A stretch of DNA of 41,265 nucleotides from Peribolospora baueri (taxonomy: Eukaryota). Below are positions 1 to 41,265 of the stretch, one piece after another. The position numbers and the translations under genes are program-made. The stretch lies in contig JAMDHS010000129.1 of NCBI GenBank assembly GCA_029717555.1, positions 1-41,265 on the forward strand, in the 5' to 3' direction. The notes under the pieces are model-generated. The model saw only the letters and a program-made list of their open reading frames with translations. It was not told where the DNA came from and searched no databases. The first letter of the stretch is position 1. Every line of letters begins with the position of its first letter.

Positions 1-21
1 TTTTTTTTTTTTTTTTTTTTT
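1..21. repeat. T21 homopolymer at the window start
   Basis: 21 consecutive T. Possibly an assembly break at a homopolymer; the following sequence looks like non-coding or UTR DNA. Confidence 0.9.
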
Positions 22-447
22 GTTCCGCACCTGTCTTTCTGTGTAGCTTGCGGACCTTGTCCGTTGTTCGGTCATGAAGACGACCGTATGTATGTAAATG
101 ACATCGTGCACAACCTCCACTCGGCAGGTACACGATCCCCGAGCAGAGCTCGCCACAACGAGCCAAGGCGGTCTGCTTCGCAATCAACATTAGCCTCTTC
201 TTTCTCTAGCAACGTCTGCTCTAGGGTGAACCCCAGTCCTGCTCAGGCGTCTATTGCTCTGTCTTTGAGGCTAGAATGTCATCGTTGAACGACAATGCTC
301 AGCTATCTATCTCTTCTCGTGCCCTCGATAATGAACAACGGGTCCAGCGCGGCGATCGGAAAGCCTTTGATCACGCGCGCCGAGTCGGAAACGGCGTGGA
401 AACGAATTATTACGCTCCCGTCTCGACTTCCACCACAATCGTCAGTC

Positions 448-1352
448 ATGGACGAAGAGGAGCCCGAAAGCGTCCGGCAGATCCGTGCGCTCAACGACAC
501 TGACACTGTGAGTACGACACGATGGGCGGGCGAGCGGGCGCGATTTTCAGGTCACCCATGCCGACGGTACCGAATTGATCACTCTCTTTTCGCGGTCAAC
601 ATCTCCTTGGTGGAGAACAGCAACTCGCCCTCCTCCTGGATATCACCGCACAGGCTCTCTATACCCTCCTTCCCGCCGACTCGACCGGATCGCACTCTCG
701 CGACGGGAATGCTGAAACTCATCCGCCCGTCGTCGCAGACGCCGACAAGATGGCCGTCGATGCACCAGACCTTCGGTTGAGTGACGAGGAGAGAAGGAGG
801 CTGTTCGGTCAGAAGGCGGAGCAGTGGTTCTCCACGCTTGACGTGAGCATCCTCGTCCGGTTCGCCTCTTATGTCCCACTTTGAAGCTCTCGCTGCTCCG
901 ATGCTGAGCTACGGCCACTCCCTTCCCAACGCTCCTCCGTGACGGCGGCTCACCGTATTCCTCTCGTTCACCATCCCCTCTCCTTTCTTCTCTGATCTGG
1001 CCACGCACTGGATTCCTATTCCGCTTGGAAGACGATCAACGTCAACCTCCGAAGAGTAATCCGCTACCTTCGCACCTCTCGTATTCCCCCCATCACCCAC
1101 CTCCCCACCGATCCTCTTGCCCCATTCCGCTCCTCCTCCGCCTCAGCCGCTGCTCTTGCAGCTTCCTCCACTGAGCCTTCTTCCTCGCTCGGCGAAGGAA
1201 ATCAGACCGACCCCAAGGACGTCCGGGCATCCGATACCGACGTCGACAGGGACGTAGCAACAGCAAGCGAAGAGAAGGGAGACAGCTTATTGGGGACTGG
1301 CGACGCGGCTCTCTTGAAGGCACTCCTTTCCGCGGGCGGAGGGAATCGGTAG
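448..1352 (+). CDS. MED11: Mediator subunit Med11-like protein (3 exons, ~200 aa)
   Basis: Exons 448-507, 621-842 and 1032-1352 join in frame across GT-AG introns: MDEEEPESVRQIRALNDTDT/QLALLLDITAQALYTLLP...RRLFGQKAEQWFSTLD/TINVNLRRVIRYLR. This fits the Med11 helical pattern (I..LN..D..L..LL..A...; F...A..WF..L..I...LR..I..L). The C-terminus is low complexity and uncertain. Confidence 0.65.
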
Positions 1353-1755
1353 AAGAGGCCGGCTCGAGCGAGGGCTGCGAGCATCGTAGATGGAGGGCGA
1401 GCCGGGCAGAATGGCGTTTCCGCCGCTCTTCTTTCCCTCCCCCTTCTTCTCGCCCGGACGACGTCATCCTCGTTGTCTCGTTCGGCGCGAACTCCTCCCG
1501 CCGAGCCTATAGTTTGCGTCGACTCCCGAGGCATCCATAGATCCTCGAATGCCCTTCTGTCTGTCCTCTTCGCCGCCCATTCATACAAACTAAACCCCAT
1601 CCCAAGACGCGAGACAGCCCTGTACTTTTAGATTGACTCGAGAAGCAGCGTACGTTGGTTTCATCTAACCGGTCGATATTATGGGTGCACAGGATACGGG
1701 TCATACAGCGCAGGTAGACACTCGGACGAAAGAGATCGGGTAAAAAGGGCCAGGG

Positions 1756-4234
1756 CTACGTGTATTGCGAGAAATGGTAGACTTGGCGATCTGCGATGGC
1801 CGATGAGGTGGCGCGAGAAGGGGGGATCGGTCCTCATGAGCCTTTGTGCGAATGGATACATCCCACCGAGCGTTCCCCAGGCCATACGTGCCCAAGGAAA
1901 AAGAAAATCTTACCTAGACGCCATCGGCCAGAGCGATGGAGAGGATCGAAAGCGGCAGAAGATGAAGCAGAAGGGGCGCCTGCGATGCCGAGCTTTGCGG
2001 AGATGGTATAAGAGCTGTTCACACCCATAACCAGAAGGCGCGAAGATGTATTAGTGTGATGGAAAAGTATCAAACGAGTCGAGATGGGCGTGATCGGGCT
2101 GGGTAGGCTCGTGAGAAAGACGCACCGGCTCTCGTTAACTACGCAGATCATCTTTCCCTTGATCACTTGACTCCGATTCACCGCTAGCGGCTCTTGAAGC
2201 TGCATCGACAACGACCAAGGCCGTAGGAGGATGGATCAGCGTTCCATGACCGTGGCTGGACCCGCAGGTCGCGCGCATCGTCGACTCACTAGGAACCGAA
2301 CCTGCTGCCAATGCGTCGGAGTGTGCAGAGGGCTCGTGGTCATGTACGTCGGATCCTCCACCGTTGTGCTGTTCGGCTGGAACGACGCTGCCGCGGCTGA
2401 CATCTGAGACATGATCCCGGCCGCTGTACTCATAGCGGACGACACTGCCGTCGTCGTCGGTAGAGCCCCATTGGTCCCATCCTCCGTAGGGCCAGTGGGA
2501 AGAGAGATAAAGTTGCTGGCCGTAAATTGGGAGAAGTCGATGGCCTCGCCGGTCGTAGACGTCCCCGGCGGCGGAGAGGGAAAAGTAAGGTCGAACCCTG
2601 CGAAGGCCCGGGCCACAATCGTAATCTTATCGTCAGGATACGGGCCTTCACGAGACCGTGTCTCCTCACGCTTTGGTGAACTAAGCGTCTAACACTCACA
2701 CCCGGCGATACCGTGAAGGATGCCGGTCCTCTCGGCGACCCACTCGAAGTCAATCTCGAACCTCTCCAGCTCTTCTTGCGTCACTGTTCCAAAGTCGATG
2801 ATGTGCGGTGAGGAGGCCGAGAGGAGCATCTGTGGCGGGAACACGCCCACGACAGGCGCTTCGAAGGCTTCAGCCACAGCGGCTTCGTGAAAGGGAGTCA
2901 GATCAACGCCATAGAAATTCTGGCTCGCCGCACAGGGCATGACACAGAAGCAGGGAGGCAGAACGGATCAGCTGTAGAGCTTTTTGTCTTCCCGGGTGGA
3001 AAGGGACCCCGGGCCGAAAGGGACAGTACACACCTTATTCAGCCATGGCGCGCCAGCCTTGTTGATCGTCTCGTCATGCAGCGCCTGGTCCATGAAGGGG
3101 GCAACACAGATGGTGCCTGCCGACGGAAATAATTGTCCTCCAGGTCGAAGAAATCGTCGGGCAGAGATGAAGGACTCGACCATTCTGCCCGAGTCGAACC
3201 AGAAAGAGGAAATAAAATAGTCAGACCAAACACTTCTTGAATCATCACATGCATTGTCCCACTGACCGCTCGTGAACCAAGAAAACGCCTAGACACTCGG
3301 AGATGAGAGTGTCGACCTCAATGTCTGCGGGAAGATCCTCGACCTTGGCTAATGGTCGGGGCAGACGCAAATAGGTGCAGTTTAAAAGATCTGTCTGTTT
3401 ATCGATCCCCACTCCGTCGATGGCTCACAGTGCATCACCTCCAGCTTGCCCTTAAGGAACGGATTTCGCGCTTCTAAAGGCCTTTCTGCATCAGCGGCCA
3501 TTCGCTTGATGCTGTTTACCATGTTGGAAGCTTCTACGGCCATAACTTTGCTCGCGCCGGCTTGTGCAGCAAAGTAAGAGAGGATGCCAGAACCTGCACC
3601 GACGTCTGCCGGAGTATAACAGGAGAATATGGATGGAATCACCGATGAGACTGCACGCCCTTATCAGATTGAGCTCGCTGGTCGACTTACCCATAACAAT
3701 CTTGTCTGGAAACATTGAACGGAAATAAGGTCACAGTGCTCTCATACAATGAGCAAAAAATCCCTTTGGCGAGCTCACTTTTGAAGGATGTCGCTGCATT
3801 GTTATGGATTGCGCGATGATAGGCCGACGTTCGTACGACGTCCTGAGAAAAGACGAGACGAGATATCAGCTCCGAGTCTTCTTCTTCTTTTTTAAGTCAT
3901 GAAGAGAATTGCAGACGGCCTCATGGGTCCGACTTGCGCGGCACGGAGAAGGGACTGACTTGCAACATCTGAGCCTTGAGGGCGAGAGCGAAGAAGAGCG
4001 AACCGCCGAAAACGGTTATGGGTGAGCTGTTGGCCTCAGCCAGACGATGCCGGGCCATCCGCGGCTATACAGCAACGAACACCAACAATCAGAACAACTT
4101 ACCTGATGGGTGAGCTGAGCATAGTAAGTGAAATACGGAGTGTCCTCCTCCCCGTAAGGCCTTTCCTCCTTGACCCCATTCGTGACGCCCTTGCCGGCCA
4201 TATGCGCATCAACGTCCGACATATCCAAGCTCAT
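1756..4234 (-). CDS. CARM1: Type I protein arginine N-methyltransferase, CARM1/PRMT4-like (~12 exons)
   Basis: The spliced product contains YFTYYAQLTHQ/AQMLQ/DVVRTSAYHRAI, SAM motif I VMDVGAGSGILSYFAAQAGA, double-E loop ISECLGVFLVHERMVESF, FLRPGGQLFPSAGTICVAPFMDQAL, FYGVDL...AFEAPVVG and the THW loop (PTHWQQVRFL). Last exon WRL/DRQVYHFSQYT* with stop at 1756-1758. The start could be 4234 or 4222. Confidence 0.85.
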
Positions 4235-4522
4235 GACGAACAGCACTTGGCGCGCCGGGCTCCTAAGATCCGGAGGCTCTTGAGAAGCTCCTTGCCGGAG
4301 GTGGGGATGAGATGGTGGTAATGTACAGGGTGTGGTCGCGTGGCTGTCGAGATAGCTGCGCATCATCCTCCATCCACCAGCGGGGGAGCTTCGCTTCGAC
4401 TGCGGCGCAAGAACATGCGTGTAAGCGCAACGAGCACATTCAAGTGTTGACGTTGACGTCGACGACGACAACAAGCACAACGACAAGCGCTGCGACGGCG
4501 ACCTTGGCCCTTTCCCTTCACA

Positions 4523-6814
4523 ATGCAGTCCGCTGCAACATCAAGGACGTCTCCAGAGCAGACAGCTAGCCAGCCCGCGCTGAGGATGGCGAAGAAACGG
4601 TTCAACGAGCGACTGCTCAATCTTCGATCCGTCATGTTGACCGACGAGGACAAGTTCCGGTGCGTGTTGTGTTTTCGTTTCCCCCTAACATCATGCGATT
4701 CGTTCCTTTCTTTAGCTCACGGATTCGAATACGGATACAATGCTTTCGTGACAGGACGCTCATACACGAAATCGATGAAATCCAGGCCGAACGATGGGAT
4801 AACAAGCTGAGGGCCGAGCTGCAGAGTGCCGAGCGCAAGGAAGTCCAAGACTCATCGCCTTCCGATCGAGACACCAGGCACGAATCAACTCCGTGCTCTG
4901 GTCCATCAACGGCAGCGGCACCTGCAGGAGACGGTGACAAGAAGGCCGGCGAGAGGACGAAGGCAGGAGAGGTCGTGATGGAAGAGGAGGATGACGATGA
5001 GGCGGCGGTAGAGCAGGAAGTCGCACGCACGATTGAGGAGGAGAAGGGCAAGACTAAGGGTGAGAATGACGAGAAAGAGGAGGAACCGGGGAAGGAGGTG
5101 AAGGAGGATGAGAAGGACGACACTCACGTCGAGGACGTCGATGAGGGAGGGTCTCACGAAGAGGAAGGAGAAAAGGACCAAGCTGACAAGGTCGAAAGCA
5201 AGAAAGGTAACGACCATGCGAACAAGGAAGACAAAGGCAAGGGCAAGAGGAAAGTTTCATCTTCCGTAGAATCTGCGTCCGATCGTCGAAAGAGACGACG
5301 ACGAGAAAGCGCGGAGGCCGCCGAGGTATCCGAATCTGAAGATGGACCCTCATCTCCCGTCGTGCGGTCCACTCGGTCTCGACGACGGCCGCAAAAAGGG
5401 GAGGAGGAGAAGGAAACAGCCGATGAAAGAAAGGATGCTGCGACGAACGAGGAAGAAGAGGAAGAAGAAAGTCAGTGATCAAAAGTTTTGGCATGGTTTC
5501 TCAGATTTGTCAGGAGAGACGAGACTTAGTGACTCACGTCTTCTTCCACTTTCGTCTCCTGCATTGCTCACTTTCTCTTTGTTCCAATTTCAGACCCGAG
5601 ACGAACACGTAGGCGAGTACAAAAAGAAGAGGAAAGGCGTGCTGCTGAAGACGGGCAAGAGGATGAGAAAGAGGGAGAAGAGGAAGAAGAAGGTGAGCGC
5701 ACAAATTCTGCGTTTTCTTAAAGGCTGTCCTAGTAAAGATACGCGCCCGCGCTTCGTTACATGCACACTCACCTCCGTGTCAATCTTTGGTGCCTTCTAC
5801 GTCTCTTTCGCCTCAACTCAGCGCCGCGACGCAGCCGTAGACGGGCGCAGAAGGGCGGTGAAAAGGATACTGCCGTTGGGGCAGGAAGAGCAGTTGGGAA
5901 GGAGGAGGAGGAGGAAGAAGATGGTGGGCTACCGGACTATCTACGTGCTTTCTTTCAAATTATCTATATAAGAAGGCGCTCACACTGTTACTCTCTTCAT
6001 AAATGGTCCCCTGCTTTCCTTTCCTATCGTCTTTTCATCGCAGTCGACTTGGCGCCAAAACGCACGCGCCGACGAGGGCAAAAGGAGGCGGATAAGGAGG
6101 CTGCAGAGGAAGGTCGAGAGTCCGTGAAGGACGAGGATGAGGAAGAAGGAGGTAAGCGAACAACCATGTCAACGCTTCGTCAAGCTCTTCAACAAGGTGG
6201 TGTGACACCTCTTTGCTCATTTTTACCTGTTTACTCATGTTTTCCCTTCGCCTTGGCGCCTGTCTCTATTTCCCTTCTCAGTATCAAAGCGCACGCCCGA
6301 CCCTCGTTTCCAGAAACTGATCACCAGTCTGCTGAGCGACATCTCTGCACATCGCAACGGTAGCATTTTTCAGGCTCCTATCAAGCAAACCGTGAGTGTT
6401 TCTTGAAGCCAGGCTGTCCGTCCCTCTGACGGTCTGGAACTGGATGTTCATGTTTTCGTCCTACCTCTCCGACCTACGGCTTGGTGTTCGTCGCGCTATC
6501 CTTGTGTTGTCGCCGACGGTCGTGTGTCTTTTCTTCATCTCTTTTCTTTCGTTGGTGCTCTGGCAAAAAATCTCCGTCCACAGGACGCGCCAGATTACTA
6601 CGATATCGTAAAGAAACCGATGGACCTCAAGACGATCAAAGCGCGCATCAAATCTGGTCAGATCGCGACGAGCCACGAATTTCACAGGGACGTGATGCTT
6701 ATGTTCGCCAACAGCCTCATGTACAACAAGCCCGACTCAGAAGTGTACAAGATGGCCAAGGAGATGATGGAGTACTCGCAGTCGCTCATCGAGACCTTTG
6801 AGCAGACATTGTAA
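4523..6814 (+). CDS. BRD8/Bdc1-like single-bromodomain protein (putative NuA4/Tip60 subunit)
   Basis: N-terminal coiled segment (RLLNLRSVMLTDEDKFR/TLIHEIDEIQAERWD) and a long acidic/basic linker. C-terminal bromodomain assembled across the 6392-6583 intron: FQKLITSLLSDISAHRNGSIFQAPIKQT/DAPDYYDIVKKPMDLKTIKARI...FANSLMYNKPDSEVY. Internal exon boundaries are not fully resolved. Confidence 0.8.
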
Positions 6815-7274
6815 CGCCATATGTGTCTAGCCCATGAGCCACAATTATATCCAGCCAGAGACGGGGAAACGGTTTAAGGCCATCTGATGAGATGAGGCTG
6901 CCCTCGCAGCTCAAAGTCACATCAACGACGGAGGAATGAGGCGCGTTAGCTTGCTGATGATGGCTTTGGAGGCGGCGCCACCGGCACAAACCTTGGCCAT
7001 TGCAATCCACTTGACTGGACGTACCGTAGGTACTTCCAGCTCTGTATAGATATCTACCTGTACGATGGCTGCATGACGATGGATGGAAGGATCGGATGAG
7101 CACCAATCAGAGCAGCTAGCTGATTGAAGATCACTTTGCATGTGGTTGAGTGACCATCCACTGGCCGTATGTCTACTGAAAGACGTATCCTATCGAACGA
7201 AAGCTCGCCTTGAAGGACGGCGGGCAAAGTTGCGGATGCAATCACCACTCAGGTTCTGGCTTGGGTGGGCAGGC

Positions 7275-7336
7275 CGCGAAGAAGTCGCGATCGGTTGCCG
7301 CAGTCGCGTAGAGTGGAACGCGCGCGCTCGACGCGT
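7275..7336. promoter_or_regulatory. Cluster of CGCG-core (MCB/SCB-like) elements upstream of RIF1
   Basis: CGCGAA 7275, TCGCGA 7285, CGCG 7305, ACGCGCGCG 7318 and a perfect ACGCGT at 7331-7336 within ~60 bp, immediately before a CT-rich leader. Confidence 0.45.
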
Positions 7337-7567
7337 GGATGCCCGAACTCGGTCTTCCTCCCACCCGTCCATCTCCATCCCCTTCTTCATCCCCCATCTC
7401 CATCACCTCCTTCTCTTTCTCCATCTCCGTCTTGGTCTCCATTTCACTCGCGCTTCTGCTTTGTTCCCGCACCCCATCGCAATTCGTCGTCCATCCCCAA
7501 GTACCACGCCCTCATCCTTTCTCTATACCCGCTCACCGTCCCTTCTCATTCGCATCCGCCTCTCGCC

Positions 7568-10500
7568 ATGGATACCGCTCTCAGAGCCAGCTACCCCGCT
7601 GTTGCTTCCTCCGACGCTGCCTCTCCCTTTGCCGACCTCGCCGCGGACAAGACGAACGACGGGACGACAGAGCAGCTGCTCAGGGACGCGCTTGACGGGC
7701 TCTCCTCTACTCTCCCGGACGCGCTGTCATCACGGAACCACAAGTCTCAACCCAAAAAGGCTGTGGTCTTCAATCCTAGTCGCCTTCCGAGCGCATCCAG
7801 CACGCCGCGCCATCGCTACCATGTCTCTTTCCACCCATACCGGAGACCTTCGCGAGATTTGCCGTCATCTAGAAGCGCGTCCTCCGCCAGTTTCGCCGAC
7901 GACGCGTCCGACGGCGGCTGCAGCACCGATCCTCCTTCTTCCTCTCCCCCCGCTACCCCCCCTGCCAACGGAAAAGACTCGACGACCAGGGCAACGACGA
8001 AATCTAAGGCCTTGTGCGGGTCCCGTATCCGTTTCTCCTCTTCCTCTCCTTCCTCGTCTTCCTCTTCTGCTTGTCTCACACCCTCGTCCGCCGGGCCTCT
8101 ACTTCGACCACGCGGCATCCTCAAACCCACAACACACCCCATCAACGTTGCTCGCTCTTGCTTGGAAGGAACGAGGCTGAACGCGAACCCTTACATGATC
8201 CCGAACGCATTGAGGATGAGGGAGAGGGAGAAGGCGCTCGTTGCTGCCGGCGGACGCGGAGGCGACGCGTCTGGCGAGTCTGCGTTCGCGAGGCGCTTGC
8301 AGGCCGCTGGCTCGGCGAAGGGAGGTAGAAAGGACCTTGTTGCCAGGACGGCGGGCTTTGGCATTGGTGGGACTGGGCAGAAGCAAGCTCCATCACGAGA
8401 GGGAAGAGGACAAGGGCCCACTGACTCTACCCCGGCTAGTGAGCGCGCTCATCAAGGATCGCGCCTCCTCATCGACTGGGTCACCCCTGCCATTCGGACT
8501 CTCGTTGCCTCCCTCGAGCCCGATACCTTTGGCCCGAGTTCGAACATCCAGGCCGGCATAGAGCGTGAACCTCGGTCGCCGGAGATCGGTCAGGTCGGCT
8601 TCGGCCATTCTGGCGCTCCGGGCTCAAGATCTGTTCCGGATAGCCCAGACTCGAACATGTCGGAGCGCGAAGTCGCCGAGAGCTTGGACTCAGAGGACGC
8701 AGGAGAGATTTCTTCGACCGCTGCTTCACGGCTTGCTCCGGCGCCGCCGAGGGTCGAGGTCACGCTCAGGGACGTGGAACAGGCGTACGATGTTTTGCTG
8801 GCCAAGTTCCGCGTCGGTCTCGCTTCCTCCTCTTCCCAAGTAACCCCGTTCGCCAACGCTTGCACCGACGAGTCAACCGAAGACCGAGCGTGGAACGAAG
8901 CCGAGGCGGCTCTCGATGCTCTCCGAAGACACGCGCCCGACTTTGTGCGTTGCGTGAGCAGGGACATTGCCAGGCTTTTCGATCAGCCTGAGTCGTCCAA
9001 GTCCAAGTCCGGCTCTGGCAGCGCTTCCTCGTCCGATGCGGAGCTGTCTTTTGTTTCTTTCTCGAACCCCCGCGCCAGGAGGGGTGCCGCAACAACAGCT
9101 CCGTCCAAGAAGCGGGGACAGAGCGCGGCGGAAATCAGGAGGAAGAGGGAAGAGATGGACGTCGCTCATGCTGCTATCAAGTGGCTCGGATTGGTGTTTT
9201 GGACGAGAAGGCTTTGGAGCTGCTTCACTGGTGGGTTTCATTTCGCTTTCTCATAGTCTCATGCTCTCCTTCTACATTCTCATCTGACCCTATGACAACC
9301 TCAATAACGCTCTAAACCACGTGTCACCCAGAAACGGACCTATCCTCGCTTCTGTCTGAACTCCTTCTCATCCCGTACGCGCCCGTTCTCTCCTGCCCGA
9401 ATCCCAAGAAGACCTATGGAATGGCCATCTGGGCACTTCAGACACAGCACCTTCCCCTCTCTGTCCTCTCTCCCCACGCAAACCGCCTCACTGGTGCCAT
9501 CGTGGGCGCCCTCGGTCCCCTTTCCGATGACCCGTCCTCGTCCGCTGGAAATCCACCAGCTCAACCGTCGCGGACTAGCGGCAACTGGTGGGGAAGTCTG
9601 AGCGTTCGCGCTGAAGCGACGCTGGCCGTGCATTCCTTGGCGCTCGCGCAACCGAGCCTGATCTTGCCCCGACATGCCCAGTTCCTTCCCCGCATCATTC
9701 AGACGCTCTGGCATCCTTCCAGTGCCACTCTAAGGGCGAAGGCAGCTGTAGCGCTTGGTGCTTGTGTGGAGGGCGCGAGGAGGTGGGTGGATGATGCGGA
9801 GAGGGAGGTGAGAGAAGCTGAGAGGGCCTGTGAGGTCGCGATACAGCGACAGAGGCAGGGCGAGAAGGAAGGAGGAAGTGAAGAAGAAGGAGCGAGTGGG
9901 GGTCTGCAGGTGGCGGAAAGGAGGAAGCTCAAGGGGCGGAAAGAGCTGACGAACGCGTTGAGAGCAAGGGATGAGTTGGCGATCTCCGTCGGGGTGAGTC
10001 ATAGTGCTTGGGTTAGGCTCCCACTACCTCTGCTGTCTACTAACGCCCATTGTCACCGTGCCACCTTGTTGATTGTAGTCCTTCTTGCACCGCCGTGTGA
10101 CCTCGCGTCCTCACCGAACGGAATGCACGAGGGAACGAGGTGAAGAAATAACTCGGTCTACGCCTTGGCGGGAGGTGCACAACCTCGAGGACCAACTGCT
10201 CGTCTCCTTTCCAACCGAGTGCGCATGGTCAATTCCTGCCTGGGCGTCACTCATCGCCCTCGTGGGCGCTCAGGCGACTCAGTTCGCTCAGCTCAACACT
10301 GTCCTCCGTATTCTCCAGCGGTGGCTCATTGAACGTCAACCGTCTGTTCGGACGCTTGTTCACCTCGCTTGGAATCATGCTATCTATGCATTCTCTCGCC
10401 CTCCCGCTGCGAGGGAGAAGAGGTCCATCAACCCGGCCGAGGCGGGGATGGAGGATATCGCGGGTGCCCATGCCGCCATCCTCAAGCCGAAGGTGCTTAG

Positions 10501-12152
10501 GCTGCTTACTGGCATCCTCGGTTTCAGCAATGACCTAAAGGTTGTGCCCAAGTTGATCACGGCCGAGGCCGACAGCGGTATCGTCGCCGGCGACGATGAG
10601 GCAGACCTGGTGGCGACCGATGCTCCTGAGGCGATGAGCGGACACGGGGCGGGGGAGCGAGGCACGAATGTGCGATTGCTCAATGTCAGCAACCGCGGCA
10701 ACGTCAATTGGGACAAACGATCGGACGCTGCCCTCGCCACGATTCAGGCCTGTGCACGGACGATCGTAGCGCTCGTCTTCGCCGTGAGCGGGGCCATCGG
10801 CAGCTTGCCGGAGCTTGAGAATGTCTCTTCGACAAACGACACCGCCGCCCCGCCTTCAGATAACGGCCTTGCGGAAGTGAACCACAAGCGACTACGTACA
10901 GGGAAGCGCACGCAAGGAGAAGGACGGAAGCAGGGACAAGAACAAGAGCAGGGGCAAGATCAAGAGCAAGGCGCGGTCTTTGTCGCTGCCACTCCGTCTA
11001 TCATCTCGTCCCCATCTCCGCGCGGATCTCTCCGTCACGCTCAATACGACCAAGTCTTTGTCTCGCTCATCGAGAAGCAGCTAGGCGTGCTTTTAGACAT
11101 TGTAGCTGCCGACGAGACCAAGCGGACGGCGTGGGATTCTCTCGCTGCTCTCTTTGCAGTCGGCGGCGTTGAGGCCCTTTATGCTAGACCTGGTGATGTG
11201 GTGAAGGGCAGCAATATCAACAGCAAGGCTTCCGACAGCGACCGAGAGGATGAAGGACAACCAACGTGGAACCCCTCCAGGCTGCTCGTGGACGACTTCT
11301 TAAGCGGCCGGATCGCATCGATGGATGTCCTAGGCGATCACGATGGCCTGGACAATGCTGCGTTGAGTGCTGCGGAAGCGAGCGTCCGAGCGGAGGAGAT
11401 TGAGCGATGGGATCCAGAGTGGGTGAGAGTGAATGCAGACAGGGTGTTGGGACTGGTGGTGCGGGCAATCAAGGGTGTGAGGGGTCTGTGCGACGACGAT
11501 GGGAAGACGAAATGGGTGCGGGAGGCGAGAAGGGGCTCCAAGGTCTTGCCCGTTCCTCTTTCAAGATTGTGGCGTGGGGTGCTGAAGACATTGGCCTCGT
11601 CGGAAGGCCAAGAGGAGAAGGACAAGGCCAAGTGCGATGCGCAGCTCGCCTCGCGGATCGTTGCCTTCCTCCTCCACTTCCTTTCGCCTTCCTCCGAACC
11701 TCTCCTCCCACCTTCCGTCTCGCATCTCCAGCCCGAGTTGCTCGTCCGATTCGGTCTCGTCTTCGAGCTGTTTGACGTGGCTGCGCAGGAGCTTGGTTCG
11801 GTCGCTTTCTCTCTTCCGGCCGACTCAAGTATCCTCAGCGACGCAGAGGCAGTAGGAGGAGGCTCTGTGAGCGCGGCAACATACCTTGCCGTGCGCCTTC
11901 TTCGCGACAACCCGAATTCAGCAGATGGAGAAGTGCACGCGGATGTGAGGGAGGCTCGGTTTGCGCTCATGGAAAAGGTATCGAGGATGGCGGTGTGCGG
12001 GTGTTGAGGGGCATGGGCGGTCATACGAAAGCGACACAAGCTAGGACCGTCCGCCTTTCGGCTTGTGCACACGGAGCCTTCTTATGAGGTCTCCGAGGCA
12101 GATGTGGATATTAAACGGCCTGGGCAGGGAGGAGGACATGAACAAATCGTAA
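7568..12152 (+). CDS. RIF1: Rif1 (telomere/replication-timing regulator, Rif1_N HEAT-like domain)
   Basis: N-terminal PP1-docking motifs RIRF (8024-8035) and RGILK (8111-8125). Rif1_N-like segments AHAAIKWLGLVFW, PNPKKTYGMAIWALQTQHLPLSVLSPHANRL and VRTLVHLAWNHAIYAF. Introns at about 9230-9331 and 9994-10078. A probable last intron 11978-12101 gives ...MEK/MWILNGLGREEDMNKS*; the unspliced stop is at 12007. Confidence 0.75.
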
Positions 12153-12497
12153 GGAATCAATGGGTGTAGATCTATTTCTCTCTTCTCGGCATGCTTTTTT
12201 CTCGCCTCTCTTGTGTACATTCAAAGATTGTATGAAGACTTTTTTATACGCTTCAGCGGTCTGACGCAGGATGGAAGCCAGCATTCGCTGAAATGACGAA
12301 ACCTGAGAGAAGAACGGACGGAGCACACATGCAAAAGTATGAATGGTTTGTCCTAAGCATGTCATAAAATACATGATCGGTCTGAAAGCGAGTGCCGGAT
12401 GAACGCGGTGGTCGAGCGGACGTCGACGGGCAAGCGGGGAACCGCTCGCCGCCGAACCGATGCTTTCGCCGCACGAATGGCATCGGCCTACCAATTT

Positions 12498-15400
12498 TTA
12501 AGTGCCGTACTTGCCTCCCTCGTAGAAAGCGGGAGGGAGGTGTCTCGTCAGAGCGAAGAAGGGTCTTTCTACGACGATCAACTCATCCCTCCCGACGCCG
12601 CCGCCGCCAGTGACAGAAGCGGTGGCGGGGAGGATATCGACGAGGAGCAAAGGCTGGTACTTGAACGTGAGCCGGACGGCCATGTCCACCTCTACGTCCA
12701 CGACCGAACCGTCCTCCATGACGGTGACCGATGAGCCCGTGTCGTCCGCGTCCGTGGCGAGCGAGGACGATCGAGAGACGGTGGTGAGCGAAGAAGACTC
12801 GCGGCGTCTCTTGCCGCTGCGTCGCTTCCTGCTGCCTCCACCTCCCACACTGGCCAATCCCAAGGCCTCGCTGACGGGCGTCTCGAAGCGCACACTGCAC
12901 ATCCAAGTGGGACCCCAGAGGATCATGGCGTCCCCTGCCTGATCGGCTGTCGGCTTCGGCGTCGGTGTAGGACCGCCGGAAGGACGAGCAGACGATGCGG
13001 GCACCCAGACGATTCCGACGAGGCCCTCTCGCACGCTTTCGAGACGCCGTTTCACACATTCGCTCGTGCGCCGGATCCAGGATTCGGAGCCGGCTGCGGA
13101 AGAGGAAGAGCGGGCTGCTTCGAGATCATAAATCTGCACCGTGTTCGTCGGAAGACCGAGCGTAAGAAGTTGGGGGAAGGCAGGGTGGAAGGCGAGCGTA
13201 GAGGGCGGGTAAGGCGGCGACGGAAGGGTTAAGTGGTGCTGCAAGTGAGAAGGGGCGGCCCCAAGGTGAGGGAAGGAATGTATCAGCTTTTGGGTTTTCA
13301 ATCCTAACAGCCAACCGAAAGTCGGAGAGAAATATTCACCTGCAAAGAATCAAGGTTGAAGACATGCACCCGTCTTCGCAAGTCGGCCGTCGCAAGCCAC
13401 TGGCCGTCGGTACTGATGGAGGCGCAGCAAATCTGGGTGACCACCTCTCCTTCTTCGTCATCATCTCCGTCTTCGTCCACGTCGTTCTCGTCTTCGTCTC
13501 CCTCACGCTCCGCCTTGTCCATGTCTGGAGAACCCATAGGTTCGCCATTCGCCACGATGCCATTCGGACTCTTTCTCCCAGCAATTGCTCGCGTCCCTCG
13601 TTCCGCCTGAGGCCGACGGACACTGTGGTGACCGAAAGCGCGGAGAACACGACACGTCCTACCGTTGGTCTCACTCACCGCCTCAGAAGGGGCGGTGGGC
13701 AGCTCAACTATGAGCACGTATGCCGTGGCGGTCAAACAGAGAACGAGGCGGGCGGAGTCGAGAGAGAAGGTCAAGCAACTCGAGCCGGTCGATTTGGTCG
13801 CCGCGGAAAGGACGGCGGAAAAGGACTTGAGCCTGCGAGGTTTGAGACGTCCGCCCATCGCGACGTCCTCGTCGACTCGGTAAAGTTTGGTCTCGTACTG
13901 GTCGGAGACGGCGAGCCAACGGCCGTCGGGGGAGATGGCCGTGGCGGTAATATTCGTTCGCGTCTGTCGACCGAAAAAAAAAAGAACAAAAGCACTCGTC
14001 AGGATGACCAAGACCAAACCTCACAAATGTGCGCCGTTTACTCGCTCACCTTCAGCTCCATATCCAGAAGCTTGCTCCAGCCCGTGGCCTCATCCGAAAG
14101 AGCTCCGTTCGAAGCGCCGTGCAGCAACCTGTCCCCTGCGTTCTGGTCCTCGACCCTCCAAATGCCAATTCCGCTGTCCCTCCTGACCACTACCCACCGC
14201 TTCGCCTTGCACAGGTCCACTACTTTGGCGCTCCCTCTCGCCGAAGATGGGACGAAGGGAACTCTCCGCTGCACGGTGTCTGCGAACGCCGTCAGCGGTG
14301 TCGACGAGATCGGATTGTGGGCCTTGAGGGAAATGGAGGAAGGCGAGGAGGCAGGACAGAGGACGAGGCTCATGTCGAGTCCGCCGGATATCAGGACGGG
14401 TAGACGCGAGGGGAGAGAGAACAGTGTCCTCTCGCCTGCTGGGACATTTCGTCGAACGGCAGCGTCGAAAAGGCTGAAGGGTGGGTCCATGACGAGCGCG
14501 CGGACATCGTGAGAGTGCAGCCGCCTCGACGCGCTCACGATCCACTTTTCCTTTCCCACAATGCCTTTGGAGGAAGCAACGTCGTTCGTCGCTACGGCTT
14601 TGGCGGCGTTCCTGCCGACGAGAGCGAACTCTACCGTCTTTTGGTCCACGCCGCTCGAGTAGACGCTTCGCCCGTCACTGCCGACGGTCAAGCAGAGCAC
14701 ATCTGCAGCATGAACTGGAAAGCTTTGCAAAAGCGTGCCGGTGAGAGCATCCCAGAACTTGACGTGCCCTAAAGAATCGCCGGTGACCATAGTGCCGTCG
14801 CCTAGCACGCTGCACGCCCATACCAGCGTCGCCTCGTTACGCAGCTTGTCCACCGTCAGTCGCTCCACCACGCGGCCCGTATGGACGTCCCACTGTCGCG
14901 CGGATGAGTCGGCACAGCCGCCCAAAATGAAAGTATCTTCCCATTTGTCGTCCTCGTCCTCTTCATCCGCAGACGAGTCGGACTCATCGCTATCGGTCCG
15001 CATCCGAGAAGTGACGGGTACGTTGTGTGACCCCGCCTTGAGAAGCCTGGGAGGACCCCAAGAGAGGGAAAGGACCCGCGAGTTCACCCGATCGAGCCGG
15101 CCGAGGTGGTGCAAGTCTCCACCCTCAAGGGAGAGCAAGCGTACGTGACCATCTTCGCAGCCGATGGCGAGCGTCGTGGAAAGCGGGGAAGGGGAGATCG
15201 CCCAGATCGCGCCACCTAGGGAACCGATTGTTCGCTAGAGTGAGGTAGAGAAAGCGGAGAGAAAAGGGGTGCAAGTGAGGCTCTATTCAGAGATGGCTCT
15301 TCTCTCGCTCGGGCCAACCAATCCGCTCGACTCACCTTGATCGTGCCTCTCTCCATGTCCCATTCAAAGAGCTCACTACCGCCCCCTGAGCTGAAGAGCC

Positions 15401-16006
15401 TCAACATACCTGGCTCGGCGTCGGACCAAGTGAACGCGAGAGAGTCTACTTTGGAGGGGTGCGGAGCAGGAAAAGTCTGTTCAAAAGTGGGGAAAAGAAA
15501 CGTACGTGTGTGAGAGGGTGGCAATGTATAATCGAGGCGGACAGCAAAGCGGTCCAGCATCGACTGCTAAATTTTTCAACCGCGCTGCCACTCACCCTCT
15601 CTACCATCCAACCTTTCGGCAGGGCGCCTCCCTTTCTCGCAAATGCTGCGACGCCTCCGTCTCCGTTCAGCGAGGCGCGCTCATCGCCTCCGTCGACCCA
15701 GACGCAGATGTCGATGTTGCCATTGTCCCTGCCTACGGCCAAAATGGGCCGATGTCGAGCGAGGGCCTGCGCATCCGTGTCTGATTTGAGGGAGGCATGG
15801 ACGTTATGCGAGCGGGAGGCGAGGCGGGCGGCGGAGGAGATGGCGAACGGGGAGCTGGAGGGAGAAGGAGGGAGGGCGAGAGCAGTGATAGGAGATGGCA
15901 TGTAGTCTACGAATCGGACTCGGTGCAAAGGAATGGTGGGCGCCGGGCCGCCGAGAGAGGACACGGAGGGGGTGGAGGAGTGCGAGTGGGGGAGGGAGAC
16001 GGGCAT
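12498..16006 (-). CDS. UTP4: U3 snoRNA-associated protein 4 (WD40, SSU processome)
   Basis: LHRVRFVDYMPSPITALA, LAVGRDNGNIDI, RLFSSGGGSELFEWD, TGDSLGHVKFWD, HAADVLCL, RRLHSHDVRAL and the C-terminal ELIVVERPF...LPPAFY..KYGT typical of Utp4. Multiple GT-AG introns. Confidence 0.92.
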
Positions 16007-17415
16007 GGTGAGAGCTGTGAACAGATCGGAAACAGTTTGGCGTGCGAGTTGTGGACGTTCCTAGGCGCAACAGTCGTTGGCGGCGCTCGGGGACAAAGAG
16101 AAAAAGAGAAAGGCGAAGGCAGGATGAGAATGAAGGAGAAGAGGTCGCCTGCAGTCCGCCTCGCCGTCGTTGTCCTTGTCGTCGAAGCTCGCCTTAGTCC
16201 TTTTTCCTTCCTCGTCTGCCGTCTGAGCTCTGATGAGCAAGTTTCCTTGTGCTGTCATTGCCGCAGCTTTTGAAAGATGGCACGGACGCCGCAGTTGGCT
16301 GAATTTCGCACGAGGGTCGATCACCGGTCTCGTGAGTGACCTGCCTGGCCATGCCTGGGAAGAGTCACAACGCACATAGCGAGAGCAGTCAAGTGCATGT
16401 ATCGCCAGCCAGCATCCTTTCAGCGTCCCTTGTCACGTCAAAGCGGCTATTCTCGGAAGACTTTGTGGTCATACAAGCTTTAGCTAGCCTGGATGGGCAG
16501 CCTGATGACAAGGAGGGGGAAAATGAAACATAGTCAAACAGCACGTACAACTGTCTTTACTGACATAGATGGGCATGATCTGAGGTCAGCTTGAGCATAT
16601 GCGACCGACGGTGCGGGTAATGATCGACGGCACGGCTAATTATCGAGGCTGGTAGAAGACGGGCTAGGAATGGGGCAATGGATTAGAGATGAGGGACGAG
16701 AGCAAGGGAGGGAGGGGAGGCAGGACGGACCGACGAGGGGGCGGTGGTGACGGACAGTGATGGAGAACTCACAGACCAGTAAGTAACTCTTTTTTTATCA
16801 GCAAGACAGTTTTCCTGGGGCCATGGAAGATCCGCTTCGCCAGGCGGCGGATCGCCGAACGTACGCCACCACGATGGCCTGGAAGAAGGGAAGAAGAAAA
16901 GATGGAAAGGGGCCGGAGCTGGACTCCGATCTCCCACAGCAGGCGTGATAATCAGATCTCACCACGACTGTAGGTGATCATGTCCTGTGAACCTTTGCGT
17001 GTAGTGAAGTGAGAGGCTAAGCGCGCAAGGAGTCTTGTCTCGTTCAGCCAAAGAAAGATGCTGGGGGAAAGCGGCAGAGCTTGAGGCAGTGGTCCTGGGC
17101 GGAAAAGGTAATACAAGTAGGAGCGATGAGTGTTCGCCATGGCGACAAGGCGGGTAAGACTGTCGACTTGAAGTCTTCTCAGCGGCCGATGTGGGCTTCG
17201 AGCAACAGGACCTGCAGCCAAAACGAGGGCTAGAATGAGCGATGGAGGGACAGCAGGACAGCGCGCGAGAAGTGCGTCAGAAGAAGTGCGCCAGGACGTG
17301 CACTCGCACTCGCGGGCTTGGTCGCTCGCCAATGGTGGACGGAGCCTTGTACAGATCATTTCCCCTTCCTTCGCCTCGCCTTTTCCAACAGGGACAAGGA
17401 TGCTTCATGGTCGGG

Positions 17416-17441
17416 CCCACATTCAGGCCCCACATTCAGGC
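17416..17441. repeat. Tandem 13-mer CCCACATTCAGGC x2
   Basis: Exact direct repeat at 17416-17428 and 17429-17441. Confidence 0.9.
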
Positions 17442-17466
17442 CCGACAATCGACGACATAAGTCTAA

Positions 17467-17592
17467 ATCACGCGTGATCACGTGCGGCACCGACCGACCG
17501 TGCAGGGTCGCTGGAGACCACGAGGAGAAAGAGAAACAGCAGCAAAAGGAATGGAGTGCCAGCCATCGACGAGGAGGCGGACTGGTATATAA
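17467..17592 (+). promoter_or_regulatory. Putative promoter of the Uds1-domain gene: nested palindromes (MCB + E-box) and TATA
   Basis: ATCACGCGTGAT 12-bp palindrome at 17467-17478 containing ACGCGT, overlapping CGTGATCACG and CACGTG (17479-17484). TATATAA at 17586-17592. Confidence 0.45.
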
Positions 17593-17725
17593 TAAAAATT
17601 TCAAAGCCGAAGGTTCTATCGTACGGTGGCGCAGTTGGACTAGTTACTTAACCAACGAACGATGCGCCCGCCTCCAGCGCCGCCTAAGACAACACCACCA
17701 CCACCTCGACCCGTCCGGCGGCGAC

Positions 17726-20700
17726 ATGCTTCCGCACCGCAGCCGCCGGCTCGACGCAAGCGGCGCTCGCTCACCACGTTCTCACCAAACTCCTCCATCA
17801 CCATCACCGCCCGCCGCCCTTCACCATCCTTCGCCTCCCTCCACCCTTATGATCGCCCCTCCCATGGCCAGCCCAGGCTGCCCTCCAGCCCCGCTCCCGG
17901 CCTCCGCGCCCTACCGCCGGCGGTCGAGCGGGGCGGCGAGGAGGATAAGGGCCAGCGCCAGTAAGGCAAGCACGACCTCGAGCTCCCGCACGAGCACGGG
18001 CAAGGGTCTTGCTGATCTTGACGCGCTCTTGTCCCAAGAGCTCGGCTTCATCGACTCTCCCGTCACCATAGTCGAGTCCCCTTCCTCGCCCATTTCTCCC
18101 GGCTTTCCTCGCGCGCCGCCAAAGCTCGCCGTGGAACGCTTGGACGGCACCGCCGTCGTCCCGGCAGGCGCGATGCTGAGAGAGGAGGACGGCGTCGCGA
18201 GCCCCGTTCGGCAGCCCACGGCCGATGATATGATCCTCGGTCTCTTGGCTAGCCAGGCCAGCCTGGATGCCACCAAGGAGGGATGGACGATGATGGGCTT
18301 CGAGGAGGTGGAGGAGAGCAAGAAGGTCAGTGGACCGGCCAACGGCCATTCCTTTATTCCCTTTTTCTTTTCCTCTCTCTACCTCTTGTATTGGACCACT
18401 CCCGCTGACAATGCCACTTCCCCTCTCTTGCAGGAGCTACAACACCTCGCGACCCGTATTTCTGCTCTGACGCATAAGCTCTCCCTTGAGATCAAGATCC
18501 GTGACGCCGCCTTGTCCCTGCACAAGGCCAGCGCCCGGTCCGCCACCTCCACCTCCTTCCCACCCATTGGCAGCGTCCCTCCCACCCCTTCGTCCTTCGG
18601 ATTCCCGAACCTCGCTATACCACTTTCGCCTGCCTCCCCGAGCCCCGCGGCGTCTCTCCCCTCCCCGCTCCTACCCCCGGACCCGCAACATCAAGCTGAG
18701 CTTGAGTCGGCGACGAGGAAGATCGAGGCGGTGCGCGTAGAGCTATACCGCCTCGTCCAGCGAGAGGCGTCGGTGCGACGCAAGCTGCTCGAGCATAACG
18801 CCGCCGCGCTGGCGGCGAGGGTGAGCCGGTTGGAGGAGGACGGCGCAGAAGGGAGCGGCAGGACGAGGAGGGGAAGCGACGGGAGCGCGGACACGTCGAC
18901 GATTGCGACGAGCGTCAGCTCCGTGGGCTACAACAAGCGCTTTGAAGGACCCCACCTTTTTGCGGATGCTTCCTCGTCGCCAGCAGCCAAAGTCGCCGCC
19001 GCCGGGAGCGGTAGCGTGATGGCCCACGTCGCCAGCTTGGAAGCGCAAGTGCACGAGCTCGAGTCCGTTTCGGAGGGCCTTCGAAACGAGCTGGACGACG
19101 CTCGCGCCGAGGCAGAGCAGTTGGAGGAGGAGCTATCCTCTGCTCGTCAGGCGAGCCGCGCCATGGAGAAGGCACACGCCGCTCTGCGAGACGCACGTGC
19201 CCGCGCTGAGACGCTGGAGAATGCTTTGGCGGAGGAGCGGAGACGGGTAGAAGAGGAGCTCGATGGCCGACATAAGCATTTCGAGGCGGCCGAGCTGAGG
19301 GCCCGCCAGGAGGCGGACGAGCTTCGGGAGCAGATGCGTCGCTCGGCCGAGGAGCGCGAGGATACCTTCCGCGAGATGGAGGTCCGCCTCGGCGAGTTGG
19401 CTCGCGAGGCGGACATCGCAAAGGCGCGATTATTGGAGGGGGAACAGGAAGTCGCTTTGGCTAGGGAGCAAAACACCGCCGTGGAGCGCCGGGTGAGAGC
19501 CGCCGAGGAGAGACTGAAGGAGAGCGTGAAGAGATGCGCAAAGCTGCTGGGCAAGGACGACGGGAGGGAGGAGATGGAGCTCATGCTGGAGCGCATCAAG
19601 CTGGGTCAGGCGAGGGAGCGTAACCGGGACGACCTTGGCCGGGACTTTGCCGACCTGATGACCTCGATGGAAGAGCACTTGGCCGACATCGAACACGAGA
19701 TCCTGACCTTCCGCCAGCGAGATTGGCTCAGCGAGGAGGGCGAGGGAGGCAAGGATGGCGACGTCGCCGCCGTTCTCAAGGCGGAGAGGAACGGGTCGGC
19801 CGGCCCGGAGACGACCTCGGACGCTGCCTTAGAGCGCGTGCAGGAGGCGGAGAAGGAGTTGAAGGAGAGCAGGAGAGCATTGGCGGAGCTTCGCAAGCTG
19901 GTTCCTAACCTTCCTCGCGGACTCACCGAAGGGACACGGCTAGCGTTGAAAATGGCCGTCGAGTCCGAGGGCGAGCCGGGCACGGTTGTGTCTTCAGAGG
20001 GTATGGAGGATGAAGAGGGTGCGCGGAGCGATTTGGAAAAGAAGGAGAAGGAGTGGGAGGAGAACGCGAAGGGATGGAGAGAGAAGGAGACGAAGCTGTG
20101 AGTCACCCCGTTTCCCGGCACGACGCGCGCTTGCTTTAGTCGTCCATACTTATTCTCTCCCCTCTTTTTTCGTTGGCGACCTCCAGTAACGAGGAACTCT
20201 CCGAGATGAAGGAAAAAATTGAACTCATCCGCGGGGAGAAGCGAAGGCTGGAGGTCCAACTGTCTACAACAACGGGTCTCGGCACGAACAATAGCCATCA
20301 CCATCTCCGAGGGACCTCTACTTCGTCATCCCACCTCTCCCCTCTCCCCTCTCCCGTCAACCCCAGTTTCTCTCTCGGCGGCTCTCCGCGCAGTATCACC
20401 CTTGGAATGGACAGCAACGCCCTAGCTGCAAGGGTGCGAGAATTGGAGAGAGAGCTCCGCAACGTCGCTTCGATGCGCGCCAAAGCTTCAAGAGCTGCTG
20501 AACTAGAGGCGGAACTGGAGGAGATGAAGCAAGACCTCGCGGACGCGCAGGACGAGCTGGACGAGATCAAGGGCAAGGAGCAAAAACAGCGAATCCAGTT
20601 GTTGTGAGTGTTCTCCTTCTGCCCTCTTGTTTTGCCCCGGCTTTGTTCGCTCTCGACGATCTACTCTTCTGCCTTATTTCGCTGGGCGACATTGACGTAC

Positions 20701-20835
20701 CATTTTCCCATTCCCTTTGTTTTTGGACACAGGGACGAAATGAACCAGTTGCAGCAGGATCTTGCCACCGCGCGGGCCCAATTGCGACAGGGGCAGCGCA
20801 GGAATAAGGCGGGCCCCAACGCCGCGGACAATTGA
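17726..20835 (+). CDS. Uds1 (Up-regulated During Septation) domain coiled-coil protein
   Basis: LLASQASLDA...GFEEVEESKK/ELQHLATRISALTHKLSLEIKIRDAALSL and ELYRLVQREASVRRKLLEHNAAALA match the Uds1 domain pattern. Long coiled coil ending KEQKQRIQLL/DEMNQLQQDLATARAQLR. Introns at about 18326-18433, 20098-20186 and 20604-20732. Start at 17726 or 17849. Confidence 0.75.
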
Positions 20836-21311
20836 TGTTAATTTTTTTTTCCTCTTCTTCATGTTGGCCGATCGCAGCTCGCTGTCGCTATCTCAATTTT
20901 TTTCTCCCATTCTATCGTTACGAGAGCGGCTGATCCCCTCGATCGCTGCCTCTTCTGTTCGTTTTTCTCGAGTTTCCGTTTGTTTTCTTACGTATACGCA
21001 GCTTTCAGATGAGGAAGGAGTTACTACTCCTCTCAATCACTCTCCTTTGGAGGTTCCCCCCTTTTTCTCCATCTTATCGGAGGGCCGATCGTTACCCGAA
21101 CGCCCATCCCCCAGCCCTACGCTCGTTTCTTCGTATTTGTATTGGATTAGTACGGGGATGTACGTCTATCGCCGCAATGCTTGCGCATGCCCCTCGAAAG
21201 GGCTGCAAGCTAATCAAATCTATACCTTGTCCTGATCCTCGGGCTCCTTTATGATGACAGCCAGACGGGGTCATGGAAGACGAAAAGCATAGATGCCAGC
21301 GGACGCGTCCA

Positions 21312-22199
21312 TTAGTCCGCCTTGCTCCCGTCCTCGGCTGCTGTCATCTCTCCCTCCTCTGTCGCCTTCTTCGTATTCTGCAATCCCTGAAGCTTGATCA
21401 CGCCTGCCGAGTTTCTCTTTTGAAGCTCGCTTTCCTTCCAAGGCTTGGCGACATCGGCGAGCATCTGCTCGATCTGCCGAATCATCGCCCACCGCTCCTC
21501 CGCCATCTTTGCGTCCGCTGGCTTGGAGCGCTTCTTGGCGTTGATGTGAATCGTCACCCTGATCATCGGTCCGGCCTTGATGAAATCCTTGCGCGCCTTG
21601 GAGAGCTTGTGGCCGAGGTCATGGGCGCTGACGCCCCATGTCAGTTGGAGCTCCTTCTCCTCCGGCTCGCCATGTCGGCCCTGACCCGCAGCGGCAGCCC
21701 TCCTCTTCTCCTTCTCCTTCGCCTTGGCGGCCTTCTGCTTCTCGTACTCAGTCTTCTTGTCCAACAGCTTGCATATCGGAGCTGCCTCTGGAGAGCCCGG
21801 CGGCGCGTCCGGATCGGCAAGAGCGACCTGGATGAGCCAGTGGCGCGAGCGGTCAATTGAGGCGAGGACCTTGGACGTTGGCCTTGGCGGAAGCAGCTTG
21901 TTCGTCTCCGGGTCGACGACGCGCACCTTTCGCGCGGTGATCTCTTCGTCCCGCACGATTTGAGAAGACTGTGTGAGGGAGAGGACGCGGGCGGTGGTGG
22001 TGAACGCGGCGTGCGCCCCCGTCCATGGCTGCGAGGCGTGACATCGCGACGAGGTGGACGGTGATCGGGGCAGGGTGAGAGAGGAGAAGCAGGAGCGACA
22101 GGAAGGTCGCGGGGGCAACGTGAACGACATTGGTCGAACACAGAGAGAACCTGTGGCGAGAGCGCCCTTGACGAGCTTGCGCAATGCTGTCGAGTCCAT
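21312..22199 (-). CDS. Mitochondrial translation initiation factor IF-3-like protein
   Basis: Arg/Ser-rich presequence-like N-terminus, IF3-N-like VRDEEITARKVRVVDPET...PICKLLD and IF3-C-like EKELQLTWGVSAHDLGHKLSKARKDF. Intronless ORF; alternative start at 22130. Confidence 0.8.
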   Translation of the reverse strand: MDSTALRKLVKGALATGSLCVRPMSFTLPPRPSCRSCFSSLTLPRSPSTSSRCHASQPWTGAHAAFTTTARVLSLTQSSQIVRDEEITARKVRVVDPETNKLLPPRPTSKVLASIDRSRHWLIQVALADPDAPPGSPEAAPICKLLDKKTEYEKQKAAKAKEKEKRRAAAAGQGRHGEPEEKELQLTWGVSAHDLGHKLSKARKDFIKAGPMIRVTIHINAKKRSKPADAKMAEERWAMIRQIEQMLADVAKPWKESELQKRNSAGVIKLQGLQNTKKATEEGEMTAAEDGSKAD

Positions 22200-22419
22200 C
22201 GTCGTTGGCGGGAGATGTTCAAGTCCAAGTCAGGTTTGGTGGGACGGGAAGATGTCGAAGGTACTGCTGCGGCTTATCCGAAGTGGGACCAGCTCGAGCC
22301 GTGATCTACACCTTATCTGGAAGGCAGTGGATAAGAAGAGGAGCAAGAAGAGAAGGAAGAAGTCGACTGACTCGACGACGAAGTGGGCTCTTCCCTTCTC
22401 CTTCTCTCGACCGCCAATA

Positions 22420-24333
22420 ATGATCGTCCCCGTTGCCGTCTCGGCGACGTTCGCCGCCGTCCTGGCCTTGCTCGCATACTGGCCCCGTGAGTCGCAGTCA
22501 TTCACTCGCACATCCATCTCGACGCCCTCTCACCCTCATACTTTCTTCGCGTCGTCTGCCATCTTTCTTCCGCTCGGTTTTACAGGCCAAAAGTTCACAA
22601 CCTTGCACGGGTACTACATCGAGCGCTCCTCGCTGCCGTCCACCAACTTGAACGCCTGCGAGCTCGTCCGCGGCCCTGCCTTCTGCGATGATGTCGTGCT
22701 GCACGAACACTCAGGCACGGCTTACATGGCGTGCGACCCCACCCGGCCGTTTTGGGACCCGTTGCGGCATGTGTGGGAAGAATCCGGAGAGAGAAGTGGA
22801 GGGGACGTGTGGTGGTGGAAAGTCGGGGTGAGCTAATGACCGTAGGAAAGCGTAAGGAGACCGACACGGACTGATGCCTTTGACTCAATTCCGACCTGTG
22901 GACATCACAGGAAAGCGCACCTCCCAGAAAACTGGCATTGAAAGGTCTCCCATCTGGCGACCAATTCCATCCGCTGGCACTGTCAGTCATTCACTCCAAT
23001 ATTTCCAACCCATCATCGGAAGAAGTCCTTGTGCTCGTCTCCAATCATCCCACTCCCGGTGACAACGGTGTTGTGGATGTATTCGTCCATCCTGTCTCGC
23101 CCGCATTGGACGGACTACCGGCGTTCCGGGGCAACGAGCTCGTCCACATCCGACGGGTCCAAGGCGAGGAACTCGAGCATCAGAGTCCTCACCGCTTGCA
23201 TGCAGTGTGGGATCAGCCTTCCTTGCCCGTCAAGGCTACCGGCCTCCCCGCCGCGCATCCTTCCTTGCGCGTTCCTTCTTTTTTTTTTTCCACAGTTCCA
23301 AAGGTACCAGCGCGCATTTGGAATTATGTTCCCGAGCTCCTGGGTTACTTGTTCCCCACTTCTGCTGGAGTCTCTTATTACCATGCCCGAGCCGGCCTCA
23401 GCAGGACCGTGATTAGCGGCCTCGAGACTAGCACGCCTTTCGGCATCGCTATCAAGGTATGGGACGGAGGCGGTCCCGAGGCTGGGAGCAATTCCACTAG
23501 CGACGTCGTATTCGCCGCTTCCGCCTACAAGGGAGAGGTGGCGGAGTGGTCTCAACATTGGGTGGACGTAAGTTTTTTTTTTTTTTTTTTGGCCATGCGC
23601 CCTTTAGTTGTACGTATTCTGAATCTCACCTTCGAACTCGCTTCGCCAGACCAACGCTTTCCGTGAGGTCGTCCCCGACCCATCCCACTCCCTCCTCCCT
23701 ACCCCTCCTCCGCCGCCAGCCCCTCAACCGGGCCCCCGCTCCCTCTACACGCTCAAGTCCGTCTTCATGCATACGCCCTCCTTCGTCAACTTCTTCCACT
23801 TTACGGCCGGATATCCATTGTACGCCATCGACGTCGACAAATTCGGGCGTCTTTGGGGAGTGAGCAACAGACGCAAGCCAGACGTAGACGCCTGGGTGGA
23901 GGCGGTACGCTCTTCGAACGGCTCTAGCATACGCGCCGAGCGACTGGCCAGAAGGCCCGGCGCGACGGTCTCTCAGTCCACATTCGTCGCGCGTCTCGGT
24001 GGGACCTTTTCGATCAGCCGGCTCGACGACGCAACCGTCCGCCCCTGGGAGGTAGCCAAGCTCAAGGAACAGCGCTCAAAAGGCCATTTCGTGCCCAAAG
24101 AGTGGTTCACCTCCACCGTCTTCTCCAATCCTGGTTTCGATCCGCCCTCAGCAGAAGGCGGCAGCGCGAACGGCGAGGGGTACGATCCGAAGCTGCATGG
24201 TTTTCTTCCTGCCGTAGCGAGTGCGCTGGCAATTGATTTGCCAGGAAAGAGGGTAATCGTAGTGGGCGGTTACGAGGAGAGGGGGATCGCGTTGTGCGAG
24301 GTGCCCGAAGGCGAGGCGGAAATGGACAGTTGA
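22420..24333 (+). CDS. Paraoxonase/arylesterase-fold (six-bladed beta-propeller) protein with N-terminal signal anchor, divergent
   Basis: Hydrophobic N-terminus. C-x8-C-DD..L...SG.AYMACDP.R..W.P and FHPLAL motifs resemble fungal PON-like proteins. Introns at about 22487-22585, 22828-22910 and 23568-~23650. Confidence 0.6.
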
Positions 24334-25624
24334 TATCACAAGACACGACACTGGCGACGACGGATAGCCGGGCTGGGACCTATTTACTATCTTCACCTCC
24401 AGGTCAGCTCTGCGGATGCGTGGACGCGCCTGAGCCAGGTATGTGCTACTTGATGAGCATTTTGCGTCAACCTCTTGAACTGTCGTCCATAGGATGAGCG
24501 AAAATGTCGAGCGTCCCGGAAAGGCCTCCTTTAACACACTCTTTATCTTCCGGACTGCACTTGCCCGCGCGCCCCGAAAGGATAGGAGCGGAGCTCTAGC
24601 GTTGACGAGGACGAGAGCTCGTAGGATCGTGTGCACTTCTTCCGAAAATACGAAGGCTCACGCAAAAAACCTCCTCATACCGACCTGCACGGCGCCGTCG
24701 CCCCAAGCCTCAGACATTGTCTGAGAGACCCCCCGTATATTGAGCGTACGTTAATCGAGGCCGTCGTAAGTGGGCGGTGCAGCAACGGAGATCCCCCCAA
24801 AAGCAACTTGTCGTAACCTTGGCTATGACCTGTCTGGCTCAACCTTGCTTCCATCAGAGTCAGCGACGGGAGCAGCTCCTCTTGGCCAGAAAAAAGTGAA
24901 TATGCGGGAGGAGTATGACAATGGGACGTAGTATCATCGAGTTCATAGTACGAACTGTTGCAGCAACGTAAGAAAGTGAGAATGTGAGGTTATTGAACAA
25001 GAATGTCAAGATCCGGCATGCTGAACATCTCCGGCGTCGGTCGACTGCCAAGTCGACTACATGGCGTCTCTGACCTCCACCAGCCAGCTGCTTGGCAACT
25101 TCAACAGCAGGACCTGCGGGTCCTTTCAGTACTTCAGGGGCGCCACGACATTTTTCTTTCGCTTTTCTTTCCTTGGCGTCGAGGCATCTCTATCCAACAA
25201 GGAGTGGCTAGTCGAGTGCCCGCTTGCTCTTTGTCTCATCGCGCTCGCTTTCGTGCGCTTCATCTTGCGTATCGCGGGGACTAAGGCGACGTCGCCTATC
25301 CATTCGGAGGATTGATGAGCAGACGGTTAAACTTTGCCGAGGTCTCATACGCACAGGGATCGTGAGGCTGGAGACGGGAGACCCATAATGACCATTTATT
25401 ATTTCCCGGCGTCCTGAATGTGTCAGAATATTGGGGTACAGTGCTCGAGTACAGAGGTGTCTAGTGCGCACGATAGGAAGACGATGCGTGAAAAATGCCG
25501 AGCCGAGTGCGGGGGAGCGGAACGGAAAGAGCGCGGAGGACCTTCCCTCAGTCCTGAACGTAATACCGAACATGCAAGCTCTTGCTGCAACCCAGGGTTC
25601 CATGTATTTGTATACAGTTATCCT

Positions 25625-27679
25625 TTAGTCTCGGTACTGAGCACAGACACAGTAGATGGGGAAGAGTATAGGAAAAGAGGTCGGGAGACGAAGAAGCGAG
25701 CAAGGGGGCCAACGTCAGTATGGAAGATGCTCGCCCAGAATTAGAAAAGGCGCCATCGACCGACACCCAGTCGCCGCACCAGCCCGAGAACTTACCTTGT
25801 CCATGAATTGCTTGTGGAACTTGGAGATGCGCTCCACGAAAGCGTCTGTCTCCTTCGCGAGTCTGTTGGCATGCCGTCGAGGAACGAGGTGAGCGAGCAC
25901 CCCGGAAGCGACCATTTGAAACGTGGAAGACCACATCGTGGTGAGCTCACATCGTCGTCCTGAAATGGTACGTCCCCTCCACCTGCCCAAAGCCGGAGCC
26001 GGGAACTACGCAGATACCGGTCGCGTCGAGGAGCTCGAGACAGTAAAAGTCGTCCGGCTTCTTGCCGGCCTTTTGGGCCGCCTCGATGGCTCTGCGAGGG
26101 AGACGGATGCGCGGGAACAGGTACATTGCTCCCTGGGCCTCGTTGCAATCCACGCCCTCCATCTGAAGGAAAGCGTCTCGCATCTTGGTGACGCGCTCCT
26201 TCATGCGTAGATGTATGCGCTCCTCCTCCTGCTTGTAGAGCGCGTACGAAGGCTCACCCTCCCTAGGCGGACGTACGAGTAGGTCCACGCCGATTTGACC
26301 CTGCACAGAAGGGCAGAGCTGAATGGAGGCCAACTTGTACACCTGCTCCTCCACCTCGGCGTCGATGTTGACCAGCTCGAAGTAACCTCCCCTACGACCG
26401 CACTCGCCCGTCACACCCTTTGAGATGCTGTGGAAGCTCACGAGCTCCACGCCGTTAGCCACGTCGGTCCTTCCTCCATGCTGTGGTAGAGCAAAGTCGC
26501 GGAGGACCTTTTTAAAGGAGACGAACGGACGCTGCTCGGGCTGGTAGATGTTACGCTGGTAGACCTCGTCAGCGAGGAGGACGAGACGCTCCTCGTGAGC
26601 GAGCAAAACTACCTCGCGCATGTTCTCCTCGCTGAGCGTCGCGCCGGTCGGATTGCCCGGGTTGATGACTACCATCGAGCTGACATCCTTGCCTTCGGAA
26701 CGGGCTTGACGTATGGACTGGCGGATGGAGGGGACGTCGAGCGCCCAGTCACCGGAGGACTCGTTGAGATAGTAGGGCAACGCGTGGGCATCATGTAGAG
26801 CAAGGGTGGCGGTGTAGAGAGGGTACTGCGGAATGGGAATGAGGACGGCGGACGAGGGGGATGCAAGCATGATCTGGAAGAGCAGCGCCACACCGCCCGA
26901 GGCGCCCGACGTGAGGTAGATGCGCTCCGGGTCCGCGGGGTGACCGTCGCGCTCTGCGGGTGGTTCCAGCAGCCGAAAGAGCCCCTCCCCCCTAGTCAGT
27001 CACCAGGAGTTGGCAGACGAGACAAAGGCGCTCGGTGAGTGTGTGTGTGCTCACCCTCGATAAACTCGGCGACGTGCTTGCGAATGCTAGCGGCTCCCTT
27101 GGAGTGAGAGTAAGCGCCGACGGAATAGAGGTCGTCGAGCAGATCTTTGGCGCGGCGCTGAACGTCCGAAGGAAAGAGCGAGGAGAGGAGGGGCTCGGAG
27201 ATGGACTTGACGAGAGAGGGCAGCTCCGTCAACGCGGCGACCTGTGGGGCGAGGACGAGGTGAGCAGAGTGATGAGGGCGTCACGACGCTCGCTCACAGT
27301 AGGGAAGTGGGCTGACCTGGCGCCAGAATGTCAGCGGCTCCTGCTCGAGCCCTTCCTGCTGTGGGTTGCCGATGTTGGCGGTGACGACGCTGTCGAAGGG
27401 CAGCCCTCGCTTGTCACCGCTCCTGAGCCGGGTGGCATAGTCGTTGGCGCGGATGGAGAGCTCGCCGCGGACGGCGTACTGAACGTTGATGACATGCTGA
27501 TTGATCGTGCTCTTGGCCAGGACGGGCTTGCGAGCGGACGAGGAGGAAGAACGGAGAGGGGGCGAGGAAGAGGGCATGAGGGACGAGGGAGACAGGTAGG
27601 CAGTTGTGAAAAGGAGGCTTGGGGTGGTGACCCTGGGACGGAGGAGGGGAAGCGGGACGACGGGGCGGACGTAGGGCAT
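25625..27679 (-). CDS. ALT1: Alanine aminotransferase (PLP-dependent, class I)
   Basis: YAVRGELSIRA, ANIGNPQQ, SVGAYSHSKG, LIPIPQYPLYTA, VVINPGNPTG, LLADEVYQRN, PLP-lysine motif SFHSISKGVTGECGRRGGY and GICVVPGSGFGQ..GTYHFRTT. Terminal exons 25863-25797 and 25636-25625 (YRD*). Confidence 0.95.
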
Positions 27680-27709
27680 GTCTGGGGTGATCTGGAGCCG
27701 GCGGGGGGG

Positions 27710-27778
27710 TTTATATATAGGAGAAGGATCGACTGGACGGTCTTGGATGGCCGGTGGCTGGGGAGAGTGGACGAGTCA
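27710..27778 (-). promoter_or_regulatory. TATA box and Gcn4/CpcA-type TGACTC element upstream of the alanine aminotransferase
   Basis: Minus-strand TATATATAAA at 27719-27710 and TGACTC at 27778-27773. Confidence 0.5.
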
Positions 27779-28198
27779 CGCCGCGGGGGCCCACAGGTCG
27801 CCGCCGACTGACGAGGTTGAAGGCCGGCGCGGCGAGCGAAGATGAGTACGCCGGACAAGGCTGCCCTACTGGCCTACTTCGCTCCAAGAGGTTGTGAGAG
27901 GCGGAGAAGGCGGATGCGAAGACGTGACGTAGTGAAGGCGACAGCGACGAACGACAACGGCCTAGTCGAGTCAAGCAATGCAAAGCAATCCGCAGAATCG
28001 CTCGATCTTCTCTCAAGTCTGCCTGCCGACTCGCTCGGCTCACATGGCCGGCCCCCATCGCTCGACCGCTCAAGTCCGCCTACGTGCGCCCGACGTCGCC
28101 CGGCGAAGCTTCGATCGACGACGAACGACACCGGCATCTCCTTCGTCCCCTCCGCATCGATTGCCTGACCGCCCTTTCCCCCTCGCCTCCTCGCAACC

Positions 28199-28978
28199 AT
28201 GGGCGTGCAGCCTTCCAAGATCTCAGAAGACGAAAAGGCGTATTACGCCGACACTCCGGTTCGGGTGCGCTGGCCGTCAACTGAAAGCACAGGTGGTCGA
28301 GATGGTGACATGACATAACATGACGTGACTGACAATGACCTTGCCCTCCTGTCTTTCCGCTTCTCAGTTCTCGCCTGGCTTGATCAACCACCTAGACGAT
28401 CAGCTCGCCTCGTCCTCTCCCTCCTCCCCAGACGCCGCCCGACAATCCACGCTGGACGCGCACGTCCGCTCGCGTATCCGTTCCGAGCTCGACCGCCTTC
28501 GAGCGCAGGAGGCCGAGGTGCGCGCCGAGATCGAGAGGGCGCTCGAGAGGGAGAATTTGGATCGCGAGCAAGGTGGAAGCGGCGTCGCATCGGAAGAAAA
28601 GCAAGTGGGGGACGAGGCGCGTCGGACGAACAGCGTGATCCTCGCTCGTGACCTTGACGAGATCCGGCGCAAGATCGAGAGGCATCATCAGAAGAGAGAC
28701 CTCGCCTCCTACCCTGACATCAAGGCCGCCCAAGAGGGGCTCGTCGCTTGCTTCAGGGACAGGAAGGGACGCACGCTCGATTGCTGGAGGCAAGTCGACG
28801 ATTTCAAGGCGGCCATCGCTAAGGCAGAAAAGGTGAGCGGGATGAAGCTTGCCGTCGCCTTCTGTGCGCATATATCGCTCATTTGCACGGATGGCTCCTC
28901 TTTCATCTCCCCTACCCTCTTCTCCTTCTCCGCTCCTCTTTATTCCCACTCCAGGACTTTGTAGCTTCGTTTGCTTAG
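28199..28978 (+). CDS. MIC19: MICOS subunit Mic19 (DUF1690)
   Basis: Three exons: MGVQPSKISEDEKAYYADTPVR / FSPGLINHL...RQSTLDAHVRSRIRSELDRL...LVACFRDRKGRTLDCWRQVDDFKAAIAKAEK / DFVASFA*. N-terminal MG and a C-x10-C pair typical of fungal Mic19. Confidence 0.85.
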
Positions 28979-30335
28979 ATCTATGTACAGGATATAGGCC
29001 GGTGGTCCCCGTGTCGTGAACAAGCACATTATTCCGTCTGGTGTGATATGTGGTCTGGAGCAAGGAACGATCGCGAATGGAAGTTGGTTCTATAGAGGCG
29101 AGATCCAAGTGGCCACTTCTACGCTGTATCGTTCTTACTAACGGACCTCACTGGCGTCGTTAAGGTTCCTCACGCCCGTGGCCGAAAGGACGCTTTGTCC
29201 ACTGCACTCGGTCCGTCCCGTTCACTTTCTCAAATCAGTCTTTCCCCCACGGCAGACACGCCCGAAGGCGAAGGAGTACAGCAAGTCTACTTGGAGCCTT
29301 TCTTGCCGGAACCGTTCCTAGTCCACTGACCGATCCCGGATATTCCGAAACTGGTTAGTCAAGAGCCCCTCGAGCGCCCCTTCGCTGCCGACGTCTGTGC
29401 TTTGCATGTTCAAACAGGCCGTAGGTCGCTTTGCCTCGTGGACAGTCCGAAGTCCCACTTTGGACCTCTTTGGAACAAATCTGGCCGCAGCCCTTGGCTG
29501 TCAGAAAGGCAGGCAGTCTAGCATGCGGGTCCTGTCCAGTGAGTGCTCTGGGTCGCAATGAGAAGCGGACGGTATCAGAATGCCACGCCAAGATGTCGGA
29601 GTAGATATTTCGCACCTGTATATCCGCCAATGTCCGATATCTCCGATTTCCCGACCTTCCTACATGCACAGAGCGTCGTTTTTCGTTCAGACGGACATGG
29701 TATCGAAAGAGGGCGGATAACACCAACTAGTGCAGTTTACGTTACCATCTTCGTCTTGTCTGTTGCCTTGGGCCCCTACTACCTTTGTCCTGCCTACCAC
29801 CTGTCTTCTTCCTGCTGTGCTGGACGGCGTACGGCCGCGGCTGTGCGCGTGTTGGGGTGTATTTTTAGGCCCATCACGTGGGCGTAGAAGAGACTTTTTT
29901 TTGTCCTCGGGCTGACACTGCCTTTTCAGGCACGTTCCGTGGCAGATCCAGGATCATCCCACATTGTCTCCGACTTATCGTCCATCGGTAGCCGTCCGAG
30001 TGAGGCGGATTTGCAAATTGGGAAATTTTTTCTCTTTCCTCTTCAGCAGCAGGTACAAGCGACGTCGTGCAGCGCTCGGGTCTGCAAATACTTAAAGCTC
30101 TCGCGATAGACAAGAGCGCGCCGCTCTTTTCTCACTCTCGTTACTATTGTCCTCCTTACCACCCCTTTTTTGGCGTCTCCCTTGAGTCTTCTTACCTCTC
30201 TCTATCAGCCCACAAGTCTTCGGCAGAACAGACATCGAGCTTCGAGGTCCTAGCGGTCAACCACTCTTAGCCTCCTTGCACCTAAACTCACCGTCGACGA
30301 CGCCCGTCACGTTCACCCCTCTCGATACCACCAAG

Positions 30336-30416
30336 TTGGCTACCTCCAAGCGTCTCGTCCTTGCGCGGTCTTCCAGCGGACGAATGATAGTCGCTGGAAC
30401 CAGGAAGCCCCCATAA
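30336..30416 (+). promoter_or_regulatory. Candidate regulatory uORF ending Arg-Lys-Pro-Pro-stop in the Mg2+-ATPase leader
   Basis: accaccaagTTGgct (A at -3, G at +4) at 30336 opens (M)ATSKRLVLARSSSGRMIVAGTRKPP*. An in-frame weak-context ATG at 30384 gives MIVAGTRKPP*. TAA at 30414-30416. Confidence 0.4.
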
Positions 30417-30447
30417 GGTTCCCCCAAGAAAGTGAAAGACCTTCCCG

Positions 30448-30595
30448 GTAAGTCAGTCACTACCCGCTGGCTTCCTCATCGAATCCTCCTCGCTTACGCT
30501 CCCGTGGACGATCTTACCCTTTCGCGGTTCGCTTAATCCCCCGCTCCATGGTTAAAGGCACGTTCATGGCAACACTAATCCCCTCAGCACCTTAG
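30448..30595 (+). other. Putative 5'-leader intron of the Mg2+-ATPase gene
   Basis: Perfect donor G|GTAAGT at 30448, branch-like ACTAAT at 30574-30579, and candidate acceptors at 30587, 30595, 30610 and 30614. Confidence 0.5.
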
Positions 30596-30807
30596 ACTCT
30601 CCCGCTCTAGACAGTTCCTTTTCACCTCGCGCCCGCCTAGATCCACGTTCGTAGTAAAGTCGGATCTAGTTCAAGACGTTCACCTTCGTCCTCGGCCGCC
30701 TTCGTTGTCCCGACTGGCTTCGTGTCAAGCCGTCCACCTCCGGTAGCGATCGGCGTCCTGCTCACGCCTTGGACCTAGCCGCGCTTGACGGCAAGCTTGA
30801 CGCCGCG

Positions 30808-33800
30808 ATGATCATCCAAGGCGCCTCGTCTAACTTGGAGGACAAGCCTGATCCTCGCTCGCCCGAGGCTGCGTCTCCTTTTGCCCTTCAGGACGACGCG
30901 GAGCCTAAGAAAACCTTCAAGTTTTCTGCCTTCCGCCGTCAGCGCGCTCCGGCCGTCTCCGACGCAACGGTCGTCTCCGCTCTGTGCAAGTTTGCCGCGG
31001 TTTCTGCCCAGGAGATGTTTGCTCTGCAGCCGCCGTCTCGTCCCGTCGGTTTGTTCGAATCCGAGGTACAAGACCTTCGCGCCAAACATGGACTTAACGT
31101 GCTCACCGTCGGCCGCCAATCTTCGACCATGCACCTGTTGTTCTTCGCCGCTGTCACGCCGTTCAATGGAATCCTCATCGTTTTGGCCGCCACCGCAATC
31201 GGCACTGGCGATCATGCCACCTTCGCGGTCATGCTCATCATGGTTGTTGCAAGCACGATCTTGCGCTTCGTTCAGGAAAAGAAGAGCACCATCGCCGCCG
31301 CACGCTTGGTCGCAGACAACGTGTCCAGCACATGCTACGTGCTCAGGAAGCAGGGCAGTCCGACCGCTGCTCGCATCGGCGAGTTCGAAACGGAGGAAGG
31401 GGCCATCGTGATCCCTCGAGACCAACTCGTACCTGGCGACGTGCTTTGTCTGGCTGCCGGCGATGTGGTACCTGCCGATGGCGTCGTCATCTCGTCCAAC
31501 TCCATGCTCGTTAACCAAGCAACGCTGGTATGTCACCATCTCATCGTCCGCGTATATTCGCTCGACTCTGCCACCTAACGCTCAGCACGTTCGTTTTGGC
31601 AGACCGGTGAAATCTTCCCAGTGGAAAAGGTCCCCAAGCTTTCATCCCTTCCGCCGAACGAGACGCCTGATCAAAATGGTGACGAATCGCCAGAAGGAGC
31701 TCAGCTGGACGTCATCTCTGCGACTAGTATCTGTCTGTCAGGTACAAGCGTTGTCAGTGGAAGCGGTCGAATGCTCGTTCTGGGAACAGGTGACAGTGAG
31801 TGACTTCCCCTCAACTCTGTGATCTCTGCCTAGTGTCGGCTTCGCTGACTTGCACACCCGTTTCAATTCCACATAGAAACATATATGGCTTCCATTGCGG
31901 GTGCTCTGGCGGGCAAGCGTGTCCCGAACTCTTTCGAGCTCGGGATTCGCCGAGTGTCATACGTGAGCCCATGCTCCCATCAGCACAGGCTTGACCAACT
32001 GTTCCATTCTGATATGACGGATATGATATGACCCTTTTCGTACGGCGTTCGTCCAGTTGCTCATCATCTTCTGCGCTGTGATGACGCCCATCGTCTTCAT
32101 CATCCAAGGCCTCGTCAGCAAAGATTGGAAGCAAGCACTCTTGTTCAGTATCTCTGTTGCCGTGGGACTCACGCCCGAAATGCTGCCTATGGTCGTCAAT
32201 TCGAACCTGGCAATCGGAGCGCTCAAGATGGCGCGTGATCGGGTCATTGTCAAAAGACTCGATGCGGTCCAAAACTTGGGCGGGTGCACCGTCTTCTGTA
32301 AGTACTGTAGATGGCGGACAGAGACTTGGGGTCGGGACCTCACATATCCTTCCATCGTCTCCAGGTTCTGACAAGACAGGTTCCCTCACAAAGGACGAAG
32401 TCGAGTTGGTCACCTCTGTGGACGGTCAGGGCAAGCCGTCATCGCTCGCCTTGCGCCTCGCTTTCATCAATGCGCACTTTCAGACCGGATCTCGGTCTCT
32501 TCTTGATGCGGGTATCGTCGGCGCCCACGACGAAGTGATTGCTAGCGCGGGCATCACAGATGGCCGGGATGCACTGACGCAAGACGTGTCTACACTAATG
32601 GCCCGCGGGGAGGTGCCGTTCGACAGCGCTAGAAGGCTTCTCACCGTCGGAGTCGTACCCACCGACGAGGCAGAAGGCAAGAGCGTGTTCCTCATCACTA
32701 AGGGCGCCGTCGAGGAGTTGGTGTTCCGATGCACCACCGTCATTACCGAAGACGAGGCTGCCACCGCAAGCGTGATTTCTATGCCGCGTTCCAAGCTCCT
32801 CACGACAGAGACTCGGGCTGATCTTCACCGGACGGCCGGCTCTCTCAACCGGGAAGGTCTCCGTCTCGTAGGCGTGGCCGTCAAGGCTTCCGTCTTCTAT
32901 CCTTCAATGGGTCTGACGTCCGAAGATGAATCAGATCTTTGCTTCGTTGGCTTCCTTGGCTTCCTCGATCCGCCGAAACCGGACGCCAAAGACGCCATTG
33001 ACCACTTCCGTCGCTGGAATGTTGATGTCAAGATTTTGACCGGCGACTCTCCTGCCGTGGCTGTCAAGGTGGCTCGCGACATTGGTCTTCTGGACGCTTC
33101 GTTGCCCTTCCCGGACGTCGAGCGACCAATCGATGTCGAGACGTTACTCGAGGCAGACTCGACCAAGCCGTCCGTGGTCACAGGCAACGATTTGTGTCTC
33201 ATCAACGATGGCGACGAAGAGGTAGCGCGCGAACGCATGCGCACCGTCGTCCAGCACGCCGTCATCTTTGCTAAATTGAGTCCGCACCAGAAGCTCGAGG
33301 TGGTTGACGCTTTGCGCTCTCTCGGCCACACTGTCGCCTTTCTCGGCGATGGCGTCAACGACTCGTTGGCGTTGCGCCGAGCTGATGTAGGCATTGCCGT
33401 CGATGCCGGCACTGACATTGCCAAGGACGCAGCGGACATCATCCTGCTCGAGAAGAGCTTGGCCGCTATTGGAAAGGGCATGGTGTTCGGCAGGGTCACC
33501 ATGGTCAACACGCTCAAGTACATCAAGATGGCCGCGTCGAGCAACGTGAGTCCATCCAGGATTGCACTATGGCACGTAATGCTGCTGATTCCCGGCCGTC
33601 TTTCCCGTACCCAGTTCGGCAACGTGTTCTCGGTTTTGGTCGCCAGCGCGTGGCTTCCGTTCACCCCAATGGCCCCGCTGCAGCTCTTGGTACAGAACCT
33701 TTTGTACGACTTTTCTCAAGCCAGCATTCCGTGGGACAATGTAGACAAAGAGCTGCTCGAGATGCCCAGATCATGGGGGGCCGGCTCGATAGCCAAGTTT

Positions 33801-34341
33801 ATGATCGTATTCGGCCCCACGAGCTCGGTCTTCGACATTTGCACCTTCTGTCTAAACTGGTGAGCATTTGATTATGAATGATCTGTGAGCGGCACTGTAC
33901 TCACTTGGTCTTTTCAGGTTCTTCTTCGGCATCCGCACGGGCGACTCGCCCTTGGTTCCGCGCGCCCAAACGCATTGGTTCCTCGAAGGACTCCTGACGC
34001 AGCTCTTGGTCGTCTATTCGCTGCGCACGCCCCGGATCCCTTTTCTCCAAAGCCGGCCTTCCATCTCAGTCCTCGCAACTACGTTGGGCCTAGGCGCCGT
34101 AGGGGTTGCGATCCCGTGAGCTCGGTTCTTTCTCCCATCCTCCATCTACGAGACTTGCTAACAAGGTGGTCTTCCTCTGTGTGATTGCAGTTTCATCCCC
34201 CCCATCGCGAGTGCCTTCTCGATGATGCGGCCCGCAGGCATCTTCTTCGCTTTCCTCGTCCCCATCTTGTCGGCCTATCTGGTCCTCGTCCACATCGTCA
34301 AGCAGATCTATCTGCGCATCTGGAAGGGAGAGTGGATTTAG
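30808..34341 (+). CDS. mgtA: Mg2+-transporting P-type ATPase, type P3B (MgtA/MgtB-like), 8 coding exons
   Basis: P3B-diagnostic strings LRFVQE, VAVGLTPEMLPMVVNSNLAIGA, VIVKRLDAVQNLG, CSDKTGSLT, FLDPPKPDA, KILTGD, FLGDGVND, YIKMAASSN/FGNVFSVLVASAWLPF.PM.PLQLLVQNLLYDFSQ..IPWDNVD, FGPTSSVFDI, QTHWFLEGLLTQ..V...LRT.RIPFLQSR and C-terminal VKQIYLRIWKGEWI*. Intron donors at 31528, 31796, 31963, 32299, 33546, 33860 and 34116, all joining in frame. Confidence 0.92.
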
Positions 34342-35117
34342 CACCGTGGGGTTTCAATGCAGACACAAGAGTGGAGTCCGCCAACAATCTCCTACCTAAC
34401 GTCCACCTGTAGGGTATGTCCAAGTGGTTCTTGGAGACCACACATCTTGGGGCGGTACTGCATGATTCTGCAGCCTGCTTCCAACAAAGTTTTCAACTGT
34501 TCTCTTCTTCGTCCTTGACTATAATTTCGTCGTTCAAATTCTGCTTCTGTAGCTGCCCAGTCACCCTATGGTTGTCCAGCGTAGTGAACGCTAGATCGCT
34601 CGTTATGTGTGCACCGGCAGCTTGATCCTTCTAGTTGTTCCGAACCTGGTACACGGGTGTCAGGTGACTCCCTTCTATTACGTATATAGCAGGGATCTCA
34701 CTCCCCGTATCAGGATGAATTTATCTTTCCTTCCCCCATCTCACGTACCATTAGCAAGCGCAAACTCCCCTTGGCGAAGGCCTCCGCTCCCGCGATCATG
34801 CCGTTCACCGTCGAGATGTAACTATGCCGTGATCAAGAGCCTCTTGAAGAGGACTAAGAGCGGGATCTATTGACAAAGTGTCCATGTTGAGCTCCAATGG
34901 TCTCAGCACGGATTGCCGGGGACATAGCTTCCCATCCGGGTTCTCGCGTTCCGCGACGCCGTGTAAAAGGTGCCTCTGCATGTGATCCTAGACACGGTTC
35001 GGAGTCCCCGCATATACGTTTCACGCTCGCCGAACCTCTCTTTGATCACGACTGCCACTCGGTCTCCTCGCTTTCTTTGTCAACCTTCCCATCTAGACCG
35101 GCGACCGTCTTTATTCT

Positions 35118-37606
35118 ATGAGACCAGCAAACATGTTCTTTTTCACGCCCCGCTGGAAGACCCTCCGAGACTCTCATCTGAAGGAGCGGGACGTGGCCAT
35201 CCAGCGCGGGCGCGACCTGCTTGCGGAGCACGAGGCTGATGGCGCAAGCCTGGACGCGGAGATCCTCCGACAGGACATCGCCGGTTTGACGAAGGGCATC
35301 GAGGAGCGCAGGTGGGATGCGCGAAGGGTGCTCAGGGCATTCATAAGAAGTTCGATCAGGGCGCAAGAGCGGACGAACTGCTTGACCGAAGGTGAGCTGT
35401 CGAACAAACAGAGAAGAGGTTCCGAGTCGAGTTGAGGACAGCTTGTTGCTTACAGCCCTATTAACTTTCTTTTTTTCCATCCAGTCCTCTACCAAGAAGC
35501 GTACGAAGAAGCTACCAAGCTGGACGACCACTTTGCAGAGACGGGCCAGCTCAAAGGGCCGCTTCATGGTGTCCCCTTTTCCTTCAAGGACCAGTATGGA
35601 ATCCGAGGCGTGCACACGACATTGGGTTTTATCAACTGGATCACCTCTGAACCTGTTCCAAACCTGGAGGAGGAGGCGGTTTTGGTGAAAATTGTTAGAG
35701 CGGCTGGCGGAGTACCGTTCGTCAAGACCAACGTTCCTCAGGTGAGCTGTCAGAGCTTGAGTCGGACATGTTCTAATTTCCGCTGCATGCGGCAAGCGAA
35801 GGCCAACTGGAATGCTTAACCACATCCCTTTGATCCACCTCCTAGTGCCTCCTTGCCTATGAATGCTCCAACCCTCTCTTCGGTGTAACATCCAACCCCT
35901 GGTCCGCAGCGCACACTTCAGGAGGTAGTTCCGGAGGTGAAGCCGCATTGCTAGGCTGCGACGGCTCGGCCGCTGGGTTTGGATCTGACATTGGTGGATC
36001 GCTCCGCATCCCCACGGCCTGGTGTGGGACGTGGAGCTTGAAGGGATCTAGCCAACGCTGGCCTAATAAGGGAGTTTCTGCGTTGGGTGACGGTGAGTCT
36101 ATGAGACAGGCATCCACAGATATGGTTCTCAAATAACATCTGCTCACACACTGCTGTATCGGGGGCGACATCTCGTGACAGGACTGGAAGGTGTTAAGAG
36201 CGTTTTGGGACCGATGGGCAGGTCCCTCGCTGATGTCCGCATTGTCACGCAGCTCGTCTTCGACTATCTCCACTCATTGCCGGCTTCTGCCCCTGGCCTC
36301 TCGTCTTCCACTCTCACCACCGAGCCTCTCCTTCCCTTGCCCTTTCGTGACATCGATTTGCCGGACGTCCAGAAGGGCGGTCGACCTCTGCGATTCGGAT
36401 ACTACATCAATGATGGCTTTGTCAGAGCCAGTCCAGCTTGCAAGCGAGCAGTGGAGATGAGCGTGAATGCGCTGACAAAGGCAGGGCATGAATGTGTCGA
36501 AATTGAGATCCCTTCTGGTGCGTTCGGGAGATTATTGTAGACAGAACTCAAGGTCGCCTGCGCATCAATGGGTGCGTTTGGATGATTGACTTCCTTCTTC
36601 TGTGTCACTGTCTTTGCACAGCCGCTGAAGCTCTCCACACTTTTGTTGGCTTGACGTCGAGTGACGGGTACTACAACTTGACTAGGCACATCGGCGGAGA
36701 AGGGGTGTGTCCGTCATTTTCCCCTTTCATATTTCACTATTGCCAACTGAATCTTCAACATATGAATCCCCATCTCTTTTTACAGCGAGAACCAGCCTTG
36801 TTTCTTCCCGTCTTGGTGGCTCGCACACCGGGTGCGTCTTAAGACAATCTGCATTTCTGCGTGCTGCTTTCCAGACATTCTTCTCAATCTCTCTGTGTGG
36901 CATCCATGCAGCCTTCCTTCGTAACTTCGTTGCTTTCATCGTCCGCCGTGTCGTTGGTGATGTCCCGTTTGCTACGGCTATGTCTGGTGCAGGTGCAAAG
37001 AGCGCCCGCCAATACTGGTCCTACGTCCAGAAGAGAAACCACTACATACAACGCTTCAAGGACGAAGTGTGGATCAAGCATGGCCTTGATGGCATCATTG
37101 CTCCTACTAATGCGCTTCCTGCTATGCCCCACGGAGCGACAAAGGAGCTAAGGTGAGCTAGCTGTTCACAGGCACATACCTCTTGCACTCTCCTGTGTGT
37201 ATCCCTTTTCCGAGAGTCTAATCTGATGACAAGGAGTGATGCTCCTTGCTCCTCCCTCCTCGTTATCAGCATGGCGGCCATCGGCACTATCATATACAAT
37301 ATCACTGATGCCACAGTAGGCATTGTACCTGTCAGGCGCGTTTCCAGTAACCTGGATGAGGTATCGAAGACATGGCGATCGGCAGGTCCGGAAGGCAGCA
37401 AACTTGCTACAGCTCTCATGTATGACTCTGGCAAGTACTATGACCCACACAGGATGAAGAACCTGCCTGTGGGTGTCCAGGTTATCGGCCAGGAGTGGGA
37501 AGAAGAGAAAGTGCTGAAGATAATGGAGGTCCTCGATCGTGCCCTGGGTCCACGGGACCTCGGATACCCTGGAGCGTGGATAGACGCTCAATCTCAGCAA
37601 GCTTAA
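35118..37606 (+). CDS. Amidase-signature family enzyme (acetamidase/FAAH-like)
   Basis: GPLHGVPFSFKD (catalytic Lys), FVKTNVPQ/CLLAYECSNPLFG, TSGGSSGGEAALL, GFGSDIGGSLRIP (cis-Ser and nucleophile Ser) and LPVGVQVIGQEWEEEKVL. Many introns; the start may be 35133. Confidence 0.92.
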
Positions 37607-37855
37607 ACTTTGCCTCTCGCGGGCATTGTGAGCCTGTTCTCTTCTGTGTTAGAATAGTCAGCCTTTTCATGCGCTCTCATTCGTGGAAGATGGAAAGGAA
37701 CCACCTTGCCCTTTGGTGGGAGTCAGGTTTCCAACAACGCTTCACAATCTCTTAGACGGGATAAGAGTCGAGAAAAAAGTCCGCATCGTATGAAGCCGGA
37801 TTAAAGGGCAAATGTAGTATAATCGATCTGGGTCATCGATCCAGGTCCAGCTTCC

Positions 37856-39965
37856 TTAGTCACCACCCCTTCTTTTGTCCTTAGCATCTATCCTCCTGAG
37901 CGCATCCGTCGCCATCCTCTGTCCGGCCTGCAGACCGATCGCGTGGGAGAACTCAAAAGCTCGACGGAAGTATGAGCGCGCTAAGGAAAGGTCGTTGGCC
38001 ATCTGAATTAGGAAGCACGAGAGGGGAGATGCCAATGGCGAGACGGGTGGAGAGAAGAAGTTCGTATCAGCCAACCGAGCCAGATTAGAACATCTAGACG
38101 ACGACATCCACACGTCAGTTACCCTGTTGCGCAACGTACCTCCCCGAGAACGCCCAAGTTGAACAACAACGTCGCCCTCGTCCTTTGACACATCTCGGCT
38201 TCACTCTCGTCCAATTTCTCCGTTTTCTCGTTCGACGCGATCGAAGACGCCCCGCCACCCAATGCCGCCAGAGCCCGCCCCTCGTCCTGGGTGGTGAGAC
38301 CTGCGTCTCTCCGAGCAAAGTCAACGATTTCCAGGCCTTTTTGAGCCCAGGCCATGGCCTGGTCGATAGTTGAGGACTTGGGATCAGCAACAAGGACTTG
38401 GGCGAGATTGTTCATAATAATGCCGGCTGCCGGGAGCGGAGGAGAGATGGGGTACGTGGGACCATCGACGAAGCCCAGTGCGACGGCGACGGTTAGCTCG
38501 GGTCGTCTCTTTCAAGTAAAAATTCGCCCTCAGAACTTGCCGCTCTCACCTTGACAGCGGTCGGTGACAGATGGTCTAAATGGGCGAGGTTTTTCTGGCG
38601 TCGAAGGCGGCATCAGAACAGAGAGAGCTTGCAGGTAGAGCGGTACGGCGTATCTGTCCAAAGGAAAGTTCAATACGTGAGCAATAGGCCATTTCAAGCG
38701 AATTAAATCAACCCCATGTCGCAGAGACTCACTCCGCGTTGCCCTCCCGTGCATAAAACTGGCCCAAGCTCTCCAGCGCCGGGCCAACATCTTGCTTGCT
38801 AACCCAGGGAGGTAACTCAAGCTCTCCGATTGTCATCCTCTCACTCTCCTTCAACAGCGCGTCTTCATCGTCTGTTTTCCCACCAGCCATGACTCGTTCT
38901 GCCTCCGCCTTCATCCTTCCGCTCAATGTGAGCTTCAATAGCTCCTCTAAGCTCCAGATGAGGTAGCCTTCCTCCTCCGCCGAGCCCGACTTTACGTCCG
39001 GGCTCTGAGCGAGGTCGCCCAGTTTCTGAGCAATGGAGGCAGCGCGCAGTCTCTCTCTGGGCTTGAGCACCTTCTGCCTCTCAACGCTCAGCGGGGCAGG
39101 GCGTTGTCCAGAGGTCATTCCGCCGGTATCGGTGAGCGAGACGTAATCTTCATTTGGACCGCGAATCTCGTCGAAGGTGGCGCTCAGCACGTCGTATGCC
39201 TTTTGGTCTTGACCTGTGCCTTCATAAAGGGAGGCGAGAGCTATTGCAATTCCCGTCGTCTTGAGCAGACGGTCTGCACCAAGACGCTCATCGGGAAGGG
39301 AGCGTGACGTTTCTAGGGCCCTGTGGGATCGAGACAGGTAGATCACGAAGCGTCGTCAGACTCTGAACAATGGCGTGAGTACAGCCGAGACAAAATGTGG
39401 GCACCAACTTAAGAAAATGTGCCTCCGCTCTGATAGGGTCTCCTCGGTGCTGCGCTTTTAACGCCGTCCTCAAGTCGCCACGAACCTCCGCAGGCCACTT
39501 GGAGAAGGACGTGTAGAATTCGTACCTGTTCGTGTAATTCGAACAGCAGGCCGTGAGAACCATGAAATGTGATGATGTCCACAAAATGAGCGCTCACAGG
39601 CCGTAGCTAGTCAATGTCAAACCGAACAAAGTAAGGCTACAAGAGTGAAGGTTCAAAGACGCGCCCCTCGATTAGCCGAACTCATCGCAGATATCAGGAG
39701 AGAGTACCATCAATAGGTATACAACATACGCCGTAAAGGCCACGCCAACCCTGAGCCGATTATGTCCCGGTGGTGGTGGGGGAGGTCTGAAGCTTGAGCT
39801 GGCAGTCGAAGTGAGCCTGCCGGCAGTGACCGGAAAAGATAATGGCAGAGCGGACGACGACAGCTTCGAGGGAGAGCCGTTGCCGAAGCGAGGCTTCATT
39901 GTCGTACCCCGCATAAGCCGCATGAGCGGAGGCGCTCTCAAAAGAGGAGCTGTCGAAGCAGACAT
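37856..39965 (-). CDS. Mitochondrial membrane TPR-like protein, probably Mgr3-like (i-AAA protease adaptor)
   Basis: Presequence-like N-terminus and a single TM (GVAFTA/LTLFGLTLTSYGL/YEFY), then WPAEVRGDLRTAL, LLKTTGIAIALASLYE, LESLGQFYAREGNAE/YAVPLYLQAL, MNNLAQ and LLFNLGVLGE TPR-like helices. The Mgr3 assignment is from architecture only. Confidence 0.55.
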
Positions 39966-40741
39966 CGCTAGTGTTGGGGCTCCGACGAGTTGGTGTGCGA
40001 GTGTCAGGCGGCCTGGCCTGGCTTGCCGACGGACTGAGGTTGGACTCGTTGAAGATCAACACTTGTTCCCCGCCGCAGTCCGATCGATCAGACGGCAGTC
40101 CCGAGAGCTCTGGTCGCTGATGAGAACCAGCTGATGGAGTTAACGTCGGAGAGCGGGAGAGTTACTCTATCTATGGCGCAGATGTACCATTCTCTATCGT
40201 TGCAGCCTCTGCATGCGAAAGTGTAGCGGTACAGGCGGTGTGAAGAGCAGGAAGCCTGTCTGTTCACCTCGGGGTTAGGTTTGCTGGTTTTCCTCTACTC
40301 CATCCCCGACACATCTACCCCTTGGTATGCTTATCGGCCGATCTGTATTTATGTCTATGCTCTTAATTTCAGATTGTAAGAAAGAAACGAAGTGAGGAAG
40401 ACGGTCATAGGGGGCCGTCGGCGAGACGGCGGCGGCGTGCGCCTGGGCCGAGGTGGGCCGAAGACCCGAGAGAGCATGTCCTCCAGCGTTTCTTCCAGGC
40501 GTGAAAGTCAAGGGAAAGGGAGGAGAGCGGCGGCTGAGTGGAGTAGGGAAGGAGAGCCGCATTGCCGAAGGAGTTTGCGAATAAAGTCGGAGTGGTCCTC
40601 GTCAATCGCGGCAAGGACCTGGACAACGTCAGCTTGGCCCGGATGATTGCGTCCTGCGCAATGTGAGGCAAAGACGAGTCGTGAGGAGGGAACGGGGGAG
40701 GCACACGCTCGCGCTTCTGTTGACCGCCTTCCTTCGAAGCC

Positions 40742-41265
40742 ATGTCCGAGGCCGTCACTACCCCCCTTCCCCGCACCCCGCCCTGCGGCGCCAATCCGCA
40801 CGCCTCGGCCACCGTTTCCGGCCTCCACCGGCCCCTGCTGCGCCTCCTCGCCAATGGCGAACCGGTCACCGTCGACGAGCTCGCCGGTGCCAGCGGTCGC
40901 CCGGTCACCGACGTGGCCCGCACGGTGGAACGCTGGCACGACGCTGAACGGGACGACGCCGGGCGCATCGTCGGACTCGGCATAACCCTCAGGCCCACGG
41001 CGCACCGGTTCACCGTCGACGGGCGTGACCTCTACACCTGGTGCGCCTTGGACACGTTGATGTTCCCCGCCATCATCGATCGGACCGCCATGGTCGAATA
41101 GCGCTGTCGCGCTACCGGGGCCGTCGTCAGGCTCACCGTCCACCCAACCCACGTCGGCGCCGTAGAACCGCCGACCGTCGTCTTCCCCGAGTCCTGGACC
41201 TCTCTGCGGTCCGCTTTCTGCGACCGAGTCCACTTCTTTGCATCTGCCGACGCCGCAGCGTCATG
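40742..41265 (+). pseudogene. merB: Organomercurial (alkylmercury) lyase MerB homolog with an in-frame TAG; runs off the window end
   Basis: LHRPLLRLLANGEPVTVDELA...[94 protein letters not shown]. It carries the WCALD catalytic Cys/Asp and the FC..VHFF catalytic Cys. Stop at 41099-41101, with homology continuing in the same frame. Confidence 0.9.

Follow-up and report, generated by a model that had tools for sequence, protein, structure and literature searches.

A candidate uORF ending in Pro-Pro-stop in the putative leader of a basidiomycete P3B (MgtA-type) ATPase gene

A ten-codon AUG open reading frame lies upstream of a P3B (MgtA-type) P-type ATPase gene in Peribolospora baueri. Its last two sense codons are both proline and the stop codon follows directly, as in the terminal-diproline uORFs already described. 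This uORF, MIVAGTRKPP, is treated here as a candidate member of that known kind. The window, which is the whole 41,265-nt stretch of contig JAMDHS010000129.1 (assembly GCA_029717555.1) that was analysed, had been discussed in an earlier note written from the sequence alone. The note proposed a eukaryotic analogue of the bacterial MgtL control, in which a UUG-started frame ending in Pro-Pro-stop would repress the pump when Mg2+ is plentiful. The explanation we prefer, with about even confidence, is plainer: an ordinary long C/T-rich leader of the P3B ATPase gene with a small AUG uORF in it. The features of the sequence, the identity of the gene and the missing coding signal are shown directly, and we infer the transcription of the uORF, the presence of the 5'UTR intron and any translational effect. 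The coordinates of all features are collected in Table 1.

Table 1. Features of the ATPase gene and the region upstream of it (positions in the window)
Feature	Coordinates	Strand	Basis
DUF1690 / MIC19-like gene, first long exon	28335..28964	+	Pfam PF07956, E 4.3e-30
ATG-free stretch, 686 nt, longest on either strand of the window	29698..30383	+	ATG gap count
TATA-like element TACTTAAA	30089..30096	+	sequence
C/T-rich tract	~30120..30210	+	sequence; GC skew -0.22 for 30001-31000
Stop-free frame, 76 sense codons + TAA, ending GTRKPP-stop	30186..30416	+	sequence
TTG, R(-3)/G(+4); same frame as the PP-stop, 26 codons	30336..30338	+	sequence
AUG uORF, 10 codons (MIVAGTRKPP) + TAA, weak context	30384..30416	+	sequence
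CCC CCA TAA, terminal diproline + stop, putative stall site	30408..30416	+	sequence
Predicted 5'UTR intron, 140 nt	30448..30587	+	GTAAGT donor, CTAAT branch-like motif, CAG acceptor
P3B (MgtA-type) P-type ATPase CDS, 8 exons, 1004 aa	30808..34341	+	exon model
ATPase exons 1-4	30808-31527, 31603-31795, 31877-31962, 32057-32297	+	exon model
ATPase exons 5-8	32365-33545, 33615-33859, 33918-34115, 34191-34341	+	exon model

The P3B ATPase gene and its putative leader

The downstream gene is a real fungal MgtA-type (P3B) ATPase, as the earlier note had recognized. The exon model gives an unbroken protein that aligns from its N-terminus onward with 12 fungal homologs, and the TGE, DKTGSLT, and GDGVND motifs are all found in it. 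An in-frame stop (30667-30669) lies upstream of the ATG at 30808. TIGR01524 (ATPase-IIIB_Mg) is the top NCBIfam family for both exon 1 (2e-28) and exon 5 (7.1e-81); both are single-exon scores, and the family's cutoff of 610.75 bits refers to the whole protein. In the comparison with PDB, MgtA chains are the best matches, with 1e-60 vs 3e-34 for the next family.

The relatives of the protein are distant. A word-indexed protein search with exon 1 gave 34 proteins, and every named one is a bacterial MgtA-type protein with 30-41% identity. A metagenome scan with exon 1 gave 158 pattern matches and no relative. The best matches of exon 5 are from Agaricomycetes and share only 42-50% identity with it. 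Many fungal, dictyostelid, and other eukaryotic P3B members are also listed in the exon 5 search, in contrast with a 2023 review which, in its available text, states that land plants are the only eukaryotes with P3B pumps (PMC10654040). The alanine transaminase, a conserved neighbour, is at most 65% identical to the proteins of Thecaphora, Tilletia, and other Ustilaginomycotina and Pucciniomycotina. The left border of the intergenic region is formed by the DUF1690 / MIC19-like gene, which is on the same strand as the ATPase.

The TATA-like element and the C/T-rich tract that the earlier note pointed out are present in the sequence as letters. Tracts of this kind are a typical feature of fungal promoters, and by that token this one may be promoter-proximal. 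Further downstream, the predicted 5'UTR intron holds the other two uATGs (30548 and 30566), which are those nearest to the main ATG. The strict signature of this intron (GTAAGT...CT[AG]A[CT]...YAG) occurs in 2.3% of 3000 shuffles and a loose signature in 32%. The branch-like CTAAT is 13 nt from the intron end vs 18-48 nt in the seven CDS introns. The intron signature suggests, without proving it, that the uORF is transcribed.

The gap from the ATG at 29697 to the ATG at 30384 is the largest among the 1149 ATG gaps in the window. As the largest gap it has P = 0.08 in shuffles of 29150-30807; for 29698-30383 alone, the probability of zero ATGs is 0.014, a post hoc value. The ATG-free stretch may hint weakly that uAUGs are avoided, or may simply follow from the C/T-rich composition. 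The long leader proposed in the earlier note is plausible because the intron signature and the ATG-free stretch upstream of it are accompanied by long leaders in the orthologs, whose transcript contigs have leaders of at least 214 nt (L001) and at least 380 nt (L002), both with uORFs. The segment 30320-30447 folds no more stably than its shuffles (z = -0.28) and gives no structure signal beyond theirs. Also, a comparison of 29000-31000 with Rfam gave no credible family, its single match being a chance-level miRNA (E 0.16, 29694-29761) outside the uORF.

The ten-codon uORF and the open frame around it

Around the AUG of the uORF (ggacgaATGa), C occupies -3 and A occupies +4. Once the predicted intron is removed, no other uAUG remains in the leader. 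This AUG sits 27 nt 5' of the last proline codon, about one ribosome footprint, a spacing that would suit stall-enhanced initiation. The Pro-Pro-stop end is uncommon. Among the short ATG ORFs of the window, 3/479 end in this way (~0.6% per uORF), and 2.1% of shuffled leaders contain an AUG uORF with such an end; both values have to be read with the fact that the window was picked for this very feature.

The uORF is the last part of a longer stop-free frame. The extent of this frame, its TTG, its ATG, and its GTRKPP-stop end are all in the sequence as the earlier note described them, with a TGA at 30183-30185 before the frame and the TAA at 30414-30416 closing it. The use that the note made of the frame, as a coding unit with gene-like C-ending codons and a UUG start, is not backed by the statistics or the comparisons. 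In 2000 dinucleotide shuffles of 30100-30807, the longest stop-free frame has a mean of 117 codons and is at least 76 codons long in 95.8% of the shuffles. Across the whole window, 283/2143 stop-free runs reach at least 76 codons, and a neighbouring frame on the + strand (30004-30270, 88 codons) exceeds the frame in question. C makes up 0.42 of the third codon positions of the frame and 0.38 of the second ones, against 0.37 overall. The other two frames resemble it, and there is no third-position bias. The C-ending codons merely mirror the C-rich strand.

The peptide of the 76-codon frame has no match to any Pfam family. In a search of 1.84 billion representative proteins it has just four matches at E<=1e-3, each made up of several low-complexity stretches, and the matched proteins are 272-2972 aa long. 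There is no ATG in the frame before 30384. A protein-coding frame was rejected on the grounds of chance length, the lack of codon-position bias, and the lack of specific homologs. An upstream coding exon of the ATPase was also considered and rejected, as the TAA precedes the predicted donor and all three frames have stops between the predicted acceptor and 30808. The 76-codon frame is a by-product of composition and not a coding unit.

At 30336 the TTG is flanked by A at -3 and G at +4 (accaagTTGg). Of the 32 ATG or near-cognate codons in 30100-30447, five near-cognate ones share this R(-3)/G(+4) pattern, the TTG included. The TTG is a possible but unsupported near-cognate start, and under the preferred explanation it is an accident of composition.

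Ortholog leaders and the competing explanations

The earlier note suggested looking for uORFs ending in PP-stop or PS-stop upstream of fungal orthologs. Six loci from three Boletales lineages (L002/L016, L001/L003, and L022/L024) make up the ortholog leader set, and the expectation holds for one lineage of the three. L002 is an independent transcript, spliced, from a distant ortholog in the Boletales whose ATPase is 48% identical. It carries the AUG uORF MVSRIQLTLHSLLAASRTSSRKKPP followed by a stop, with the end RKKPP-stop. The AUG of this uORF has a strong context (atatacATGg), its TGA overlaps the main ATG, and the uORF is kept across two 5'UTR introns. In the L001/L003 and L022/L024 lineages, none of the 27 distinct AUG uORFs ends in PP-stop.

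The chance of at least one PP-stop uORF depends on what is counted. With the two transcript-supported leaders it comes to 0.030; with one genomic upstream region from each lineage it is 0.066, and with all six loci, at up to 800 nt each, 0.15. The recurrence in L002 hints at selection for the diproline end. The two peptides have a similarity of P = 0.15 with the KPP included and 0.53 with it removed, so that beyond KPP they are no more alike than shuffled peptides. A blastn-short comparison of the window leader with the ortholog leaders gave just 8-10-mers at E >=2.5.

The ordinary long leader is the explanation to which we give about even confidence, and it would work as follows. If transcription starts upstream of 30384, the uORF would act as an ordinary small uORF. 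Most scanning ribosomes would pass the AUG because its context is weak. The few that initiate would terminate on the Pro-Pro-stop, where termination is, by analogy, slow, and scanning may then resume along some 250 nt of spliced leader until the main AUG (30808) is reached. Overall, ATPase translation would be damped modestly and mostly constitutively, and Mg2+ would not be sensed. Three points run counter to this explanation. The PP-stop recurrence in L002 is not predicted by it, a PP-stop uORF that is the sole AUG uORF after predicted splicing and follows the longest ATG-free stretch could be kept on purpose, and the 27-nt spacing of the AUG and the last proline codon would favour initiation enhanced by a stall.

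It is unlikely that the stretch lies outside the mRNA. Transcription would in that case begin past 30416, perhaps somewhere in 30600-30780, the stretch would belong to the promoter or to other upstream DNA, and the uORF, the TTG, and the intron-like signature would have no translational role. The length of the leader, which would be at least 424 nt unspliced and long for a fungal gene by general knowledge, argues for this, as do the frequency of the loose intron signature in shuffles, the short distance from branch motif to acceptor, and the promoter-like C/T-rich tract. On the other hand, the strict intron signature is rare in shuffles, both uATGs closest to the main ATG fall within the predicted intron, the ATG-free stretch is located upstream, and the ortholog transcripts carry long, intron-containing leaders. 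It is rather doubtful, too, that the uORF is a selected stall element, retained for the slowing of termination by its Pro-Pro-stop. A stalled 80S ribosome would block or dissociate later scanning ribosomes and so repress or buffer the ATPase with no ligand required, and the translated form could be the 10-codon one or a longer one initiated at a near-cognate codon. Such uORFs would have had repeated origins ahead of fungal P3B genes, and their presence before two very distant P3B genes (chance of the second 0.03 to 0.15) speaks for this, together with the low background in the window, the 27-nt placement of the AUG, and the strongly repressive layout of L002 with its strong uAUG, its stop overlapping the main AUG, and its two 5'UTR introns. 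The window uAUG has the opposite layout, weak in context and far from the main AUG, which would be weakly repressive. Also, the PP-stop end is not conserved, being missing from two of the three Boletales lineages, and the two peptides share no significant likeness beyond KPP. Terminal-diproline uORFs repress in UL4 and in several human mRNAs, according to the available part of PMC9648851. The same part of that source reports that the human ones still repress after proline-to-alanine mutation, and PP-stop alone is for this reason a poor predictor of a stall.

The analogue of MgtL put forward in the earlier note is most improbable. It has a start at UUG 30336, AUG 30384, or both, and an eIF5A-dependent Pro-Pro-stop slowed by high Mg2+ or polyamines; queued ribosomes would initiate more often on the weak starts, and the pump would be repressed when the cation is plentiful. 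All of the points counted for a selected stall element also count here. The pump family is the very one that has the proline-codon leader peptide MgtL in bacteria. In the accessible text of the sources, metabolite-sensitive stalls exist in eukaryotes (HOL1 with MLLLPS-stop, AZIN1, and AdoMetDC; PMC10855120), and a conserved 5'UTR mechanism that depends on Mg2+ is described for PRL-1/2 (PMC10083557). Against it, the UUG start has no support, the frame and the peptide are not conserved in the sequences compared, transcription attenuation coupled to translation cannot apply in a eukaryote, and 30320-30447 gives no structure signal. R-K-P-P is absent from the RAPP-like motifs listed in the available part of PMC10987492, and the transport of Mg2+ by the P3B family is itself questioned in the text seen of the review PMC10654040. 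A further idea, that PP-stop uORFs have arisen independently here and in a Suillus-like lineage as eIF5A-dependent termination switches that respond to Mg2+ or polyamines on P3B genes, seems very unlikely.

Meaning and comparison with known systems

P3B pumps have barely been studied in fungi. If functional, the diproline uORF would give the fungal P3B ATPases their first described element of translational control. A literature search on uORFs, magnesium-transporting ATPases, and fungi together found no paper, and a search on mgtL with eukaryotes, uORFs, and proline gave nothing on uORF control of this pump type. The hypothesis of a functional diproline uORF builds on one coincidence of three residues, and its main practical value is that it offers a cheap, well-defined test.

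The uORF2 of the human cytomegalovirus (HCMV) UL4 (gp48) gene has a length of ~22 codons. The window uORF resembles it in being short, in its weak-context AUG, and in the Pro-Pro directly before the stop. UL4 uORF2 is longer, its stall also needs upstream residues, and the two have no sequence similarity. In UL4 uORF2, the terminal Pro-Pro stalls the 80S ribosome at termination and represses the main ORF, as far as the available text of PMC9648851 describes it.

The uORFs of HOL1 (S. cerevisiae), AZIN1, and AdoMetDC have an eIF5A-dependent, polyamine-inhibited termination at a Pro-containing end, according to the portion available of PMC10855120, which cites Vindu et al. 2021 and Ivanov et al. 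The window uORF is likewise short, has a Pro-containing end, and precedes a transporter or enzyme gene. These uORFs are conserved and polyamine-responsive and have PS-stop or PPW, whereas the end in the window is PP-stop and is found in 1/3 distant lineages. Intracellular Mg2+ controls the translation of the mammalian PRL-1/2 phosphatases through a conserved 5'UTR element, in the accessible text of PMC10083557. PRL-1/2 belong to a different gene family in vertebrates, their mechanism and sequence seem unrelated, and their element is conserved, which the window uORF is not in the ortholog leaders compared.

The bacterial RAPP-like peptides (ApdA, ApdP, and the SecM family) arrest elongation on bacterial ribosomes, and most of the proteins that bear such motifs did not stall, as reported in the part available of PMC10987492. 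The window uORF is similarly small, is located upstream, and has a basic residue-X-Pro-Pro at its C-terminus. The resemblance to RAPP-type arrest motifs claimed in the earlier note breaks down at position 2, which is A, G, or S in the motifs given there (RAPP, RGPP, HAPP, QAPP, RSPP, and TGPP, among others) and K in the R-K-P-P of the window.

In enterobacteria, the P3B gene mgtA is preceded by MgtL, a short proline-codon leader ORF whose mechanism couples the progress of the ribosome to alternative leader RNA structures and transcription termination. The window shows a similar arrangement, the small uORF and its proline codons standing ahead of the P3B ATPase gene, and this likeness is no claim of homology. 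Unlike mgtA, the window gene is nuclear, eukaryotic, and intron-containing, which makes transcription attenuation impossible, and the coupling of translation to RNA structures and attenuation that defines MgtL-type control does not apply to it. Under the very unlikely reading of independently arisen termination switches, the fungal uORFs would form a purely translational counterpart, in eukaryotes, to the MgtL leader. Proline-codon leaders that arose by convergence in the bacterial and fungal members of one pump family would represent a convergent regulatory logic.

The ATPase gene and its surroundings

The window has a GC content of ~57% and reads as eukaryotic DNA with short introns. The earlier note took the downstream gene for an MgtA-type ATPase, and family scores, structure matches, and the N-terminal alignment confirm this identification. 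TIGR01524 (Mg-translocating type IIIB ATPase) is the top family for exon 1 (30808–31527, 2e-28) and exon 5 (32365–33545, 7.1e-81), among solved structures, MgtA chains match best (1e-60 vs 3e-34 for the next family), and an alignment with 12 fungal homologs covers the N-terminus, which has a variable head of similar length. The model carries the motifs TGE, DKTGSLT, and GDGVND, and its seven introns (58–94 nt) have GT[AG]NG[TC] donors and YAG acceptors. An in-frame stop precedes the ATG (30667–30669), which makes 30808 a reliable start codon. The position of the DUF1690/MIC19-like gene leaves ~1.7 kb of intergenic DNA before the ATPase.

Features of the window around the ATPase gene
Feature	Position	Strand	Details
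Alanine transaminase exon, conserved neighbour	25947–26999	-	best match Thecaphora frezii, 65% identity
DUF1690/MIC19-like gene, upstream neighbour	28335–28964	+	same strand as the ATPase
ATG-free stretch, longest on either strand of the window	29698–30383	+	686 nt vs mean ATG spacing of ~72 nt
Short uORF, MIVAGTRKPP-TAA	ATG 30384	+	10 codons
Predicted 5'UTR intron	30448–30587	+	140 nt; GTAAGT at 30448, CTAAT, CAG ending 30587
P-type ATPase gene model	30808–34341	+	8 exons, uninterrupted, 1004 aa

The closest ATPase proteins are from Agaricomycetes (Suillus, Pisolithus, Paxillus, Piloderma, Gautieria), with 42–50% identity in exon 5, the most conserved exon. The top alanine transaminase matches are Ustilaginomycotina mixed with Pucciniomycotina. 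These identities point to a basidiomycete without a close relative in the collections searched, and scanning metagenomes with exon 1 turned up no relative. The proteins encoded in the window are themselves missing from the protein collection; the source is apparently an unannotated basidiomycete lineage that stands apart. Eukaryotic P3B ATPases are many among the homologs (Agaricomycetes, Lipomyces, Naganishia, Rhizophagus, Mucoromycota, chytrids, dictyostelids, Plasmodiophora), at odds with the statement, in the available part of a 2023 review, that they are found in no eukaryotic kingdom except land plants (PMC10654040). Also, three metagenome proteins of 1245–1274 aa (P0113, P0137, P0138) have an MgtA-type ATPase together with HAMP, HisKA, and HATPase_c in precomputed Pfam assignments and would be pump–histidine kinase fusions.

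The long frame and the short uORF

The earlier note proposed that a uORF with a UUG start, ending Pro-Pro-stop within a stop-free frame (30186–30416), could control the ATPase. All the letters it cited are present: the frame runs from TGA 30183 to TAA 30414–30416 and ends GTRKPP-stop, the contexts are accaagTTGg for TTG 30336 and ggacgaATGa for ATG 30384, TACTTAAA lies at 30089, and the C/T-rich tract is there too. Frame lengths in shuffles, codon composition, the lack of homologs, and the commonness of near-cognate contexts show that the long frame and its UUG start are not real. In 2000 dinucleotide-preserving shuffles of 30100–30807, the longest open frame has a mean of 117 codons and in 95.8% of them is at least as long as the 76 codons of this frame; 283 of the 2143 stop-free runs in the window are as long, and the adjoining frame 30004–30270 is longer. 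The supposed gene-like C-ending codons reflect strand composition, as all three frames are alike in C content (0.42 at third positions of the long frame, 0.38 at second positions, and 0.37 overall). No Pfam family matches the peptide, and its four matches among 1.84 billion representative proteins are all low-complexity, in proteins of 272–2972 aa. Of 32 ATG or near-cognate candidates in 30100–30447, five near-cognate codons have R(-3)/G(+4), the TTG being one of these.

Of the shuffled leaders, 2.1% contain an AUG uORF ending PP-stop, such as the short one at 30384; across the window, this end is seen in 3 of 479 short ATG ORFs. Since the window was picked for this feature, its rarity carries little weight by itself. 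No RNA fold signal was detected around the uORF (30320–30447, z = -0.28 vs shuffles), and no credible Rfam family in 29000–31000, where the sole match is a chance-level miRNA (E 0.16, 29694–29761). The only other ATGs between 30000 and the main start, 30548 and 30566, both lie inside the predicted leader intron; the uORF that they open ends in SAP-stop. This intron is likely but not proven, because its signature appears in 2.3% (strict) or 32% (loose) of 3000 shuffled leaders and its branch motif is unusually near the acceptor (13 nt vs 18–48 nt in the seven CDS introns). A real intron would leave the PP-stop uORF as the sole AUG uORF after splicing, at 251 nt from the main AUG. The ATG-free stretch directly upstream of the uORF gives a weak signal: as the largest gap it has P=0.08 in intergenic shuffles, and the segment taken by itself has P=0.014, a post hoc figure.

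Leaders of the orthologs

Scanning metagenomes with P0061, a homolog of the Boletales type, gave 27 loci, six of them fungal and including the gene start, in three lineages (L001/L003, L002/L016, and L022/L024). L001 and L002 are spliced transcripts, as each matches the whole ATPase in a single intron-free HSP, while L003, L016, L022, and L024 are genomic. L002, a Suillus-like and very distant ortholog (48% ATPase identity), has a transcript-supported 25-codon AUG uORF (304–381) in a strong context (atatacATGg), which reads MVSRIQLTLHSLLAASRTSSRKKPP, ends RKKPP-stop, and overlaps the main ATG with its TGA (gTGATGc, i.e. TGATG). In the nearly identical L016 (2758–2955), two 5'UTR introns interrupt the uORF; unspliced, it would still yield a four-codon MKPP-stop uORF. 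The transcript and its genomic copy thus place a K-P-P-stop AUG uORF in a very distant ortholog as well.

Shuffling puts the probability of one or more PP-stop AUG uORFs at 0.030 for the two transcript leaders (0.0014 for [KR]PP-stop, a post hoc choice), 0.066 for one genomic upstream region per lineage, and 0.15 for the six loci together (47 distinct uORFs in at most 800 nt per locus). PP-stop uORFs upstream of orthologs are present in L002/L016 and absent from the other two lineages, where none of 27 distinct AUG uORFs ends this way. The window and L002 uORF peptides resemble each other no more than shuffled peptides do (P=0.15; 0.53 without KPP), and the window leader has no nucleotide similarity to the ortholog leaders. 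These three results speak against conservation of the element. Common descent of the uORF is thus unlikely, and the shared KPP-stop would be due to either chance or convergence.

In the aligned leaders of the two other Boletales lineages (L001:1–214, L003:215–442, L022:2680–2925, L024:727–974), two highly conserved blocks stand amid diverged sequence. The first holds a uATG and ~45 nt (peptide MGVFVRL..RLC.F), and the second is ~35 nt containing ...CCTCC[A/T]CAGGT[A/C]AC[A/G]CACCCTTGAACG. The lineages differ in the reading frame through the second block, which suggests a nucleotide-level element.

Possible roles and comparison with known systems

The stretch has about an even chance of being a long leader of the ordinary kind that contains a single small uORF. 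Most ribosomes would scan past the weak AUG at 30384, the few translating the uORF would terminate on Pro-Pro-stop and could reinitiate across the long spacer, and the net result would be a modest constitutive brake on translation. It is rather unlikely that the stretch lies upstream of the TSS and has no part in translation; the leader intron, if real, would place the mRNA start upstream of 30448. The full proposal of the earlier note, in which a UUG start and queuing respond to Mg2+ or polyamines via eIF5A, is very improbable. The MgtL mechanism couples translation to transcription attenuation, and such coupling cannot apply to a nuclear gene.

A selected terminal-diproline stall like that of UL4 uORF2, which may have recurred on this pump family, is unlikely. 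The AUG precedes the last Pro codon by 27 nt, about one footprint, so a ribosome stalled at the stop might leave the following scanning complex waiting close to the weak AUG. Against this, human PP-stop uORFs still repress after the proline is mutated, which makes the motif alone a poor predictor (available sections of PMC9648851). No published link between a uORF and a fungal Mg-ATPase was found in the literature searched; the idea is, to that extent, unpublished, and the evidence for it is thin.

The HOL1 (MLLLPS-stop), AZIN1, and AdoMetDC precedents are as the earlier note described them (PMC10855120, in part), and a Mg2+-dependent 5'UTR mechanism exists for PRL-1/2 (PMC10083557, in part). 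The suggested likeness to RAPP does not hold, since the motifs listed in the accessible part of PMC10987492, most of which do not stall, carry A, G, or S before the prolines, whereas the window uORF carries K. By its sequence, the short uORF is a candidate terminal-diproline uORF, which the available text of PMC9648851 presents as an established kind.

Follow-up and report, generated by a model that had tools for sequence, protein, structure and literature searches.

The window analysed here, 41,265 nucleotides that make up the whole of contig C32 (JAMDHS010000129.1) in the 22.7 Mb, 668-contig assembly GCA_029717555.1 of Peribolospora baueri, ends in the remains of a gene for the organomercurial lyase MerB. 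This enzyme splits the carbon-mercury bond of methyl- and aryl-mercury, freeing Hg(II). The data support a real, chromosomally integrated, bacterial-type merB in a basidiomycete, and the copy in the window is a pseudogene. The gene stands at three places in the assembly, in the window and on contigs C634 and C98, and all three copies are broken. We consider it likely that a transferred merB was once useful to this lineage and was then lost, the window copy being a dead, relocated duplicate. The identity of the gene, its lesions, its three copies, its single-copy depth, its presence in a sister organism and its ATPase neighbour are direct observations.

Identity and lesions of the merB frame

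An intronless MerB-like frame runs from an ATG at 40742 to the contig end (Table 1). When this frame is read through with X at the stop, it matches the Pfam MerB model (PF03243) with 90.6 bits against a cut-off of 27, the winged-helix model HTH_15 with 63.6 bits, and the NCBIfam models PRK13239 (204.7 bits, cut-off 193) and NF033555 (200.4, cut-off 200), and it aligns to solved MerB structures with an E value of 9e-38. The motifs WCALD and FCDRVHFF are both present. Pfam, NCBIfam and the motif check thus agree with the preliminary description, which had recognized an intronless MerB with its winged-helix segment and both motifs. Of 49 conserved columns 44 are retained, while overall identity is about 60%. 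PMC8261052 gives Cys96, Asp99, Cys117 and Cys159 as the MerB signatures, with Cys96, Asp99 and Cys159 as the catalytic residues. The DNA holds equivalents of all four (C101, D104, C122 and C160), though not within one open reading frame in any of the three copies.

Table 1. Features at the merB end of the window, in coordinates of the whole stretch
Feature	Position	Strand	Remarks
Neighbour gene, 5' part	38729..39965	-	fungal, intron-containing; single-copy in all four runs
Dispersed fungal repeat	40061..40701	.	cut short where merB is joined; also present on C14, C542, C147, C643, C306
5' flank of 41 bp from the C634/C98-type locus	40701..40741	+	junction with repeat at 40701, 1-bp microhomology
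merB pseudogene, codons 1-174 of about 225	40742..41265	+	cut by contig end; 3' end identical to C634 copy
Open reading frame actually encoded, 119 aa	40742..41101	+	winged-helix part and Cys96/Asp99 equivalents only
Stretch of 243 bp deleted in frame in the C634 copy	40801..41043	+	5-bp microhomology; specific to the window copy, at single-copy depth
C101 and D104, corresponding to catalytic Cys96 and Asp99	41042..41053	+	both kept in 120/120 homologues
Premature TAG, codon 120	41099..41101	+	column is Ser in 119/120 homologues; same TAG in C634 copy
C122, equivalent of Cys117	41105..41107	+	3' of the stop
Final 127 bases	41139..41265	+	identical to C634
Deletion of four codons	41174..41185	+	approximate site; 11-12 additional bases in contigs of the sister organism
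C160, equivalent of catalytic Cys159	41219..41221	+	3' of the stop

Two lesions separate the frame from a functional gene. The first is the in-frame stop at codon 120; the second is the absence of four conserved residues near codons 146 to 148, in a conserved strand, as seen in alignments to solved MerB and to homologues. Neither was among the observations of the preliminary description, and the working lyase that it implied is not supported for this copy. From its sequence, the window copy would yield at most a 119-residue fragment, predicted to lack lyase activity.

Ways around the stop were considered. Recoding of TAG is ruled out, as the CrpA and ACR3 frames end in TAG, an ordinary stop in this genome; TAGs within the ACR3 and DLD matches fall at intron ends and so lend recoding no support. 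Excision of the stop by an intron was rejected as well: there are ten in-frame GT..YAG candidates, none with a GTRAG donor, and each would delete C101/D104 or C122. Two sigma-70-like sites were set aside, one lying in the fungal repeat and the other within the coding region.

Copies, surroundings and chromosomal integration

The three copies are damaged in different ways. In addition to the shared TAG, the C634 copy has lost the 243-bp stretch that carries Cys96 and Asp99; it nevertheless supplies the C-terminus missing from the window. The C98 copy, 92% identical, is reduced to a frameshifted 5' stub that has a 7-bp deletion and breaks off at an LTR. A single difference, at 41138, separates the window and C634 copies over their common sequence, and the contig stops exactly 127 bases beyond it, as expected if the two copies merge there in the assembly graph. 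The downstream record that they share stops 29 bases into a copied fragment of RSE1, which means that both carry the merB-RSE1 junction.

A gene at the end of a contig and next to a repeat might be a bacterial contaminant or an assembly chimera, and the preliminary description had asked that a chimera be excluded, with even coverage as one test. Depth was taken from four public contig sets of one study (contigs, not reads), two from organism A (X1, X2) and two from organism B (X3, X4); one of the four runs may be the source of the assembly. Among the public records listed, none of RNA covers 39000-41265, a result that does not bear on expression. The record specific to the window copy has a depth of 114.5 in X1, against 114.7 for the 39-kb flank, and of 85.7 in X2, against 90.4. 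Stretches common to C634 stand at about twice single-copy depth, and the joint of the 243-bp deletion stands at 117 (X1) and 90 (X2). merB is covered in all four runs. It is present in organism B too, which differs from organism A by about 1% over the neighbour gene (10 differences in 983 bases). Contamination is unlikely because the copy-specific depth equals that of the flanking fungal genes and because the gene recurs in the sister organism. Moreover, merB lies inside C634 between two fungal sequences, linked there to host genes, its lesions are common to copies, no contig bearing merR was found, and the merge with the C634 copy accounts for the contig end. Against this stands the junction at 40701, which no contig among the records listed spans. 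Overall, we regard a contaminant or chimera at the contig end as extremely improbable.

The junction itself can be approached through the graph. Two-copy records of X1 and X2 stop at 40669 and start again at 40701, and the junction bin holds a depth of 296 and 239, respectively, that the listed records leave unexplained. The corresponding remainder is 3.3 in X3 and 4.6 in X4, where the repeat continues unbroken. The shape of the graph and the depth thus indicate that the join probably exists and is confined to organism A.

The location in the window is secondary, merB and 41 bp of flank having been joined into the repeat, and C634 is the older site; the neighbouring gene in the window does not mark the original landing site. 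Its distance was given correctly, 776 bases separating its ATG (39965, minus strand) from that of merB. The TPR label once attached to it was not confirmed, Pfam giving no match on its exons. The open reading frames of the repeat are likewise without a Pfam match.

At the older site, merB lies between a CrpA-type ATPase and the fragment of the splicing factor gene RSE1. This internal fragment (L009:9064-9977), 3' of merB, keeps its introns, shares 95% identity with the RSE1 gene of C637 and stops where LTR-element sequence begins; it was copied as a fragment at the DNA level. The whole 8 kb of C98 (L010) is a patchwork. Besides the merB stub and its LTR, it contains the 5' portion of the ATPase (92%), the remnant of a chromodomain retroelement, an NmrA-like gene that has no introns (GC3 0.82) and, at 87-92% identity, a copy of the oxidoreductase found on C186. 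The fragments of ATPase, RSE1 and oxidoreductase next to LTRs point to the spread of a dead gene by repeat-associated copying.

On both C634 and C98, merB and a P1B ATPase gene with introns are arranged head-to-head, and about 750 bp separate merB from the first aligned stretch of the ATPase. The C634 ATPase looks like a native CrpA-type copper exporter, apparently intact, with the subtype assigned by inspection, since its collinearity extends over all domains and the best matches with a name are copper-resistance ATPases of the smut-group fungi Ceraceosorus, Violaceomyces and Pseudozyma. Its position beside merB may be due to chance. A second pump, Ccc2-like by inspection, is found on C550. 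On C3 (L113:4900-7080) an intron-containing arsH directly adjoins pieces of this CrpA-type ATPase (88-95% identity) that are scrambled and in part inverted, possibly the debris of a larger metal-resistance neighbourhood, and ACR3 is located elsewhere, on C132. The window has a P-type ATPase of its own at 30769-33863, MgtA-like by eye, for which Pfam gives general P-type domains only.

In a mer operon, merB would be linked to merR, merA and transport genes. The search, which covered merR and merA, returned neither gene from the assembly. MerR_1 gave no match in the assembly (12 of 14 control prokaryotes were positive), and phage integrase gave none either (14 of 14). The MerA model produced seven matches on three contigs, none over the cut-off, in a search that did not extend to fungal MIR-type reductases. 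The matches on two of these contigs score better as glutathione reductase and dihydrolipoyl dehydrogenase, and the match on the third is, by eye, an oxidoreductase of AIF/AMID type. The earlier remark that no merR or merA lies upstream in the window extends, in these searches, to the assembly, and the genome search proposed with it has yielded two further merB copies and no merA.

Origin, donor and host

Among the best 120 of 243 hits in the protein search, 20 carry organism names, comprising 19 Actinomycetota, one Bacillota and no fungus, and the best relative reaches 62% identity. In a search of 1.84 billion representatives of any length, none of the best 150 of 1700 exceeded 62%, and a metagenome search with the sister protein P0019 gave none closer than 59% to this MerB among the best 80 of 340. 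Sciscionella was the one organism identified through the clusters of 17 unnamed MerB hits, which included no named fungus. At the DNA level, similarity to 146 bacterial and metagenomic merB loci is confined to 40817-41260, at 67-73% in the ten best matches, with no likeness to these loci outside the coding region. Trees were built from 92 MerB rows and from 32 of these picked by hand, ascomycete MerB not being included; they place merB in a group of Actinomycetota plus Bacillota (SH-aLRT 93-95) beside four unnamed proteins (91-94). The homology search and phylogeny that had been proposed as checks thus lead to bacterial relatives, and a bacterial origin of the gene is supported by sequence comparison. 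The donor was probably actinobacterial, the phylum favoured by the named hits. It is statistically not fixed, because AU tests leave unrejected both a grouping with Proteobacteria (p 0.136) and one with Bacillota (p 0.156). The high-GC actinobacterial donor proposed earlier accordingly keeps the backing of 19 of 20 named top hits, and loses its exclusiveness in the AU tests.

Base composition is only modest evidence for a foreign origin. The earlier count of 178 G+C in 240 bases over 40741-40980 is correct, and the contrast drawn from it weakens over the whole coding sequence, for which G+C is 69.5% against a mean of 57.5% for the window and 53.8% for the amidase region. One of 4022 overlapping host windows of 522 nt equals merB, and it is because of this match and of the smaller difference over the whole coding sequence that the evidence is modest. 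GC3 is 0.83 in merB and 0.57-0.77 in eight host coding stretches of the window; in bacterial merB genes it is 0.88-0.93 in five of six and 0.71 in the sixth.

The transfer had been described as relatively recent, which is not supported: the best relative reaches 62% in protein, the ten best DNA matches 67-73%, the gene is held in common with the sister organism, and it has a duplicate at 92%. The transfer is older than the split between organisms A and B and older than the C98 duplicate; a very recent date would require a donor that has not been sampled.

An indirect route would take merB into this host by way of an ascomycete, for instance as cargo of a HEPHAESTUS-family Starship, instead of directly from a bacterium. 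PMC10104507 reports merA and merB as cargo of this family, and the present locus resembles that cargo in having a fungal merB next to a P1B metal pump, in DNA that undergoes rearrangement. There are differences from the cargo described there: the assembly yields no merA, no DUF3435 captain was seen close to the gene, the pump is apparently native to smut-related fungi, and the moves seen here resemble LTR- and repeat-associated copying of fragments. On C46 (L206:4595-4891), a decayed fragment of a recombinase with DUF3435, similar to Starship captains, does lie beside an LTR, and the intronless NmrA-like gene adjoining the C98 copy is ascomycete-like by impression only. The DUF3435 piece is short (24.6 bits) and its contig is unlinked, and no captain was seen in 20 kb of C634, in C98 or in the window, within an assembly of 668 contigs. 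Given the smut-group affinity of the ATPase, the absence of fungi from the named hits and the ceiling of 62% among the representatives, passage through an ascomycete seems to us very unlikely.

The host is a basidiomycete, as the preliminary description had thought probable. In a tree of one gene, the alanine aminotransferase, it falls outside the sampled clades of Ustilaginomycotina and Pucciniomycotina, which suggests a poorly sampled, deep basidiomycete lineage. Nothing in the protein search exceeds 65% identity to this aminotransferase (window 25947-26891). On C643, at about 56400-59300 (L012:6384-9345), a homeodomain mating-type gene (Homeobox_KN and Mating_N) is convergent with a STE3 pheromone receptor some 600 bp away, a very tight linkage of both mating-type loci; Pfam recognized no second HD gene in open reading frames picked from the next 10 kb of that contig.

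Probable past function, loss and significance

From these observations we infer the donor phylum, the past function, the order of events and the reason for loss. An ancestor of this deep-branching basidiomycete would have acquired a bacterial, probably actinobacterial, merB, which came to sit head-to-head with the host's own CrpA-type heavy-metal export ATPase, in the arrangement of C634 and C98. The gene was probably under selection for a time, its product cleaving methyl- and aryl-mercury to Hg(II). It may then have died through the nonsense codon ahead of the catalytic Cys159, followed by the 12-bp deletion, and the dead copies would have been dispersed by repeat- and LTR-associated rearrangements. 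In organism A only, merB with 41 bp of 5' flank and its downstream flank would have been joined into the repeat beside an unrelated gene. The nonsense codon appears to predate the duplication, as it is common to the window and C634 copies and to X4.

That the gene was useful for a time is suggested by the survival of its catalytic residues at about 60% identity and by differences that lean synonymous: among those listed between merB and organism B, with two runs pooled, 7 of 11 are synonymous against 27-33% expected (p 0.012-0.036). Alternatively, merB was dead on arrival, a piece of neutral bacterial DNA caught in the repair of a break, and every copy is indeed broken in a genome rich in shuffled fragments such as those of RSE1, the ATPase and the oxidoreductase. 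Yet bacterial likeness is limited to the coding region, behind a clean eukaryotic-type start, and together with the retained residues and the synonymous differences this makes an inert arrival quite unlikely.

A once useful and later lost merB also has to be set against continued function at a low level, either by leaky read-through of the TAG or from an intact allele in the sister organism. A stop followed by C is a leaky context in yeast, and C follows the TAG here. Two copies run together precisely at 41101 in X3, so that the base distinguishing them is the middle one of the TAG, and there are six A>C places in X3 against five in X4, which fits a serine codon; we infer from this, as a suggestion, that an uninterrupted allele survives in X3. 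If intact, that allele may make the loss of merB incomplete. On the other side, the window copy has only 41 bp of 5' flank and lacks four conserved residues, the older-site copy lacks Cys96 and Asp99, and X4 keeps the TAG, its record over codon 120 having five differences, all placed elsewhere. Residual activity is in our view unlikely, and loss remains the reading that we prefer.

A possible reason for the loss is that release of Hg(II) in a cell without MerA was a liability. According to PMC8261052, MerB without MerA is expected to be harmful unless Hg(II) is handled otherwise, which could give a possible reason both for sitting beside an exporter and for loss. The prokaryotes described there as having MerB only share the absence of MerA with the present case, which is set apart by its eukaryotic host and by the metal-export ATPase head-to-head at the older site. 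We also entertain, as a speculative and rather improbable proposal, a two-gene mercury module in which bacterial MerB frees Hg(II) and the native CrpA-type pump exports it in place of MerA, the two sharing the divergent intergenic region of about 750 bp, with an intact allele surviving in the sister organism.

Compared with bacterial MerB (PF03243, PRK13239; PDB 1s6l, 3f2g), the DNA described here has the same two-domain layout and the four signature residues, and differs in the stop ahead of Cys117 and Cys159, the four-residue deletion, the absence of merR and merA and the intron-containing fungal neighbours. The closest fungal parallel is MMD of Metarhizium robertsii, described in PMC9704736 as an active, horizontally transferred MerB-type demethylase. 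Both are bacterial-type organomercurial lyases in a fungal genome, attributed to horizontal transfer and with a patchy distribution; MMD is, by that account, intact and shown to be active, whereas the basidiomycete merB is broken. Within the portions of that source consulted, all 22 rows of Table S8 that list MMD homologues are ascomycete by name, and the string "basidiomyc" has no occurrence in text or supplement. A full-text literature search, with most subscription journals and preprint supplements outside its scope, found no report of a basidiomycete merB. Transfer of merB is known in ascomycetes, and the basidiomycete case is apparently new.

That the window copy is a dead duplicate limits its significance. 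At the wider locus, merB was the neighbour of a pump for metal export before its loss, which seems to have gone to different lengths in two closely related organisms, and the locus bears on the open question of how Hg(II) is handled in cells with MerB but no MerA. Should the module and the intact sister allele both prove real, the gain, use and loss of methylmercury demethylation could be traced in living basidiomycete strains. A separate acquisition by a basidiomycete would widen the set of soil eukaryotes that were once able to demethylate methylmercury.
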